The position numbers and the translations under genes are program-made. This document shows, piece by piece, positions 1-61,278 of a stretch of DNA of 61,278 bases. Below the pieces are notes generated by a model. The model had not been told where the DNA came from and did no database searches. It worked only from the letters and a program-made list of their open reading frames with translations. The stretch comes from a virus (Duplodnaviria; Caudoviricetes). Position 1 is the stretch's first letter. Each line of letters opens with the position of its first letter. The stretch is from the IMG/VR virus record IMGVR_UViG_3300036393_000024, positions 1 to 61,278 of that record. One strand, written 5' to 3'.

Positions 1-762
1 AACCAGAAGGGCGGGGTCGGCAAGACCACCGTCACGGTGAACCTGGCGGCCGTGGTGGCCGACACGATGGGCCGCGGCGCGGCCGACACCCCGGTGCTGG
101 GGGTGTCGACCGACCCGCAGGCCTCGATGCTGGAGTGGGCGCAGCGGGTCGGTGACGCACTGCCGTTCGACTTCGACCAGTGCGACGACCCGCGCGCGCT
201 GGCCCGGCTGCGGCAGATCACCAAGTACCAGCACATCTTCGTCGACACCCCGGGATCGCTGGAGCATCGCTCGGTCCTGGAGGAGGTGCTGCGCCAGGCC
301 GACGACGTGATCGTCCCGGTGGAGCCCGAGCCGCTGGCGTTCGCGCCGGCGGCCCGCACCATCACCTCGGTGATCGAGCCCTCCGGGGTGCCCTGGCGGG
401 TCCTGATCAACAACTGGGATCCGCGGGACGGCGACCTGGACCTGCGCGAGACCCGGGAGTACCTGGCGGCGAAGCAGTTCCCGACGTTCCAGACGGTGAT
501 CCGGCACTACAAGCTGCACGCCCGCGCGGCCGCCGACGGCGTCACCTGCGTGCAGTACGCCCGCAACCGGGTCGCGCTCGAGGCCCGCGGGGACTTCCTG
601 CGCCTGGCCCTGGAGGTGCTCGGCGCCGACGGGCGCCCGGCCCGGCACGCGAGCCCCGACGCTGCTCCAAGACTTGGAGCAGCTGGCAGCAACTTGGAGC
701 AACTGGCCACGGCCGCCACGGGAGCTGTTAACGGCGTTACCACCTCGGCGGGGCCGCGCTGA
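1..762 (+). CDS. parA: ParA family partition ATPase (5' end truncated by window edge)
   Basis: Window opens in-frame with NQKGGVGKTT (deviant Walker A); also DPQAS, FVDTPGS (Walker B), ADDVIVP; TGATG-coupled to ParB. Confidence 0.93.
   Translation, partial: NQKGGVGKTTVTVNLAAVVADTMGRGAADTPVLGVSTDPQASMLEWAQRVGDALPFDFDQCDDPRALARLRQITKYQHIFVDTPGSLEHRSVLEEVLRQADDVIVPVEPEPLAFAPAARTITSVIEPSGVPWRVLINNWDPRDGDLDLRETREYLAAKQFPTFQTVIRHYKLHARAAADGVTCVQYARNRVALEARGDFLRLALEVLGADGRPARHASPDAAPRLGAAGSNLEQLATAATGAVNGVTTSAGPR
661..703. repeat. Perfect 11-1-11 palindrome GCTGCTCCAAG-A-CTTGGAGCAGC plus an extra half-site
   Basis: 661-683 perfect inverted repeat; CTTGGAGCAAC again at 693-703; lies in the low-complexity 3' tail of parA. 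Confidence 0.7.
727..741. promoter_or_regulatory. 15-bp parS-like palindrome, copy 1 (reverse orientation)
   Basis: GTTAACGGCGTTACC = reverse complement of GGTAACGCCGTTAAC. Confidence 0.7.
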
Positions 763-1664
763 TGGGCAGACGAGTCAGCTACGCAGCGCTGGCCGCCGAC
801 GAGCCCACCGACCCGACACCCGCCACGTGGTCGACGGCCGCCCGACGGACGGTGCCGATCGCCGACCTCGTCGGCAACCCGCTGAACCCGCGCAAGCCCG
901 GCGACGACGACGCGCTCGAGGAGTTGGCCGAGACCATCCGCGCGCACGGCGTGCTGCAGGCCGCCGTGGTGTGCTCGGTGACGGCGTACCTGGAGAACTT
1001 CCCCGACCAGCGCGGCCGGGTCGAGCACGCCCGCTGGGTGGTGCTGATCGGCAACCGCCGGCTGGCCGCCGCCCTGCTGGCCGGCCAGACCGAACTCGAG
1101 GTGATCGAGAACGACGAGCTGGCCGCGTCGATGTACGAGGCGATCCTGATCGAGAACGGGCAGCGCCGCGACCTGCCGCCGGTTCTGGAGGCCGAGACCA
1201 TGGCCCGGGTGCTGGAGCAGACCGGCATCTCACAGCGGGAGCTGGCCCGCCGGATCGGCCGCTCGCACGTGTTCATCGGTCAGCGCCTCTCGCTGCTGCG
1301 GCTGATCCCGGAGCTGCGGCAGGCCTTCGAGCGCGGCCAGCTGACCATCGAGCGGGCCCGCGAGCTCGGCGAGCTCGACCCGTCCCTGCAGGAGGACATC
1401 GCCGCCGGCGGCCCGCCGTACCGCGAGCACCCGCCACGGCCGCTGCCCGGCCAGCCGAGGACGACGCCGGCGGCCCCGTTCGAGCAGCTGGCCAGCCGAC
1501 TCGCCGGCACGCTGGCGGCGCCGGTCACGGTGAAGCGGACAGGCGAGCGCAAGGGCCGCATCGTGGTCGAGTTCACCAGCCTCGACGAGCTGCAGCGCCT
1601 CGCCACCCAGATTGGCGGCCCGCTGGTAACGCCGTTAACGGCGGCCGAAGGTGGTGTCCGTTGA
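762..1664 (+). CDS. parB: ParB/RepB/Spo0J family partition protein
   Basis: NPLNPRK...LEELAETIRAHGVLQ, IGNRRLAA (GxxR CTP box), IENGQRRDL, HTH SQRELARRIGRS, C-terminal GRIVVEFTSLDEL dimerisation motif. Confidence 0.93.
   Translation: MGRRVSYAALAADEPTDPTPATWSTAARRTVPIADLVGNPLNPRKPGDDDALEELAETIRAHGVLQAAVVCSVTAYLENFPDQRGRVEHARWVVLIGNRRLAAALLAGQTELEVIENDELAASMYEAILIENGQRRDLPPVLEAETMARVLEQTGISQRELARRIGRSHVFIGQRLSLLRLIPELRQAFERGQLTIERARELGELDPSLQEDIAAGGPPYREHPPRPLPGQPRTTPAAPFEQLASRLAGTLAAPVTVKRTGERKGRIVVEFTSLDELQRLATQIGGPLVTPLTAAEGGVR
1625..1639. promoter_or_regulatory. 15-bp parS-like palindrome, copy 2
   Basis: GGTAACGCCGTTAAC at 3' end of parB. Confidence 0.7.
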
Positions 1665-2434
1665 CCGACCAGGCCACCCGCGCGGTGGCGACCCGAGGCC
1701 AGGTGCTCGACGCCATCTACAGCTTCGTGGCCCGGCCGGGCGAGCCGTGGACCAGTGTGCTGTTGCGGGCCAGGCTCCTCGCGCTCGACCTCACCGGCCT
1801 GCACATCGCGATGGTTGCTATCGACCAGTTCCACGCCCCGGACGGGGAGCTCTTGCCGGACCGGGTGCCGATCGCCGCGATGCCCGACGGCCGGCCACGC
1901 CCCGGCATCGCCGCGGCGGTGTCCGAGGCCGGCTCTCTGCTGGGAAGCCGCTGGCACCAGGTTCTCTACCGCTACGGCTGGCTCGCCCAAACCTTGGTCG
2001 ACGCGATCGCCTCAGGTGACGCCCACGTGAACCCCTTCGAGGTCGCACGGGGCGAACCGACGGCACCCGACGGCACGATCGAGCCACCGCCCTGCCGACT
2101 GCCCGACGCGCTGTGGGACGACCCAGCCTGGGCCGGCGTCCGGACCGCGCTGGGCCGTCTGCACGCCGCCCAAGCCGCCGCAGCCGAGTACAACGAGCTG
2201 GTGTTCGTCGAGGATCCCGACACCGGTGAGACCGTGGAGTACCTGCCCGAGCACATGATCGGCGTCGCCGCCGAGCTGGAGGCCGCCGCCGACGACTGGC
2301 CCCACGGGGTCGCCGAGTACGCCGACGCGGTGGTTCACCTGCTGGCGACTCGCCCGGAGCTACTCCAAAGCGAGAGACCCGATTCCGCCGGCGAGGCGGT
2401 AACACCGTTAACAGCTCCGGCTGGGGAGAGGTGA
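1661..2434 (+). CDS. Hypothetical protein
   Basis: TTG start overlapping parB stop (TTGA), GC3-rich codons, stop overlaps next GTG. Confidence 0.6.
   Translation: MTDQATRAVATRGQVLDAIYSFVARPGEPWTSVLLRARLLALDLTGLHIAMVAIDQFHAPDGELLPDRVPIAAMPDGRPRPGIAAAVSEAGSLLGSRWHQVLYRYGWLAQTLVDAIASGDAHVNPFEVARGEPTAPDGTIEPPPCRLPDALWDDPAWAGVRTALGRLHAAQAAAAEYNELVFVEDPDTGETVEYLPEHMIGVAAELEAAADDWPHGVAEYADAVVHLLATRPELLQSERPDSAGEAVTPLTAPAGER
2398..2412. promoter_or_regulatory. 15-bp parS-like palindrome, copy 3 (1 mismatch)
   Basis: GGTAACACCGTTAAC. Confidence 0.65.
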
Positions 2435-2880
2435 GCTCCGTGACTGAACAGCAGATCACCATCAACGTAAACCCGCACCAGCTCGACCGCGTGACCGACG
2501 AGTGGCTCGTCATGCTGTGGCATGTGGCGCAGGCCAACCCCGCCGACGGCTTCGAGAACGAGGAGCCAGGGGACCTCGTGATGAAGATCGGCTGGGAGAT
2601 CATCCGCCGCTGGCTCAACGCCGCGCCAACGGAGATGTACCACCACCAGCAGCGGCACTACTACTGGAAGCAGCTCAGCCGGTTCGCCAAGTGGAACGGC
2701 ACCGAGTGGGTTGCCCGCGACCCCGATCAGGAAACCACGTGCGGCTCATCCGCTGGTAACGCCGTTAACACCGCCGGGCAGACCGCGCGGCGGGAGATCC
2801 GCGAGTTCCTGGAAGTCAAGCAGGCCGAGCGGGCAGCGGTCCGGCCGCCGGAGCCGGGCCCCGTGGAGGCGTCCCGATGA
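2431..2880 (+). CDS. Hypothetical phage protein
   Basis: GTGA overlap, RBS GGGGAGAG, protein-like composition (LWHVAQANPA, GWEIIRRWL). Confidence 0.7.
   Translation: MSSVTEQQITINVNPHQLDRVTDEWLVMLWHVAQANPADGFENEEPGDLVMKIGWEIIRRWLNAAPTEMYHHQQRHYYWKQLSRFAKWNGTEWVARDPDQETTCGSSAGNAVNTAGQTARREIREFLEVKQAERAAVRPPEPGPVEASR
2755..2769. promoter_or_regulatory. 15-bp parS-like palindrome, copy 4
   Basis: GGTAACGCCGTTAAC. Confidence 0.7.
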
Positions 2881-3108
2881 GCGTCAGCCGACCGGATCGG
2901 CAGGATCATCGCCGAGAACGAGCTGGCCGCCCTGGACCCGGACGAGCGGGAAGCGGCCAAGAAGCTCGCCGTGTTCCGTCAGGACCTGGCGTGGCGCTAC
3001 GCCGACCGCCCGGCCTGGAAAGAGCTGTCGGCCGCCGAACAGGCATCGATAACCGTGGAGGCGCTGCACTGGCTACGCGCCGCCAGCGACGCCGGGATGC
3101 TCCGGTGA
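2877..3108 (+). pseudogene. Small gene with probable 1-nt frameshift just after its ATG
   Basis: ATG at 2877 is out of frame with a well-biased ORF 2881-3108 (ADRIGRIIAENELAALDPDEREAAKK...) whose TGA overlaps the next GTG. Confidence 0.45.
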
Positions 3109-3542
3109 TCGAGGAGCTGACCGTGGCCGACAACAGCGGTGACAACGACCGGTGGTTCCACCGCACTCTGACCCAGGCCGAGCTACTCGAGGAGCTCGCC
3201 GAGCGGTTCGGCCCGGACCGGTGGAGGTGGGCCTTCCGCTGCCCGGCGTGCGATGACGTCGCCACAGCCGCGGACTTCCGCGATGCCGGCGCCGACCCCG
3301 GCCGAGTCGGCCGAGAGTGCATCGGCCGGCACCTCGGCGCGCTGGGCGGCGGTCCGGACGGCGGCCGCGCAACGGCCTCCCGTGGGTGCGACTGGGCGGC
3401 CTACGGGTTACTCCGAGGCCCGTGGACGATCGTCATGCCCGACGGCAAGGAGCTGCCGTCGTTCGCCATCGCCGACGCTGGTAACGCCGTTAACGGCGGC
3501 GGCGAGGATGCCGCGACCGCAGCGAACGCGAGCACAACGTGA
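3105..3542 (+). CDS. VVA0879-like Cys-rich phage protein
   Basis: WAFRCPAC...DF...ECIGR...GCDWAAYGL motif pattern. Confidence 0.65.
   Translation: MIEELTVADNSGDNDRWFHRTLTQAELLEELAERFGPDRWRWAFRCPACDDVATAADFRDAGADPGRVGRECIGRHLGALGGGPDGGRATASRGCDWAAYGLLRGPWTIVMPDGKELPSFAIADAGNAVNGGGEDAATAANASTT
3480..3494. promoter_or_regulatory. 15-bp parS-like palindrome, copy 5
   Basis: GGTAACGCCGTTAAC. Confidence 0.7.
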
Positions 3543-3742
3543 GCACCGGCAGCAAGGTCCTGATCCTCCGGTTCACCGTTCCCGAGCACCTGGCGGATGC
3601 CGAGATCCATGACATCGGGGAGCGCATCGTCACCGGTCTGGTCACCGACGAGCCGGTCACCTTCGACCGCACCGAGGTGGTTGACGAACGCCCCGAGCCG
3701 GACTGGTGGGGTACCGGCTCGATCGACCCGGGCGGGCCGTGA
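3539..3742 (+). CDS. Small hypothetical protein
   Basis: GTGA coupling, GC3 bias. Confidence 0.55.
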   Translation: MSTGSKVLILRFTVPEHLADAEIHDIGERIVTGLVTDEPVTFDRTEVVDERPEPDWWGTGSIDPGGP

Positions 3743-3752
3743 GGACACCCGT

Positions 3753-3767
3753 GGAAACGCCGTTAAC
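3753..3767. promoter_or_regulatory. 15-bp parS-like palindrome, copy 6 (1 mismatch)
   Basis: GGAAACGCCGTTAAC, between convergent genes. Confidence 0.6.
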
Positions 3768-3783
3768 AGCGGCAGCGGAACGC

Positions 3784-4644
3784 TCAGCCCACGCGCTCGG
3801 AGCTGCCCATGCACGCTGCTGGCCCGGGTACCGCGTCGACCGCCGCGGCGACCCGGCGCGGTGCGACCAACGTGTAGATGGCGGTGGTCGTGGGCGAGGA
3901 GTGGCCGAGGAGCTCCTGCACCAACCGCAGGTCGCCGCCGGTCTGCTCGAGCACCATGGTTGCGACCCGGTGGCGCAGGGAGTGCAGCGTGTCGGGGATG
4001 CCCAGCCCGTGCAAGTAGTCGTTGCACCGGCCGCTGACGTGGTGGGCGGTCACCGGGCCGTGGCCGCGTTCGCGTCGCCAGCACGGTCCGGAGGCGGGCA
4101 GCCGTGCGGCGATGATCTGCCACGCCCAGTCCGGGATCGGGACGTTCCGCTCGACGTCGCCCTTCCCCAGCAGCCGTACCCAGCGCCGGCCGGCCGGGTC
4201 GGCGAAGAAGTCGTCGACTTGCAGCGGGGCGATCTCGCAGGCCCGCAGTCCGGACCAGCCGGCGAGCAGCAGCCAGGGCAGCAGTCTGGCGGGGGCGTCG
4301 TGCAGCATCCGCATGACGTCTCGCTCGGCCATCGGCCGGGGCAGACCGCGCCGCCGGGGCGGTACCGGCAGCAGCGCGGCCGGGTTGTCCTGCCGGTGTC
4401 CGTGCGCCTGCAGCCACCGGTAGTAGGGCCGGGCGACGCTGGTATGCCAGGCCACCGCGTCGAGCGAGATCGTTGCGTGCAGGTGGAGCTGCCAGCGGGC
4501 CAGCTGCTCGTAGGTTGCATGTGCGGGGTCGGTGCCAAGCCACTCGGCCAGCCGGACCAGCACCGAGCGCCGGGCGACCAGCGTGCGCTCGGAACGTCCG
4601 CAGAGCCGCATCCACCGCAGATGCTGCTCGAGGTGGGATGCCAT
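3784..4644 (-). CDS. Tyrosine recombinase, short XerC/resolvase-like (~286 aa)
   Basis: GLRACEI (R), GKGD (K), HSLRH (HxxR), LLGH, TAIYT (Y); no N-terminal arm-binding domain. Confidence 0.9.
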   Translation of the reverse strand: MASHLEQHLRWMRLCGRSERTLVARRSVLVRLAEWLGTDPAHATYEQLARWQLHLHATISLDAVAWHTSVARPYYRWLQAHGHRQDNPAALLPVPPRRRGLPRPMAERDVMRMLHDAPARLLPWLLLAGWSGLRACEIAPLQVDDFFADPAGRRWVRLLGKGDVERNVPIPDWAWQIIAARLPASGPCWRRERGHGPVTAHHVSGRCNDYLHGLGIPDTLHSLRHRVATMVLEQTGGDLRLVQELLGHSSPTTTAIYTLVAPRRVAAAVDAVPGPAACMGSSERVG

Positions 4645-5089
4645 GCCGAGGGGGTAGGCCGCTCCGGGGAGCTCGCCGGCGCCCGGGCCGGCGCGGCGAC
4701 CGGGGCGCCGGCGTGCTGGTGAGCGGGTACAGGTGCGCGGCACGCCGTCGCCGGTTCGCGTGGATCTGGTCGGCGAGTACGCCGCGTTTCGCGTGCTCAC
4801 ACCAGACCCTTCGCCCCCACCGGTTGCGCCGGGCCAGGAAGTGTAAGTCCAGTCAGTACCACCTGGGGGTAATCCACTGGCCTTTCTTGTTGCCGCCCCG
4901 ACTCGCCCCCGGAGTGCCCGCGCCGCATCCAACGCAGGGCCCGGGCCGGCTGCCGCCGAGCGGGCGATCTGTCGCGAAAGGCGTACGCGGCGACGGTCAT
5001 CGCTCTACCGTGATCGATGGGGTCCGGAATGGGCAGGGAGGATCGGGGGGATCCCTCGGGGAGGATTCGCGCGCGGGAGGAGCCGTCGG

Positions 5090-6316
5090 GTGGCCGGTAA
5101 CGAGCGGCTGCGGGCCGCCCGGCTCGCGCGGCCGTCGCCACGCCGGCCCGGTGAGCCGCTGTCGCGGGCGGAGTTGGCGGAACTCGTGGCCGCCACGGTG
5201 CACCGCAGGACCGAGCGCACGGTGCCGCTGGATGCGCATTACATCGCGAAGCTCGAGCGCGCTGTGATCCGCCGGCCGGGTGCCGACTACCGCGCTGCGC
5301 TGGCCGAGGTCCTCAACACCGACGAGTCGGCGCTTGGCTTCGCTCCCCCGCCGCCCAGTCCGCCCGCCGGGGTGCACGGCGTGGACACCGACGGCGGGTT
5401 GCTGGCGCTGGCCGCGGCCGCCGAAGTCACGGAGGTCGGGGCCACCGCCGTCGAGGCCCTGGAGCGGGTGATCGAGCTACTCGCCCGCGCCTACGCGCGC
5501 ACCCCACCGGCCGAGCTGCTGGCCGAGGTACAGCGTCGGGTCGCCGAGACCAACGCCCTACTGGCCCGCCGCAGCACCCTCGCGCAGCGCCGCCGGCTGC
5601 TGGTGGCCGGCGGCTGGCTGGCGCTGCTGGCCGCGACCCTGCACGTCGACCTCGGCAACGCGCACCACTCCGCCACCGGTCGAGCCGTCGCGCTGTCCCT
5701 GGGCCGCGAGACCGGCCACCGCGAGTTGTCCGCGTGGGCCGTGGAGATCGAGGCCTGGGATGCGCTGGTCGGGCACGACTGGCCGGCCGCCGCACGACTG
5801 GCCGCCGAGGGCACCGACCTCGCGCCCAGGCGCAGCCCGGCCGGCGTGCAGCTGGCCGCCCAGCACGCCCGCGCCGCCGCCCGACTCGGCGACGCCCACG
5901 CCGTGCACACCCGGCTGGCCGAGGTCGAGCACATCATCGACGGCCAGACCGGCGGCCGCCCGGAGGACCACCACTTCCGGTTCGACGGCCGCAAGCTGGA
6001 GGGCTACACCGCCACCGCCCTGGCCTGGCTCAACGATCCCGCCGGCGAGACCGTGGCCCGCACGGTGGTCGACCGCTATCGCAACGGCCCGGCCCGCCGG
6101 CTGGCGACCGCCCGCATCGACCTCGGCCTCATCCTGGCCCGCGCCGGCCGCCCCGACGAGGCAGCCGAGCTCGGCCTTCTCGCCGCCGACTCGGGCCAGC
6201 TCGTATCGTCGAACCGCTGGCGGATCACCGAGCTCACCAGCGCGCTGGCCGACTATCGCGGCGTGCCCGAGGTCGACGAGCTGCGTCGGATCTCCAGCCA
6301 GCAGAAGGAAGGATGA
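5090..6316 (+). CDS. XRE-family HTH regulator with C-terminal TPR-like helical domain
   Basis: NERLRAAR...SRAELAELV...YIAKLERAVIRRP N-terminus typical of actinomycete XRE regulators. Confidence 0.75.
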   Translation: MAGNERLRAARLARPSPRRPGEPLSRAELAELVAATVHRRTERTVPLDAHYIAKLERAVIRRPGADYRAALAEVLNTDESALGFAPPPPSPPAGVHGVDTDGGLLALAAAAEVTEVGATAVEALERVIELLARAYARTPPAELLAEVQRRVAETNALLARRSTLAQRRRLLVAGGWLALLAATLHVDLGNAHHSATGRAVALSLGRETGHRELSAWAVEIEAWDALVGHDWPAAARLAAEGTDLAPRRSPAGVQLAAQHARAAARLGDAHAVHTRLAEVEHIIDGQTGGRPEDHHFRFDGRKLEGYTATALAWLNDPAGETVARTVVDRYRNGPARRLATARIDLGLILARAGRPDEAAELGLLAADSGQLVSSNRWRITELTSALADYRGVPEVDELRRISSQQKEG

Positions 6317-6531
6317 GCCGCATGTCCGTCCTGAGCACGGTCCTCGTGTCCGCCGGCGTCGCGTTCCTAGTGACCGGCGGCCCCGTGATCCTCGGCTGGC
6401 TGGTGCTGGAGGTCGTCGATGGCGTGACAGGCCTGTTCCGGCGCCCGGCGGTCCGGGCAGCCGACTTCAAGCAGCACGCAGAGCTGGTCACAGCCGGCAT
6501 GGTCGAGGGCATCCGGGGTCGCAGTGCCTGA
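6313..6531 (+). CDS. Small membrane protein
   Basis: ATGA overlap, RBS AAGGAAGG, hydrophobic N-terminal half. Confidence 0.55.
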   Translation: MSRMSVLSTVLVSAGVAFLVTGGPVILGWLVLEVVDGVTGLFRRPAVRAADFKQHAELVTAGMVEGIRGRSA

Positions 6532-6630
6532 GCGCTTTGGCCGGTGGGTGGTCGACGGCTGGCGCGGGCTGTGGGGTGGCGTTCCGCCAGATCTTCGGTC
6601 CGCACCGCGCGCCGGAGGAGGCCGTGAGCG

Positions 6631-6894
6631 ATGAAGCGGCGGCTCCGCAAGGAGGACATCCCGGCCGAGATGCTGGCGCACCGCTGGGACCAGGCGGTCG
6701 CGGAGATCATCGCCGAGTACCGGGAGCGCGCCGAGGGTGCGCCGTTCGGGTGCGCATGGTTCTGGCGGTGGCGCGCCCGCGACGCGGAGCGGAGTGTGGG
6801 CCGCCGACGGCCGCCGTACCGCGAGATGCGTGACCGGCTGTGGGACACCCTCGTCGCCGAGGGCTTCATCACCGAGGACGGCAGGCTGATCTGA
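6631..6894 (+). CDS. Hypothetical protein
   Basis: GC3 bias, upstream GGAGG. Confidence 0.55.
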   Translation: MKRRLRKEDIPAEMLAHRWDQAVAEIIAEYRERAEGAPFGCAWFWRWRARDAERSVGRRRPPYREMRDRLWDTLVAEGFITEDGRLI

Positions 6895-7037
6895 TGCCGA
6901 GGGCGCTTATGATCGCGGCGGAATGAGCTGAGGTAGGCCGCCCAGGCCGGGCAGGGCAACGGGCGGCCACACCCGAACACCAAGCAGCGATCACCGTCCG
7001 GTGACCGGGACGCACGATACCCGGAGGGATCCCGGTC

Positions 7038-7868
7038 ATGGCCGAATGCCTGCTCGACACGCTGCCCGCCCGTACCGGTGGAACGATCTGCTGGCGTCAC
7101 CACGACGAGATCGCCCGGATGCTCGACCCGGCCTACCGGGGTGACCCGGGAGCCGAACGTCCCGCGAGCATCGTGGTCATGCTCGGCATGCTCAACCCGG
7201 CGCCGGGCTCGGGCACGACGGGTCGCCGGGTGCCCGGCTACCAGTCGTCGCCGTCGGCCGCGCTGCACAAGGTGGTGATGCTCGACGACCGGTCCCAGGT
7301 CGGCTCGCCCAGCACCTGGTATCTGCCGGGCCCGGACGGCCGGGACGACCCGACCCGGCCGGTGACCGAGGACGAGGAGGTTCCCCGGGCGGTGCGCAAG
7401 GCCCTGGTCGCCCTGGCGGAGTCGCTGGCCGAGCGGCTCGGCGTGCCGTACCTCGACGTCGACGCGGAGGACCTACACGGACCCCGACCGACGTCGGACC
7501 GCTACTTCACCTCGCTCACCGTCACCCGGGCCGTGACCTGGCTGCACACGAACGTCCTGCGGCTGACCGAGCAGCCCGATGCGGACTGGATCTATGACGA
7601 CCTCCTCGAGCTCAGCGACCAACTCCGCCCAGCGATCGGCGACCAACGCGAGCGCCCGACCGGCAAGTGCATGGAGCTGGTCAAGGACCGGGTACGCGGC
7701 TCCTACCGCGAGTGCGGCTGCCTGCTCTACATGCCACCGCCGACCCGGGACCCGGAGGATCAGACACCAAAGCAGGCGCAGCAGGCCGTCGTGGTGACGT
7801 GCCGGCGCTGCCGCCGCAACTACACCTGGCTGGACCTGATCCGGCTGCACGCGGCCGAGTCGGCATGA
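7038..7868 (+). CDS. Zn-ribbon protein, putative late-gene regulator
   Basis: RBS GGAGG; N-terminal C..C/H and C-terminal C..CGC..CRRC; position before HNH/packaging genes. Confidence 0.55.
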   Translation: MAECLLDTLPARTGGTICWRHHDEIARMLDPAYRGDPGAERPASIVVMLGMLNPAPGSGTTGRRVPGYQSSPSAALHKVVMLDDRSQVGSPSTWYLPGPDGRDDPTRPVTEDEEVPRAVRKALVALAESLAERLGVPYLDVDAEDLHGPRPTSDRYFTSLTVTRAVTWLHTNVLRLTEQPDADWIYDDLLELSDQLRPAIGDQRERPTGKCMELVKDRVRGSYRECGCLLYMPPPTRDPEDQTPKQAQQAVVVTCRRCRRNYTWLDLIRLHAAESA

Positions 7869-8083
7869 GCCGCCCGGGCCTCACCGTCCCGCAGGTCGCG
7901 ATGGCGTGCGGGGTCGACCAGATCACCGTTCGGTCGTGGATCCGGCGCCGGCGCGTGGTCCGCGATTGCCACGGCCACATCACCATCCCGTCCCTGCTGG
8001 CCTACCTCGACGAGCGCGGCGACCGCGGCCAACGGTGGGACGCCCGGCTCGCGCGACTCGCCCGATCTACCAGTCGGAGTTGA
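7865..8083 (+). CDS. Small HTH DNA-binding protein
   Basis: LTVPQVAMACGVDQITVRSWIRR HTH pattern; ATGA overlap. Confidence 0.65.
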   Translation: MSRPGLTVPQVAMACGVDQITVRSWIRRRRVVRDCHGHITIPSLLAYLDERGDRGQRWDARLARLARSTSRS

Positions 8084-8281
8084 CGCAGGTCAGAGGCACG
8101 TGCAACGATCCGCGCCAGCGGACGACGTGTGTCCACACCACGATCCCGCTGATCGACTCGCCTAGCAGGGGTGACGCCCTGGCCCGCAGGCAGCCCGGGC
8201 GCGCTGGCTGCCCTCAACGTCATCGCAGGCCAGCTGCGCCGCGCTCATCGAGTCAGAGTCTCACAGCACCGGGAGGTCCCG

Positions 8282-8683
8282 GTGCGCAAGACCGCGCTCA
8301 CCCGGCGGACCCCGCTGCGGCGCACCGCGATGGCCAGGCCCGCGCCGAAGCGGATCCCGCGCTCGGTCCGGGACATCGTGCTCGAGCGCGACCAGCGCCG
8401 CTGCGTCCGCTGCGGCCTGCACCTTGAGGGCCAGCGCTACTCGCTGCACCACCGCAAGCCACGGGGCCAGGGCGGCCCGGACACTCCGGCCAACCTGATC
8501 TCGCTGTGCGGGACGGGTACGACCGGCTGCCACGGCTGGGTGGAGCACAACCGCGAGCTCGCCCGCGGCCCGGAGTTGGGCTACCTGCTGCGCCGCAGCG
8601 CGGCGCCCGACCTGGTGCCCGTCCTGGTCCACGGCCTGGGCCTTGCCTACCCGATCGACGCCGGCTGGCTGGTGGCCGCGTGA
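8282..8683 (+). CDS. HNH endonuclease
   Basis: ERDQRRCVRCG...HHRKPRGQGG...NLISLCG..TGCHGWVE. Confidence 0.85.
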   Translation: MRKTALTRRTPLRRTAMARPAPKRIPRSVRDIVLERDQRRCVRCGLHLEGQRYSLHHRKPRGQGGPDTPANLISLCGTGTTGCHGWVEHNRELARGPELGYLLRRSAAPDLVPVLVHGLGLAYPIDAGWLVAA

Positions 8684-8973
8684 GCATCAGGGCCCTCGAG
8701 CCGAGCGAGCGGGCGCTACGAGCCCGGATGGTGGCCCAGCACCGCGCCCGACACGGCGACTGGTGCGCCGGCTGGCGTGTCCCTGCCCATCCGGCTACCG
8801 AGCTGCTCGCCGAAGCGGTGGCGCCAGCGGCAGCCGGAGCGGTGGGCAGCTGGACGGTGCTGTGCCGACCTTGCATCTCGCGCAAGAACCGCGCGCCCTG
8901 GACGCCCCTGGAGGAACGCAATGAAGATCACCGCGAAGGTCCGCTGCAACTCCCGAGTGTCGGCCGGTGCTGA
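8680..8973 (+). CDS. Degenerate HNH-like protein
   Basis: HGDWCAGW...H...VLCRPCISRK; the DH catalytic motif is absent. Confidence 0.45.
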   Translation: MSIRALEPSERALRARMVAQHRARHGDWCAGWRVPAHPATELLAEAVAPAAAGAVGSWTVLCRPCISRKNRAPWTPLEERNEDHREGPLQLPSVGRC

Positions 8974-9142
8974 GCAGGACAACGTCGTGTTCGGCGCCGA
9001 CTACATGTCGGAGGATGGCAAGGAGATCAACGCTGAGTGGGCGCGGTACACCCCGGGCCTGTCGATCACGATGGGCGTTCGACCCGAGGTGCCGTTCGAG
9101 CCGGGCAAGGCCTACACGCTCACCTTCGACGACGGCGAATGA
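8921..9142 (+). CDS. Hypothetical phage protein
   Basis: RBS GGAGG; MKITAKVRC...NAEWARYTP...FEPGKAYTLTF. Confidence 0.7.
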   Translation: MKITAKVRCNSRVSAGAEQDNVVFGADYMSEDGKEINAEWARYTPGLSITMGVRPEVPFEPGKAYTLTFDDGE

Positions 9143-9351
9143 GCAGCCAGCTGGAGCAGGTCAACACCGCCGTCTCGGAGATCCTGGCCGAGGACGGCGG
9201 CATGGTCACCAAGTGGGTGCTGCTGGCCGAGAAGATCAACGCCGACGGTGAGACCGAGTTCTGGTCGATGACCTCGCCGGGCATCTCGCCCTGGGATCGC
9301 CTCGGGCTGGTGGAGTATCACGCCCGCACGATCCAGCCCGAGACACCCTGA
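9139..9351 (+). CDS. Hypothetical protein
   Basis: ATGA overlap, GC3 bias. Confidence 0.6.
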   Translation: MSSQLEQVNTAVSEILAEDGGMVTKWVLLAEKINADGETEFWSMTSPGISPWDRLGLVEYHARTIQPETP

Positions 9352-9776
9352 TGGTCAGCGACCCTGCCCGGGCGACGCCGGCGCCGGAACCGGAGCTGCC
9401 CCGCAGCCTGCGGATCGGGCACCTGCGCTACCGGGTCGTCGAGGACGACGGGCTCGTCCAGGAGCACTCCGTGCGCGAGATGGGCGACTACGCCGGCTTC
9501 TCCCACGCGCCCACTCAGACGATCGCACTGGCCACAAGGCGTGTGCGCGGCGGCGGCGGTGACCTGGGCCAGCAGTACCGGCGTGAGGTCCTGCTGCACG
9601 AGGTCCTCCACTGCTGCCTGCGGGTCACCGACTGCGATCCGGACCGCGATGCCAAGGCCGGCCTTGAGGACGTCGAGGAGCGGGCGGTGGCCGCGATCGC
9701 CGGCCCGCTGTTGGCCGTGCTGCAGGACCACCCGGACCTGGTCGCCTACCTGACCACGAGCCCCGAGCTGACCTGA
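9351..9776 (+). CDS. HExxH metallopeptidase-like phage protein
   Basis: REVLLHEVLHC...EERAV. Confidence 0.65.
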   Translation: MVSDPARATPAPEPELPRSLRIGHLRYRVVEDDGLVQEHSVREMGDYAGFSHAPTQTIALATRRVRGGGGDLGQQYRREVLLHEVLHCCLRVTDCDPDRDAKAGLEDVEERAVAAIAGPLLAVLQDHPDLVAYLTTSPELT

Positions 9777-9817
9777 CCGAGGGCGCTTGCCTCCCTGTTC
9801 GCGAAGGGACCGCGCGG

Positions 9818-10066
9818 ATGCAGCGCTGGCGCTCCTGGCCCGTCGTGCCCGAGCTCGTCCCACCCGACCTGAGCTGGAAGTGCGAGCCGCACAGCCAGGA
9901 CTACCTGGTCGGCCTGGCGTTCGCCACCGACAAGCACGGCCACACGTTCCGCCGCTTCACCTTCCCCGACGGCTCCAGAGCCTTCAGCGGCCTGGAGTAC
10001 CACCACGAGACCACCCCGGCCACCGAGCGGCCGTCCCGGCGGTTCCTGGACATCCTGCGCGGCTGA
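9818..10066 (+). CDS. Hypothetical protein
   Basis: GC3 bias. Confidence 0.45.
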   Translation: MQRWRSWPVVPELVPPDLSWKCEPHSQDYLVGLAFATDKHGHTFRRFTFPDGSRAFSGLEYHHETTPATERPSRRFLDILRG

Positions 10067-10244
10067 TCAAGGTCAGGAGTCTCCATGCACCAGCTTCCCG
10101 AGTCGTCCATCCCCTACCGCCTACGCGTGGACCGGATCCTCGAGGTGCTGGAGCCGGCCGGCTGCACCCCTGCCGAGCTGTGGACCGACCTCGAGGTCGC
10201 CGAGAGCGTCCGCAACCTCGACCCTCGCTGATCAGCCCCGACCA

Positions 10245-10625
10245 CTACCGTCGGCCCTTGACCAGCTGCTCGGCCCGCTGATGGCTGAGCCCCATCATCT
10301 TCCCGATGTTCCGGTAGCTCCAGCCGGCAGCGTGAAGGCTCCGCGCGGCGGCCTGGTTGTCGGCCAGAGACTCGTCCCGCAACGTGTCCGCGCGGCTGGC
10401 CTTGTCGCGGGCGCTCTCGATGAGGTGTCGGGCCTCGCTCCCGGGATCCGCCTCAAGGTCGACTCGGACGTCGCTGGTCTCGACGTCGAGCGCAGCGGCG
10501 ATGACCCCGCGTGCCATCGCCTCGACCTCTCCCCAGCTGATCGCCTGGGTGAGCAGCTCGAGCTCGGGGACGCTGACCATCCACCACCCGTCTTCGCGGG
10601 TCACGGTCGCGCGGTAGGTCTTCAC
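10245..10625 (-). CDS. hicB: HicB-like antitoxin with C-terminal HTH
   Basis: KTYRATVTREDGWWMVSVPEL...TQA...EAMARGVIA; C-terminal GWSYRNIGKMMGLSHQRAEQL; GTGA overlap with hicA. Confidence 0.8.
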   Translation of the reverse strand: MKTYRATVTREDGWWMVSVPELELLTQAISWGEVEAMARGVIAAALDVETSDVRVDLEADPGSEARHLIESARDKASRADTLRDESLADNQAAARSLHAAGWSYRNIGKMMGLSHQRAEQLVKGRR

Positions 10626-10831
10626 TGCAGCCACCCTTCCGGCAGGCAGGCCAGCATCTTGATGGCCTTGCGGACAACTCCGGGGGACGTGACCGTGTGG
10701 CGCGGCAGCGGGAACTGGTGCCGTCCGCACGGGCAGCCCCAGACGGTGTGATCGCCCCGGTCGCGCAGGACGTGGCAGTCCTGCGCGCGCAGAGCGGTCT
10801 CGATGTCCCGGCGCTTCATCCCCTTGACCAT
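10622..10831 (-). CDS. hicA: HicA family mRNase toxin
   Basis: MKRRDIETAL...RGDHTVW...PLPRH...GVVRKAIK. Confidence 0.85.
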   Translation of the reverse strand: MVKGMKRRDIETALRAQDCHVLRDRGDHTVWGCPCGRHQFPLPRHTVTSPGVVRKAIKMLACLPEGWLQ

Positions 10832-10837
10832 GAGGAT

Positions 10838-10910
10838 AGTCTAGCGCGACTAGACTGTCACGTCTAGCATGATTTGACGCTGTACAAACTATGTCTAGCT
10901 GCACTAGACT
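10838..10910. promoter_or_regulatory. Divergent promoter region with two GTCTAG-N5-CTAGAC operators
   Basis: AGTCTAG-cgcga-CTAGACT 10838-10856 and GTCTAG-ctgca-CTAGAC 10893-10909; a TAGACT (-10-like) hexamer lies 6 nt before an ATG on each strand. Confidence 0.7.
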
Positions 10911-10916
10911 AGATGC

Positions 10917-11090
10917 ATGCCAACACACAGCCGCCGCCACTACACCACCGTCAACGGCACGATCAGCAGTCGAGCCCTCACCGAGAGGGACGCACACGCT
11001 TACGCCCGGCTGGAGCGTCAGCGACACCCCAAGGCGCTGGTCGAGGTAGTAAGAGGCGAACCGTCCGACGATCCGCCCCGACGTATCTGA
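10917..11090 (+). CDS. 57-aa hypothetical protein divergent from hicA (not in ORF track)
   Basis: MPTHSRRHYTTVNG...PPRRI*; TAGACT-N6-ATG start; followed by a hairpin. Confidence 0.5.
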   Translation: MPTHSRRHYTTVNGTISSRALTERDAHAYARLERQRHPKALVEVVRGEPSDDPPRRI

Positions 11091-11111
11091 CAACCGCACA
11101 GCTCGCCCTGA

Positions 11112-11150
11112 ACGGGCCCGTACCGACTCTCGGTACGGGCCCGTCGTCTT
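11112..11150 (+). terminator. Perfect 15-bp stem hairpin, putative terminator
   Basis: ACGGGCCCGTACCGA-ctc-TCGGTACGGGCCCGT followed by cgtctt. Confidence 0.7.
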
Positions 11151-11167
11151 GGCCCCGGGGGTACGCC

Positions 11168-11473
11168 ATGGGAGCGCTCGAGAAAGTCCCCGGAGTTCAG
11201 AACTGGATCGACCGGCTCCCGGCCGGAATGCGCGCCGCGTGGAACCGCTCGATCATCTACCGGGCGGCGGTGCACATGCACACCGAGCGCGGCATGCCGG
11301 TGGGCCAGGCCATCGCCTCGGCCATCAACTGGGCCCGGCACATCGTGGCGACCGGTGATGTGAAGCAGTGGCCGGGCCCGCAGCGTGTGCGCCCGTCCAG
11401 CGTGGCCGAGTGCGCGGCCGCGCTCGCGCTGTGGGAGTCGATGAAGGCAGCGGCTCGCGCGGACAACGGCTGA
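11168..11473 (+). CDS. Hypothetical phage protein
   Basis: MGALEKVPGVQNWIDRLP...AIASAIN; GC3 bias. Confidence 0.6.
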   Translation: MGALEKVPGVQNWIDRLPAGMRAAWNRSIIYRAAVHMHTERGMPVGQAIASAINWARHIVATGDVKQWPGPQRVRPSSVAECAAALALWESMKAAARADNG

Positions 11474-11476
11474 GCG

Positions 11477-11788
11477 TTGGCCTGGTCGGACAGCCGCAAC
11501 CCTCGAGCGCAGCGGCTACCAGCTGACTGGCCAGCTCGACGAGCGCGTGTGCTCAAGCGCGACCAGCACACGTGCCAGATCAACGGGCCACGATGCGTCG
11601 GTCACGCGACCGAGGTCGACCACCGCCGCCAGGGCGACGACCACGAGGAGCACAACCTGCAGGCCGCGTGCCGACCGTGCCATGCGGACAAGACCGCGGG
11701 CGAGTCGGCTGCTGCTCGAGCTCGGGCAGCCAAGCGTCGCGCGCAGCTGAAGCGGAGACCGATCGAGAAGCATCCGGGCCTGCTCTAA
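11477..11788 (+). CDS. Packaging-associated HNH endonuclease
   Basis: VLKRDQHTCQ..C...ATEVDH...NLQAACRPCHADKT...EKHPGL, directly upstream of terminase. Confidence 0.88.
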   Translation: MAWSDSRNPRAQRLPADWPARRARVLKRDQHTCQINGPRCVGHATEVDHRRQGDDHEEHNLQAACRPCHADKTAGESAAARARAAKRRAQLKRRPIEKHPGLL

Positions 11789-12000
11789 TCGATCAAGGAC
11801 ATCCATCGGCGCCGGCGCCGGCGCCCGCTCACTGCGAGTGACGGAGGGGTGGGGGGTACTCCCCTCACCCGGTTGGCCCAGACCGAAGCGTCATAGCGCC
11901 TGACGGCCGCTACGGGTTTGAGAGTCGCAACGGCTCTCGTGTTGGTCACGCAATGTGACCGTTCGGGTCGCGCAACGCGGCCGCCGCCAGGAGGTACCCC

Positions 12001-12423
12001 ATGCCGGGCCCGATCCCTGAACGCTCCGACCGCCGGCGCCGCGCCAACAAACCGGCCGTCGCCGTCGATGCCGCCCCCGCCGCGACCCGGGTGTCCGTCC
12101 CGGCCGCGAGCAAGGAGTGGCATCCCGCCGCGACCCGCTGGTACCGGTCGCTGAAGAAGTCCGGCCAGTCCCGGTTCTACGAGCCGTCGGACTGGGCGCA
12201 GGCCTGGGTGTGGGCGGAGCTGCTCTCCCGCGCGCTGGAGCAGGAGGACCGGCCGCCGGCGATGCTGATCGCCACCTGGGCGGCCGGCGCGACGGAGCTG
12301 CTCACCACCGAGGGCGCTCGGCGCCGGCTGCGGCTCGAGCTGCAGCGCCCCGGCCAGGTCGACGAGGATGCCGAGGCAGCGGTGACGGCGCTCGATGAGT
12401 TCCGCGCCCGCTACTCCTCCTGA
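12001..12423 (+). CDS. Terminase small subunit
   Basis: MPGPIPERSDRRRRAN...WYRSLKKSGQSRFYEPSDW...TTEGARRRLRLE (actinophage TerS pattern). Confidence 0.85.
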   Translation: MPGPIPERSDRRRRANKPAVAVDAAPAATRVSVPAASKEWHPAATRWYRSLKKSGQSRFYEPSDWAQAWVWAELLSRALEQEDRPPAMLIATWAAGATELLTTEGARRRLRLELQRPGQVDEDAEAAVTALDEFRARYSS

Positions 12424-14056
12424 TCTCGAGGCGCCGGCCGACCGACTCGTCACCCTGCACCCCGGTGTCCCGAAGCTGACGCTCGCCTGGGGTGCAGTGC
12501 AGTGGGCGATGGAGAACCTGCGCCAGCCCAACGGCCCGAACGCCGGCAAGCCGTGGCGCCCGATCGGCTCGCAGTTCCGGTTCCTGCTGTGGTGGTACGC
12601 CCTCGACGAGTCCGGCGAGTGGCTGTTCCACCACGGGGTGCGCCGGCTGGCCAAGGGAAGCGGCAAGAGCCCCTTCGCCGCGGTGCTGGCGCTGATGGAG
12701 TTCCTCGGGCCGGTCCGGCTGAAGGACTTCGACCCGAAGCGCGACGGCGGCTGCGTCGGCCGGCCGGTGGACATGCCGCTGGTGCAGATCGCGGCGACGG
12801 CCGAGTCGCAGACGGCGAACACGATGCGCATGGTGCGCGCGATGGCCCCGAAGGGCTCGAAGGTCGCGCTGCGCTACAACCTCGACGTCGGCAAGCAGAC
12901 CTACTACAAGTCCCCCGAGGGGACGCTGCAAGTCATCACCGCCTCGTCCACCGCCGCCGAGGGCGCCGAGGCATCGTTCATCGTCGCGGACGAGACCGAG
13001 CACTGGAAGCCCTCCAATGGCGGCCCGGATCTCGCCTCGACGCTGGAGGACAACCTCACCAAGTCCGGCAACCGGATGCTCGAGACCTGCAACGCCTGGA
13101 TGCCGGGCATGCAGAGCGTCGCCGAAGCGTCTTGGGACGGCTGGGTCGCCCAGGAGGAGGGCCGCACCCGGCCGGGGCGGCGGACGCTCTACGACGCCCG
13201 GATCGCGCCCCCCGACACCGACCTGACCGACGAGACGTCGCTGATGGCGGCGCTCGAGCACGTCTACGACGACTGCTACTGGCAGAACCTCAACCCGATC
13301 CGCGGCCGGATCTGGGACCCGAAGTCCAGCATCGACGCCAGCAAGCGCAAGTACATGAACTGGCCCACCGCCGCCGTCGACGCCTGGATGACCCAGCAGG
13401 AATGGGCGGCGCTGCGCGACCTCGACCGCGTGGTCGACCTCGGCGAGGACATCGTGATGTTCTTCGACGGCTCGAAGTCCCGGGATGCCACCGCGCTGGT
13501 CGGGTGTTGCGTGTCCGACGGGCACGTGTTCACCATCGGCGCGTGGGAACCCAAGCCCGACCACTCCGGTGACCCGGACAAGCGCTGGGAAGTCCCGGTC
13601 GCCGAGGTCGACGCGACCGTGGCCCGGGCGTTCCGGGAGTCCAACCCCCTGGCGTTCTTCGCAGACGTCAAGGAGTGGGAAGGCTTCGTCAAGGTCAACT
13701 GGCCGCAGCAGTACGCGGACCAGCTAGAGCTGCACGCGGTGCCCACCGGGAAGGAACCGCACCCGATCGCCTGGGACATGCGGACCCGGACCTACGACTT
13801 CACCATGGCCGTCGAGCTCACCGAGACCGAGATCCGGGAGCAGAAGTTCACCCACGACGGCTCCGCCGTCCTGGCCCGACACGTGACCAACGCGCGCCGG
13901 CGGCCGAACAACTGGGGCACCTCGATCGGCAAGGAGTCCCCCGACTCCCCGCTGAAGATCGACGCGGCGGTGGCGATGATCGGCGCCCGCATGGTGCGCC
14001 GGCTGCTGCTGTCCAGCGAGAACCGGAAGAAGAAGCGATCGGGCCGTTGGTGCTAA
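12395..14056 (+). CDS. Terminase large subunit
   Basis: RRLAKGSGKS (Walker A), VADETEH (Walker B), FDGSKSRDATAL nuclease, KIDAAVA. Confidence 0.95.
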   Translation: MSSAPATPPDLEAPADRLVTLHPGVPKLTLAWGAVQWAMENLRQPNGPNAGKPWRPIGSQFRFLLWWYALDESGEWLFHHGVRRLAKGSGKSPFAAVLALMEFLGPVRLKDFDPKRDGGCVGRPVDMPLVQIAATAESQTANTMRMVRAMAPKGSKVALRYNLDVGKQTYYKSPEGTLQVITASSTAAEGAEASFIVADETEHWKPSNGGPDLASTLEDNLTKSGNRMLETCNAWMPGMQSVAEASWDGWVAQEEGRTRPGRRTLYDARIAPPDTDLTDETSLMAALEHVYDDCYWQNLNPIRGRIWDPKSSIDASKRKYMNWPTAAVDAWMTQQEWAALRDLDRVVDLGEDIVMFFDGSKSRDATALVGCCVSDGHVFTIGAWEPKPDHSGDPDKRWEVPVAEVDATVARAFRESNPLAFFADVKEWEGFVKVNWPQQYADQLELHAVPTGKEPHPIAWDMRTRTYDFTMAVELTETEIREQKFTHDGSAVLARHVTNARRRPNNWGTSIGKESPDSPLKIDAAVAMIGARMVRRLLLSSENRKKKRSGRWC

Positions 14057-14081
14057 CCCTGGGAGGCGAGGTGGGCTGGTC

Positions 14082-15488
14082 GTGCTAGAGCTGCCGGAGC
14101 TCACCAAGCTGGTGCAGGACCAGTGGATGCCCGACTGGCGGCGCGAGCGGGAGCGCCTCGACCGGCTGGACCGCTGGTTCCGGTGGAGCCCGGAGGACGT
14201 CCGGCTCCCCCGCAAGGCCACCCCGGAGCTGCGCGCCCTGGTCGAGCTGTCCCGGGTGCCGTGGCTGGGCTTGGTGGTGACCTCCACCGCGCAGTGCCTG
14301 TTCGTCGACGGCTACCGCTCCGCGCTCGACCCGGTCGGTGAGGCCGACGAGGACCGGCAGCCGTCCGGGCCGTGGCGGATCTGGCAGGCCAACGGGCTGG
14401 CCAAGCGTCAGGCCGCGATCCACCGCGCGGCCCTGGCCTACGGCTACGCCTACGCCACCGTGCTGCCCGGCACCGACTTCCAGGGCGAGCCGATGCCGGT
14501 GATCCGTGGTGTGTCGCCCCGCAAGATGTGGGCGGTCTACGACGACCCGGCCGAGGACGATTGGCCCCGGTACGCGATGCGGGTGCTGTCGAGCACGGAG
14601 ACCACCACCAAGCTCAAGGTGCTCGACGACCAGCACGTCTACACCCTGACCGTACGCGGTGGACCCGGCAAGAACGGCGAGCCGTCGGTCAGCCTGGACC
14701 GCGACCCCGAGCTGCACGACGCCGGCGTGTGCCCCGTGGTGCGCTACTGCGCCGAGCTCGACCTTGACGGCCGCGCCTCGGGTGAGGTGGAGCCGCACAT
14801 CCCGCTGGCCTCCCGGATCAACAAGACCGCCTACGACCGGATGCTGGTCCAGCACTTCAACTCCTGGAAAATCCGCGTCTTCGCCGGTCTGGCCATCCCC
14901 GACCGCGAGGAAGAGCAGAACCGGGCGAAGCTGAAGCTGGCCCAGGACGACGTGGTCATGCTCGAGGACGCCGACGGCAAGGCCTGGACGCTGCCCGAGA
15001 CCGCCCTCGATGGGTTCATCAAGGCCAACGCCGCCGACATCGAGCACCTCGCGTCGGTGACCCAGACCCCGACCCACGAGCTGACCGGGCAGCTGGTCAA
15101 CCTCTCGGCCGACGCGCTGGCCGCCGCCCGGGCCTCGCAGACCCAGAAGGTCGAGGACTACAAGCTCGGCTTCGGCGGCTCCCACACCCAGGCCCTGCAG
15201 CTCGGGTCGCACTACGCCGGCGACGAGGACCACGCCAAGGACATCACCGGCCGCTGCACCTGGCAGGACACCTCGATCCGGTCCATGGCCCAGGCCGTCG
15301 ACGCCCTGGGCAAGGCCCGCCAGATGCTCGAGGTGCCCAAGGAGGCCCTGTGGGGCCGGATCCCCGGGGTGGAGAAGGCCGACGTCGAGGAGTGGCTGGA
15401 GCTGGCCAAGCGGGCCGACCCGCTCGCCCTCATGCAGGACGAGCTGGACCGCCAGTCCCGGCCGGCGCTCGACGTGCCGGCGGCCTGA
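14082..15488 (+). CDS. Portal protein
   Basis: Position after TerL, 468 aa, WQANG, GQLVNLSADAL motifs. Confidence 0.88.
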   Translation: MLELPELTKLVQDQWMPDWRRERERLDRLDRWFRWSPEDVRLPRKATPELRALVELSRVPWLGLVVTSTAQCLFVDGYRSALDPVGEADEDRQPSGPWRIWQANGLAKRQAAIHRAALAYGYAYATVLPGTDFQGEPMPVIRGVSPRKMWAVYDDPAEDDWPRYAMRVLSSTETTTKLKVLDDQHVYTLTVRGGPGKNGEPSVSLDRDPELHDAGVCPVVRYCAELDLDGRASGEVEPHIPLASRINKTAYDRMLVQHFNSWKIRVFAGLAIPDREEEQNRAKLKLAQDDVVMLEDADGKAWTLPETALDGFIKANAADIEHLASVTQTPTHELTGQLVNLSADALAAARASQTQKVEDYKLGFGGSHTQALQLGSHYAGDEDHAKDITGRCTWQDTSIRSMAQAVDALGKARQMLEVPKEALWGRIPGVEKADVEEWLELAKRADPLALMQDELDRQSRPALDVPAA

Positions 15489-15492
15489 GCGC

Positions 15493-16392
15493 GTGGCGTC
15501 CACGCCGGAGGGCCGGGCGCTGACCGAACAGCACCGCCAATCCCAGATCGCGGTCCGGGCGGCGTTCCTGGCCGCGTTCCTGCCGCTGTGGCCGCTGCTG
15601 GCCTGGGCGGACCTCGACGGCGCCGGCGTCGCGTGGGTGCGCGCGGTGATGGAGCTGATCAGGTCGTTCCGGCAGGACTCGGCGAACCTCTCGGCCGGCT
15701 ACTACCGCCAGTTCCGGGAGGTCGAGGCGCCCCGAGCGCGGCTGGCCGCCCCTCTGGTGCGGTACCAGCGCGGCCCCCAGCTCGCCGGCCGGGTCCCGGA
15801 CGTGGTGGAGCCGTTTTTCCTCGACCCGCGCCCGGACGGCCTGGTCGTGCCGATCAGGAAGCGCCGCGCGGTGGATCCGGCGGTGGTCGACTGGTCGCGG
15901 GCGGACCGGGCGGCCGAGCGCTCGATGCTCGTCACCGGGCCGATCGAGTTGAAGCGTCGCGCCGGGCGGGGCGAGTCGGAGGACCGCGCCAAGGCCGAGG
16001 GCCTCAAGATCGCGTCCGCGGCCGGGTCCCGGCACGTGCTCAACGGCGGCCGCGAGACCTTCCTGAGCCTCGTGCAGGCCGATGAGCGGGTGTTGGGCTG
16101 GGCCCGGGTCACCGACTCCGACCCGTGCTCGTTCTGCGCGCTCCTGGCCTCCCGGGGCCCGGTGTACCGCTCCCCCGTCCGGGCCGGGTTCCGCGCCCAC
16201 GACGGGTGCGCCTGCACCGCTGAGGCGGTGTTCGCCTCCCGCGCCGCGTGGCCGGGCCGAGCGCGGGAGTTCCAGCGCCTCTACTACGCCTCCACTCGCG
16301 GCCAGTCCGGCAAGGACGCCATCCGGGCGTTCCGGCGGGCCCACGACGCCAAGCGGCGCGAAGCGGCCGGCCCGGACGCCCTCACCGCCTGA
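15493..16392 (+). CDS. MuF-like minor head / capsid maturation protein
   Basis: GWARV..DPCSFCALLASRGPVY...HDGCAC. Confidence 0.75.
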   Translation: MASTPEGRALTEQHRQSQIAVRAAFLAAFLPLWPLLAWADLDGAGVAWVRAVMELIRSFRQDSANLSAGYYRQFREVEAPRARLAAPLVRYQRGPQLAGRVPDVVEPFFLDPRPDGLVVPIRKRRAVDPAVVDWSRADRAAERSMLVTGPIELKRRAGRGESEDRAKAEGLKIASAAGSRHVLNGGRETFLSLVQADERVLGWARVTDSDPCSFCALLASRGPVYRSPVRAGFRAHDGCACTAEAVFASRAAWPGRAREFQRLYYASTRGQSGKDAIRAFRRAHDAKRREAAGPDALTA

Positions 16393-16463
16393 TCCCAGGC
16401 GCCCAAGTTCACCCCCGACGCGCACGGCGTTCGGGGATCCCGCAACGGGGAGATGAAGCCGCA

Positions 16464-17111
16464 ATGGCCGAGCAGGACAAGAACGACCAGGACGACAAGA
16501 CCGACGACCTCGACGGAATCACCGACGACGACGCCAAGCGCCTGTTGGAGAAGCCGAAGAAGGACGCCACCGGCAAGGACGACGACGAGGACCCCGACGG
16601 TGCCGACCAGCTCGGCGACGCCGGCCGCCGGGCGCTGAACTCCATCAAGGAGTCCCGCCGCGCCGCCCGCGAGGAGCGCGACAACGCGAAGGCGGAGCTG
16701 GCGAAGGTCCAGGCCGAGCTGCGCAAGCACTCGGACAAGGACAAGAGCGAGTTGCAGCGCCTCATCGATGAGCGGGACTCGCTGAAGACGGAGCTGAGCA
16801 AGACCACCTCCGCGATGCGCCGCCGCGAGGCCGCCGAGGACCACGCCCCCGATCACGCCACGCCGGCGCAGATCCGGGCCGTGGCCAAGCGCCTGGCCGG
16901 TGACACCGACGAGGAGCTGGCCGCGGACGCCAAGGAGCTCTACGCGCTCATCGCGCCGGAGCCGCCGAAGTCGCCGGTGTCGGGCCGGCCCAAGGAACGA
17001 CTCCGGGACGAGCCGAAGGAGCGCCTCCGTGGTGGAGGCGATCCGGATGACTCCGACCCGGGGGAGATGAACCCGAAGAAGCTCGCCGGGCTGGTCCCGC
17101 GAGCTCGATAG
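16464..17111 (+). CDS. Scaffolding protein
   Basis: Acidic N-terminus, LGDAGRRAL, coiled coil, GDTDEELAADA; upstream of capsid. Confidence 0.8.
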   Translation: MAEQDKNDQDDKTDDLDGITDDDAKRLLEKPKKDATGKDDDEDPDGADQLGDAGRRALNSIKESRRAAREERDNAKAELAKVQAELRKHSDKDKSELQRLIDERDSLKTELSKTTSAMRRREAAEDHAPDHATPAQIRAVAKRLAGDTDEELAADAKELYALIAPEPPKSPVSGRPKERLRDEPKERLRGGGDPDDSDPGEMNPKKLAGLVPRAR

Positions 17112-17181
17112 ACACCGCACCGCCGCGCCACGGCCGGATCGCGGACAGCTTCCCCATTTCGAACCCCAAGGAGGTTCTGTC

Positions 17182-18411
17182 GTGGCGAACTCGTACATCA
17201 AGGCCCCGAAGATCGCGGCCATGGCGCTGGGCGTGCTGGAGCGCGAGATCGTGCTCCCGGCGCTGGTCTGGCGTGACGCCGGCGGCTCGTTCAAGGGCGC
17301 CCAGGGTGACACGATCACCATCCGCGTCCCGGCCCGCTCCACCGCCCGGGTCCGGCAGCTGCGCGCCAACCGCACCGCGGACTTCAACGGTGCCGGCATC
17401 ATCACCCTCGACGACCTGGCCGAGACCAGCGTCGATGTGACCCTGGACCAGGAGATCTACCACGGCACCCGGATCACCGACGAGGAGCTGACCCTCGACA
17501 TCACCGACTTCGGGACCCAGGTGCTGCTGCCGCAGGTCCGCGCGGTCGCCGAGGGCCTGGAGAACAAGCTGGCCGAGCTGATGGTCGGCGCGACCTACGC
17601 GACCACCGTCTCGATCCCCTCCAGCGGTGACGACGTGGTGTACGACGCGATGATCGACGCCCGGAAGGCGCTGAACATCGCCAACGTGCCGACCAACGAG
17701 CGGGTCGTGGTCATGGGGCCGTCGATGGAGGCCCGGTTCCTCAAGGACAACCACCTCAACCACGCCGACACCGCCGGGGACGCCAGCGCACTGCGTGACG
17801 CCACGATCGGCCGGATCGCCGGGTTCGGGCAGGTGGTGGTGTCCAACGCGCTGCCCGAGGACGTCGGGTTCGCGTTCCACCGCACCGCCTACGTGCTGTC
17901 CACCCAGGCGCCGGCGGTGCCCGACGGGGCGCCCTACGGCGCCTCCCAGTCCTACCAGGGGCTGGCCATGCGGTGGCTGCGCGACTACGACCCGGGCAAC
18001 CTGCAGGACCGCTCCATCCTGGGCACCTACGCCGGCGCGAACATCATCGCCGACGGCCCGAAGGGCGCGGAGGTCCAGACGGCCACCATCACCGGCTCGC
18101 CGACCGGCGGCAGCTTCACCCTCACCTACGCCGGCCAGACCACCGCGGCGATCGCCTACAACGCCTCCGCGGCGACCGTGCGCGACCGGCTGCGGGCGCT
18201 GAACAACCTGGACAACGACGACGTCACCGTCACCGGCAGCGCCGGCGGGCCCTACACCATCACCATCGCCGGGAAGGGCAACGTCGGGCAGATCACCGCG
18301 ACCGCGTCGCTGACCGGCGGCAGCTCGCCGGGGGTCACGATGGCCACCTCCACCGAGGGCGGGCTGGGCGACCCCAGCTTCGTCCGGGCCGTGAAGCTCG
18401 TCCTGAGCTGA
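17182..18411 (+). CDS. Major capsid protein with ~95-aa beta-rich insertion near the C-terminus
   Basis: RBS AAGGAGG; GAQGDTITIRVP, ITDEELTLDI..F..QVL, AFHRTA, WLRDYD, FVRAVKL. Confidence 0.9.
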   Translation: MANSYIKAPKIAAMALGVLEREIVLPALVWRDAGGSFKGAQGDTITIRVPARSTARVRQLRANRTADFNGAGIITLDDLAETSVDVTLDQEIYHGTRITDEELTLDITDFGTQVLLPQVRAVAEGLENKLAELMVGATYATTVSIPSSGDDVVYDAMIDARKALNIANVPTNERVVVMGPSMEARFLKDNHLNHADTAGDASALRDATIGRIAGFGQVVVSNALPEDVGFAFHRTAYVLSTQAPAVPDGAPYGASQSYQGLAMRWLRDYDPGNLQDRSILGTYAGANIIADGPKGAEVQTATITGSPTGGSFTLTYAGQTTAAIAYNASAATVRDRLRALNNLDNDDVTVTGSAGGPYTITIAGKGNVGQITATASLTGGSSPGVTMATSTEGGLGDPSFVRAVKLVLS

Positions 18412-18887
18412 TGGCCGGCCTTCCCTCCCTGGCCTCCTCGGAGGACCTCGAAGCGCTGCTCATGCGCGAGTTCGACGACCTCGAGGCGGCCCGGGTGGAG
18501 AAGGTGCTCAGCATCGCCTCGGACCTCGTCCGGGACGAGTCAGGCAAGTCCTGGCTCGACCCGGACGACCCGAGCAAGCTGGTGGATCCGCTGCCGGGGA
18601 TCGTCCGGATCATCACGCTGCGCTGCGCGGAGCGGGCCGTCCGCAACCCCGAGGGCTACTCCTCGGAATCCGCGGGCGACTACTCGTACCAGCGCGGCGG
18701 CTCCTCCGGTGAGGGTGGTCTGTTCCTCACCGAACGCGAGATCGCCCGCCTGCGCCGCGTCGGCGGCCGGACCGGGCTGGTGACCCAGCCGGTCACCCGG
18801 GGCGACTGCTTCGACCGGACGGAGTGGGTCAGCGACCAGTACGGCTACAAGCCGATCCCCATCGGGGTCCTGCCGGACTGGTTCTGA
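18411..18887 (+). CDS. Head-to-tail adaptor
   Basis: RAVRNPEGYSSESAGDYSY...GLFLTEREI. Confidence 0.8.
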   Translation: MAGLPSLASSEDLEALLMREFDDLEAARVEKVLSIASDLVRDESGKSWLDPDDPSKLVDPLPGIVRIITLRCAERAVRNPEGYSSESAGDYSYQRGGSSGEGGLFLTEREIARLRRVGGRTGLVTQPVTRGDCFDRTEWVSDQYGYKPIPIGVLPDWF

Positions 18888-19237
18888 TGGGCCTGCTCGA
18901 CAACGGCCCGCACACCGTGCAGGTCTACCTCGAGGAGACCACCACCGACGCCCGGGGCAACCCGGTGCGCCAGCCGAAGGCCTCGGGCCCGGTGACGGTG
19001 GCGGGCTGCTGGATGCAGCCCGTCGAGTCCGGCCGCGACGGCGGCTCCGCCCGCGACCTCGACCAAGGCCAGCGGGTGTCGGTCACCTACCGGCTGATCG
19101 CCCGCAACGCCCCGGTGGGGTTCTGGGCGGCCGTGGTGTGGCAGGGCCGCCGGTTCGCCCCGGTCGGCGGCCCGCAGGTGCGGGACTTCTCGACCGTGAC
19201 CGGGCATGTCAGCGTCGTGCTGCGGGAGGAACGCTGA
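18887..19237 (+). CDS. Head-to-tail stopper
   Basis: MGLLDNGPHTV...DARGNPV..MQP; synteny. Confidence 0.75.
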   Translation: MGLLDNGPHTVQVYLEETTTDARGNPVRQPKASGPVTVAGCWMQPVESGRDGGSARDLDQGQRVSVTYRLIARNAPVGFWAAVVWQGRRFAPVGGPQVRDFSTVTGHVSVVLREER

Positions 19238-19533
19238 TGGCCTCGGTGCACATCGACACGGACTGCAACGAGGTCGTCGCGCACCTCCCGGGTGTGCGGG
19301 CTGAGCTGGCCGCCACCGCCGAGGGCGGTAAGGCCCGGGCAGAGGCCATCCTGGCCGGCCATCACCGGACCGGGCAGACGGAGATCACCGTCACCGCCGG
19401 CGACAAGCTCGACTACTTCGTCAACCTCGTCGACAACTCGGCGAAGCCGGCCGCCGCGGCCATCGAGTACGGCCACACCACCAAGGGTGGCCGCGCGGTG
19501 CGGGGTGTCCACGCCATCTCCGGGGCGTTCTGA
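19237..19533 (+). CDS. Neck/tail completion protein (DUF5403-like)
   Basis: VAHLPGVR...AEAILAGH...AIEYGH; synteny. Confidence 0.65.
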   Translation: MASVHIDTDCNEVVAHLPGVRAELAATAEGGKARAEAILAGHHRTGQTEITVTAGDKLDYFVNLVDNSAKPAAAAIEYGHTTKGGRAVRGVHAISGAF

Positions 19534-19961
19534 TGTCCCGGCTGCTGCCGGACGTCGCGGCGGCGCCGTTCGTCGACGGCCTGGCCGTGCAGCTGCACCT
19601 GCTGCGCACCGGCCTCGGCGACGCGGTCAACGTGTTCACCCGGATCCCGGACGGGCTCCGGGAGCTGGTGCCGGCGGTCGTGATCGAGCGCACCGCCGGC
19701 GGGTCGACCCACCCGGAGTTCGCCTCGAGCTTCGGGATGACCTACCAGGTGTGGCACACCAGCGACGACCTCGCCTATGAGCTGTCCCGACAGGTGGCCA
19801 CGGTGATCTGGACCGCCCAGCGGCGCCAGACCGCCACCCCGGCCGGGCACATCGCCGGATGGTCGGAGATCTCCGGCTTCCACCCGGTGCCCGACGAGGG
19901 CCTCCCGGAGTTCGGCCGGTACGTGGCCGTGCTCGACCTACTGATCCGCAATCCCTCCTAG
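19533..19961 (+). CDS. Tail terminator
   Basis: Synteny before major tail; VIERTAGG, RYVAVLDLLIR. Confidence 0.7.
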   Translation: MSRLLPDVAAAPFVDGLAVQLHLLRTGLGDAVNVFTRIPDGLRELVPAVVIERTAGGSTHPEFASSFGMTYQVWHTSDDLAYELSRQVATVIWTAQRRQTATPAGHIAGWSEISGFHPVPDEGLPEFGRYVAVLDLLIRNPS

Positions 19962-20036
19962 CTCCCCTGTCCGCATCCGTCCACCGCTGGTGGTCGGGCG
20001 CTCACGCACGTCTTCGTCCCCCAAGGAGATACAGCA

Positions 20037-20903
20037 ATGGCACTGAACGACGATCAGCTGTTCCTGCCGGGAACGGGCTTCGTGTACGTCGCCGCGGCCG
20101 GCACTGCCGCCCCGGCGGACATGGCCGACCCGGAGGCCTCCGGCTACGTGAACATCGGCCACACGGACATCGACGACAACATCTCGATCACCCGGGACGG
20201 CGGGGACTCGGAGACGTTGGGGACCTGGCAGAACCCCGTCGCCCGCGAGCGCCGCGACCCGGTGACGTTCGCGGTCAAGATGAAGCTGCTGCAGTTCTCC
20301 AACGAAACGCTGGAGCTGTACTTCGGCGGCGGCGACAAGTCGGTGGCCGGCAAGTTCGGCGTGCCGATCACCGCGGTCCCGCAGGAGCGGGCGCTGTTCA
20401 TCAGGATCGTGGACGGCGACCGCGAGGCTCCGCTGTGGATCGAGAAGACCTCGATCGGGTCCGATGACGACGTCGAGGCCGACACCGAGAAGTTCATGGG
20501 CTTCCCGGTGCGGGCCACCGTGCTGGGCGTGACCGGGCACAACCTGATGGAGTTCTTCGGCGATCACCTGGGCGTCCAGGGCAACGAGGTCCAGACCGTC
20601 ACCATCACCGGCACCCCCACCGGCGGCACCTTCACGTTGACCTACGCCGGCCAGACCACCGCGGCGATCGCCTACAACGCCGCCGCGGCGGCGGTCAAGG
20701 CAGCGCTGGTGGCCCTGTCGAACATCGGCTCGGCCGACGTCGCCGTGACCGGTGGCCCCGGGCCCGGCACGCCGTGGGTGGTCACTTTCCAGGGCAACCT
20801 CGCCGACACCGACGTGGCGCAGATGACCGCCAACTCGGCGGGCCTCACCGGCGGCACTTCGCCGGCGGTGGCGGTCACCACCACGACCCCCGGCGGCAAC
20901 TAG
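20037..20903 (+). CDS. Major tail protein with C-terminal beta-rich extension
   Basis: MALNDD..FLPGTGFVY...IGHT...GGDSETLGTWQ; RBS AAGGAG. Confidence 0.9.
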   Translation: MALNDDQLFLPGTGFVYVAAAGTAAPADMADPEASGYVNIGHTDIDDNISITRDGGDSETLGTWQNPVARERRDPVTFAVKMKLLQFSNETLELYFGGGDKSVAGKFGVPITAVPQERALFIRIVDGDREAPLWIEKTSIGSDDDVEADTEKFMGFPVRATVLGVTGHNLMEFFGDHLGVQGNEVQTVTITGTPTGGTFTLTYAGQTTAAIAYNAAAAAVKAALVALSNIGSADVAVTGGPGPGTPWVVTFQGNLADTDVAQMTANSAGLTGGTSPAVAVTTTTPGGN

Positions 20904-20993
20904 GACGGTTGGCCGGCGCGCGAGTGGGCTCCGCGCCGGCCAACCACCTCCGCTCGAGCCCACGGCGAGCCCACACGCTAGGAGAGCCCACCC

Positions 20994-21467
20994 ATGTCCG
21001 TCCCCACCGAGTTCCAGGTCCCCCCCGGCACCGCTGATGAGGCGAAGGCGCAGCCCACGCTCGTCGACGCCATCGCCGAGGACGCCAAGGCCGCCGACGA
21101 GCCGCCGGACTACCCCGAGGGTGCCCCGGAGTTCTATGCGCTCATGCGGGTGCCCTACCGGCAGCGCGCGGAGGCGATCCGCAAGTACGGCGAGGTGCAG
21201 GCCTACCTGAAGGCGCATCCCGGCGTCGGGCAGGACCGCGACGAGGACGACTCCGACAACTCGGAGTCGAGCGAGACCGACTGGGTAGCGACCGCGGACA
21301 AGTTCGAGCTCGTCGGGCTGCTCGACGAGTTCCTGCTGACGGTCGCGGTCGACCGGGGCGCCTACGAAGCGTGGCCGGAGCGCACCGACGTCGGTGTGTT
21401 CATGCAGACCTGGTCCGCGTGGCAGGGGCGAACCCAGCCGGGGGAAGCCTCCAGCTCGTCAAGCTGA
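20994..21467 (+). CDS. Tail assembly chaperone (G-like)
   Basis: Between major tail and TMP; ends QPGEASSSSS over slippery GGGGGAA. Confidence 0.8.
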   Translation: MSVPTEFQVPPGTADEAKAQPTLVDAIAEDAKAADEPPDYPEGAPEFYALMRVPYRQRAEAIRKYGEVQAYLKAHPGVGQDRDEDDSDNSESSETDWVATADKFELVGLLDEFLLTVAVDRGAYEAWPERTDVGVFMQTWSAWQGRTQPGEASSSSS

Positions 21468-21835
21468 TCGAAGACGGGCACGGCGAGGCGATCCTGTCGG
21501 ACCTGTCGCAGTACCACGGCCGCGATCTGCGCGACCTGTGGCGCGACAACCGCGACCTGACACCCCGATACGTGCTCTGGCTTGTCGGGCACCTCCCGGA
21601 GGACTCCGCGTTCATCGCGTCCATGCGCGGTGGCCAGCAGCATCGAGTGTGGACGCTGCAGAACCATCTCCTGGCGTCGGTGGCCAACCTGCTGTTCGCG
21701 GCCAACCGCCAGCGTGCCGGCCTGAAGACCCACAGCATGCCGGTGAAGCCGCCCACCCCGAAGACCGCGAAGCGCCAGCGGCGGGTCATCCCGATCGGCC
21801 GGTTGCCCGGCGTCCGGAGGATCGCGGGCCGCTAG
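21440..21835 (+). CDS. Tail assembly chaperone -1 frameshift extension (GT-like)
   Basis: G GGG GAA at 21440-21446; -1 frame reads GGSLQLVKLIEDGHGEAILSDLSQYHGRDL...HLPEDSAF. Confidence 0.8.
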   Translation, partial: GGSLQLVKLIEDGHGEAILSDLSQYHGRDLRDLWRDNRDLTPRYVLWLVGHLPEDSAFIASMRGGQQHRVWTLQNHLLASVANLLFAANRQRAGLKTHSMPVKPPTPKTAKRQRRVIPIGRLPGVRRIAGR

Positions 21836-22219
21836 CTAGCGGATCCTGGTCCAGGGCTGGCAACCCTGAGTCATGAACGCTCCGTCAGTCGGCGCGATGG
21901 TCACGACCTTCTGGCCGGCGCCCGACTGGTAGGCCAGGACCGCGTCCGGAGTGCCGGAGGTGTCCCGGAGCCGACTGACCCTGCAGCCGACAATCGAGTT
22001 CGTGGACGGTCCTCGTGAGCGGTAGGTGCCCGGCGTGATGTCGGTGGGCACCAGGTAGATCCCTTCGCCACTGAGGTAGCCGGCCGGCAGAGCCGGCTCG
22101 GCTGGTGCGGTCGTTACGGCTGCCGGCGCGGCCGCGCTGGATGAATCTCCCGGTGCGGGACAGATGCCACAAGCGGTGAGCCCGGTGAGCAGGACGCCGG
22201 CAACAGCAACTCGAAGCAT
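21836..22219 (-). CDS. Lipoprotein (antisense moron)
   Basis: Signal peptide with LTAC lipobox; GIYLVPTDITPGTYR...C..RL...GCQPW. Confidence 0.75.
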   Translation of the reverse strand: MLRVAVAGVLLTGLTACGICPAPGDSSSAAAPAAVTTAPAEPALPAGYLSGEGIYLVPTDITPGTYRSRGPSTNSIVGCRVSRLRDTSGTPDAVLAYQSGAGQKVVTIAPTDGAFMTQGCQPWTRIR

Positions 22220-22311
22220 GATCGTTTCCTCATGGTCGGTAACCGGTCATCGCCGGTCGGGACACCCCCGTTACGCCATTCGCCGACTTCAGAGCGCGGG
22301 GAGGTGTTCTC

Positions 22312-25300
22312 GTGCCCGGTGACAAGACGGTCGGCTCGGTCAGCGTCCGGGTCTTGCCGGACACCTCCCGCTTCAAGCGCGAGCTGGAGGCCGAGCTCGC
22401 CAAGATCGGCGACGTCACCGTCAAGGTCGACCTGGACCTGGATCGGCGCACGTTCGACGCGCAGCTGGAGAAGCTGCGGGCCACCGACATCACGATCAAG
22501 GCCGACGTCGACGTGGACCAGGACCAGGTCGGTAAGGCGCTCGCCGGCAAGAAGGTCACGGTCCCGACCGAGGCCGACGTCGACCAGTTCATCAAGGACA
22601 TCGAGAAGCACGTCCGCGACTCGGCGGGCGTGAAGATCCCCCCGATCAAGATCCCCCCGGTGAAGGACCCGATCAAGGTCCCAGTGGAGATCGACTTCGA
22701 CAAGCTGTCGGCCGATGCCCGCATCAAGGAGGCGCTGGCCAAGAAGGCCGGCCTGAGGGTAGTCAAGGTCAACGCGGACATCGCCGAAGCCCAGGCGAAG
22801 CTCGCGGTGCTCGACGGAGAGTTCAGGCGACTCAACGCGCGGCCGCGCTCGGTGACGGTGGCCGCCGATGTCGCCTCGGCCGCCGCCAAGATCGCGGACC
22901 TGAAGCTGAGGCTGGCCACCCTCCGGGATGCCAGGGTCAAGATCGACGCCGACGCATCCTCGGCGCTTCGTGCGGCCGCCGAAGCGAGCGCGGCCCTAGC
23001 GGCGATCCCCAACCGGAAGAAGATCAAGCTCGAGGTCGACGGCGACCCGTTCAAGCGGATGCTCCGAGGAATCGCCTCGGACGTCGGCAGCGCCGTCGGG
23101 GGCGCGTTCTCCAGCGCCGGCCAGGCCGTCAGCGGCCTGGGCAGGTCACTGGGCGACGTCGCTTCCACCGCCGGGCCGCTGGTCCTGACCGTGGCCAAGA
23201 TCGGTGTCGCCGGATTCGCGGTCGCCGAGGCCGGCGCGGCGATCACCGTTGCCTGGGGTGCGGCGTCCACGGCGATCGCCGCCGTGCCGGCCGCCATCGG
23301 GCTGGTCGCCGCCCCGCTGGCCGCCGCCGCGCTCGGCATGGACGGCATCAAGCGGGCCGCCAAGACGATCGCGCCCCAGTTCAACAAGCTCAAGAGCGCG
23401 GTCTCGAACGCCTTCGAGAAGGGCCTCACCCCGGTCTTGAAGACCATCGGCAACGAGCTGTTCCCCAAGCTCGCCGTCGGGCTGTCCGGGACCGCTACCG
23501 CCCTGTCGAAGCTGGCCACCGGGCTCGGCGACTTCGTCACGCGCGGCGCCGGCCTGGGCCTGCTCTCGACCGCGATCGGCAACATCAACGCCGCCATCGG
23601 CCGGGTCAACCTGGTCCCGCTGGTCGAGGGGTTCCTCCGGCTGACCGGCAACAACGCCGCGCTGCAGGCACTAGTCACCACGATCAACGGCGTCGGAACG
23701 GCCCTGAACTCGATCAGCCTGAACGCCGACCTCGACGGCGCGTTCCAGGCCCTCGGAGAGACCCTGCGGTCGCTCACCGCCGGGTTCGCCGGCCTGGTCA
23801 ACAACGGCATCACCGTGTTCAAGAACGCCGCCCCGGGCGTGAAGAAGGCGCTCGACGGTATCAGCGACTTCTTCGGCAAGTTCGACTACGAGCGCCTCGG
23901 CAAGGCCGCCGGTAACGCCATCGGCGGCATCGGCGACGCGCTGAAGAAGATCCCTCAGGGCACGGTCGACGGGATCACCAGCGCATTCGAGCGACTGGGT
24001 ACGACGCTGAGCGGCCCCGAGATCCAGAACGGCCTCGCGGCCCTGGCCCGGCTGATCCCGCCGGCGGTAGACGCGATCAACAGCCTGGCCAAGGCTCTGG
24101 CGGCGAGGGCGGTCGAGGTCGACAACTTCGCCGACTTCCTCAACGACCCGGTCGACTTCTTCAGCGCCACCGGCAAGCACGCGGCCAAGGAGAAGGCCCA
24201 GTTCAAGAACTACATGGACGGCCTCGCCCAGGGCATCGCCGACGGCCGCCCCGGGGTGGTGGCCGAGGCCGAGAAGCTCGGCCCTGAGCTGAGCGCCAAG
24301 GTCCAGGTGGCCGCTCAGAACATCCAGTCGAACCGTATCCCGGCCGCCTTCAAGGAGGGGATCACCCCGCTGGGCGGCATCGTTCGCGGTGCCTTCGGCG
24401 AGGTCCCCGCCGTCACCAGCAACGAGCTGGGCAAGATCCCCGGCATCACCCGCTCGGCCGTCGGCAAGACGGTCGGCCTGTTCGGTACCGGTCTGGGCCA
24501 GCTCTCCCCGCAGCTGCAGGCCGAGCTCGGCATCCTGCCCGGCCAGGCTCAGACCAGCCTCGCCCCGCTGGCCCCGGCCGCCGGCCAGTCCGTCGCGGCC
24601 ATGACCGCCGCCGTCGACGCGTCCATCCCGGGCCTCGGGACCGCGTTCGCCACCGGGTTCACCAACCTCGGCCCGCTGGTCGACACCGCATTCCAGGCCC
24701 TGACCACCACCAACATCGCCACCGGTCTGCAGGGCATGGCCACGGCCATCACCACCGGGTTCCCCGCTCTGATCGGCACCGCTTTCACCACCGGGTTCGT
24801 CGCCGCGGTGTTCCCGGCGGTCGACCAGGCCTTCGCCGGCCTCGGCGTGTCGGTGACGATGGGCATGGTCAACCTCGGCACGGCCATCACCGCCGCGATC
24901 CCCGTTCTGGGCACCGCCTTCACCGCCGGGTTCGTCGCCGCCGTCTACCCGGCTGTCGACCAGGCCTTCGCCGGCCTCGGGGTCACGGTGACGATGGGCA
25001 TGGTCAACCTCGGGCTCGCGGTGACCGCCGGGATGACCTCGATCTCCACCGCTTTCACCACCGGATTCGTCGGCATCCAGGCCTCGATCACGACCGCGCT
25101 GACCGGGATCGCGGCCTCGATCGTCGGCACAATGACCGGGGTGACCACGGCGGTCACCGCCGGCATGAGCCAGGCCAACGCCGCGATCCAGGCCGGCACA
25201 TCGCAGATGTCCGCGACGCTGGCCGCCGCCGGCCAGGGGCTGGTCACGAACATCAGGTCCACGATGGACCAGTTCGTCGCCGCCGTGCGGACCGGCGGCC

Positions 25301-25857
25301 AGCAGGCCGTGGACGCGCTCAAGCAGGTCGGCGAGCGGATGAAGACGGCCATCCCGGCCAACATCCTGGAGCCGGTGGGTCGGCAGATCAGCGCCGGTCT
25401 CGCCAAGGGCATCGCCGCCGGCGGCTCGGCGGTCACCGCCGCCGCTGTGAAGGTCGTTCAGGACGCGGCGGCCGCCGCGAACTCCGCCGCGCAGATCAAC
25501 TCCCCGTCCCGGGTATGGATGCTGATCGGCCGGTTCCTGACCAAGGGCCTCGCGCTGGGGATCACCTCCGAGACCGACGTGGTGGTGCGTGCGGTCGAAG
25601 CCATGATGGGCACCGCCGCCGCGTCGGTCCCCCAGCTGAGCGCCGCGCTGGACGAGGCGCTGTCGGCGAACGACTTCACCGCCGGCCTGCATCAGAAGGT
25701 GGCCGTGTCCGGGGGGCCGGACGTCGCGGGCACGGTGGCGTCGGCCGGGGACATCTACAACTTCACCACGGTCCCGGATGCGACCGCGCGCCAGCTCGCC
25801 GACGAGGTGTCGTTCCGCCGGCGCACCGCGAGGCGAGGTGTCCATGCCGGTCGCTGA
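22312..25857 (+). CDS. Tape measure protein
   Basis: VGSVSVRVLPDTSRF N-terminus, Ala/Gly-rich helical body, INSPSRV C-terminus, 1181 aa. Confidence 0.92.
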   Translation: MPGDKTVGSVSVRVLPDTSRFKRELEAELAKIGDVTVKVDLDLDRRTFDAQLEKLRATDITIKADVDVDQDQVGKALAGKKVTVPTEADVDQFIKDIEKHVRDSAGVKIPPIKIPPVKDPIKVPVEIDFDKLSADARIKEALAKKAGLRVVKVNADIAEAQAKLAVLDGEFRRLNARPRSVTVAADVASAAAKIADLKLRLATLRDARVKIDADASSALRAAAEASAALAAIPNRKKIKLEVDGDPFKRMLRGIASDVGSAVGGAFSSAGQAVSGLGRSLGDVASTAGPLVLTVAKIGVAGFAVAEAGAAITVAWGAASTAIAAVPAAIGLVAAPLAAAALGMDGIKRAAKTIAPQFNKLKSAVSNAFEKGLTPVLKTIGNELFPKLAVGLSGTATALSKLATGLGDFVTRGAGLGLLSTAIGNINAAIGRVNLVPLVEGFLRLTGNNAALQALVTTINGVGTALNSISLNADLDGAFQALGETLRSLTAGFAGLVNNGITVFKNAAPGVKKALDGISDFFGKFDYERLGKAAGNAIGGIGDALKKIPQGTVDGITSAFERLGTTLSGPEIQNGLAALARLIPPAVDAINSLAKALAARAVEVDNFADFLNDPVDFFSATGKHAAKEKAQFKNYMDGLAQGIADGRPGVVAEAEKLGPELSAKVQVAAQNIQSNRIPAAFKEGITPLGGIVRGAFGEVPAVTSNELGKIPGITRSAVGKTVGLFGTGLGQLSPQLQAELGILPGQAQTSLAPLAPAAGQSVAAMTAAVDASIPGLGTAFATGFTNLGPLVDTAFQALTTTNIATGLQGMATAITTGFPALIGTAFTTGFVAAVFPAVDQAFAGLGVSVTMGMVNLGTAITAAIPVLGTAFTAGFVAAVYPAVDQAFAGLGVTVTMGMVNLGLAVTAGMTSISTAFTTGFVGIQASITTALTGIAASIVGTMTGVTTAVTAGMSQANAAIQAGTSQMSATLAAAGQGLVTNIRSTMDQFVAAVRTGGQQAVDALKQVGERMKTAIPANILEPVGRQISAGLAKGIAAGGSAVTAAAVKVVQDAAAAANSAAQINSPSRVWMLIGRFLTKGLALGITSETDVVVRAVEAMMGTAAASVPQLSAALDEALSANDFTAGLHQKVAVSGGPDVAGTVASAGDIYNFTTVPDATARQLADEVSFRRRTARRGVHAGR

Positions 25858-26752
25858 GCTCACCCGCGAGCTGTCTTACGAGCTGCTCTCCGGCTCGGAC
25901 TCGTTCGTGTTCGGCGAGGGCACCGGGTTCATCGTCGAGGACCTGGAGTTCACCCCCGGCGAGCTGCGCCGCACTCGCACCCCGGAGCCGCGCGGTGACG
26001 GGGACCGGCATGGCCGGGACACCTTCGGCGGCAATCTGCTGACCTTCAAGCTGGTCGTCGACCAGTCCCCGTACCCGTTCGACGTGCCCGGCCCGCTGCT
26101 CGGGCAGGACCAGTTCTCCTCGGCCTGGCGGGCCAACAGCGTGCGCTCGCAACCGGGCGGGGTGTCGGTGCTGCGGATGCGCCGGGGCGGGCGGGTCCGG
26201 CGGGCGTACGGCCGTCCTGGGCGGTGGAAACCGGACCCTGAGCGTGACCGCTACGGCTGGGTGGGGATCACCGCTGAGTTCGAGTGCCGCGACGACCTGT
26301 TCTACTCCGACGCCGAGCGCATCAACTCGGTGTCGATCGTCCCCCCGGACGCCGGCGGCTACATGTTCCCGTTCACCTGGCCCTGGGGGTCGGTGGGCGT
26401 GTCCTACGCCCCCGGCGTGATCACCGTAGGCGGCAACGAGCCGGCCTGGATGTGCTTCCTGATCCGAGGCCCGATCACCCGCCCGACCATCGACGTGGTC
26501 GGCGAGTGGGCTGCGACCCTGGACCTTTCCCTGGCCGCCGGCGAGTGGGTGTCCGTCGACTCCCGGCCGTGGTCGCGCGCCGTGCGCAACTCCGGCGGCG
26601 CCTACATCTCCGGCTCGCTCACCCCGGGCAGCCCGGCGCTGAGCGAGCTCCGGCTCAAGCCAGGGCGCCACGAGGTGGTCCTGCGGGGCACCGATGGGAC
26701 GGGGACGGCGTCGATGAGTACCGCCTGGCGCGACAGCTGGTCCTCGTACTGA
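25844..26752 (+). CDS. Distal tail / minor tail protein
   Basis: After TMP; RRAYGRP, GPITRP, WRDSW. Confidence 0.8.
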   Translation: MPVAELTRELSYELLSGSDSFVFGEGTGFIVEDLEFTPGELRRTRTPEPRGDGDRHGRDTFGGNLLTFKLVVDQSPYPFDVPGPLLGQDQFSSAWRANSVRSQPGGVSVLRMRRGGRVRRAYGRPGRWKPDPERDRYGWVGITAEFECRDDLFYSDAERINSVSIVPPDAGGYMFPFTWPWGSVGVSYAPGVITVGGNEPAWMCFLIRGPITRPTIDVVGEWAATLDLSLAAGEWVSVDSRPWSRAVRNSGGAYISGSLTPGSPALSELRLKPGRHEVVLRGTDGTGTASMSTAWRDSWSSY

Positions 26753-26961
26753 TGGACGTCGATTTCGCCGCCCTGGAGCGCGAGCACTGCGAACCGTGCG
26801 AGGGCTGCGGCACGTCGCTCATGAAGCGAGGCTCCTGGCTCTCCTGGCTCAACCACGAAGGCCCTGGGCAGCCGGAGACCTGGGCAGTGCCGGACGGCGA
26901 CTCCATGAAGTTCGTGGAGCACACGCACCAGCGGTGCGCTCAAGCTCGTAAGGAGACCTGA
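26752..26961 (+). CDS. Small Cys/His protein inserted in tail operon
   Basis: MDVDF...CEPCEGC...HTHQRC; TGATG coupling on both sides. Confidence 0.5.
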   Translation: MDVDFAALEREHCEPCEGCGTSLMKRGSWLSWLNHEGPGQPETWAVPDGDSMKFVEHTHQRCAQARKET

Positions 26962-27962
26962 TGCCCGAGGCTGGCCAGTACGTCCCCTGGGGGATCGGCG
27001 GCGGGGCCGTGCAGTCCGCCCGGCTGGGTCGGCTGCTGGCCTTCCACGCCATCAACGGGCTGGAGGGCGTCACCGCGTCCACCGACCTGGCGGTGCAGTC
27101 CCTCGTCGTCGCCGGCACGTCGATCCGGGTGTCTCCCGGCTCGTGTGGGGTCATCGCGCGGCACTTGAGCGCCTACCAGGAGGCGTATCTGGACTCGCTC
27201 CAGACTGAGGTCGTGAAGGCGATCAACCCGACCGACGGCTCCGGCGGGCGCTCGGACCTGGTGATCTACCGGGTGGAGAACCCGCACATCTCCGGCGAGC
27301 CGTGGTCCATGCCTGAGGACGTCGCCAACGGCCCGTACGGGTTCGTGCGGGTCATCGAGAACGTGCCGAACACGACGGTCGCGGTGACCCCGGTGAACGC
27401 CGGATGGTCGGCGATCCCGCTGGCCCGGATCGACCTGCCCGCCAACACCGGCACCATCACCCAGGCGATGGTCAAGGATCTCCGCAAGGTGATCGGCACC
27501 GGAGGCAACGCGGGCGGCCAGACCCCGGGCACCACCGTGCCTGGCGGCGGGGACGGCGACGTGCTGTCGACGCAGACCGCCTACTTCCCGTGGCCGGGGA
27601 CCGCGACCCAGATGGTCGACGTGCCGGCCGCCGCCACGGTGTTCGACCTGGACTGCACGATCGCCAACGTCCAGGTGCTCGACGGCGACAAGGACGGCTA
27701 CGTCCGGGCGGTGTTCAACAGTTTCCCGCTGCCGGAGAAGGGCTTCACGATCGCCTGGCCGGGCGCCACCACCAACGGGACGATCGTCCTGCATTACAAC
27801 GACATCCCGGTCCCGGCCGAGTTCCGCGGCAAGAAGGTCCCGATCCGTCTGGAGGCGCGCTCGTTGACCGCGCTCGGGGCGGGGAAGCTCGTCGCCAAGA
27901 CGACGACCTCGATCACGTTCAAGTTCGAGTTCCAGCAGGCCGCGGACCTGCCGGCGGCCTAG
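26961..27962 (+). CDS. Minor tail protein
   Basis: VPWGIGGGA...GRSDLVIYRVENP...IPLARIDLPANTGTIT..MVKDLR. Confidence 0.8.
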   Translation: MPEAGQYVPWGIGGGAVQSARLGRLLAFHAINGLEGVTASTDLAVQSLVVAGTSIRVSPGSCGVIARHLSAYQEAYLDSLQTEVVKAINPTDGSGGRSDLVIYRVENPHISGEPWSMPEDVANGPYGFVRVIENVPNTTVAVTPVNAGWSAIPLARIDLPANTGTITQAMVKDLRKVIGTGGNAGGQTPGTTVPGGGDGDVLSTQTAYFPWPGTATQMVDVPAAATVFDLDCTIANVQVLDGDKDGYVRAVFNSFPLPEKGFTIAWPGATTNGTIVLHYNDIPVPAEFRGKKVPIRLEARSLTALGAGKLVAKTTTSITFKFEFQQAADLPAA

Positions 27963-28228
27963 ATCGACGTGCGAGCCGCCTTGGACCGCACGTGTTCGCA
28001 GCTCTCACACGGACAGGATCGGAAGTCGTGGTCCTCGGAGTCGCCCAGTGAGTGCCCCGCCGGGCGCATCTCGGTTCCGTGGACCGGGCACGGCCGTCGC
28101 AATGGCATCCGCAGGCCGGTGAAGTCGGTGTAGCACTCGCACACTCCCTCGACCGGCGGCCGGTCCGTGCGCTCGGTGTACGCGCCCAGCCGAGCGCTCA
28201 CGTGCTGCTCGATCTCCACCTCATTCAT
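27959..28228 (-). CDS. Small Cys-rich protein (antisense moron)
   Basis: CECY..CPVHG..CPCESC; fills the gap between tail genes. Confidence 0.45.
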   Translation of the reverse strand: MNEVEIEQHVSARLGAYTERTDRPPVEGVCECYTDFTGLRMPLRRPCPVHGTEMRPAGHSLGDSEDHDFRSCPCESCEHVRSKAARTSI

Positions 28229-28263
28229 CTCGCCATTCTCGCAGCTCGGAGGTCTCTTCACCC

Positions 28264-28629
28264 ATGGCCGCTACCACCTACGGGATGCTCGCGCGTGACG
28301 CGGTTGCGGCCGCTCTCGGCGCCGGCGCCGGCGCGAACTGGATCTCGCTGCACAACGGAGATCCGGGCGCGACCGGGGCCAACGAGGTCACCTCGATCCC
28401 GCGCAAGCAGACCACCTTCGCCGCACCGGTCGACGGCGAGGCTCTGGGCTCCATGGTGGCCATGGACGTGGGCCCGAACACCGACTTCACCCACTACGGG
28501 CGCTGGACGGCGAGCACGGGCGGCACGTTCCACTCCGGCACGGTTCTGCCGGGCTCTGGTGAGCACTACAGCGCGGCCGGCCAGTACTTCGTGACGCCGA
28601 AGACCGCCCAGGGCGCGACCGCGGCCTGA
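28264..28629 (+). CDS. Minor tail/structural protein
   Basis: ISLHNGDPGATGANEVT...THYGRWTASTGGTF. Confidence 0.75.
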   Translation: MAATTYGMLARDAVAAALGAGAGANWISLHNGDPGATGANEVTSIPRKQTTFAAPVDGEALGSMVAMDVGPNTDFTHYGRWTASTGGTFHSGTVLPGSGEHYSAAGQYFVTPKTAQGATAA

Positions 28630-28632
28630 CCC

Positions 28633-31600
28633 GTGGCCGTCAAGCTCTACCTCACCTCGGCCGCCGCTGGGTTCACCCCGGCGACGATCCGGGGTGCCTG
28701 GTCGGATGCCGCGCTGACCGGCGCGTCGGCGCTGTCGCGGACGAAGGCGGGCGCGGCCGCGACAGCGAACCGATCGGAGACCTCCACCATCTCGACGTAC
28801 TCGGTGCTGCTGCGCCGGTTCGTCTCTACGCCGATCAACAACCCGGCCACGCTGGACGGCATCGCCTCGATGGTGCTCGGCGTCGCCGAGTCCGACCCGC
28901 AGGCGAACATGGTCACCCGCCTGCACCTGTACGTGACCGTCGGCTCGACCGACGTGGTGCGGGGCTCCTTGACCCCGTCGCAGCTGGTCGGTTCGGCCGA
29001 GTGGCCGTTCCCGGTCTTCGGCTCGTCGGTGTCGGTCGGCCAGGGGCTCACCATTCCGTCGCTCAACCCGGTGGACGCCCAGGTCGGCGACCGGGTAGTG
29101 CTCGAGGTCGGGTTCCGGGCGGTCAACACCGCCGTCAACCCGTACCTCGGTCAGATCAACTACGGGGCCACCGGGGCGGACCTGTCCGACGGCTCGACGG
29201 CGGTGGACAAGCAGCCAGGCTGGATCGAGTTCGCCGGCGCCGGGTTCACCTCGGCGTTCGGACCCACGACGCGCTCAGCCGGTGTCGTCACCCAGAACGG
29301 CTCACCGACCCAGAGCGCGACCGGGATGAAGGTCCGGGGCGCGACGGTCACCCAGAACGGCTCACCGACCCAAGGCGTGGCACTGGCGGGCAAGGGCGCG
29401 GAGGTCACCCAGGAGGGCTCACCCGAGGCCTCCGCGACCGTGTCGCGGACCAGTGACGCCGGGGTGGTGACCGCTGAGGCGTACCCGACTATGGAGGTGG
29501 AGGTCTCCCGGACCTCGGACGCCGGCGTGGTCACCCAGAACGGCTCGCCGACGATGACCGCGTACGCCCACGTCGAGGGCGACATCGACGCGCCCGCCAG
29601 TGGGCCGGACCTGATCCCGATCAACTCTCGGCCGCGCCAGTCCCACGCCCTGCGATTCATCGCCCAGGACATCCGCCCCGGTCGCTGGCTGGACTGGGAC
29701 CTGCCGCTGGTCGACCCCGAGATCACCTGGACCCTGTCCGGGCCCACCGTGATCCGGGCGAGGCTGAAGCCGGAGTACCGCCCGCTGGCCGAGCTGGGCA
29801 TCGACGGGTGGGCGACCTGGATCCACGTCGAGGACGACGGCGAGATCATCGCCTCCGGCATCCTGCAACCGAACGGTCCGGACGACGACAGCTACATCGT
29901 CGAAGCGATCGGCGTCTCGGGCTACGCACAGAAGATGCCCTACCTCGGTGAGGACTCGTTCATCGAGGTCGACACCTGCGTGGTGCTGCGCAAGATCTGG
30001 GACCACCTGCAGTCCTACCCGGACGCCAAGCTGGGTGTGCAGATCACCGGCTCGACCTCCTGCGGCACTCTGCTGGGCTCCCCGGCCCAGGCGGCGGTCG
30101 ACCCGGCCACTGGTGAGGTTCAGACCAGCACGAGCTCGACCGGCGGGACCGACACCGGCGGCGGCTCGGGCGTGCGGCCGGCGTGGGGTGTCCCTGCCGG
30201 GATGAAGGGTCTGATCGACCAGGACCCGTCCGACCACCAGGTCCCCTGGAAGATCCCGAGCGGCGCCGACCACGTCGACATCTACTTCTACGCGCCCGCT
30301 TCCAACGGGGTGACCTCCGAGTGGCTGGGCTACATCAAGAAGGGCGCGGCGCTGTGGAACCAGTCGCCGCCGCTGAACTGCATCGTGACCCAGTCGGCCG
30401 TGCCGGCCGGCAAGAACAAGGTCACCATGAAGATCAACGATGGTGGCGGGGACGACGGCAACTTCGACGCCGTCGAGAAGGGCGGCTACACCACCGGCGG
30501 CGAGATCCAGATCCTCAAGACGCTCAAGGGCGGCTCCGGCGGCGGCGAGCGGCAGAACGTCACCACGCACGAGATGGGCCACGCGGTCGGGCTGGCCCAC
30601 CGCAAGCAGTCGCGCGTGCTGATGAACGGCGACACCTACTCCGACGTGTTCATCCCGGACGCCACCGACCGCAAGAACCTGCTCTACATGTACGGCAAGC
30701 AGCTGCCCGGCGGCCACACCAACGGCGGTAGCCCGACCTCCTCGAGCAGCACGACGAGCACCTCGGCCACGGTGACCTCGACGACCACCGACCCCACGAC
30801 CGGCGTGCAGACCGTCACCTACTCCGACGGCTCGACGAAGACCCTGACCCCGAAGGTCGACGAGGCCAAGCCCTACGTGCTGGCCTGGTACGACGACCGG
30901 GACTGCGGGCAGGAGTTCGACAACCTGGCCAAGGCCGCCGGCGTCGACTACGTCGAGCGGGTCGGCTGGGACCCGACCAGGACGTTCGTCAACCACGCCA
31001 TCGAGCTGAACTACCCCCGGGCCGGCCGCAAGCGCCTGGACCTGCGCTGCGCGCTGGACGAGAACCTGCTCGACACCTTCCCACTCCCGGAGACCACCGC
31101 CCAGTTCGCCTCGCAGATCCTCGTGCGCGGCGCGGGCAAGGGCCGGGCGGCCATCCGCGGCTACGCCGGCTCCCCGGACCCGAAGCGCGTGCGCCGGGTG
31201 GCCACCGTGTCCGACCAGACCATCTCCGACACCGCCACCGCGAACTCCACCGCCGAAGAGGAGCGACTGCGGCGCCTCGCCGCGGTCAGCATCGGCGAGA
31301 TCACCCTGGACGCCGACCACCCGGACATGCCGCTGGGCTCCTACTCCGCCGGCGACGACGTCCTGATCACCGCGACCCTGGACTACGTCGGCCGGGTCGA
31401 GCTGTGGCACCGGATCATCGAGTACACCTGGCACCCGGACGCCGGCCAGGTCGTCGCCCAGGTGCGCCGCTCCGAGCAGTTCGCCTACGGCCGCCGACCC
31501 ACCGCGCGCGCCTCGGGCTACGCCGGCGCGGTCGCCCCGGACAAGTTCGTCATGGCGTTCGGCTCCAGCCTCGACGGCGGCGACTCGGCCGTCTTCAAGA

Positions 31601-33213
31601 CGATCGCCGAACAGACCCCCGACTACCTGGCCCTGCTCGGAGACCTCTGGCACGACGACGGCGGCTCCGGCCACCTGGAGCACTGGCAGAAGGCTCTGAA
31701 CGCCCCCAACCTCGGCGCGCTCGTCCAGAAGCTCCCGAACCCAGTCCTGCTCGGCCTGTCCGCGCACGAGGGCTTCGCCCCGAACGCCACCGCCGGGCCG
31801 GCGTTCGACCGCGCCAACATCGACTACCGCCGGCTGTACCCGGGCCTGAAGCTGCTGGCCGAGAAGGGCATCTACCGGCGCATCGACCGGGGCCGGGTGC
31901 GGATCATCCAGCTGGACTGCCGGACGTTCAAGTCCCCGAACGACGCCCCGGACGACCCGCTCAAGACGATGCTCGGGCTGCAGCAGAAGGCGTGGTTCAA
32001 GGCCATGCTCGGGAGTCCCTGCTACCCGGTCATCATCGTCATCGGCGACATGCCGTGGAACTCCCCGAAGGTCGATCGCGCGGACTCCTGGGCCGGCTAC
32101 ACCACCGAGCGCACCGAGCTGGCCGCCGCCTACCAGGCCTCACCCGCCAAGATCATCGTTCAGCTCGAGGGCGGCGCCCACTCGCTGGCGAAGGCGACGA
32201 ACGCCGGCGGCATCGACCGGGTCTGGCGCGCCGCCCCGTTCCGGGGCAACACCGACGTCCCGGGCAAGGGCGACGGGTACGCCGAGAACTTCCCGTCGAT
32301 CGCGGCCGCCGGCCCGGTCGCCGAGCAGTTCGGGCTGGTCACCGTCACCGACACCAGCCAGAAGATCACCGTCGAGTTCAAGGGCTACTCCGGCGGCCAG
32401 GTCAAGATGACCGACAGCATCGCCATCGACGCCCCCTCCGGCACGCCGATCGCCACCGCGCCCGCCACCGGCGGAACCGGCTCGACCGGTGGCACCGCGG
32501 CCACGGCGGGCAACCCGTCCCAGCTGCTCAAGATCGGCAAGCAGACCGGCTGGAGCAAGTTCAACCTCGGTGTCGGCTACTCGGGCAGCTCGCACAAGGA
32601 CTCGGACCTGACTGCGATCCAGAACGGCCTGGTCATCCCCGGCTACTTCGAGATGACCGCCGACAAGCAGCGGGTCAAGATGTCCAGCCACCTCGACGGC
32701 GGCCGCACCAGCTCCAACACGAAGTACCCGCGTACCGAGTTCCGCGAGCTCGGCCTCGACGGCAGCTCGAAGGCCTCGTGGAACGCGGGCTCCGGCACGC
32801 ACCGGCTGTTCTGCCGGGGCCGGGTCACCCGGATGCCCCCGAACAAGCCGCAGCTGTGCCTGGCCCAGACCCACGACGCCGACGACGACACCGGGATGAT
32901 CTACGTCAACTCGAAGACGCAGGTCATCGTCAAGCACCGGGGCGAGAACATCGGCACGCTGACCAACGACTTCAAGTTCGGGGTCGACTACGACTACGGC
33001 TTCGAGCTGGTCAACGGCCAGATGAAGTACTTCTGGGGCAACTTCACCACCCCCCGGTTCACCCGCTCAGTCTCCGGGTCGGGCTGGTACTTCAAGGCCG
33101 GCGCCTACGGCCAGTCGAACAGCTCGACCGACAAGACCAGCGACGGACCCTTCATCGTCGAGATGAGCCGGTGCATGGCCTGGCACTCCGGCTACCCGAA
33201 CCCGGTGGGCTAG
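28633..33213 (+). CDS. Large multidomain tail protein: structural hub + metzincin + PhoD-like + PL7 polysaccharide lyase
   Basis: WLDWDLPL..TLSGP tail hub; HEMGHAVGLAH+VLM (30568-30625); FGSS..LLGDLWH..IQLDCRTFKS..TMLG.QQKAWF (PhoD-like); PRTEFRE/QTH/YFKAGAYGQ (PL7). Confidence 0.8.
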   Translation: MAVKLYLTSAAAGFTPATIRGAWSDAALTGASALSRTKAGAAATANRSETSTISTYSVLLRRFVSTPINNPATLDGIASMVLGVAESDPQANMVTRLHLYVTVGSTDVVRGSLTPSQLVGSAEWPFPVFGSSVSVGQGLTIPSLNPVDAQVGDRVVLEVGFRAVNTAVNPYLGQINYGATGADLSDGSTAVDKQPGWIEFAGAGFTSAFGPTTRSAGVVTQNGSPTQSATGMKVRGATVTQNGSPTQGVALAGKGAEVTQEGSPEASATVSRTSDAGVVTAEAYPTMEVEVSRTSDAGVVTQNGSPTMTAYAHVEGDIDAPASGPDLIPINSRPRQSHALRFIAQDIRPGRWLDWDLPLVDPEITWTLSGPTVIRARLKPEYRPLAELGIDGWATWIHVEDDGEIIASGILQPNGPDDDSYIVEAIGVSGYAQKMPYLGEDSFIEVDTCVVLRKIWDHLQSYPDAKLGVQITGSTSCGTLLGSPAQAAVDPATGEVQTSTSSTGGTDTGGGSGVRPAWGVPAGMKGLIDQDPSDHQVPWKIPSGADHVDIYFYAPASNGVTSEWLGYIKKGAALWNQSPPLNCIVTQSAVPAGKNKVTMKINDGGGDDGNFDAVEKGGYTTGGEIQILKTLKGGSGGGERQNVTTHEMGHAVGLAHRKQSRVLMNGDTYSDVFIPDATDRKNLLYMYGKQLPGGHTNGGSPTSSSSTTSTSATVTSTTTDPTTGVQTVTYSDGSTKTLTPKVDEAKPYVLAWYDDRDCGQEFDNLAKAAGVDYVERVGWDPTRTFVNHAIELNYPRAGRKRLDLRCALDENLLDTFPLPETTAQFASQILVRGAGKGRAAIRGYAGSPDPKRVRRVATVSDQTISDTATANSTAEEERLRRLAAVSIGEITLDADHPDMPLGSYSAGDDVLITATLDYVGRVELWHRIIEYTWHPDAGQVVAQVRRSEQFAYGRRPTARASGYAGAVAPDKFVMAFGSSLDGGDSAVFKTIAEQTPDYLALLGDLWHDDGGSGHLEHWQKALNAPNLGALVQKLPNPVLLGLSAHEGFAPNATAGPAFDRANIDYRRLYPGLKLLAEKGIYRRIDRGRVRIIQLDCRTFKSPNDAPDDPLKTMLGLQQKAWFKAMLGSPCYPVIIVIGDMPWNSPKVDRADSWAGYTTERTELAAAYQASPAKIIVQLEGGAHSLAKATNAGGIDRVWRAAPFRGNTDVPGKGDGYAENFPSIAAAGPVAEQFGLVTVTDTSQKITVEFKGYSGGQVKMTDSIAIDAPSGTPIATAPATGGTGSTGGTAATAGNPSQLLKIGKQTGWSKFNLGVGYSGSSHKDSDLTAIQNGLVIPGYFEMTADKQRVKMSSHLDGGRTSSNTKYPRTEFRELGLDGSSKASWNAGSGTHRLFCRGRVTRMPPNKPQLCLAQTHDADDDTGMIYVNSKTQVIVKHRGENIGTLTNDFKFGVDYDYGFELVNGQMKYFWGNFTTPRFTRSVSGSGWYFKAGAYGQSNSSTDKTSDGPFIVEMSRCMAWHSGYPNPVG
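29284..29556 (+). repeat. VTQNGSPT peptide repeats in tail protein
   Basis: gtcacccagaacggctc(a/g)ccgac at about 29287, 29347, 29530; variant at 29404. Confidence 0.65.
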
Positions 33214-33683
33214 GAAGCTGTGCGCTCGCGCTCCGCCTGCACTGGGTCGACGCCCTCGATCACCAGCGCGGCGACCTGGGCGGCCCGCTCCCGCGCGGCC
33301 TTCTCCGCTTGCTCCTTCGAGAGTCCGTAGGCGGCGACGTGCCAGCCCGCCAGTTCTCCGTTGGTCCAGTGGAGTGTGGATGCTTCCGAGATCGGGTGCA
33401 TCGGGCCGTTGTTGTCCCCGAGGTAAACCTCTGAGCTTGTCCAGGACTTGCCGATAGATCCGTCGTACTTGACCTGTACCGCAGCCCGCCAATTGTCGGC
33501 TCGGCGCAGCGACCGGTCGCCGGAGGGGTACAGCGGGAACTCCTCCACGAACCAGTGATCGCCCCCCGTGTTGAGGCGCTCGACCACCGCCACGGCGTCG
33601 GCCTTGTCCAGGAACAGGCCGTGAACGACGTAGTCCGAGTACGCGCCCGAGCTGACCGCGTAGATCGTCCGTCGTTCACTCAT
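33210..33683 (-). CDS. Hypothetical protein (antisense moron)
   Basis: IYAVSSGAYSDYVVHGLF..K..A phage-type N-terminus; stop overlaps the + gene stop (CTAG). Confidence 0.65.
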   Translation of the reverse strand: MSERRTIYAVSSGAYSDYVVHGLFLDKADAVAVVERLNTGGDHWFVEEFPLYPSGDRSLRRADNWRAAVQVKYDGSIGKSWTSSEVYLGDNNGPMHPISEASTLHWTNGELAGWHVAAYGLSKEQAEKAARERAAQVAALVIEGVDPVQAERERTAS

Positions 33684-33703
33684 CCACCCATCGTCCCACG
33701 GAG

Positions 33704-35398
33704 GTGCCCTCGCTGATGCCTTCGATGACCTCGGGTGACCGCCGTGCGCTCGACGACCTCGCGCGGGACTTCGCGGAGATGCAGCGCGAGATCGAGCTGC
33801 TGAAGGCCGGACAGAACGCCAGCACGCTGGGCAACTCCTCGGTCGACGACGGCGCCCTGGTCTTCACCGACGGCAACGGCACCCCGGTGCTCCGGCTGGG
33901 CAAGCAGGACGACGGGACCTACGTCGGCGGGGTCGCCATCGGCGCGCAGGACCCGCCCGAGGTGCCGGCGGCGCCGACGGTGACCCCGGGCCTGGGCGGG
34001 ACGCTGAAGATCGCCTCCCACGGGTCGGTCGAGCCGCCCTGGCCGGCGAACTTCTCCCACCTCAACGTGTGGGTCCAGGCCGCGGACGCCGAGGTCGAGC
34101 CGGACGCACCGGTGGGCACGATCATCGGGACCGGCGACAGCTTGTTCATCACCACGAAGCTGGACACGACCCCCTACCGGTGCTGGCTCACCTCGGTGAA
34201 CATCTCCGGCGCGGAGTCCGACCCGTCCGAGGCCGTCACTGCCACCCCGGCCCTGGTCGTCGGCCAGGACATCCTCGACGGGGCGATCGCCGAGCTGCAG
34301 CTGGCCGACGAGGCGGTGTCGGCGGCGAAGATCGCGGTGGCGGCGATCGCCAACTACCACTTCGGTGACAAGGTCGTGGACCTGCGCGCGCTCGGCGACG
34401 AGTCCGTGGGCTCGGACCAGCTGGTCGCGGCCGCCATCCTCGCCCGGCACATCGGCGCGCAGCAGGTCACCGCCGCCGCCATCGTGGCCGAGGCCATCCA
34501 GGCCGGGCACATCGCCGCCGAGGCGATCCAGGCCGGCCACCTGGCGGCGGACTCGATCACCTCGCGGGCGATCCTGGCTCTGGCCATCACCGCCGACAAG
34601 ATGGCCGCCAACTCGGTCACCGCCGGCGCGATCGCGGCCGGCTCGATCACCGCCGACAAGATCCGAGCTGGTGAGGTGCTCGCCGACGTTTCTCTGGCCA
34701 CCGGCACCTCGGGGCGCCGGGTGGTGGTCAGCGGCCCGGCGAACGAGATCCAGTTCTACCCGGCCCTCAACGAGGCCGCGAAGGCCCGGATCTTCTCCTA
34801 CGTCCCGATCGCCTACCCCGATGACGTGGTCCTGGAGATGCGGGCGATCTCGTCGGCGGCCACGGCCGTCACGCCGCGCATGTTCCTGTCCCCGGACGCG
34901 GCCACCATCGCGCTCACCGACTCGGCCGACGACACGGTGGCCCGGGGCGGGTTCGCGCGCCTCGAGGAGGGCGCGGCCACGTTCGGTCTGCGCACCGGGT
35001 CGGCCCAGCCGTACGGGCTCGGGGTGTACGACGGTGGGCTGCTGAGCCTGCGCGGGTACTTCCAGCACAGCCTGCGGCCGAACTCGAACGACGCCCTGCT
35101 GCTGTTCGCGGTCACGCTGAACAACCTGTCGACGACGAAGTACATCATGCGGCTGGTGGTGACCTACCCGGTCACGATGGACACCCTGGTCGCGCCCGTC
35201 CTGTCGTGCGGGGCGGCCAACGCGGTCACCACCAACTACACGGTCCGGTCGGAGTCGGTGTCGACCTCCGGGATGACCATCCGGATCGGCACCACAACCT
35301 CGACCGCGCTCAAGCCGCAGGAGTCTCTGGCGATCTACTGCTGGGGGTTCCGCGTGCCCGCCAGCATCCCCCTGGCCGTCGTAGGGACGGACCTGTGA
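33704..35398 (+). CDS. Minor tail / fibre protein
   Basis: LGNSSVDDG, LGKQDDGT, Ig/FN3-like segment, (A/S)ITADKI-type 10-aa repeats. Confidence 0.8.
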   Translation: MPSLMPSMTSGDRRALDDLARDFAEMQREIELLKAGQNASTLGNSSVDDGALVFTDGNGTPVLRLGKQDDGTYVGGVAIGAQDPPEVPAAPTVTPGLGGTLKIASHGSVEPPWPANFSHLNVWVQAADAEVEPDAPVGTIIGTGDSLFITTKLDTTPYRCWLTSVNISGAESDPSEAVTATPALVVGQDILDGAIAELQLADEAVSAAKIAVAAIANYHFGDKVVDLRALGDESVGSDQLVAAAILARHIGAQQVTAAAIVAEAIQAGHIAAEAIQAGHLAADSITSRAILALAITADKMAANSVTAGAIAAGSITADKIRAGEVLADVSLATGTSGRRVVVSGPANEIQFYPALNEAAKARIFSYVPIAYPDDVVLEMRAISSAATAVTPRMFLSPDAATIALTDSADDTVARGGFARLEEGAATFGLRTGSAQPYGLGVYDGGLLSLRGYFQHSLRPNSNDALLLFAVTLNNLSTTKYIMRLVVTYPVTMDTLVAPVLSCGAANAVTTNYTVRSESVSTSGMTIRIGTTTSTALKPQESLAIYCWGFRVPASIPLAVVGTDL

Positions 35399-36099
35399 AC
35401 ATCACCGTGCACCACGTCGAGCTGTCCACGATCGCCGGCCAGGCCATGTACGTGGCCACGTGCGAGGTCGAGCAGCCCGGCGCCGAGATCGAGGGCCTCG
35501 AGGTCCAGCTCATCCCGCACGACACCTTCGAGGCCAAGGCCGGCGAGTACGCCATCGACACCAGCTCGAAGACCGGCTGGCAGGACCTGCTGGACCTGGT
35601 GTTCTACGGCGAGCGGCTCCCCGAGACCGCGCAGGACCAGCTCGCCGACCCCGACCACCTGCTCAACGCCCCCACCGTCGCGCACGCCCGCAAGACCCGC
35701 CTGGGCCGGATCAAGGCAATGCGCGGGAAGGGCACGCTGACCGGCGCGACGGGCGAGACCGCCGACCGGGTGCTGCTCTCGGACGCAGGCGGGGTGGTCA
35801 ACTCGGGCAAGGAGGATCCGCTGGAGTTCATCCGCCGGACCGCGCCGATGTCGCGCGAGCACCTACGGGTGCGCGCGGAGTTCACCCGCCGCCAGCGCAA
35901 CCGGCTGCGCGCCGCCCGGGCGGGCCGCAACACCCGCGACCTGCTGCCCGAGGACGTCCTCGCGGCCGGCGACCAGGCCCGGGCGGACATGACACTCGCG
36001 GACCTGCACGAGGGCCGGGAGTCCGCCGCCGAACTCGCCGCCCGGCTGCTGGGACCGCCGGCGACCGAGCCCAACCAGCCACCCGCGACGGCACTCTAG
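35395..36099 (+). CDS. Tail-region hypothetical protein
   Basis: GTGA overlap, GC3 bias. Confidence 0.65.
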   Translation: MNITVHHVELSTIAGQAMYVATCEVEQPGAEIEGLEVQLIPHDTFEAKAGEYAIDTSSKTGWQDLLDLVFYGERLPETAQDQLADPDHLLNAPTVAHARKTRLGRIKAMRGKGTLTGATGETADRVLLSDAGGVVNSGKEDPLEFIRRTAPMSREHLRVRAEFTRRQRNRLRAARAGRNTRDLLPEDVLAAGDQARADMTLADLHEGRESAAELAARLLGPPATEPNQPPATAL

Positions 36100-36108
36100 G
36101 AGGTTGGG

Positions 36109-36432
36109 GTGGGCATCGAGTTCGGCAGCAAGCCCTACCGGATCAAGGTCAACCTGGCCCAGGACGCGCGGTTCTACCAGGCGATCCGCTCTCCCGCCGG
36201 CCAGCCCGCGTGGCCCTCGGACGTCGACGTCGAGCTGCGGTTCACCTTCAGCACGGCCGACCCGGTCACCTGGCAGGCCCTCGTCGACGTGGACGACGAC
36301 CACCTGCTGGTCTTCGAGCGCAACCCCGCCCAGGTGGCTGAGGTGCGCGGCCAGCTCGCCGAGCTCGTGTCCTGCCGCTGGTTCTCCGGCGACGACTACC
36401 TCGGCAAAGCGCAGGTCGTCGATGTCACCTGA
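36109..36432 (+). CDS. Tail-region hypothetical protein
   Basis: RBS AGGAGG; GC3 bias. Confidence 0.65.
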   Translation: MGIEFGSKPYRIKVNLAQDARFYQAIRSPAGQPAWPSDVDVELRFTFSTADPVTWQALVDVDDDHLLVFERNPAQVAEVRGQLAELVSCRWFSGDDYLGKAQVVDVT

Positions 36433-36940
36433 GCTGATCGAGCTCGGCCACGGCGTGCCCGACGAGATCGAGCTGGTCGTCTCCCGCCCCGAGATCGTCC
36501 TCGGCGCACCGGAGACCGAGCTGGTCATGGTGCCGGTTCGCGGCCAGCGCGGGCCGACCGGCCCGGCGGGCGACCAGCCCGGCTCGCTGGTCTTCGAGCG
36601 CCAGGTCGGCGACGACAGCCCGGTCTCCGGCCACCGGGTGGTCCGGCCCAACCCCGACGGCTCGATCTCCTACGCCAGCAACGACGACCCGGCCGACCTC
36701 GGTGCGCCGCTGTGGCTGACCCTGCAGGCCGGCACCGAGGTCTCGGTGTGCGCGCTCGGCGCGGTCGACGAGCCGTCGTGGTCCTGGACGGTCGGGCCGC
36801 TCTACCTCGGCGTCAACGGCGTCCTGACCCAGACCCCGCCCACAGCCGCCGGTGGGGCGCTGTTCCTGGTGGTCGTCGGCTACGCGACCGGCCCGAACTC
36901 GGCATTCATCGACCCCGGCCCCCCGATCAGCCTCATCTAG
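36422..36940 (+). CDS. Virion fibre/cement-like protein
   Basis: GQRGPTGPAG, SGHRVV, WSWTVGPLYLGVNGVLTQTPP. Confidence 0.65.
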   Translation: MSPELIELGHGVPDEIELVVSRPEIVLGAPETELVMVPVRGQRGPTGPAGDQPGSLVFERQVGDDSPVSGHRVVRPNPDGSISYASNDDPADLGAPLWLTLQAGTEVSVCALGAVDEPSWSWTVGPLYLGVNGVLTQTPPTAAGGALFLVVVGYATGPNSAFIDPGPPISLI

Positions 36941-36951
36941 GAGGAGCGCAC

Positions 36952-37827
36952 GTGCCTTCCCTGCTCAAGCCCTGCACGACGTGGGAGACCAAGTCGGACC
37001 AGCACTACGACAGCGGCGCCAACCAGGTGCTCGACGTCTACATCCCCCAGGGGAACGGCACCACCACCAACCCGCTGATCGTCACCGTCCACGGCGGCGG
37101 CTGGGAATCGGGAACCGAGAACTTCGACAACACCACCGGCGTGCTCGCGTCCACGTTCGTCCGTCGCGGGTTCGCGGTGGCCTCGGTGCGCTACCGGCTC
37201 TCCGGCGAGGCGCCCTGGCCCGCCCAGATCCGCGACGTGCTCGCCGCTATTCGGGAGCTGCGGGCGCGGGGCACGTCATGGCGGCTGTGGCCGGACAAGA
37301 TCGGATTGTGGGGTTTCTCCGCGGGCGCGCACCTCACGCTGCAGGCCGCCGTCGCCGCCGACGACCCCGCCTACATCAGCTCGACCCGGCCCGGGGTGTC
37401 CAGCCGGGCCCAGGCGGTGCTGGCCGACTACCCGCCCACAGACCTGATCAAGTGGGTCACCACGCCCGGGTTCGAGCCGCTGCAGGCCGCCAACTCCATC
37501 GTCGGGCGGCTGTTCGGCGGTCAGGCCCCGCTGTCCATCCCCGACACGGTCAACCGGGCCTCACCGGCCTGGACCGGCCGGCCGATCCCGTCGGACGCCC
37601 CGCCGATCTGGCTGCGCCACGGGGACAAGGACGAGCTCGTCCCCTACAGCCAGTCCTGCGTGATGTACGACGCCTGCGCCGACGCGGGCCTGGGTGACCG
37701 GATCAAGTACACCCTGAAGGCCGGCGCGAAGCACGCCGACCCGGCCTTCTACAGCGACCTGGTGGTGCTCAAGTCGATCGGGGACTGGTTCGACAGCTAC
37801 TTGCGCACCCCGGACCTCCGGCACTAG
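36952..37827 (+). CDS. Alpha/beta-hydrolase (HSL-type esterase)
   Basis: LDVY, HGGGW, YRLS, GFSAG nucleophile, HGDKDELVP, GAKH; RBS GGAGG. Confidence 0.88.
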   Translation: MPSLLKPCTTWETKSDQHYDSGANQVLDVYIPQGNGTTTNPLIVTVHGGGWESGTENFDNTTGVLASTFVRRGFAVASVRYRLSGEAPWPAQIRDVLAAIRELRARGTSWRLWPDKIGLWGFSAGAHLTLQAAVAADDPAYISSTRPGVSSRAQAVLADYPPTDLIKWVTTPGFEPLQAANSIVGRLFGGQAPLSIPDTVNRASPAWTGRPIPSDAPPIWLRHGDKDELVPYSQSCVMYDACADAGLGDRIKYTLKAGAKHADPAFYSDLVVLKSIGDWFDSYLRTPDLRH

Positions 37828-37855
37828 TCGACCCGCTCTCACCTAGGAGACCCTC

Positions 37856-38359
37856 GTGGCCAAGTACCTCACCAACAGCTCCGGCACGATCGCCGAGGCG
37901 TCCACCGTCGCCTCGTCGGCCGGCGCCGGCGACTCCGGGAAGATCCCCGGGCTGAACGGGTCCGGTGTCCTGGACAACTCGTTCCTGCCCCCCGGTATCG
38001 GCGCCGACACCGCCGCCATCACCGCGAGTGAGGCGCTCTCCGCCGGTGATCTGGTCAACATCCACAACTCCAGCGGCCCGAAGGTGCGCAAGGCCGACGC
38101 GTCCACCTCCGGGAAGGAGGCTCACGGCTTCGTCCTCGCCGCGGTGTCCAACGGTGCGTCGGCGACGGTGTACTTCGAGGGCACCAACAACCAGGTCTCC
38201 AGCCTCACCGCCGGGGTGCTGTATCTGTCCGACACCACCCCGGGAGGTACCACCTCCACCGCCCCGTCGGGCTCGGGCAAGGTGGTGCAGCGGGTCGGGT
38301 TCGCCACCGCCACGACCGCGCTGAACTTCGACGCCGGCCCCGCTATCGTCCTGGTCTGA
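37856..38359 (+). CDS. Virion fibre/cement-like protein
   Basis: SAGAGDSGKIPGL..G.LD, EALSAGDLVNI, ADA...AHGFV, YLS.TTPG, VQRVG. Confidence 0.65.
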   Translation: MAKYLTNSSGTIAEASTVASSAGAGDSGKIPGLNGSGVLDNSFLPPGIGADTAAITASEALSAGDLVNIHNSSGPKVRKADASTSGKEAHGFVLAAVSNGASATVYFEGTNNQVSSLTAGVLYLSDTTPGGTTSTAPSGSGKVVQRVGFATATTALNFDAGPAIVLV

Positions 38360-38362
38360 TCA

Positions 38363-39010
38363 GTGGCCGCTCGCAGGCCCCTGGTCAACGTCGCGGGGCA
38401 GATCCAGGAGCTGCCGAGCGGTGACACGCTGCCGTTCGACGCCGCCTTCGGCCGCAACCTGGCGATCGGAGATCAAGGCTACGAGCTGGGCGTCTACGGG
38501 GACAAGCTGTCCAGCTTCCCCCGAGTGTTGGCGGACACCAACACCGCGTTCGCGTCCGGCTCTCGGGCCTGGACCGTGCTCCTCGGTCGGCTGGCCAAGG
38601 GCGAGAGCATCACCGGGTTCCGGCTGCGGGTCCTCACCGCGATGGTGGGCTCCACCTCGCCCCTGGCCAACCTGTTCTACGCCACCAGCTTGTCCTCCAC
38701 CGCCTGGACTCCGGCGTCCGGCTCGAACGTGGCGGTCACGCTCACCTCGACCGGCCAGGTGAACACCGCGCTGGCGCTCACCGCCTCCGACGATGTGTGG
38801 ATCCGCCTCGTGATCGTCCTCACCGGTACCGCACCCAGCACCTACCCGGCGTGGCTCACGAAGGGGAAGCTGGCCGGCATCGCGGACACCACCTCCGGTG
38901 GGCATCCGATCGGCGGGTTCTCCAACTCCACCAGCGCGCCGGGCGCCACCCACGACCCGTCCACCGGCTACACCGCCTCCACCACGCTCCCCTGGGTAAC
39001 CCTGTACTGA
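38363..39010 (+). CDS. Virion-associated beta-rich protein
   Basis: MAARRPLV...QELPSGDTL N-terminus; Thr/Ser-rich. Confidence 0.6.
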   Translation: MAARRPLVNVAGQIQELPSGDTLPFDAAFGRNLAIGDQGYELGVYGDKLSSFPRVLADTNTAFASGSRAWTVLLGRLAKGESITGFRLRVLTAMVGSTSPLANLFYATSLSSTAWTPASGSNVAVTLTSTGQVNTALALTASDDVWIRLVIVLTGTAPSTYPAWLTKGKLAGIADTTSGGHPIGGFSNSTSAPGATHDPSTGYTASTTLPWVTLY

Positions 39011-39149
39011 TGCTCCAAGGTGCTCGTTCCGGCCGTTCGTTCTCCTGACAGCACGCAGCACTGACCGCCCCCGGGCCCGAGCACGACAGGAGGACCGGTG
39101 GCATCAGCGTCCACTGGGATGAACGAAGCGGGGTTCCCGCGCGGCGGCG

Positions 39150-39464
39150 ATGAGTCCTGAACTCATCGCGTCGATCTTCACCGGGCTCACCGGTCTGGTC
39201 GTCGGGTTGGGCGCCTACACCGCCAACCGCTCCCGCTCGATCGCGGCCGACCACCGAGAGCTCCGCCGCCAGGTCCGGAAGCTGCAGAAACAGCTCGTCG
39301 CGACCCTGGGCCACGTATTCGAGCTGGAGATACGGATGGCCTCGTCTGGGCTGCCAGTTCCGGAACGGCCGAAGATCCTGGAGGACCTCGACGATGACGA
39401 CGCCACAGCAGCCGCGACGGCCAAGCGATCGATTGCTGGCGATGGCGGCGGACGCGACGGATGA
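39150..39464 (+). CDS. Single-TM coiled-coil lysis-region protein
   Basis: N-terminal TM followed by coiled coil. Confidence 0.65.
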   Translation: MSPELIASIFTGLTGLVVGLGAYTANRSRSIAADHRELRRQVRKLQKQLVATLGHVFELEIRMASSGLPVPERPKILEDLDDDDATAAATAKRSIAGDGGGRDG

Positions 39465-40233
39465 GCCCGCGTCGCAGCGTCCGCCGCCGCGGTTCCTGCC
39501 GGCCGTGCTCGTCGCACTCGGACTGCTCACGGCGGCCGCCGCGATGCTGCTGAGCAACGAGGCCGGGAAGAGCGACGAACGCGCCACCGCCGCCCGCGCC
39601 GAGTCGGTGTCGCTGGCCGAGCAGGTCGCCGGCGAGTGCGGGCAGGGTCGGCTGACGGGTCCGGTATGTGAGCGGGCCACGCGGGTCATCACGACCCCGG
39701 TCCCGGGACCGCCAGGCTCCCCCGGCGAACCGGGCATGCCCGGTGGTCGAGGCCCGGCCGGACCGGCGGGCCCCGCCGGTGTCGCCGGCGCGCCGGGTGC
39801 TGCGGGCGCGGCGGGTCAGGTCGGCGCGGCCGGTGTCGCGGGACCGACCGGGGTCGCCGGTCCGGCGGGCGCGCCCGGGCCGGTCGGTGAGGCTGGGCAG
39901 CCCGGCCAGGACGGGCAGCCTCCATCCGGCTGGACGGTCACCCGCGCCGACGGCACCACCGAGCGGTGCACTCGGGACACCGACGCCAACACCTACTCCT
40001 GCGGATCCGACGGGCCTCCGCCGCCGGTGCCGGCGTTGCCCAGCCCGGCCCCGGTGTTGGCGCTCACCTCGCAGCAGGCGGCGACGCCCGCGCGGCAGTC
40101 CACGGCCCAGCCCAAGCAAGCGAAGAACGGGAACACGAAGCAGCGGCGGAAGGCGGCTCCGAAGGCTGACAAGCCGCAGCTGCCCAAGCCGCCGAACCTC
40201 AAGCTACCCAAGCTGGCTCTGCCGAAGCTGTGA
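39394..40233 (+). CDS. Membrane-anchored collagen-like protein
   Basis: TM segment, Gly-X-Y run about 39706-39920, Cys pairs, Lys/Pro-rich tail. Confidence 0.75.
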   Translation: MTTPQQPRRPSDRLLAMAADATDEPASQRPPPRFLPAVLVALGLLTAAAAMLLSNEAGKSDERATAARAESVSLAEQVAGECGQGRLTGPVCERATRVITTPVPGPPGSPGEPGMPGGRGPAGPAGPAGVAGAPGAAGAAGQVGAAGVAGPTGVAGPAGAPGPVGEAGQPGQDGQPPSGWTVTRADGTTERCTRDTDANTYSCGSDGPPPPVPALPSPAPVLALTSQQAATPARQSTAQPKQAKNGNTKQRRKAAPKADKPQLPKPPNLKLPKLALPKL

Positions 40234-40455
40234 ACCCGGGGGGCGCGTCGCCCGCTGCTACTTAGTTTCCGAGTTTCATCCCGAGATCGGAGTTCGCCGA
40301 GCTCGGCCGCCCTCGTCGTCTGATCCGCTGGCCCGTGACGATGTGGCGGCGATCGCCGTAGGTGGATGCCTCGAACCGGCCCCACCGGCCGAGGAGCCGA
40401 CCGACCCGGGCACCAGCCACGAGAGCGCCCGCCAGCTGTAGATCCGCTCCCCACC

Positions 40456-40499
40456 GGCCGGCCCCGGCATGAGCCCCTGGCTCACAGCTGGGGCCGGCC
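40456..40499. terminator. Long GC hairpin upstream of endolysin
   Basis: GGCCGGCCCCGGC.TGAGCC-cct-GGCTCA..GCTGGGGCCGGCC. Confidence 0.4.
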
Positions 40500-40537
40500 A
40501 CCCCCCCTCGACAACTCGATAGCGCTCGGAGGTCCTC

Positions 40538-41338
40538 ATGGCCACGTCCCAGAACGGCTTCCTCGCCAACAACCGGGCCCTGGTGGCCTCCCAGCGCATC
40601 CCGGGTACGCAGGTGAACATCAGCGTGCGGACCGACGCTCCGGGCCTGCTGCTGCTCGAGGTGGCCGCCGCGTTCGACCGGCTGGTCGAGGACGTGGACA
40701 ACGCCCGGGGCGCCCTGGACGACTGGGGTTACGCCGAACGCCCGATCCGTGGCGGCGGCCAGCTGTCCAACCACGCCAGCGGCACCGCCATCGACCTCAA
40801 CGCCACCCGGCACCCGCTGGGCACCTCGCCCTCGGCCAATTTCAGCGCCGCCCAGGTCGTCCAGATCCGCAGGATCGTCGCGGTCACCGGTGGCGTCGTG
40901 CGGTGGGGCGGGGACTACACGGGCCGCAAGGACCCGATGCACTTCGAGATCAACGACGGCCGGACGGTCGCCCAGTGCCGCGTCGCCCTGGACGCCATGC
41001 GCCGCTTCAACGGTTCCCCCAGCCCCCAGGAGGTCGACGTGCCGTTTCCCACCCTCAAGCTCGGCGACGGCGTGCCGGACAGGCTCGACACCGGCCCTGC
41101 CGACCCCGGCCGCCAGCACTGGTTCGTCGACAGCGTGCAGACCCTGCTCAACAGGCGGGGGCTGAAGGACGACACCGGCAAGCCCCTGCCCCCGCTGCTG
41201 GTCGACGGCCAGTTCGGCACCGCCACCGAGGCCCGGGTGAAGGTGCTGCAGAGGCGATCCGGCGTCCCGCAGACCGGTCGCGTCGATGCCGTGACCTGGT
41301 ACTGGCTGGCCGGCAACGACGCACCCGACTTCGCGTGA
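40538..41338 (+). CDS. Endolysin: M15 peptidase + peptidoglycan-binding domain
   Basis: SQNG, DDWGYAER, SNHASGTAIDLN, WGGDY..KDPMHFEI; VDGQFGTATEARVK..Q..TG.VD..TW. Confidence 0.92.
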   Translation: MATSQNGFLANNRALVASQRIPGTQVNISVRTDAPGLLLLEVAAAFDRLVEDVDNARGALDDWGYAERPIRGGGQLSNHASGTAIDLNATRHPLGTSPSANFSAAQVVQIRRIVAVTGGVVRWGGDYTGRKDPMHFEINDGRTVAQCRVALDAMRRFNGSPSPQEVDVPFPTLKLGDGVPDRLDTGPADPGRQHWFVDSVQTLLNRRGLKDDTGKPLPPLLVDGQFGTATEARVKVLQRRSGVPQTGRVDAVTWYWLAGNDAPDFA

Positions 41339-41479
41339 GCGCTGCCGTCGGCATCGCGTTCGACTCTCGTGCTGTGTGAGCAGCGCTGATGCCTAACCAC
41401 GGCTGATTCTCGGCCAGTTCTCCGTCCCGCCGCCCGGGTTCTCCGCGCGGCCATCTCGTCATGCCCGAAGGAGCTCGAG

Positions 41480-42196
41480 ATGACCCTGACCCCTGCCCAG
41501 AAGGCAGCCATCGTGGCCGCCCTGACCCTCGTTCTGGGAATCTTCGGCCTGACGGTCGTGCCGTCGAATCCGCCGAGCTCCACGCCGGCGCCGGGCAGCA
41601 GTAAGTACGCCGCCTGCGTCGCGCCGTCCGGCATGACCGCGCTGATCGACCAGGACAAGAGCGACAGCCAGAAGCCGTGGCGGATCCCGCCCGGCTCCGA
41701 CCACGCCGAGGTGTGGTTCAACGCCGCCCCGCTGGACGCGAAGGCGGTCCAGGCCGGCTGGACCCAGAGCGTCTACCTCGACTACCTGCGCAACGGCCGA
41801 GACGTGTGGAACCAGAGCCCGTGCCTGGACGTGCACGTGGTGCAGCTGGAGGGCAACTACCGGGGCCTCGACCAGTGCCCGGCCGGGAAGAACTGCGTGC
41901 CGATCGTCATCGGTGACGGAGGCGGCGACGACGGCAACTTCAACGCCCGAGAGTCGGACGGGTTCACCATCGGCGGCGACATCCAGGTGCTCCGCAAGCT
42001 GTCGGCGAACACCGACTCGAAGGGCTGCAACGAGCGCAAGAACGTCGTGGCGCACGAGATGGGGCACGCCGTCGGCCTGGTCCACCGCCGCGGCCGGGTG
42101 CTGATGAACGGCGACACCTACGGCGACATCTGCACCGCCGACCCGGACGAGTACCGCAACCTGCTCTTCGACTACGGCCGCCAGATCCGGCGCTGA
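41480..42196 (+). CDS. Secreted/membrane-anchored metzincin (matrixin-like) protease
   Basis: N-terminal hydrophobic segment; HEMGHAVGLVH + VLM Met-turn. Confidence 0.8.
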   Translation: MTLTPAQKAAIVAALTLVLGIFGLTVVPSNPPSSTPAPGSSKYAACVAPSGMTALIDQDKSDSQKPWRIPPGSDHAEVWFNAAPLDAKAVQAGWTQSVYLDYLRNGRDVWNQSPCLDVHVVQLEGNYRGLDQCPAGKNCVPIVIGDGGGDDGNFNARESDGFTIGGDIQVLRKLSANTDSKGCNERKNVVAHEMGHAVGLVHRRGRVLMNGDTYGDICTADPDEYRNLLFDYGRQIRR

Positions 42197-42210
42197 CCAG
42201 GAGGTATCCC

Positions 42211-42582
42211 ATGATCTTCGGACGTGAGCCGGCGCTGTTCTACACGCTGGTCGCCAACATCATCACCCTGGCCTCCGGCCTGGGCCTGAACCTGTCGGTC
42301 GAGCAGCAGGGCGTGCTGAACGCCATGGTCGTGCTCCTGAGCGGCTGCGTGCTGGCGTGGAAGGTCGCGACCGAGCAGGGCATCGCGCTGCTCGGCGGGG
42401 TCGCCAAGGGTCTGATCGCGCTGGCCCTGGCCTTCGGCGCGCACCTGTCCCCCGAGCTGCAGAGCTCGGCCCTTCTCGTGGTCAACCTGGCCATCGCGTT
42501 CATCGTGCGCAGCCAGGTCACCGCCCCGACCCCGCCGCGGCTCCCGGCGGGCCGTGACGAGGCCGCGGAAGTCACGCCGTGA
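42211..42582 (+). CDS. Holin
   Basis: MIFGREPAL, 4 hydrophobic segments, RSQVTAP; in lysis cassette. Confidence 0.8.
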   Translation: MIFGREPALFYTLVANIITLASGLGLNLSVEQQGVLNAMVVLLSGCVLAWKVATEQGIALLGGVAKGLIALALAFGAHLSPELQSSALLVVNLAIAFIVRSQVTAPTPPRLPAGRDEAAEVTP

Positions 42583-42607
42583 TCCTGCTCGAGCAGGAGA
42601 GCCCGCG

Positions 42608-43525
42608 ATGCCCGTGACCCAGCCGGGCGCTGTGCTCGACCTGCGGGCGTGGAAGCTCACCCTGCCGATCGAGGGCCGCAAGAACGGGAAGGGCACCGGG
42701 AAGCCCCGGGAGATCCTGCCCTCCGAGCTGGTCGCACTCAGCGCCGACGATCTCACCGGCCTCGCCCCGTACATCCGGGCGGTCACCGTCCCGGCGGCCG
42801 GTGTGGAGTTCCGGGCACCGGTGGTCGGGTTCACCACGCCCGGATCGGAGAACAAGCGCTCCGAGCTGCGCGAGATGAACGCGAAGGACCCCACCAAGCT
42901 GGCCAGCTGGTCATCGACCGACGGTGTCGGGCATACCTGCTGGCTGGACGTCACCCCGACCCGGCTCCCGACCGGCAACGCCGGCGTCGGGCTGGTCCCG
43001 CAGCAGATCCACGACGTCGACGACGACGTCGCGGTCTGGCGGATCGAGGCGTCCGGGCTGTGGCTGGCCATCGGCGACCACCGCGAGAACTGGAGGCTCA
43101 TCGACCCCGGCTACAGGGTCGGGACCCGGCTGCGGCTCGCGCTGGTCGCGGTCGCCGGCGAGATCCGCGCCTACCGCGACGGGCAGCTGGCCCACCGGTT
43201 CCCGGCGAAGGTGTCCGGCTGCTACTTCAAGGCCGGCGCCTACACCCAGGCCAACGCTGGCGCCTACCCGATGTCGGCGGCCAACTACGGGGCCGCGGTC
43301 ATCCACGACCTGCGCGTCGTCCACGGCCCTGTGCAGGCCGTCCCGGGCCCACCCGCGCCGGCCCCGGCCCCGGGCGGCGCCGCACCGGTCACCACTCCCG
43401 CGGCGCCGAGCTCCCCGGTCGTCGGCAAGCCGGTCGTGTTCGTCGCCACGCCGACCGCCGACGGCGGATGGACGCTACGCCCGGTCCCGCCCGAGCTGCT
43501 GAAGGTCGACCCGGCCACCATCTAG
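42608..43525 (+). CDS. Polysaccharide lyase family 7 (alginate-lyase-like)
   Basis: WKLTLP, RSELRE, QIH, YFKAGAYTQ: the canonical PL7 motifs. Confidence 0.85.
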   Translation: MPVTQPGAVLDLRAWKLTLPIEGRKNGKGTGKPREILPSELVALSADDLTGLAPYIRAVTVPAAGVEFRAPVVGFTTPGSENKRSELREMNAKDPTKLASWSSTDGVGHTCWLDVTPTRLPTGNAGVGLVPQQIHDVDDDVAVWRIEASGLWLAIGDHRENWRLIDPGYRVGTRLRLALVAVAGEIRAYRDGQLAHRFPAKVSGCYFKAGAYTQANAGAYPMSAANYGAAVIHDLRVVHGPVQAVPGPPAPAPAPGGAAPVTTPAAPSSPVVGKPVVFVATPTADGGWTLRPVPPELLKVDPATI

Positions 43526-43660
43526 ACCAGCCGCTCCCCTGCTCGATCCTGGTGCCCACTCCGCCCACTTCCCCGGGGCGGCGCGGGCACCACTTCATCG
43601 TGAGCCTTGCCCGGCCGGCGGGGCGTCCCCGAAGCGCCCAGTCGCCGCCGAGCACGCCAG

Positions 43661-43710
43661 GCCCCCACCCGAACCCTCTTCCTGGGTCGGGCGGGGGCTC
43701 CTTCGTGCGT
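43661..43710 (+). terminator. Putative terminator ending the late operon
   Basis: GCCCCCACCCGAACCC...GGGTCGGGCGGGGGC stem followed by tccttcgt. Confidence 0.55.
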
Positions 43711-43846
43711 TCTAGTGGCATCGCCCGGGGACATCGACGCCAGCGCCGGCCAGCCACCAGGAGCGGAGACTACGACTGGCTCCATCCGGGTGACGTTGAC
43801 CGAAAACACCCCACCCCGGTGCGGTGGCCCGGAAAGCTGTGGAGCC

Positions 43847-43963
43847 ATGGGTAACCACGACAAGCCCGACACTGACCCCAGCCAGGACGGCCAGGCGCCC
43901 GGGATCCCGCCGGAGGCCGACCCGGGCAAGCACGCCAAGGACGACGACGACGAGAAGAAGTGA
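43847..43963 (+). CDS. 38-aa putative RiPP precursor (imiditide/pamtide-like)
   Basis: MGNHDKPDTDPSQDGQAPGIPPEADPGKHAKDDDDEKK; stop overlaps methyltransferase start (GTGA). Confidence 0.7.
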   Translation: MGNHDKPDTDPSQDGQAPGIPPEADPGKHAKDDDDEKK

Positions 43964-45006
43964 TCGACTGGGCCGAGGTGATGGACCGGGTCCCTCGGGA
44001 GCGGTTCATCCCCCAGGTGATCTGGCGTCATGAGCGCGGTCGCGGCGGCAACGACCACCTTCCGGTCGACCGGGCCACCGACCCTGATGCCTGGGCCGCC
44101 ATGGTCGCTGCCGACGAGCCGGTGGTGACCCAGGTCGACAACGGCCGTCCGGCGCCCGATGGGACCGGCCGCGAGGTCACCTCCTCCAGTTCCGACCGCC
44201 GGGTCGTGCTGAACATGCTCCAGCTTCTCGACGCGCAGCCAGGCGAGCGGGTGTTGGAGATCGGCGCCGGCACTGGATGGAACGCCGCCCTGCTGGCCGG
44301 GGGCGGGGCCCAGGTGGTCAGCCTCGAGGTCGACGAGCAGTTGGCCGAGACGGCGCTCGACAACCTGGTGCTGGCCGGCTACACCGAGGTGACGGTCGTC
44401 GGTGGAGACGGCCTACTGGGCTGGTCGGTCGCGGCACCCTACGACCGGCTGATCGCCACCGTCGGGGTGGAGACCGTGCCGGCCGCCTGGGTGGAGCAGA
44501 CCCGCCTCGGCGGCCGGCTGGTGGTGCCGCTGACCAACCAGTGGCAGCCGCCCGGCACCGTGGTGCTGGAACGGACCCCGAGCGGCGCGATCGGCCGGAT
44601 CGCCGCCCGATCGGCGTTCATGTCCGTGCGCTCCCAGCACCGCAACCGGCTCGCCGGGAGCAGTTACACGGCGCCGGCGGAGGTGCGGGGACGCTGCGAT
44701 GTGCACCCGCACGCCCTGGCCGGCGACCCGGACGCAGCGACGGCGATCGGCCAGCGGGTCATGGAGATCAGTTGGTCGTGGGCCAAGTCGAACGGCTGCG
44801 GGGTGCTGCACCTGTTCGGCGGCGACGGCATCTCCTGGGCGTGGTTGGACGACGAGGGCGACACCGAACAGGCGGGCCCCCGACGGCTGCTGGACGAGGT
44901 CCTGGCCGCGTACGGCTGGTGGGTGGAGCAGAGCAAGCCCGCCCGGGAGGACTGGGTCGTGACCGTGGACCTGGACGGCCGGCAGCGGATCGAGCTACGC
45001 AGCTGA
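43960..45006 (+). CDS. PIMT-like O-methyltransferase (RiPP-associated type with C-terminal extension)
   Basis: VPRERFIP, TSSSS, VLEIGAGTGWNAALL, GDG..G...APYDRLIAT, GGRLVVP, FMSVR, C-terminal AGPRRL. Confidence 0.88.
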   Translation: MIDWAEVMDRVPRERFIPQVIWRHERGRGGNDHLPVDRATDPDAWAAMVAADEPVVTQVDNGRPAPDGTGREVTSSSSDRRVVLNMLQLLDAQPGERVLEIGAGTGWNAALLAGGGAQVVSLEVDEQLAETALDNLVLAGYTEVTVVGGDGLLGWSVAAPYDRLIATVGVETVPAAWVEQTRLGGRLVVPLTNQWQPPGTVVLERTPSGAIGRIAARSAFMSVRSQHRNRLAGSSYTAPAEVRGRCDVHPHALAGDPDAATAIGQRVMEISWSWAKSNGCGVLHLFGGDGISWAWLDDEGDTEQAGPRRLLDEVLAAYGWWVEQSKPAREDWVVTVDLDGRQRIELRS

Positions 45007-45024
45007 AGGGGATCGCCCCGGGCT

Positions 45025-45276
45025 CTACGGCCACTCCCGGTGGCCGTAGGCGGCGCAGCGGCCATCGGCGTCGAGCCTTGCCCGGCACTCCCGCCAGCCG
45101 CCGCTCATCCACATCCGGGCCCGACAGCGGCGCTGTGGCTCCGGCGGCAGCCCGGTCAGGACGCGCCGCAGCACCAGCTCGGACAAGCTGAGCCCGGCCT
45201 CGGCCGCTTCGCCGACGAGGCGCTGGTAGACCTCCGGCGGGACGCGGGCGGCCACGACCCGCTGGTGCTGGCTCAT
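45025..45276 (-). CDS. Ribbon-helix-helix-like DNA-binding protein
   Basis: VVAARVPPEVYQRL..EA...GLSLSELV. Confidence 0.55.
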   Translation of the reverse strand: MSQHQRVVAARVPPEVYQRLVGEAAEAGLSLSELVLRRVLTGLPPEPQRRCRARMWMSGGWRECRARLDADGRCAAYGHREWP

Positions 45277-45557
45277 CGGCGCCGTCCTCGGACGGCGGTG
45301 GCCGGGTCGCGGGCCCACAGGTGCGCCTTGGGGCAGCTGAGCCGGTGGTGCAAGTGCAGCCGCCGGCCGCCGGCGCGGGCGCCGAGCTGCTGTCGTGGCC
45401 CAAGCACGCCGGCGGTCGGCCGGCCGTCTGGGCCGGGCTGGCCGAGCAGGATGTTCCCGTTCGGGTCGGGGTCGGCGTCGACCGGCATCGCCTTCCCGGC
45501 CGCGGTGGTGCACCAGACGATCGCCGCCCGGCAGTGGTTACAGACCTCGCGGTTCAT
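45273..45557 (-). CDS. Hypothetical Zn-finger protein
   Basis: CNHCRAAIVW.TT..GKAMPVD..P...GN...H..SCP. Confidence 0.7.
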   Translation of the reverse strand: MNREVCNHCRAAIVWCTTAAGKAMPVDADPDPNGNILLGQPGPDGRPTAGVLGPRQQLGARAGGRRLHLHHRLSCPKAHLWARDPATAVRGRRR

Positions 45558-45889
45558 CCGTCGCCGCCGGCGGCCGGCCGAACGCGTAGGTAAGCCCAGC
45601 CCTCGACGTCGGCGAGCTGGGTCTCAGCGACGTAGCCGTGCCGCATGGCGATCAGGTCGGCCTGCTCGCGGTTCGCGGCCCGGATGGTCATGGGCTCGTC
45701 GAGCAGCAGCACATCGCCGAGCGCCTGCCTCAAGCTGGCGGCGGCCAGCAGCTCATCGAGCTGGCCCATTTCGTAGCCGGCGCAGTACGCCTCGTCGTCG
45801 TAGGGTCCGCCCTTCGAGTGGACGGCCACGAACGGCATCACCAGCCCGTACTCGACGTCGGGCGCCTGCTCCTGCTCTTCGTCATCCAC
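45554..45889 (-). CDS. Hypothetical protein
   Basis: LVMPFVAV.SKGGPYDD.AY.AGYEMG; coupled ORF. Confidence 0.65.
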   Translation of the reverse strand: MDDEEQEQAPDVEYGLVMPFVAVHSKGGPYDDEAYCAGYEMGQLDELLAAASLRQALGDVLLLDEPMTIRAANREQADLIAMRHGYVAETQLADVEGWAYLRVRPAAGGDG

Positions 45890-46340
45890 TGACCTGCTCC
45901 TCCGTGGGGCCTGTTGAGTCGGACGCCGGCGCCACGTAGCCGTGCCGGTAACGCGGTAGCGGCTCCCGACCAGGTACGAACGCGCAGCTGGTGTGGGGAT
46001 CCAACTCGTTGCCGGCGGCGTCGTAGTAGACGGGCGGGTCGAGCTCGACCCCGTCCTCGTCGCGCTCGACCCGCTCGACGCTGGCGGCCCGGAGCTCCTG
46101 CTCGCTCATCTCACCCGGGTAGCACCACTCGCCGGCCAGGACCTGGTAGCCGCTGGCGCGCTCGACGTGGCGGAACTCCTCGTCGAGCTCCTCCAAACAG
46201 GCCACCATGCGGCGCTGCCACTGCAGCGGCATCGACTGCATCAGAACCCGGGGCAGCACCAGGTACGAGCTGTAGCTCAGCTCGAACCAGCTGTGCACCG
46301 GCCCGCTGGTCCGCTCCCAGGACCGGTCCAAGGCGCTCAC
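45882..46340 (-). CDS. Hypothetical phage protein
   Basis: HSWFELSYSSYLVLPRVLMQSMP..WQ. Confidence 0.7.
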   Translation of the reverse strand: MSALDRSWERTSGPVHSWFELSYSSYLVLPRVLMQSMPLQWQRRMVACLEELDEEFRHVERASGYQVLAGEWCYPGEMSEQELRAASVERVERDEDGVELDPPVYYDAAGNELDPHTSCAFVPGREPLPRYRHGYVAPASDSTGPTEEQVSG

Positions 46341-46558
46341 CCCACACCTACACCGGGTGGATCCACCGGCAGGTGAACCACGATCAGCCATGCGCCCACC
46401 ACTCCGGCACCGACGAACCATGCGACCGCGGGCCACCACCACCAGCCCGGCACACCCGCGCGGGTCTGCACGTCGCGGTGCAGCAGCCACGTGAGCGGAG
46501 CCGTGCACGCGAGCATCCACACCGCGATGGCGCCCAGGAGCGTGATCACCGGTATCAC
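46337..46558 (-). CDS. Small 2-TM protein
   Basis: Hydrophobic; GTGA overlaps. Confidence 0.5.
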   Translation of the reverse strand: MIPVITLLGAIAVWMLACTAPLTWLLHRDVQTRAGVPGWWWWPAVAWFVGAGVVGAWLIVVHLPVDPPGVGVG

Positions 46559-46992
46559 CGCTCACAGCCGGCGAGGATCAGCGCGACGACGGTGAGCGCC
46601 AGGTGGTGCAGCGCCTGGTCGGCGAGGTACGGGCCGTGCAGCGGCAGCACCCCGGTGCTGATCGGGCGAGGGGCGGACTCGAACCCCTTCGCTACCACGA
46701 CGCGCACCTGCGGTCTGGCGAAGTTCGTCGAGCCGGTGTGCTCGAGCAGCCGCGCGACGGGCCAGCGGCGGTCCAGGAACGCGTGCGAAGCGGCCGAGAA
46801 TGCTATTCCGGCCGCCGTCGCCCGCCAGCTCGGCCGGACCCCGAGCGAGCGCAGGACGGCGATCGCGGCAGCCTGGGTGGCGTGGTAGCCGACTAGGTGC
46901 CCGGCCATCGCGCGCCAGCTGGTCGCCTTCCCGGCAGCCTGGTGATCGGTCTGGACGACGTGGTCGCCGAGGTCGTGCGCGGCCCACAGCAT
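46555..46992 (-). CDS. DUF3307-like membrane protein (start uncertain)
   Basis: AHDLGDHVVQT, H...D.RWP, DQALH. Confidence 0.7.
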   Translation of the reverse strand: MLWAAHDLGDHVVQTDHQAAGKATSWRAMAGHLVGYHATQAAAIAVLRSLGVRPSWRATAAGIAFSAASHAFLDRRWPVARLLEHTGSTNFARPQVRVVVAKGFESAPRPISTGVLPLHGPYLADQALHHLALTVVALILAGCER

Positions 46993-47033
46993 CGCCAGGG
47001 CGGCGCCGAACCGCCCGGCCCGGCCGCCGCCGG

Positions 47034-47276
47034 CTACGCGGGGACGCGTGGTGCCGGGACGGTGGCCCGCCGGATCCGGGCGGGGTGCGCCGGCGGCCCG
47101 GTCAGCGGCCGCCCGCTGAACCTGTTCACGCAGGTCATGCCCGCCACGGCCGGGCAGTCCGTGCAGTCCACGGTCTCGGCGAGCTCGCGCTCGGCCAGCC
47201 ACTCCAGCCGGTACCAGTCGGCGAGCTGCGCGCGGGTCAGCCGTCCCCGAACCATCATCCTCGCCTCCTCCTGCAC
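47034..47276 (-). CDS. Small Zn-finger protein
   Basis: CTDC.A..G..C...H..R. Confidence 0.55.
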   Translation of the reverse strand: MQEEARMMVRGRLTRAQLADWYRLEWLAERELAETVDCTDCPAVAGMTCVNRFSGRPLTGPPAHPARIRRATVPAPRVPA

Positions 47277-47282
47277 GACTCG

Positions 47283-47299
47283 CTGTAACGGCGTTACAG
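47283..47299. promoter_or_regulatory. Perfect-palindrome variant of the 15-bp motif, downstream of rep
   Basis: CTGTAACG-G-CGTTACAG. Confidence 0.6.
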
Positions 47300-47393
47300 A
47301 GCAAGTGTGACACGTGGACCTGGCGGGGTGGTAGAGCGTTGTTCCTGGTCAGCGCTTCGAAGCGGCGGTGGGGAGTACTGGTCCCGTGGTTGA

Positions 47394-48449
47394 TCATGAC
47401 ACCATCCGTTCCGGATCGGCTTCGGCTGTGGCCCCCGAGCGATCCTCGACGGCGCATCGGCCCCCATCGGCGGGCCTCGCAGGAGCCGGCCGGTCGCTAC
47501 CGCCGGCAGCGGGCATCGGTGGGTCTGGCGCCCGGTGCCGGCCGCCGCGTTGGGGTGAGGGCCGAGAGCCGCTCGTGGGCCACCGGGTGGGGCGCGCGGC
47601 CTTCGCGTCTTCGAGGATCTCGCGGATCTCCCGCTTCGCCTCGAGCGCGACCTGGCTGGGCGCCGTCGGCTGGTTGGCCAGCCACGCAGTCAGTTCCCGT
47701 TGGGCCGCCAGGTGCTCCTGCCGCACCTGGTACTCGCGCTCGGCCGCTGCGGCGCGCTCGGCGTCCTCGCGCTCTTGGCGGACCCGTGCGCATCCACGGC
47801 AGGGCTCGGGATCCCGGCAGCCCGGCTGGCCGCAGAGCGACCCGGCGCCGGCTGGTGATGGCTCGAATGGCGGTGGAGGGGCGGTGCTCGGGGGGCGCGC
47901 GCGTCTGGGGGTTACGTCGGTAGTCCCCCCAGGAGTAGTTACGGGAACTACGGGTTGGTCGCCATCCAGGTGTCTACCGGATCGGGCCGTTTTGTCTACC
48001 GGATCGGCTATCCGGTCGCCATCAGCTGCGATCGGGTCGCCACCTGGTTGGCGAGTGGATGGCTCTTCGGTCGGCCCCGAGTTGTCTAGTGGATCCGATC
48101 GGGTAGCCACCTGGGTGTCGCCTGGATCGTCGGTGGCGGGTGAATCGGCTGGCCAGCGGGCGAGGTCGACCATCCGGTAGACGGTGCGCACTCCGGGGCG
48201 ACTCCGGCCGCCGCCGCGTTGCACGACATGCACCAGGCCGCGATCGCGCAGCTCGGTGAGGGCCCGGGTGGCGGTGCGTTCGGAGGACAGTAGGGCGTCG
48301 GCGACCCGGTCCAGGGGGGCGCGACCGATCCGATTGTCTCGGCAGCCCTCGGCCACGACGGCGAGCGCGGTGATCGCGTTGCGGGTCACGCCGGCGGCGC
48401 CGAGCCGGCGGGCGTGGTCGTACACCTCACCCACCAGCCGGCCGGACAA
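47394..48449 (-). CDS. Replication initiator-like wHTH protein
   Basis: N-terminal wHTH (LDRVADALLSSERTATRALTELRDRGLV), repetitive linker, C-terminal CxxPxC..CxxC. Confidence 0.6.
   Translation of the reverse strand: MSGRLVGEVYDHARRLGAAGVTRNAITALAVVAEGCRDNRIGRAPLDRVADALLSSERTATRALTELRDRGLVHVVQRGGGRSRPGVRTVYRMVDLARWPADSPATDDPGDTQVATRSDPLDNSGPTEEPSTRQPGGDPIAADGDRIADPVDKTARSGRHLDGDQPVVPVTTPGGTTDVTPRRARPPSTAPPPPFEPSPAGAGSLCGQPGCRDPEPCRGCARVRQEREDAERAAAAEREYQVRQEHLAAQRELTAWLANQPTAPSQVALEAKREIREILEDAKAARPTRWPTSGSRPSPQRGGRHRAPDPPMPAAGGSDRPAPARPADGGRCAVEDRSGATAEADPERMVS
47957..48114. repeat. Iteron-like direct repeats inside rep (candidate ori)
   Basis: TGTCTACCGGATCGG at 47971 and 47993; GATCGGGT(C/A)GCCACCTGG at 48030 and 48097; GGTCGCCATC at 47957 and 48014. 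Confidence 0.55.
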
Positions 48450-48831
48450 TGCGCAGCCTCCGTTCGTCCTGGGCGGCGGGAGGCTCGGTGTCGCGTTCGA
48501 GGGTGTGCAGAGTCCAGTGCACGGCCTCGCTGTGGGTGAAGCCCTCCTCGAGGGCCTGCCGGTAGGTGTCCTTGTCCGCGACCCAGCGGAGCCGGTCGGC
48601 CAGGTTGAGGCGGTCGTCGATGCAGGCGGCGCCCAGCATCATCGCGATGCCGGCCATCCCGCGCAGCCGACCACTACCGCCGGCGGCGTCGGTCGCGGCC
48701 CGCCAGGCGTCGTTGAGCATGACGGCGTCGTCGGCGCGGATCGCGGCGACCCACTGCTCCACCGGCCCGATGAGGTCGGCGAGGAACTCGTCGTGGGCGA
48801 GGATGGCCAGCGGGCCCGGCACGGCGCTCAT
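48427..48831 (-). CDS. Hypothetical protein
   Basis: GC3 bias, operon continuity. Confidence 0.55.
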   Translation of the reverse strand: MSAVPGPLAILAHDEFLADLIGPVEQWVAAIRADDAVMLNDAWRAATDAAGGSGRLRGMAGIAMMLGAACIDDRLNLADRLRWVADKDTYRQALEEGFTHSEAVHWTLHTLERDTEPPAAQDERRLRIVRPAGG

Positions 48832-48844
48832 CGCGCCACCCGAA

Positions 48845-49849
48845 TCATGTTCGCTCGCCTTCGGGTGTGGTGTGGCGGTACTGGTGGCGGACGCGGTCGC
48901 GGGTGAGGTCGGCGGCGAGGTTCGCCGCGGCCTGGGCCGGCCACGTGCCATTCTCGGCGGCCGCAGCGGACACCTTCACCGCGCCACCGGAGAAGCGGCC
49001 GTGGTTGGCGGACTCGGTGGGGATGCCCGGGCGGGCCGACCAGTCCGCGGTCCAGGACAGCTCGCGCCGCTTGGACTGTGGGCGGCCGTGTGACTGCCGC
49101 TGCAGCTGGAAGGTGACCTGGTGGTCGTCGCCATGGGGCATCCGCACGGTCGCCACGACCGGGTCACCGACGTCGTCGTATGAGTAGCGGGCCTCGCCGA
49201 GCAGGATGTCCCGGGGGTCGATCCGGACCGAGCCGTACATCCAGCGGGGGTCGCTGCGGCGGTGCTCGTTGCGGCGGGCCCACACCTGCCAGCGGAAGCG
49301 GCCGTCGTGGGCCGAGACGCCGATGACGCGGGAGTCGTAGCCGGTCGGGTTGAGGCGGCGCTGGAGCCATGTCCCGTATCGCTCGGTGTGCAGATAGAGC
49401 GCCCCGAGCTTGTGCAGGTGCACGTGCCCGGCCAGGGTGTGCTCGCTGCCCCGGTTCCCGATCTTCACCTCGACCGACAGGCCACCGTGGCCGCCGAGTG
49501 CGACGAGCTCGGCACCGAGCACTCCGCGCTGGAAGTCGTCGGCGGACGGCGGGACAACCGGCAACGGTGCGGTGTATGGCTGGCCGATCTCCAGGTCGGA
49601 GTCGATGGGCTGCGCGAGCCGGACACCGCAGCGGTCGCAGCACGCCCATCGCGACCGGCGCGGGTTCGCCCGGGTGCCGGGCCCGGACATGTCGACGCCA
49701 TCGACCACGACCCGGTGCCCGAGCAGCCGGCACAGCGGGATCAGGCGAGGGGCATACAGCCAGAAGCCCCGGTGGACCCGGGCCCGGGTGGAATCGCGTT
49801 CCCGGTAGTCGGTGGAGTGCCAGCGCACCTTCGAGCTAAGCAGCGTCAT
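48845..49849 (-). CDS. Hypothetical protein
   Basis: 334-aa ORF, CRLLGH..CDRCG. Confidence 0.65.
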   Translation of the reverse strand: MTLLSSKVRWHSTDYRERDSTRARVHRGFWLYAPRLIPLCRLLGHRVVVDGVDMSGPGTRANPRRSRWACCDRCGVRLAQPIDSDLEIGQPYTAPLPVVPPSADDFQRGVLGAELVALGGHGGLSVEVKIGNRGSEHTLAGHVHLHKLGALYLHTERYGTWLQRRLNPTGYDSRVIGVSAHDGRFRWQVWARRNEHRRSDPRWMYGSVRIDPRDILLGEARYSYDDVGDPVVATVRMPHGDDHQVTFQLQRQSHGRPQSKRRELSWTADWSARPGIPTESANHGRFSGGAVKVSAAAAENGTWPAQAAANLAADLTRDRVRHQYRHTTPEGERT

Positions 49850-50243
49850 GTGGGCTCCGTCTCCGTGGGGCTCGTCGGGGCGGGAGAGGCGCCGCCGGCG
49901 GGGTGGTCAGGCCGAGCTGGCCGGGGTCGGTGATGCCGCGCAGGGCCCGGGCGACGCGCTCGAGGGCGTAGAGACCCCAGGCGATACCGGCGGTGAACCA
50001 CGGGCACGCTCGTTCGGCGTCGGCCAGCTGGACCAGCCGTACGCGCTGATGGTGCAGGTCGGTGGCGAGCCGGTCGGGCTCGAACGGCTTGGCGAGCGCC
50101 TCGTCGAGGTGGCCCAGGGCCTCGAGGCCGCGCCGCAGACCGTGCCGGAACCGGTCGTTCGGGTCGGTGCTCAGCTCGGTGAGGGTGGCGCGGTGGTGGG
50201 TGAGGACCCGCACCGCGGTGGCGATGGGCGCGGGGCTGGTCAC
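49836..50243 (-). CDS. Hypothetical protein
   Basis: Coupled ORF. Confidence 0.5.
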   Translation of the reverse strand: MTSPAPIATAVRVLTHHRATLTELSTDPNDRFRHGLRRGLEALGHLDEALAKPFEPDRLATDLHHQRVRLVQLADAERACPWFTAGIAWGLYALERVARALRGITDPGQLGLTTPPAAPLPPRRAPRRRSPHDAA

Positions 50244-50698
50244 GGCTGGCGGGCTCCCCGCTTCCAGTCGCGCACGGTGTCGCGGTCCAGGTGCAGGCTC
50301 ACCGCGACCTGGGCGACGGTGCGGCCGGCGTCGAACATGGCGTACGCGGCGCGCCGGAGCTCGTCCCGGCCGGCGTCAGCGAGAGCGTCCGCGGCGACGA
50401 CCGCTTCGGCGATCATCGGGTCGACCGCTCCCGCCGCCCGCGCGGGGACGGCAGAAAGTTGGGGGGCAACCGGGTCGCCGGCACTACTACCCCACCGACA
50501 GCCCGCCCGCCCGACGCTGTTGACGACCGGCCGCGGCTGCGCCGGCGAGGTGTCGGGGCTGTGCGGGCCAGTGAGCGCCGTGACGACCAGCTCGGCGAGC
50601 AGCTGGCCGAGCTGGTCAGGTCCGGGGACGCCGTGGTAGCCGTGGGCGGTGGCGGTGATGGTGGCGCCGTCGTCGTCGACGCCGACGGTCAGCTTCAT
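50240..50698 (-). CDS. Protein with C-terminal HTH
   Basis: GRTVAQVAVSLHLDRDTVRDWKR. Confidence 0.6.
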   Translation of the reverse strand: MKLTVGVDDDGATITATAHGYHGVPGPDQLGQLLAELVVTALTGPHSPDTSPAQPRPVVNSVGRAGCRWGSSAGDPVAPQLSAVPARAAGAVDPMIAEAVVAADALADAGRDELRRAAYAMFDAGRTVAQVAVSLHLDRDTVRDWKRGARQP

Positions 50699-51588
50699 GG
50701 CGGGCCGTCCTCCTCCTCGTCGTGCAGGTCGTCGTCCTCGTCGCCCTGGTCGCGATCCAGATGGTCGAGGTCGGACATGGCCAGCTGCTCCCACGGCTCT
50801 CCGGCCGACTCGCCGGCGGGTTCGCCGCCGGCGTGGCGGTGGTGCCACCAGCGTTCGTCGGAGAGATCCGGCGCGAGGAGCTCGGCGTCGGGGTGGTCCT
50901 CGTCGCCCAGGACGCGTTCGATCGGGCGCCAGGGCAGCAGCAGGCCCCGGTAGGTGTCGCCGATCTGGATCAGCAGCGGGCGGTGCTGGTGGCGACGGTA
51001 GAGCCGGATCAGCTCGCCGCGCCGAACCGCGACCCGGGTGAACGGGACCAGCGAGGACGGGATCAGGTCGGTGCGCGGTGTCGGCGGCCGCAGCGACAGC
51101 TCGGCCAGCCGGCCGACGCCGAGGACGACGTCCGGGCAGGGTGGGGTGTCCAGGACGTCGTAGAGGGTGCGGGCCGGATAGTCGAACGGGTCGAGCTCGC
51201 CGAAGGACAGGCTGACGCCCTCATCGATGAGATTCGGGTCCTCCCGGATGGTGACCTCCCCGTCCGAGCGGGCGATCTCCACGGCGTGGATGTTCAGCGG
51301 GTCCCGACCCCGGGCGGCCTTGAACACGGTGATCACCGACTTCACGTCGCGCAGCGACCACAAGGTGGGCTGGGTGAGCTGCCCGGAGCAGGGGGCATAG
51401 GTGTGCCCGGCGACGCGCCGATCGGTCGAAGCCCCGGCCAGCAGCTCCATGATCCCGGGCTCGCCGCCGTGGTGGCCGCGTCCGGTGTGCAGCAGCACCG
51501 ACCCGGTCAGCCCGGCGTCCGGGGTGCGGTCGGCGGTGTGGGCCAGGTCGGTCAGCACCCCGAGCAGCGCGCTGGTCAGTATGCGCAC
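50695..51588 (-). CDS. Hypothetical protein (weak resemblance to clamp-like phage proteins)
   Basis: SVLLH...ASTDRRVAGH...IQIGDTYRGLLLP; acidic tail. Confidence 0.5.
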   Translation of the reverse strand: MRILTSALLGVLTDLAHTADRTPDAGLTGSVLLHTGRGHHGGEPGIMELLAGASTDRRVAGHTYAPCSGQLTQPTLWSLRDVKSVITVFKAARGRDPLNIHAVEIARSDGEVTIREDPNLIDEGVSLSFGELDPFDYPARTLYDVLDTPPCPDVVLGVGRLAELSLRPPTPRTDLIPSSLVPFTRVAVRRGELIRLYRRHQHRPLLIQIGDTYRGLLLPWRPIERVLGDEDHPDAELLAPDLSDERWWHHRHAGGEPAGESAGEPWEQLAMSDLDHLDRDQGDEDDDLHDEEEDGPP

Positions 51589-52169
51589 AGCGACTGCCCA
51601 CCCGGCCAGTGGTCGCGCAGCCCGGCCACGACGGCCCGGGCCCGGGCCCGCTCCAGCCCTAGGCTGCCGGAGGTCAGGACCCCGAACAAGGTGGTGTCGA
51701 GCTCGACACCGGCGATGGAGGACAGCACCCCGCCGGCGTGCCGGCGCAGGGTGGGGGTGTCCATCTGGCCCTTGCTGATCGGGGTGTGTGTCTCGATGAA
51801 CGGCCGCACCGGCGGGACCGCGTCCTCCCCGTCGAACGCGACCCCGGCCATCAGCCGCAGCCCGCGCAGCACCTCCACCTGAGGCGACCGGTGCCAGCGC
51901 AGCCCCGCGAGGACCTCCGCGGCCGCCGGCAGCGGCAGGTCCAGGCTCAGCAGCAGCCGCATGACGGCGGTGTCGTGCTCGGCGGCGGTCGCGATCGCGA
52001 CGCACGTCGCCGCGTACTCCAGCGCGGCCGCCCGGTCGAGGTGCCAGACGTGGTCACCGCCCAGGGTGACCACGGTCGCGTACTGGCCGGTGGGCATCAG
52101 GTCGGTGCGCACCCACAGAGAGTCCGGGTCGACGTCCGGAGCGGGCTGAGGTCGGTGGGGAGGGCTCAC
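51576..52169 (-). CDS. Hypothetical protein
   Basis: RBS AAGGAG, GC3 bias. Confidence 0.6.
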   Translation of the reverse strand: MSPPHRPQPAPDVDPDSLWVRTDLMPTGQYATVVTLGGDHVWHLDRAAALEYAATCVAIATAAEHDTAVMRLLLSLDLPLPAAAEVLAGLRWHRSPQVEVLRGLRLMAGVAFDGEDAVPPVRPFIETHTPISKGQMDTPTLRRHAGGVLSSIAGVELDTTLFGVLTSGSLGLERARARAVVAGLRDHWPGGQSLCAY

Positions 52170-52217
52170 GGGGAAACTCCTTGGTGCAGGTGGGGAGCGG
52201 GGGTGCCGGGGTTGACG

Positions 52218-52781
52218 TCAGCCGGTGGGCCAGCCGTGCAGCTCGGGCTGCGGCGCGCGGGCATCGGTGACCGGGGCGAACCACCGCCGCCACCCGCCTG
52301 GTCGCTCGGGTGGGATAGCGAGCACCGGCGGCGTCCACGCCGGCCCGCCGGCCGCCACGAGCTCGTCGACGTCCGGATCCGGTGCGGGGGTGTCCTGGAC
52401 GGGTGCCCACTCGCGGGCCTCAGCGGACGCCACCGCCACGAGCTCGGCCGGGTCGACGTGGCAGGAGTCGTCGGCGGGGTCGTCCCGGAACACGTCGTAG
52501 CGGGTGTAGCCGACAACGTCGACCGGCTCGTCGAGCAGGGTGCCCGTCACCGTGATCCGCACCTGCCCGGCGCCAGGCATGGGCTGGGCGAGCACGATCC
52601 ACCCGGGCTCGAGCAGCTGCGCCCAGTCCAGCAGCGCCTCGACGTCGCGCAGCGGGTAGGAGCCGGGGTGCAGCAGCCACCGGTCAGCACGGCGCGCGGG
52701 CGGGCCCAGCAGCGGCCGCAGCTGGTGCTCGGTGCGCAGCTGCTCGAGCCGGTCCGGGAACCCCTGGGCCGGCGCGGTCAC
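52218..52781 (-). CDS. Hypothetical protein
   Basis: GTGA coupling, GC3 bias. Confidence 0.55.
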   Translation of the reverse strand: MTAPAQGFPDRLEQLRTEHQLRPLLGPPARRADRWLLHPGSYPLRDVEALLDWAQLLEPGWIVLAQPMPGAGQVRITVTGTLLDEPVDVVGYTRYDVFRDDPADDSCHVDPAELVAVASAEAREWAPVQDTPAPDPDVDELVAAGGPAWTPPVLAIPPERPGGWRRWFAPVTDARAPQPELHGWPTG

Positions 52782-53017
52782 GGCCGCACCGCCAGTGCCG
52801 GCACGATCGCGGCCGCGCAGACCAGCATCACCACGGTGGCCACGGCCGCGACCATGGTCGCGGCGCGTGACAGCTTCCCCCGGATCCGGATGCGTGCTCG
52901 CGTGCGGGCGGGCCCGAGCGCGGGCCCGCTCCAGATCGGCGCGCCCACCACGCGTCCTGCTGTGTGCCGTCCCACTAGCCCAGCCCCCATCCGGTGCTCT
53001 ACAGTCCGTGATGTCAC
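52778..53017 (-). CDS. Small membrane protein
   Basis: C-terminal TM segment. Confidence 0.4.
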   Translation of the reverse strand: MTSRTVEHRMGAGLVGRHTAGRVVGAPIWSGPALGPARTRARIRIRGKLSRAATMVAAVATVVMLVCAAAIVPALAVRP

Positions 53018-53174
53018 CTGTTCGAGTGACGCGAGTCGTGCATAGATCAGCGCGCGCCGATGTACTTCGCCGCGCGGTAGGTCACGCGGGTCGGGCCCGC
53101 GTCGTCATTTCTGGGTATGAGCTGCTCGGCGCGGCCGCGCTGTCGCGTGCGCCGGCCGCTCTACGGGACGCCGC

Positions 53175-53420
53175 TCACCACTCACCTCCGGCGGCCCGCA
53201 GATCCCCGGAGTCGGCGGCGCAGCGGGTGCCGTACGTGCCGTCGACCTCGACCTCCCAGTCGAAGCTGCCGCCGCGTGGCGGCCACTCCCCCACGATCAC
53301 CCCGGCGTGCCCGGCCCACGGGTGCCCGCCGCCGATGTGCACCCGCGCCCCGGGACGCAGCCGCGCCGGCCCGCGCGGCGGCGGCCACCGCCCACGCGAC
53401 GCACCCGTCGACGCGGTCAT
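53175..53420 (-). CDS. Small SH3-like protein
   Basis: PGARVHI..HPWAG..GVIVG. Confidence 0.5.
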   Translation of the reverse strand: MTASTGASRGRWPPPRGPARLRPGARVHIGGGHPWAGHAGVIVGEWPPRGGSFDWEVEVDGTYGTRCAADSGDLRAAGGEW

Positions 53421-53779
53421 GGGCGGAACTCGATCCCCGCGCCGGCACCCGGCGCGGTGTCAGGGCACCAGGCCACGGTGCGACCGTGGTGGTCCTCGGC
53501 CTGGTCGACGCACGGCCCGGCCGCCACCCCGGTGGTGCGCCACCACCCGACGCGGTGGCGCCGCAGCGGCTCCTCGGTGGCCAGCTGCGCCCAACGCTGC
53601 TCGGCCAGCCCCCGGGCCAGCTCGAGTTGGTGGGTGCGCCGGACCAGCACGGTGGTCAGCTGCCACGCCGGGTAGAAGAGGATGTCCGCGCGCGGCGGCT
53701 TCACCATCACCACGGTGCGCCCGTCCGAGCACTGGATCCGTTCCCGCCGGCGGCGCGGGGCCGCCGCGAGCACGGTCAC
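53417..53779 (-). CDS. Hypothetical protein
   Basis: Coupled ORF. Confidence 0.5.
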   Translation of the reverse strand: MTVLAAAPRRRRERIQCSDGRTVVMVKPPRADILFYPAWQLTTVLVRRTHQLELARGLAEQRWAQLATEEPLRRHRVGWWRTTGVAAGPCVDQAEDHHGRTVAWCPDTAPGAGAGIEFRP

Positions 53780-54030
53780 TGCTCAGCTCCGGGCAGCAGC
53801 GCCAGGACGGCCGCCCTCGGGACCCGCAGGTTGCGCTTGCCCACCCGCGCGGCCGGCAGCTCCCCGTCGTGGATCATGCGGTAGACGGTCATCTTCGACA
53901 CCTGCAGCCACAGCGCCACTTCCCACACCCGCAGCAGGTCCTTCGGGCCGACGCCGGCGGGCATGGGCGCGCCCACCTGCTGCTCCCGGGCCTGGCCCAC
54001 CGGCCCGGGCGGCCGTCCTGCCCCGTTCAC
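53776..54030 (-). CDS. Excisionase-like HTH DNA-binding protein
   Basis: LLRVWEVALWLQVSKMTVYRMIHDGELPAARVG..LRVP. Confidence 0.85.
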   Translation of the reverse strand: MNGAGRPPGPVGQAREQQVGAPMPAGVGPKDLLRVWEVALWLQVSKMTVYRMIHDGELPAARVGKRNLRVPRAAVLALLPGAEQ

Positions 54031-54506
54031 GACACACCGCCAGCGGTCAGCGCGCGCTGGTCGTTGGCTACGTAGGCCTGGTAGAGCGTGGTGCCGGCGG
54101 CGTCGACGTGCAGGTGGGGCAGCATCAGCTGGTCCAGGGTGGCCATGTGCGCGGCCACCATCGCCAGCTGCGACTCCAGCCAGTCCTGCGCGGTCCGCCA
54201 CGCCACCCTCGCTGCGTGCTCGCGGTCGCGGTGGTTGGGGCGCAGCGGCCGGCCGTGCCGGCGCCGGTAGACCTGCTCGGTCTCGCGGCTGTTGAGCAGC
54301 TTGTACACCGCGTCGACGTCGACGGGCAGCGTGAACGCCCGGTCCCCGCCGGCGGTGGGCAGGCTGAACGCCAGGCCGACGGGGTTGCGGTCCGCGCCGT
54401 ACTTGACGACGACCGCGCTCGCGCCGTACTCGCCCAGCATGGCCTGCATCTCCGCCACCGTCTTGATCACCGGCACAGAGGTCGTGTAGTTGAGCACGAC
54501 CGGCAT
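54027..54506 (-). CDS. Conserved hypothetical phage protein
   Basis: LNYTTSV...F.LP.D...ARVAWR...DWLE.QLA. Confidence 0.7.
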   Translation of the reverse strand: MPVVLNYTTSVPVIKTVAEMQAMLGEYGASAVVVKYGADRNPVGLAFSLPTAGGDRAFTLPVDVDAVYKLLNSRETEQVYRRRHGRPLRPNHRDREHAARVAWRTAQDWLESQLAMVAAHMATLDQLMLPHLHVDAAGTTLYQAYVANDQRALTAGGVS

Positions 54507-54778
54507 CAGCGGATCCCCTCGAGGAACTCCCGCACCTGCCGCGAGTTCTCCAGCTGCCCGGCGACCTGCATCATCGCGGCCAGCAGGATCGCCCCGTGGT
54601 CGCGGGTGTCGGGGTGCTTGCGAAGGTCCGACTGGATCGACGCGATCGCCGTGACGACACCGCGCGGGCCGACGTCGAGCTCGGCCAGCGCCCGCTCCCG
54701 GCACCACTCCAGGTGCTCGGCCCGGCTCCGGCCGGCCCGCCCGTCGTACACGGCACCGTCGAGGTTTTCGGTGGTCAC
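54506..54778 (-). CDS. Hypothetical phage protein
   Basis: RAEHLEWCRERAL...SDLRKHP.T. Confidence 0.7.
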   Translation of the reverse strand: MTTENLDGAVYDGRAGRSRAEHLEWCRERALAELDVGPRGVVTAIASIQSDLRKHPDTRDHGAILLAAMMQVAGQLENSRQVREFLEGIR

Positions 54779-55251
54779 CGTTGCTCTCCTCTCGCCGTCT
54801 CCGGCTGGTCATCAGGCGGGCCCGCCACCCCGGCGGCGGGCCAGTACACGGTGCGGACGCCGGCGACTGCCCGGGCGGCGGCCAGGTCGAGCTCGCGCAG
54901 CGTCGCCTGGCCTTCCGCGCTGTCCAGCCAGGCGCCGGCCTCCTCGCGGGTGCCGTCGAACTCGCCAGCCCCCACGGCCGCCAGCACCGCGTCGACGCGG
55001 TCGCGGGTGGCCGCGTCGTCGCCAGGCACCGCGCAGAACGCCCAGCTCGTCAGGTCCCGTGCCAACCTCAGGGTGTTCAGGCCGTCGTCGAGGTCCGGCG
55101 GGCAGCGGTAGTCGTCGTAGTACCGGGCTCGGGCCCGCCGGGCCAGCTGGCCAGCACCGAGCTCGTCGAGGACCCGGCCCAGGTACAGCGCGGTGTCCTC
55201 GCCTGGCCGGCGAGGCTCCCACCACGGGCCCGGGCCCGAGTGCTCGAACAT
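54775..55251 (-). CDS. Hypothetical protein
   Basis: YYDDY...GEFDGT.EE..AW..S.EG. Confidence 0.6.
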   Translation of the reverse strand: MFEHSGPGPWWEPRRPGEDTALYLGRVLDELGAGQLARRARARYYDDYRCPPDLDDGLNTLRLARDLTSWAFCAVPGDDAATRDRVDAVLAAVGAGEFDGTREEAGAWLDSAEGQATLRELDLAAARAVAGVRTVYWPAAGVAGPPDDQPETARGEQR

Positions 55252-55472
55252 CAGACGGTCACCTGCTCGCACTGCACGATCGACACCTCGGCGTGCGCAC
55301 CCATCTCGGCGTAGGTTCGGACCCACGCATCGGCCTCGATCGCTGCGCCGGCCCCGTCCAGCGGGCCGTAGGCGCGCAGCGCCGGGTCGCCGTCCGGGTC
55401 ACGCACCAACACCACGTACCGGTCGACGCTGATGGTGAGCATCACCTCGGCGAGGGCCTGAGGGCTGATCAC
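55251..55472 (-). CDS. Small hypothetical protein
   Basis: Coupled ORF, AYGP motif. Confidence 0.5.
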   Translation of the reverse strand: MISPQALAEVMLTISVDRYVVLVRDPDGDPALRAYGPLDGAGAAIEADAWVRTYAEMGAHAEVSIVQCEQVTV

Positions 55473-55879
55473 GAGAAGTCACCGCCGTAGAAGCTGAACC
55501 CGTCGGCGTCGAGCCATTCGCCGCGCGGCCCGACCCGATCGATTCGGCGTGGCGGGACGTCCTCCGGGTGGCCGACGCACCAGTCGTACTGCCGGCGCCG
55601 GGAGACCGGGTCGGTCGCCTCGACGCGCGCGATGAAGTCCTCGGGGACCTGGCGGTGGCCGTACTCGTCCCAGACCTCGCCGCCGTCCCGGATCAGGTCC
55701 TTCCAGCCGGCCCAGGAGGCAACGATCAGTGCCGGAGGTGCGTACAGCTTGGCCACGTTGTCCCACTCGGCCTCGGCGAAGTGGCCCTGGAAGGAGATCA
55801 GGCTCTTGCAGATGTGCAGCTCGTCGTAGCGGCCGCAGTCCGAGCAGATGTTGTGCCGCCAGTAGTAGTTCGTGCCCAT
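55469..55879 (-). CDS. Hypothetical phage protein
   Basis: MGTNYY...LHICKS...WDEYG...GDFS. Confidence 0.7.
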   Translation of the reverse strand: MGTNYYWRHNICSDCGRYDELHICKSLISFQGHFAEAEWDNVAKLYAPPALIVASWAGWKDLIRDGGEVWDEYGHRQVPEDFIARVEATDPVSRRRQYDWCVGHPEDVPPRRIDRVGPRGEWLDADGFSFYGGDFS

Positions 55880-57279
55880 TAGCTGGTCGCTCCCCGGGTG
55901 GCCGCCTCCGGGTCGGTGACGCACCGTTCGATGTCGGAGAGCTCGTAGCCCCACGCGGCCAGCTGGCCGAGGTAGAACCGGTCCACGCCCCGGTGCCCAC
56001 CGGTTGGCGATCGCCAGCAGTGCACGTCGGTGGTGTTCTCCCACGCGGCCAGCAGGGTCGCGGCCGCGAGCACCAGGGCCCGCTTCGAGCTGGCGCCCGG
56101 GCTCAGGAAGCCCTGCAGCTGCTCGTCGATCCGGGTCGTGGGCCCGGCTTCGTCGGGCTCAAGGAGATGCCGCAGCAGCTCGTGGTGGTTCTCGATGGCA
56201 CGGCGCAGGCAGTCGTCGCGGCGCAGCAGCGCGGCCGCGATGAACTGCTCGGCGCCGGCGGGCGGCCGGGTGCGGCGGGCGAACTCAGCCAGCCAGCGCC
56301 GCCGCACCTGCTCGGCCGCCCGCCATGCCCGGTTGCCGGCGATCACGTCGGCGCGGTCCTGGCGGGCCGCTTCCGCGTCGAGGGTGCCCGACGCCCCACC
56401 CGCGTGCACCCGGCGCTGGGTGCACACGTACTCGGCCCGCCACGTCCACTCAGTGCGGCCGTGGACGTAGCTGTTGCCCTGGCTGAGGTACGCGGCGTGC
56501 CCGGGGCAGTCCCGGTGCTTGGCCGGCGTGATCCCGAGGGACTGCAGCGTGCTGGTGCTCGACCAGTCCACCCGCTCGAGCGCGGTGACTCCGGCGGCGG
56601 CGAGCTCAGCGGCGACCCGGGCCCGCGCGGCGGCCGACAGGCGGTCGTCGCGGGCCCGCTGCACCGCGTGGTCGAACAGGCCCCGGCCGGCGGCTGCAGT
56701 CAGCTCCTCGACGACGTCGGGCTCGTCATCGAACTCGGCGATCGCGGCGGCCTGCGCCAGGTTCAGATCAGGGTGGGTGACGGTCACCGCGCGGGCGGTG
56801 GCGCTGGCCGCGACCGCCAGAGCCGCGTCGACGTCGCCGCGGCGCAGCGCAGAGCGTCGCACGATCTCGCCTGCGGGGATCCCGATCAGCGCCAGCTGTT
56901 GCACCGCGATGGCCCGGTCGGCGGTGGTGTTCGGGGCCCGGTGCGCGTTCTCCACCAGCTGGTCGAACAGCCGGCTCTCGTCCTCCGGCGGCACGGTGAG
57001 CATCACCGGCACCCACGGCAGCCCTTCGGCGGCGGCGAAGTAGGCGCGCCGCTGCCCCATGTGCACCTGAACCCGCCCGTCGTGCAGGTAGGCGACGATG
57101 GGCTGCAGCACCCCCCGGGCGCGGATCGAGGCGGACATCTCCGGATCCGGGGTGACGTCGACGCGCACGTTGCGGCCCAGCACCAGCTCCCCGGGCGGCA
57201 TCCGGTACACCCGGGTGCCCAGCTCGGGCTCCCCGGCCAGCAGCTCGGCGGTCGTGATCACCCGCTCCTCGGTGTTCAC
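55879..57279 (-). CDS. Second, large ParB-N-domain protein
   Basis: GRNVR...SIRARGVLQPI...GQRR...QLVENAHR; long C-terminal region with CPGH. Confidence 0.8.
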   Translation of the reverse strand: MNTEERVITTAELLAGEPELGTRVYRMPPGELVLGRNVRVDVTPDPEMSASIRARGVLQPIVAYLHDGRVQVHMGQRRAYFAAAEGLPWVPVMLTVPPEDESRLFDQLVENAHRAPNTTADRAIAVQQLALIGIPAGEIVRRSALRRGDVDAALAVAASATARAVTVTHPDLNLAQAAAIAEFDDEPDVVEELTAAAGRGLFDHAVQRARDDRLSAAARARVAAELAAAGVTALERVDWSSTSTLQSLGITPAKHRDCPGHAAYLSQGNSYVHGRTEWTWRAEYVCTQRRVHAGGASGTLDAEAARQDRADVIAGNRAWRAAEQVRRRWLAEFARRTRPPAGAEQFIAAALLRRDDCLRRAIENHHELLRHLLEPDEAGPTTRIDEQLQGFLSPGASSKRALVLAAATLLAAWENTTDVHCWRSPTGGHRGVDRFYLGQLAAWGYELSDIERCVTDPEAATRGATS

Positions 57280-57785
57280 CTCGACGTCCCTCCGCGCCCG
57301 CCGCTCGCCGGCCGCCTGTCCCGCCACAGCCCGCTGGTAACGCCGTTAACACCGGGGGCGGACGGGATCCGGCTGACCCCGGTCACCGCCTCCGACACCA
57401 CCTCGATGCCCATGAGCCGCTCCGCCACGTCCCGGTCCGAGATGAGGGCCTCCGGGACACAGCCGTGCTCGCAGCGCAGGCTCTGCGTCACCCCGAACAC
57501 CCGGCAGATCAGCGGCCGCACTTCGTAGACCCGGCAGGTGTTCAGCCCGGACAGCGCTGGGCACCGCACCCGCTCACCGGCGGCCACCCGGCCCCGGAGC
57601 GCCATCTGCTCGCCCCGGTCGGGCAGCTCCACCCCGCGCGCCCGCAGCCGTTCCCGCTCGAGCTCGGAGGCGTCGATGACGGTGCAGGAGTCGTGGCAGA
57701 GGCCTCGGCACACGATCCCGGGCACCGAGTCGTACAGCTCGTCGAGCTGCTCGAGCGCCTCGGTGCGGGTGGGCCGGGCCTTCAC
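57276..57785 (-). CDS. YkgJ-like cysteine-cluster protein
   Basis: CRGLCHDSC...CPAL...CRVYEVRPLICR. Confidence 0.8.
   Translation of the reverse strand: MKARPTRTEALEQLDELYDSVPGIVCRGLCHDSCTVIDASELERERLRARGVELPDRGEQMALRGRVAAGERVRCPALSGLNTCRVYEVRPLICRVFGVTQSLRCEHGCVPEALISDRDVAERLMGIEVVSEAVTGVSRIPSAPGVNGVTSGLWRDRRPASGGRGGTSR
57336..57350. promoter_or_regulatory. 15-bp parS-like palindrome, copy 7
   Basis: GGTAACGCCGTTAAC, about 57 bp upstream of the second ParB-like gene. Confidence 0.7.
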
Positions 57786-58474
57786 CGGACATCACCGCCG
57801 GTGGCCACCGCCGGGGGCGGGAGCAGTCGCAGCGCCCGCTGGTGCTCGCGGTCGAGCTGGTCGAGCGCCGGCTTGCCCTGCCGGGCGGCTTCCTGCTGCA
57901 GCAGCGGCAGTCCGCTGTCGATCGAGGCGAGCACCTCGTCACGGGTGGCCGGCCGGCCGTGGGCCCACCAGGTGATCTGGGTGGGCTCGCCGACGTTGAA
58001 CAGCGCACCGCCCGGGGCGGCGAACGGCTTCCACGTCTTGGCGGACCACACCACCGCGACTCCGGGATTGCGGGGGATCATCTTCCCGGCGGGGTCCCGG
58101 ATGCCGCCCTCGATCAGGTCCAGGCCGCGCTCGCGGCGGACCATGTTCGGGGTCGACAGGAACGGGCACGCCCGGGCCGAGTAGAGCGCGCAGTCGAGGT
58201 GGCTGGGCGGCTCGGCGGAGACGCGGTTCACCGCGCACATCGGCCCGATCACGAACGCGGCGTGCTGGCCGCGCGGCTGCCCGCACACCCAGCACCACGC
58301 GAACCGGTAGGCGTCCGGGATTCCATCGCGGCGGATGACCCGGAAGTCCGGGACGCCGGCGGCGTCGATGTGCACGAACCACGGGATGGGCCGGCCGTGC
58401 TTGTCGGTGGGTAGCCGGCGCATCCGCTCCGGCAGCGTTAAGTCCCGCACCGGAGCCTGCACCTCGCCGCTCAC
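57782..58474 (-). CDS. Hypothetical phage protein
   Basis: GRPIPWFV..PDFR...CWVCG...GPMC...EPPSH.DCA.YS..ACPFL. Confidence 0.7.
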   Translation of the reverse strand: MSGEVQAPVRDLTLPERMRRLPTDKHGRPIPWFVHIDAAGVPDFRVIRRDGIPDAYRFAWCWVCGQPRGQHAAFVIGPMCAVNRVSAEPPSHLDCALYSARACPFLSTPNMVRRERGLDLIEGGIRDPAGKMIPRNPGVAVVWSAKTWKPFAAPGGALFNVGEPTQITWWAHGRPATRDEVLASIDSGLPLLQQEAARQGKPALDQLDREHQRALRLLPPPAVATGGDVR

Positions 58475-59100
58475 GTGTCCTCACCGTCTTCGTCCTTGCC
58501 GACGGCCTCGAACTCGGACGGGGAGATCCGCAGCGCCGCGTGCTCTCCATGGCCCGTGATCCAGCACTGGATGCGCTTGTCCGGGCCGGGGTCGGCGCGA
58601 TCGTCCGGGCCGTGCGTGGCGAACACCATCTGCGCGCCGTCGTGGTAGTCCGGGCAGTCGGTGCGGTAGTAGCGGGTCGACCAGCGCGACTGGTTCCGAT
58701 CACGCCCAGGCTGTGCGCCGCCGGCGGCCTGGTCCCCGGCGTCGGCGGCCGGCACCTCGTCGTAGGTGGCGGCGAAGATGTCCGGCTTGCAGGGGTACCG
58801 CTCGCCCTGCACCCCGGTGATGATCCAGTCGCCGGGGCAGACGACGTGCCCGCCCTCGAGCGTGTCGATCCAGCCGTGGTCGTGCATCAGGTGCTCGCAC
58901 GTCGGTCGCCGAAACCGTTCCGGGGTCTCGCAGTGGCGAAGCCGTCCCATCAGGATGGCGCTGTCGCCCGCGCTGACCTCGCCGGTGGCCGGATCCACCG
59001 GAGGGTGCCGGTAGAGGCCAACTACCCCGCGCTCGGAGTAATCGCCGTGCTTCCACCACTGCTCCGCCTCGATCTCGACGGGCTTCTTGCGGAACTTCAC
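58471..59100 (-). CDS. PGDYG-like phage protein with C-terminal extension
   Basis: KFRKKPVEIEAEQW...TLEG...PGDWIITGVQGERYPCKPDIF..TY. Confidence 0.75.
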   Translation of the reverse strand: MKFRKKPVEIEAEQWWKHGDYSERGVVGLYRHPPVDPATGEVSAGDSAILMGRLRHCETPERFRRPTCEHLMHDHGWIDTLEGGHVVCPGDWIITGVQGERYPCKPDIFAATYDEVPAADAGDQAAGGAQPGRDRNQSRWSTRYYRTDCPDYHDGAQMVFATHGPDDRADPGPDKRIQCWITGHGEHAALRISPSEFEAVGKDEDGEDT

Positions 59101-59546
59101 GAGCCCTCCCCTCGGCCCGGGCGCCCGACCGGCGCGGCGGGTTCGATGCTCAGTCCGGCGGCGGCCAGCGAGTTCCGGAGCGCGCTGAGCTGGTCGCCGA
59201 TCTCCATGACGTCGTGGAACTGGTTGCAGGCGCCGCAATAGCGGTTCGCCACGTCCTCGGGGTGGTAGCTGCGCCGCGTGCAGCGGGGGCACACGATCGA
59301 CAGGCGGTCTTCGCCGGCTGGCGCCACCGCTGGTGTTAACGGCGTTACCAGCTCGCTGCGGCCCGGCCAGTGCCGGTCGACGTCGGCGGCGGTCAGCCCA
59401 GCGCCCAGCACGGTGTCTGCCCGGGCAGCCAGGAACGCGGCAGCCTCCCGGGCCTGCTCCTCGCTGACCGGCTCCTCGCCGGCCCGGGGCACGCCCAGGA
59501 GCCATTGCAGCAGCGTGTTCACCGTGTTCCCCTCGCGGATGTTCAC
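59097..59546 (-). CDS. Hypothetical Zn-finger protein
   Basis: CPRC...SYHPEDV..RYCGAC..FH. Confidence 0.65.
   Translation of the reverse strand: MNIREGNTVNTLLQWLLGVPRAGEEPVSEEQAREAAAFLAARADTVLGAGLTAADVDRHWPGRSELVTPLTPAVAPAGEDRLSIVCPRCTRRSYHPEDVANRYCGACNQFHDVMEIGDQLSALRNSLAAAGLSIEPAAPVGRPGRGEGS
59335..59349. promoter_or_regulatory. 15-bp parS-like palindrome, copy 8 (reverse orientation)
   Basis: GTTAACGGCGTTACC. Confidence 0.7.
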
Positions 59547-59806
59547 CCGCCGCTCCCATCGGCCGGTGGCGGTGTCCAGCCGAGTCCGACCAGCGCACGG
59601 TGTGTCGACTCCGGGATCTCGACCACGGCCTCTCCCTCGATATCGGTCTCCAGCAGGAGGAGGTCGACGAGCAGCTGGTCGACTTCGTCGGGGTCGGTTC
59701 GGTACTCGAGGCGATACACCGAGTCGGCGATGTCGAGTCCGTCGATGAGCAGCTGCCGGTCATGTCGGCCCGGTCCGGATCGGATCTGGACCTTGCGCAC
59801 CATCAC
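59543..59806 (-). CDS. Hypothetical protein
   Basis: Coupled ORF. Confidence 0.6.
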   Translation of the reverse strand: MMVRKVQIRSGPGRHDRQLLIDGLDIADSVYRLEYRTDPDEVDQLLVDLLLLETDIEGEAVVEIPESTHRALVGLGWTPPPADGSGG

Positions 59807-60069
59807 TGGTCTCCCTCGGCGGCCGCCGCGTTCGAACGGGCCGCCGCGACGGTCGGAGTCGGGGCTGACCGCATCGCCTCGAGCGCTCGAGTGGGCTCAT
59901 CACGAACATGGCCGGGCTGCCGCAGCGCCAGCACAGTCCGATAGCCCCCTCGTGCGGGGCCCCGGTCGTGCCGCCGGCGGCGGAGTGCGCGTCCTGGTGC
60001 CTCCCACAGTGCGGGCAGACCGTGTGCAAGAACGTGACGTCTGTCCCGGGGGGCGGGTCCGGTCTTCAT
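59803..60069 (-). CDS. Small Zn-ribbon protein (frame at 5' end uncertain)
   Basis: CPHCG...CWRC in the overlapping 59760-60029 frame; region ambiguous. Confidence 0.3.
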   Translation of the reverse strand: MKTGPAPRDRRHVLAHGLPALWEAPGRALRRRRHDRGPARGGYRTVLALRQPGHVRDEPTRALEAMRSAPTPTVAAARSNAAAAEGDQ

Positions 60070-60464
60070 CGCGGCGACACCTCGCCCCGCCGACGCCGGT
60101 GGGCGCTCAGGATCTGCTGCAGCACGGACGGCGCGCCTTCACCGAGCTGTGGCAGATCGCTGCCCGGCGGATCCGGGTGCAGCGGGACTACGCGGCCGCC
60201 CGGAACTCTGTCCGGACCGGAGTCGTCCGGGATCGAAGCGGGCCAAGGCCCGGGGCCGGTGCAGGGGACCGCAGTCAGGCCCGGCTCGGGGAGCTCCTGG
60301 ACCACGACCGGTGGCGGTTCCAGCGCTGCACCCAGGTCGGTGAACGCGTCGACCAGAGCGATCGTGGCGTGTCCCAGAGCCACGACGGCCCGGACCAGAC
60401 CCGGGTCGCCGCCGCCCAGCTGCTCCAGCAGCTCCTCCGCCCGCTCGCGGTGCCACCGGCTCAC
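60066..60464 (-). CDS. Hypothetical protein
   Basis: GTGA coupling; AEELL...ALGHATIAL. Confidence 0.55.
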   Translation of the reverse strand: MSRWHRERAEELLEQLGGGDPGLVRAVVALGHATIALVDAFTDLGAALEPPPVVVQELPEPGLTAVPCTGPGPWPASIPDDSGPDRVPGGRVVPLHPDPPGSDLPQLGEGAPSVLQQILSAHRRRRGEVSPR

Positions 60465-60781
60465 GCTGCACCTCGGCTAGCAGCCGGGTGGCCCTCCTCG
60501 TCGGCGGACTCCGCCTCGCGCGGGTGTGGGTGCGAGCGGTCGGCCACGTGCTGTTGAGGCACGAAGAAGAGGCGGGCTACGGGGACTTGCAGGTACTCGG
60601 CGACCCGGGCGATCTCATCCACCCGGAAGGCCACCTGACCCAGCAGCCGCCGGGACAGCGCTGCCGTGGTCATACTCAGGACTGGCGCGAGCTCGGCCTG
60701 AGCTCGGCCCTGCTCGGCAAGCACGGCGCGGACCTGACGGCCCACGCTCTGTGCTGTACTAACGGTGCCGTTGGTGCTCAT
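60461..60781 (-). CDS. Cro-like HTH regulator
   Basis: VRAVLAEQGRAQAELAPVLSMTTAALSRRLLGQVAF.VDEI..VA..L.V; first gene of leftward operon. Confidence 0.8.
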   Translation of the reverse strand: MSTNGTVSTAQSVGRQVRAVLAEQGRAQAELAPVLSMTTAALSRRLLGQVAFRVDEIARVAEYLQVPVARLFFVPQQHVADRSHPHPREAESADEEGHPAASRGAA

Positions 60782-60903
60782 GTGCGGCACTGTAGCGCTG
60801 AGCGTGCCGTTTCTGTCAAGCTGACAGTGTTGCGTTCAGCGTGTCGTGGTATCCCAGAATCGCCAGTTGCTGCGGTGAGCGTGATTGCCTTACTCTGATT
60901 GGC
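60782..60903. promoter_or_regulatory. Divergent cro/repressor control region
   Basis: CTGTCA-agc-TGACAG 60813-60827; minus-strand TTGACA-N19-TACAGT-N7-ATG. Confidence 0.55.
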
Positions 60904-61278
60904 ATGACCTCGACCCACGGCGCCGCCATTCGCTCGGTGCCAACCGCAGCGGACCCCACGGCGGCCGAGGCCAGCGCCCAGTTCTTCCGGGACCAGGTGG
61001 CCGAAGAGGTCCGAGCGCTGATGGCGCGCCGGCGCATTCGCGGCCGGGCCGCCGCCAAGACGCTCGGGGTCTCACACACGTACGTGCATCGCCGTCTCAA
61101 CGGCGAGACCCCGTTCGACACCATGGACCTGGCGAGGTTCGCCGAGCTTCTGGACGTGCCTCTAGAGCAGCTGCTGCGAGGCCCAGTAGCTGCTTTCGAC
61201 GCGGCACCGGCTGCCACGTTGAGTGCGCAGCCGGTTACCGCTGGTGACGGAGAGGCTTACGGGATCAACCGAAAGTGA
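60904..61278 (+). CDS. Immunity repressor (XRE HTH)
   Basis: VAEEVRALMARR...AKTLGVSHTYVHRRLNGETPF...DL...AELLDV; divergent from Cro. Confidence 0.8.
   Translation: MTSTHGAAIRSVPTAADPTAAEASAQFFRDQVAEEVRALMARRRIRGRAAAKTLGVSHTYVHRRLNGETPFDTMDLARFAELLDVPLEQLLRGPVAAFDAAPAATLSAQPVTAGDGEAYGINRK

Follow-up and report, generated by a model that had tools for sequence, protein, structure and literature searches.

An integrated actinophage carries a probable imiditide/type I pamtide gene pair next to its lysis genes

Two overlapping genes of a temperate actinophage probably form a two-gene imiditide/type I pamtide cassette, carried as accessory cargo, in which the enzyme would modify Asp14 of its partner peptide. 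They lie in the window, by which the whole 61,278-nucleotide stretch of analysed DNA is meant. Imiditides and type I pamtides are a recently defined RiPP class, with hundreds to about 1400 predicted clusters. The pair itself belongs to this known class, and what is new here is its phage context; phages are not mentioned in the imiditide and pamtide papers that were searched. The function of the peptides is given as the main open problem of the class in a 2026 review (PMC13001092). Sequence comparison supports the presence of every sequence-level feature that defines imiditides/type I pamtides in the literature, except for one Gly-to-Ser change in the motif WXXXGXP, and the assignment to an imiditide/pamtide-type cassette, made in an earlier note from the sequence, is upheld to this extent. 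The features found are a two-gene layout, a precursor in the range of 30-75 aa that is rich in Gly, Pro and Asp and has a conserved Asp beside Gly, a PIMT homologue with an extra C-terminal domain, and the lack of any other RiPP enzyme nearby. The genes and the predicted modification site are as follows.

43847..43963, + strand: precursor peptide gene, 38 codons, ATG at 43847, stop TGA at 43961-43963; translation MGNHDKPDTDPSQDGQAPGIPPEADPGKHAKDDDDEKK
43886..43891, + strand: codons of Asp14-Gly15, the sole Asp-Gly of the peptide and the predicted methylation/aspartimide site
43960..45006, + strand: gene for the PIMT-like peptide aspartyl O-methyltransferase (PAMT), 348 aa, GTG start at 43960

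The letters GTGA at 43960-43963 are common to the peptide stop and the methyltransferase start, which gives a 4-nt overlap, and both frames are intact with high GC3. The earlier note had described a 38-aa charged, Pro/Gly-rich peptide with a single Asp-Gly, an overlap of its stop with the enzyme start, and a 348-aa PIMT homologue with a long C-terminal extension. The first two are confirmed by the open reading frames and the sequence, the overlap being retained at 14 of 17 loci, and the third by profile matches and a structure model.

The peptide contains 9 Asp, 6 Pro, 4 Gly and 5 Lys (GC3 0.92) and is acidic, with a net charge of -6. The earlier note had left room for a small ORF that is not conserved upstream of homologues; a homologous peptide is in fact encoded 5' of related methyltransferases in 16 further loci, with the pattern MGxHDxP..DG..DPGKHxKK. 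All 16 aligned precursors have D14, with Gly as the next residue in 12 of them and Ala in the other four, and conservation at P21, P26 and G27 is 90% or higher. Synonymous codons vary in 10 of the 11 conserved peptide columns of the related loci. An element GGAA(A/G)G lies about 10 nt 5' of the peptide start and recurs in relatives. Judged by this comparison of loci, the small ORF is a real gene, conserved as a protein beyond chance. The only other invariant Asp is D25, and Pro comes next in 15 of the 16 aligned precursors. Pro has no backbone N-H with which to close an imide ring. Thus, Asp14 rather than D25 was taken as the predicted site, and it would be the residue that is modified.

The methyltransferase is divided into two parts by its profile matches. 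Pfam PCMT covers only residues 76-196 of 348 (E 7e-29), and the RiPP-type model TIGR04188, the best family match, covers nearly the full length, residues 4-342 (E 3.4e-68; 230.6 bits, below the cut-off of 380). Since TIGR04188 spans residues 4-342 while PCMT stops at 196, the extra C-terminal domain is taken to be real. The enzyme also matches PHROG 13505 (E 8e-75). Features within the gene are listed below.

44257..44280, + strand: SAM-binding motif EIGAGTGW (residues 100-107), aligned with the matching motif of solved PIMTs
44647..45003, + strand: additional domain at the C-terminus (about residues 230-348), which canonical Pcm lacks and which presumably serves substrate recognition
44920..44940, + strand: WVEQSKP, the counterpart of WXXXGXP with Ser in place of Gly, from an alignment of 37 relatives

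In the SAM-binding motif, E100, G104, G106 and W107 are invariant across 37 aligned relatives. W321 and P327 of the second motif are likewise shared by all 37. At position 325, 33 sequences have Gly, two have Ser, one has Ala and one has Arg; Ser325 occurs only in the window enzyme and its closest relative. The AlphaFold2 model of the enzyme has a mean pLDDT of 94.2. Its C-terminal domain is modelled as a strand, helices, four strands and a helix (residues 242-323; elements E242-245, H250-266, E270-277, E280-287, E293-297, E301-305 and H310-323), followed by two further strands, and this domain of more than 100 aa has the strand-helix-four strands-helix arrangement shared with TmPIMT. A sequence search of the PDB returned canonical PIMTs only and no solved RiPP-type enzyme; the solved PIMTs match profile positions of about 77-225 of the enzyme, where sequence similarity ends.

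If the enzyme were a repair isoaspartyl methyltransferase, kept as an auxiliary gene, and the small ORF a chance frame, the Pfam PCMT match and the likeness of the fold to solved PIMTs would be explained. This is very improbable, however, because the bit scores of the Pcm equivalog models (81-107) lie below their cut-offs (159-359; 85.9 against 159 for TIGR00080, 106.8 against 188 for NF001453) and these models match only residues of about 72-196 in the N-terminal domain, because the enzyme has the C-terminal domain, and because the protein sequence of the small ORF is conserved. Canonical repair Pcm, a single-domain protein of about 210 aa, is ruled out by the same scores, the N-domain-only match and the C-terminal domain; the generic repair Pcm which the earlier note had named as a competing identity thus falls far under the model cut-offs. 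Two other families were rejected. The graspetide-associated methyltransferases of TIGR04188 are ruled out by the score below cut-off, by a separate clade, and by the lack of an ATP-grasp gene upstream of the window pair, such a gene being found upstream in four comparison loci (L101, L103, L105 and L107). The FxLD/lanthipeptide methyltransferases of TIGR04364 are ruled out by a match that is below cut-off (119.8 bits against 320) and partial, at model positions 56-184 of 394 only. Membership of a PADLOC defence system was also rejected, the only match being one at the domain level, between the methyltransferase core and mad2 (residues 79-199, E 1e-19).

The analysed record is assigned to the proviruses, with a CheckV completeness of 91%, and the host of the integrated phage is a high-GC actinobacterium. 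The genes and signals around the pair are as follows.

3784-4932: tyrosine integrase
12395-14056: large terminase
17182-18411: major head protein
40538..43525, + strand: lysis region directly 5' of the pair (PHROG 1512, E 8e-37; PHROG 9752, E 3e-21; Pfam PF08787, E 1e-21)
40538-41338, + strand: endolysin
41480-42196, + strand: gene of unknown function in the lysis region
42211-42582, + strand: holin
42554-43525, + strand: Alginate_lyase2-domain protein
43550..43592, + strand: G+C-rich hairpin (inverted repeat I1), 17-nt arms, 88% complementary, fold z-score -2.0
45025..45049, no strand assigned: perfect hairpin (inverted repeat I3), 10-bp stem, 100% complementary, fold z-score -2.3 on the + strand

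The genes 3' of the pair are small, lie on the - strand and belong to PHROG families of unknown function. The phage location reported in the earlier note is thus borne out by the provirus class, the integrase, terminase, head and lysis genes and the downstream PHROG families. A tRNA scan for an attachment site returned 0 genes. The earlier note had also placed the pair in a unit of its own between terminators, and this holds in part. Hairpins lie on both sides: I1, which starts 25 nt past the stop of the last late-arm gene and has no clear U-tract, is a possible terminator of the late/lysis operon, and I3, 19 nt past the methyltransferase stop and between convergent genes, is a possible two-way terminator. 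On the other side, a consensus scan of 43300-45400 found 0 sigma-70-like promoters and 0 + strand terminators and did not pick up I1; its single terminator-like site, where 0.3 were expected, lies on the - strand (43827-43811).

By analogy with characterised relatives, the following mechanism is proposed. The peptide and methyltransferase genes would be translationally coupled, and the linear 38-aa peptide would be bound via the extra C-terminal domain of the enzyme. The enzyme may then methylate the side chain of Asp14 with SAM, and attack of the Gly15 backbone nitrogen on the methyl ester would give an aspartimide (-18 Da). With Gly in the following position, ring closure is expected to be fast, and hydrolysis of the aspartimide would then yield mostly isoaspartate. 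Among the nearest genes scanned on either side, there is no primary RiPP enzyme (ATP-grasp, LanB/LanC or lasso cyclase), and among the genes examined there, no protease or exporter gene was found; because of the latter, the product is likely to work within the cell or to be freed at lysis. The pair would be an accessory cargo, or 'moron', at the junction of the lysis genes and the other prophage arm, and our best guess, weakly held, is that it acts in conflicts with host defence or with other phages.

Binding of the peptide was modelled from enzyme, SAM and peptide in three runs with three controls, using our own alignments and a ligand, so that the calibration applies only roughly. The median ipSAE was 0.43 (runs 0.43, 0.55 and 0.02), and the best of the three controls reached 0.02. 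The ipSAE mark is reached by 58 of 80 solved complexes and by 2 of 110 mismatched pairs; among those that reach it, just 7 of the 80 solved complexes and both of the mismatched pairs score 0.60 or less. The runs have at least 11% of contacts in common, and partner pLDDT is at least 31. The prediction weakly favours enzyme-peptide binding. It leaves some room for a methyltransferase that mainly modifies a larger phage or host protein, with the small peptide as a regulator, decoy or chaperone, and so does the C-terminal domain, whose net charge of -6 has the same sign as that of the peptide; the two lack charge complementarity. For certain PAMTs, an FHA-domain protein is the presumed substrate: 1410 PAMTs adjoin FHA-domain proteins with Pro/Gly-rich tails, and 3653 have no recognised substrate, as counted in one survey (PMC10787088). 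However, neither an FHA-domain protein nor a similar Pro/Gly-rich protein adjoins the pair, and the peptide co-varies with the enzyme clade, has an invariant Asp-Gly/Ala and, at 14 of 17 loci, is translationally coupled with the enzyme. A larger substrate is therefore considered improbable, and the peptide is kept as the likely substrate.

This co-variation is seen in the enzyme trees, which were built with FastTree from 172 rows and with IQ-TREE (quick) from 69 rows and took either the graspetide and Cys-rich types or the midpoint as their root. The window enzyme lies within a clade of enzymes of the same peptide type (support 98-100), and two copies from soil metagenomes are its sister (support 99). 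Of the phylogeny suggested in the earlier note, the grouping with enzymes of two-gene clusters, apart from the graspetide-linked and Cys-rich-type enzymes, stands, for trees from which Pcm and the lanthipeptide- and lasso-linked enzymes were left out. Peptide types track enzyme clades: there are 13 label changes, compared with a mean of 44.1 after shuffling, where the classes come from rough regular expressions and 64 of 174 rows fall under 'other'. A Gly/Ser-rich peptide type of Streptomyces, which differs from that of the window, is found at 39 loci.

The phage location of such pairs recurs: five cultured Streptomyces phages, all in the genus Austintatiousvirus, have one, as do several other proviruses. 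The phage-borne pairs adjoin lysis genes and occupy five separate positions on the enzyme tree. The five cultured phages are Alderaan (HQ601_00034/00033), which infects Streptomyces venezuelae, Bioscum (gp25/gp24), Austintatious (gp25/gp24), Ididsumtinwong and PapayaSalad. As in the window, a small Asp-Gly peptide gene lies directly 5' of a full-length homologue (36-38% identity, 96-97% coverage), and the pair sits between lysis genes and the regulatory region. Unlike in the window, the peptide is Gly/Ser-rich, the enzyme is nested in a Streptomyces chromosomal clade, the genes are separated by a 9-nt gap instead of overlapping, and the pair opposes the late genes and comes after two small genes, while the window pair is co-directional with the late genes. 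The two genes are annotated merely as O-methyltransferase and hypothetical protein, and a term search of the Alderaan genome paper gave 0 occurrences of 'methyltransferase' (PMC7650747).

The closest cellular copies sit among ordinary chromosomal genes. In Pfam scans, the neighbours of two Pseudonocardia acaciae copies and of a metagenome locus (L111) are transporters, dehydrogenases and regulators. Phage hallmark families are absent from the 25 commonest of 178 neighbour families (146 nearest-neighbour ORFs from 80 genome loci, a survey that single phage genes could escape), and tblastn of the window proteins against all comparison loci gave stray matches for three proteins only. On these grounds, the idea that the whole class is prophage-borne was rejected. 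Since the closest cellular copies are chromosomal and no phage hallmark is among the commonest neighbour families, only a minority of copies are taken to be carried by phages, and such carriage does not have to imply a function specific to phages. The pair might even be recently captured host DNA, a neutral cargo heading for loss and of no benefit to the phage, which would agree with the chromosomal closest relatives, the long end branch of the window enzyme (0.51 against 0.18-0.25 for its sisters) and the Ser in place of the motif Gly. Neutral cargo is rather improbable, however, in view of the intact frames, high GC3 and confident enzyme model; moreover, pairs recur beside lysis genes in five separate phage lineages, with five cultured phages that keep both genes among them, and this recurrence argues for selection.

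Under the preferred reading of a functional cassette, it is conceivable, though on balance doubtful, that temperate actinophages repeatedly captured host imiditide cassettes as cargo beside lysis genes, and that the peptide acts intracellularly on other phages or host defence. If true, this would be, for example, superinfection exclusion or counter-defence, parallel to the intracellular anti-phage lanthipeptides with a PIMT-type enzyme, and the first biological function for the imiditide/pamtide class. Carriage by cultured laboratory phages such as Alderaan makes the role of the peptide open to direct experiment, and actinophage genes labelled 'O-methyltransferase' and 'hypothetical protein' are flagged as a RiPP pathway.

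Among known systems, Thermotoga maritima PIMT (1DL5) is the protein whose structure matches best, with both domains covered (Foldseek E 1e-20, 361 columns, TM 0.53/0.58), at 20-21% identity. The rmsd is about 9 Å, so the two domains are placed differently in the two proteins. 1DL5 is described as the only solved member of the clade with a C-terminal domain (PMC10787088); it is a repair enzyme without a partner peptide, whereas the window enzyme is paired with a peptide gene. The lanthivirins or 'lanthiphage' are actinobacterial RiPP clusters with a PIMT-type methyltransferase domain, mostly without exporters, apparently intracellular and commoner on prophages and plasmids (10.1101/2024.06.26.600839; 10.64898/2026.08.26.747419). 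Unlike the window pair, they depend on LanB and LanC, their products have thioether rings, and their methyltransferase is a tailoring enzyme. As far as these two reports go, anti-phage function is demonstrated for lanthivirins and not for any imiditide (10.1101/2024.06.26.600839; 10.64898/2026.08.26.747419), and the resemblance in role would be a lead only.

Closer likeness is found in the two-gene systems, whose enzymes methylate a specific Asp of a linear precursor to give +14 and -18 Da species (PMC13001092; PMC10787088; 10.1101/2023.04.07.536058). In mNmaA(M)/NmaM of Nonomuraea maritima, there are again two genes with the precursor immediately upstream; NmaM is a PIMT homologue with a C-terminal domain of about 150 aa that acts on a linear peptide, a layout like that of the window enzyme, and in NmaA, as in the window peptide, Gly, Pro, Lys and Asp are abundant and there are conserved Gly, His, Pro and Lys residues (10.1101/2023.04.07.536058; PMC13001092). 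Compared by description, NmaA is a basic peptide of 46 aa whose modified Asp28 is followed by His, whereas the window peptide has 38 aa, a charge of -6 and a predicted Asp14-Gly. The basic NmaA is recognised by an acidic C-terminal domain; because the window peptide and C-terminal domain are both at net -6, such charge recognition cannot apply in the same form. The Ser in place of the motif Gly and the prophage location also differ from NmaA/NmaM. SpaA/SpaM of Streptomyces sparsogenes is chromosomal and of another precursor sub-type, unlike the prophage-borne window pair, but has the same kind of precursor, about 45 aa and rich in Gly, Pro and Asp, in which the charged termini are conserved and so is an Asp close to conserved Pro/Gly; there is again no cyclase (PMC10787088). 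There, +14 and -18 Da intermediates lead to isoAsp (PMC10787088), and the same outcome would be expected for the window pair.

Sequence, gene architecture, predicted fold and phylogeny support the reading, made in the earlier note, that the window cassette belongs to a known RiPP class, imiditide / type I pamtide. The record is classed as a provirus (61,278 bases; CheckV completeness 91%), and PHROG and Pfam scans gave the following gene map, in which the two frames of the cassette are also entered.

Gene map of the window
1-1664, + strand, ParA- and ParB-like genes
3784-4932, - strand, tyrosine integrase
12395-14056, + strand, large terminase
17182-18411, + strand, major head protein
40538-41338, + strand, endolysin
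42211-42582, + strand, holin
42554-43525, + strand, Alginate_lyase2-domain protein (PF08787, E 1e-21)
43847-45006, + strand, cassette, between a lysis-region gene and - strand PHROG-family genes
43847-43963, + strand, peptide gene, ATG start, 38 codons, MGNHDKPDTDPSQDGQAPGIPPEADPGKHAKDDDDEKK
43960-45006, + strand, methyltransferase gene, GTG start, 348-aa frame
from 45273 onwards, - strand, genes matching PHROG families 5984, 21481 and 25695
55879-57327, - strand, ParB-like protein

With integrase, terminase, head and lysis genes upstream and PHROG families downstream, phage genes flank the cassette on both sides, and the phage location claimed for it holds. The proposed two-gene unit is also read directly in the frames: the peptide has one Asp-Gly only (D14-G15), and the bases GTGA (43960-43963) are common to its TGA stop and the GTG start of the methyltransferase gene. 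The window has a G+C content of 71.6%, and third-position G+C of the peptide (0.92) and methyltransferase (0.91) frames matches that of other window genes. G+C-rich hairpins are found at 43550-43592 and ~43660-43700, inside the 320-nt gap 5' of the peptide gene, and a perfect 10-bp hairpin at 45025-45049, 3' of the methyltransferase gene. A consensus scan around the cassette gave neither a + strand terminator nor a promoter-like site, so that its transcription as a separate unit is only plausible.

Other parts of the window also deserve description. Neither attachment sites nor prophage ends were found, and a tRNA scan of the window gave no tRNA gene. The ParA- and ParB-like genes occupy the left edge of the window, beyond the integrase; the second ParB-like protein is encoded in the - strand arm. 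The major head protein matches PHROG 283 over residues 1-225; its C-terminal part (residues ~290-390) matches families whose annotation is major tail protein or tail sheath and is probably a shared Ig-like decoration domain. The Alginate_lyase2 gene is the last of the lysis region, and its 5' end overlaps the 3' end of the holin gene. Its 323-aa product has no PHROG match and may be a polysaccharide-degrading lysis accessory or depolymerase.

DNA around the enzyme relatives was taken from 80 genome loci (one genome per species), 80 metagenome loci and IMG/VR, and the frames ending just 5' of each enzyme gene were listed. The window-type peptide is encoded in 16 further loci, among them two in Pseudonocardia acaciae, several in metagenome-assembled Mycobacteriales and Pseudonocardiaceae genomes, and some on contigs of soil metagenomes. 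Two of these sixteen are an identical pair, and the peptide alignment holds 16 sequences with one identical copy omitted. The aligned peptides are 50-69% identical to that of the window, with the consensus MGxHDKPxPxxDPxxDGQAPGxxPPPPDPGKHxKK. M1, D14 and D25 are invariant, and H4, P21, P26, G27, H29 and K31 are conserved at 90% or more. More than one synonymous codon is used in 10 of 11 conserved residue columns (four codons in one Gly and two Pro columns), which indicates that selection acts on the protein sequence of the peptide. The (G/A)TGA stop/start overlap is kept in 14 of 17 loci, many of which also have a GGAA(A/G)G element ~10 nt 5' of the peptide start. The small frame was thus rightly regarded as a real gene upstream of homologues. 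The residue after D14 is Gly in 12 and Ala in 4 of the 16 aligned peptides, and that after D25 is Pro in 15. Since Pro is unable to close the imide ring, D14 would be the modification site. Asp14 would be methylated by the enzyme, then converted into aspartimide and then into isoAsp.

The Pfam PCMT match is restricted to methyltransferase residues 76-196 (E 7e-29). The best NCBIfam match is TIGR04188 (methyltransferase of ATP-grasp peptide systems; cut-off 380 bits), with 230.6 bits and E 3.4e-68 for residues 4-342 aligned to positions 16-362 of the 363-position model. Repair-Pcm equivalogs, whose cut-offs are 159-359 bits, reach only 81-107 bits and cover the N-domain alone, so that the distinction from generic repair Pcm is borne out. 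Over its full length the enzyme matches PHROG 13505 ('methyltransferase'; E 8e-75). The AlphaFold2 model, built on 37 relatives, has a mean pLDDT of 94.2 and pTM of 0.90, and after the Rossmann-type domain its residues 242-323 form a strand, helices, four strands and a helix, with two further strands C-terminal to them. Its top Foldseek match, spanning both domains, is the Thermotoga maritima PIMT 1DL5 (E 1e-20, 361 columns, TM 0.53/0.58), with single-domain PIMTs ranked below; a sequence search of solved structures found no RiPP-type enzyme. Across 37 aligned relatives there is no variation in the SAM motif or in a block of C-terminal residues (Q304, G306, R308, E313, W321, P327, W332). WVEQSKP is the counterpart of the published WXXXGXP motif, whose Gly is kept in 33 of 37 relatives and is Ser in the window enzyme and its closest relative. 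The core (residues 79-199) also aligns with positions 276-404 of the 492-position PADLOC model mad2 (E 1.4e-19), which belongs to the candidate defence system 'mads'; the likeness is at domain level only.

Rough regular expressions over 174 frames upstream of relatives assigned a Gly/Ser-rich Streptomyces/Kitasatospora type (39 loci), an 'RDGH' type (19), an 'LPGxPW...PDGG' type (15), the window type (14), an Actinomadura 'DGxWD' type (11), a Cys-rich type II (8) and ATP-grasp genes upstream (4), leaving 64 unclassified. The window type numbers 15 with L017, a locus added by hand for the trees, and 17 with L110 and L114, whose enzyme frames lie outside the 174. Enzyme trees were built by FastTree (172 enzymes) and as an IQ-TREE quick tree (69). 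The sisters of the window enzyme are two soil-metagenome copies (support 99), within a clade in which the window-type peptide predominates (support 98-100). In the 69-row tree, the S, P, A, Cys-rich and graspetide groups form one clade each, and 13 changes suffice for all peptide-type labels together, where shuffled labels need 44.1 on average. Labels therefore track enzyme clades, and enzyme and peptide diversify together, as expected of an enzyme-substrate pair. The window enzyme thus groups with window-type-peptide enzymes, apart from graspetide and Cys-rich ones; its comparison with Pcm and with lanthipeptide- and lasso-linked enzymes is by NCBIfam family scores in place of the trees.

The predicted complex of enzyme, SAM and peptide adds a little to the case for binding. 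Its median score is 0.43 (runs 0.43, 0.55, 0.02), against 0.02 for the best control; the runs have at least 11% of contacts in common, and partner pLDDT is at least 31. In the calibration set of 80 solved complexes and 110 mismatches, 58 of the former and 2 of the latter pass the mark; at scores of 0.60 or below, only 7 of the 80 and both mismatches do so.

Carriage of such pairs by phages is recurrent. Among 50,697 phage records, tblastn matched 8, from five cultured Streptomyces venezuelae phages of Austintatiousvirus (Alderaan, Bioscum, Ididsumtinwong, Austintatious and PapayaSalad), with full-length enzyme homologues at 36-38% identity. In the three examined (Alderaan, Bioscum, Austintatious), a small gene 9 nt upstream of the enzyme gene has a product, MSGKHGGGSGSGSGGSQQDDSS..GGNSSDGSGPAK, of the peptide type found on Streptomyces chromosomes; the pair is bordered on one side by lysis genes converging on it and on the other by an XRE/Cro regulatory region. 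Two small genes preceding the Austintatiousvirus peptide gene also precede the cassette of one Streptomyces chromosomal locus (57-68% identity; L076:4082-4482, L001:1939-2435), and the four genes may form a module there. An IMG/VR profile scan gave 21 loci: 12 with type I-like peptides (3 of them Austintatiousvirus or near-copies), 4 with Cys-rich peptides, 4 with ATP-grasp genes upstream and 1 with none. The Cys-rich (type II pamtide/cysimiditide-like; L098, L100, L104, L106) and ATP-grasp (graspetide-like; L101, L103, L105, L107) loci come from IMG/VR provirus records, in which they may belong to the phage part or to host flanks. Because many loci sit near predicted provirus ends, context was checked at selected ones. 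L096 has a serine integrase and regulator on one side and a holin homologue, endolysin and tail-fibre gene on the other; L094 has an endolysin 2.5 kb upstream, 66% identical to that of Alderaan; at L095 an XRE regulator lies downstream and an Amidase_2 protein upstream. In the 69-row tree, five phage/cell label changes, counted without direction, are needed for the eight rows whose phage context was checked. The closest cellular copies neighbour transporters, dehydrogenases, kinases and regulators, and a family tally of the 146 nearest-neighbour ORFs from the 80 genome loci is headed by HTH_31 (15), DUF5753 (10), HTH_3 (10) and DUF6879 (6), with no phage hallmark among the 25 commonest listed. 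Phage carriage is thus a minority state. Next to cellular cassettes, no neighbour is commoner than XRE-type regulators (HTH_31 with DUF5753; L007-L086; 15 of 146 ORFs), and homologues of the Bioscum HTH protein gp29 occur in the flanks retrieved at 33 loci, across all peptide types (L002:1025-1834). This could reflect a conserved cluster regulator, or just the abundance of the family in actinomycetes.

Term searches found no mention of phages, prophages or viruses in the 2026 review (PMC13001092), the pamtide paper (PMC10787088) or the imiditide preprint (10.1101/2023.04.07.536058), and 'methyltransferase' occurs 0 times in the Alderaan genome paper. No report of a phage-borne imiditide was found in the literature searched, supplementary cluster tables apart; the tables of published surveys list 670 clusters for imiditides and 1414 for type I pamtides. 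The main value of the finding is that a RiPP class without known function is now found in laboratory-tractable phages. Regarding known systems, recognition between NmaA and NmaM of Nonomuraea maritima is reported to be that of a basic peptide by an acidic domain (10.1101/2023.04.07.536058; PMC13001092). The window enzyme also has an acidic C-domain (net -6), whereas the window peptide is acidic (net -6), so that this charge recognition cannot hold in the same form. Class I lanthipeptide clusters with a PIMT-type domain are reported to protect Streptomyces from phages, seemingly act intracellularly, mostly lack exporters, and are commoner on prophages and plasmids (10.1101/2024.06.26.600839; 10.64898/2026.08.26.747419). 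Such anti-phage clusters are a relevant precedent for the window cassette.
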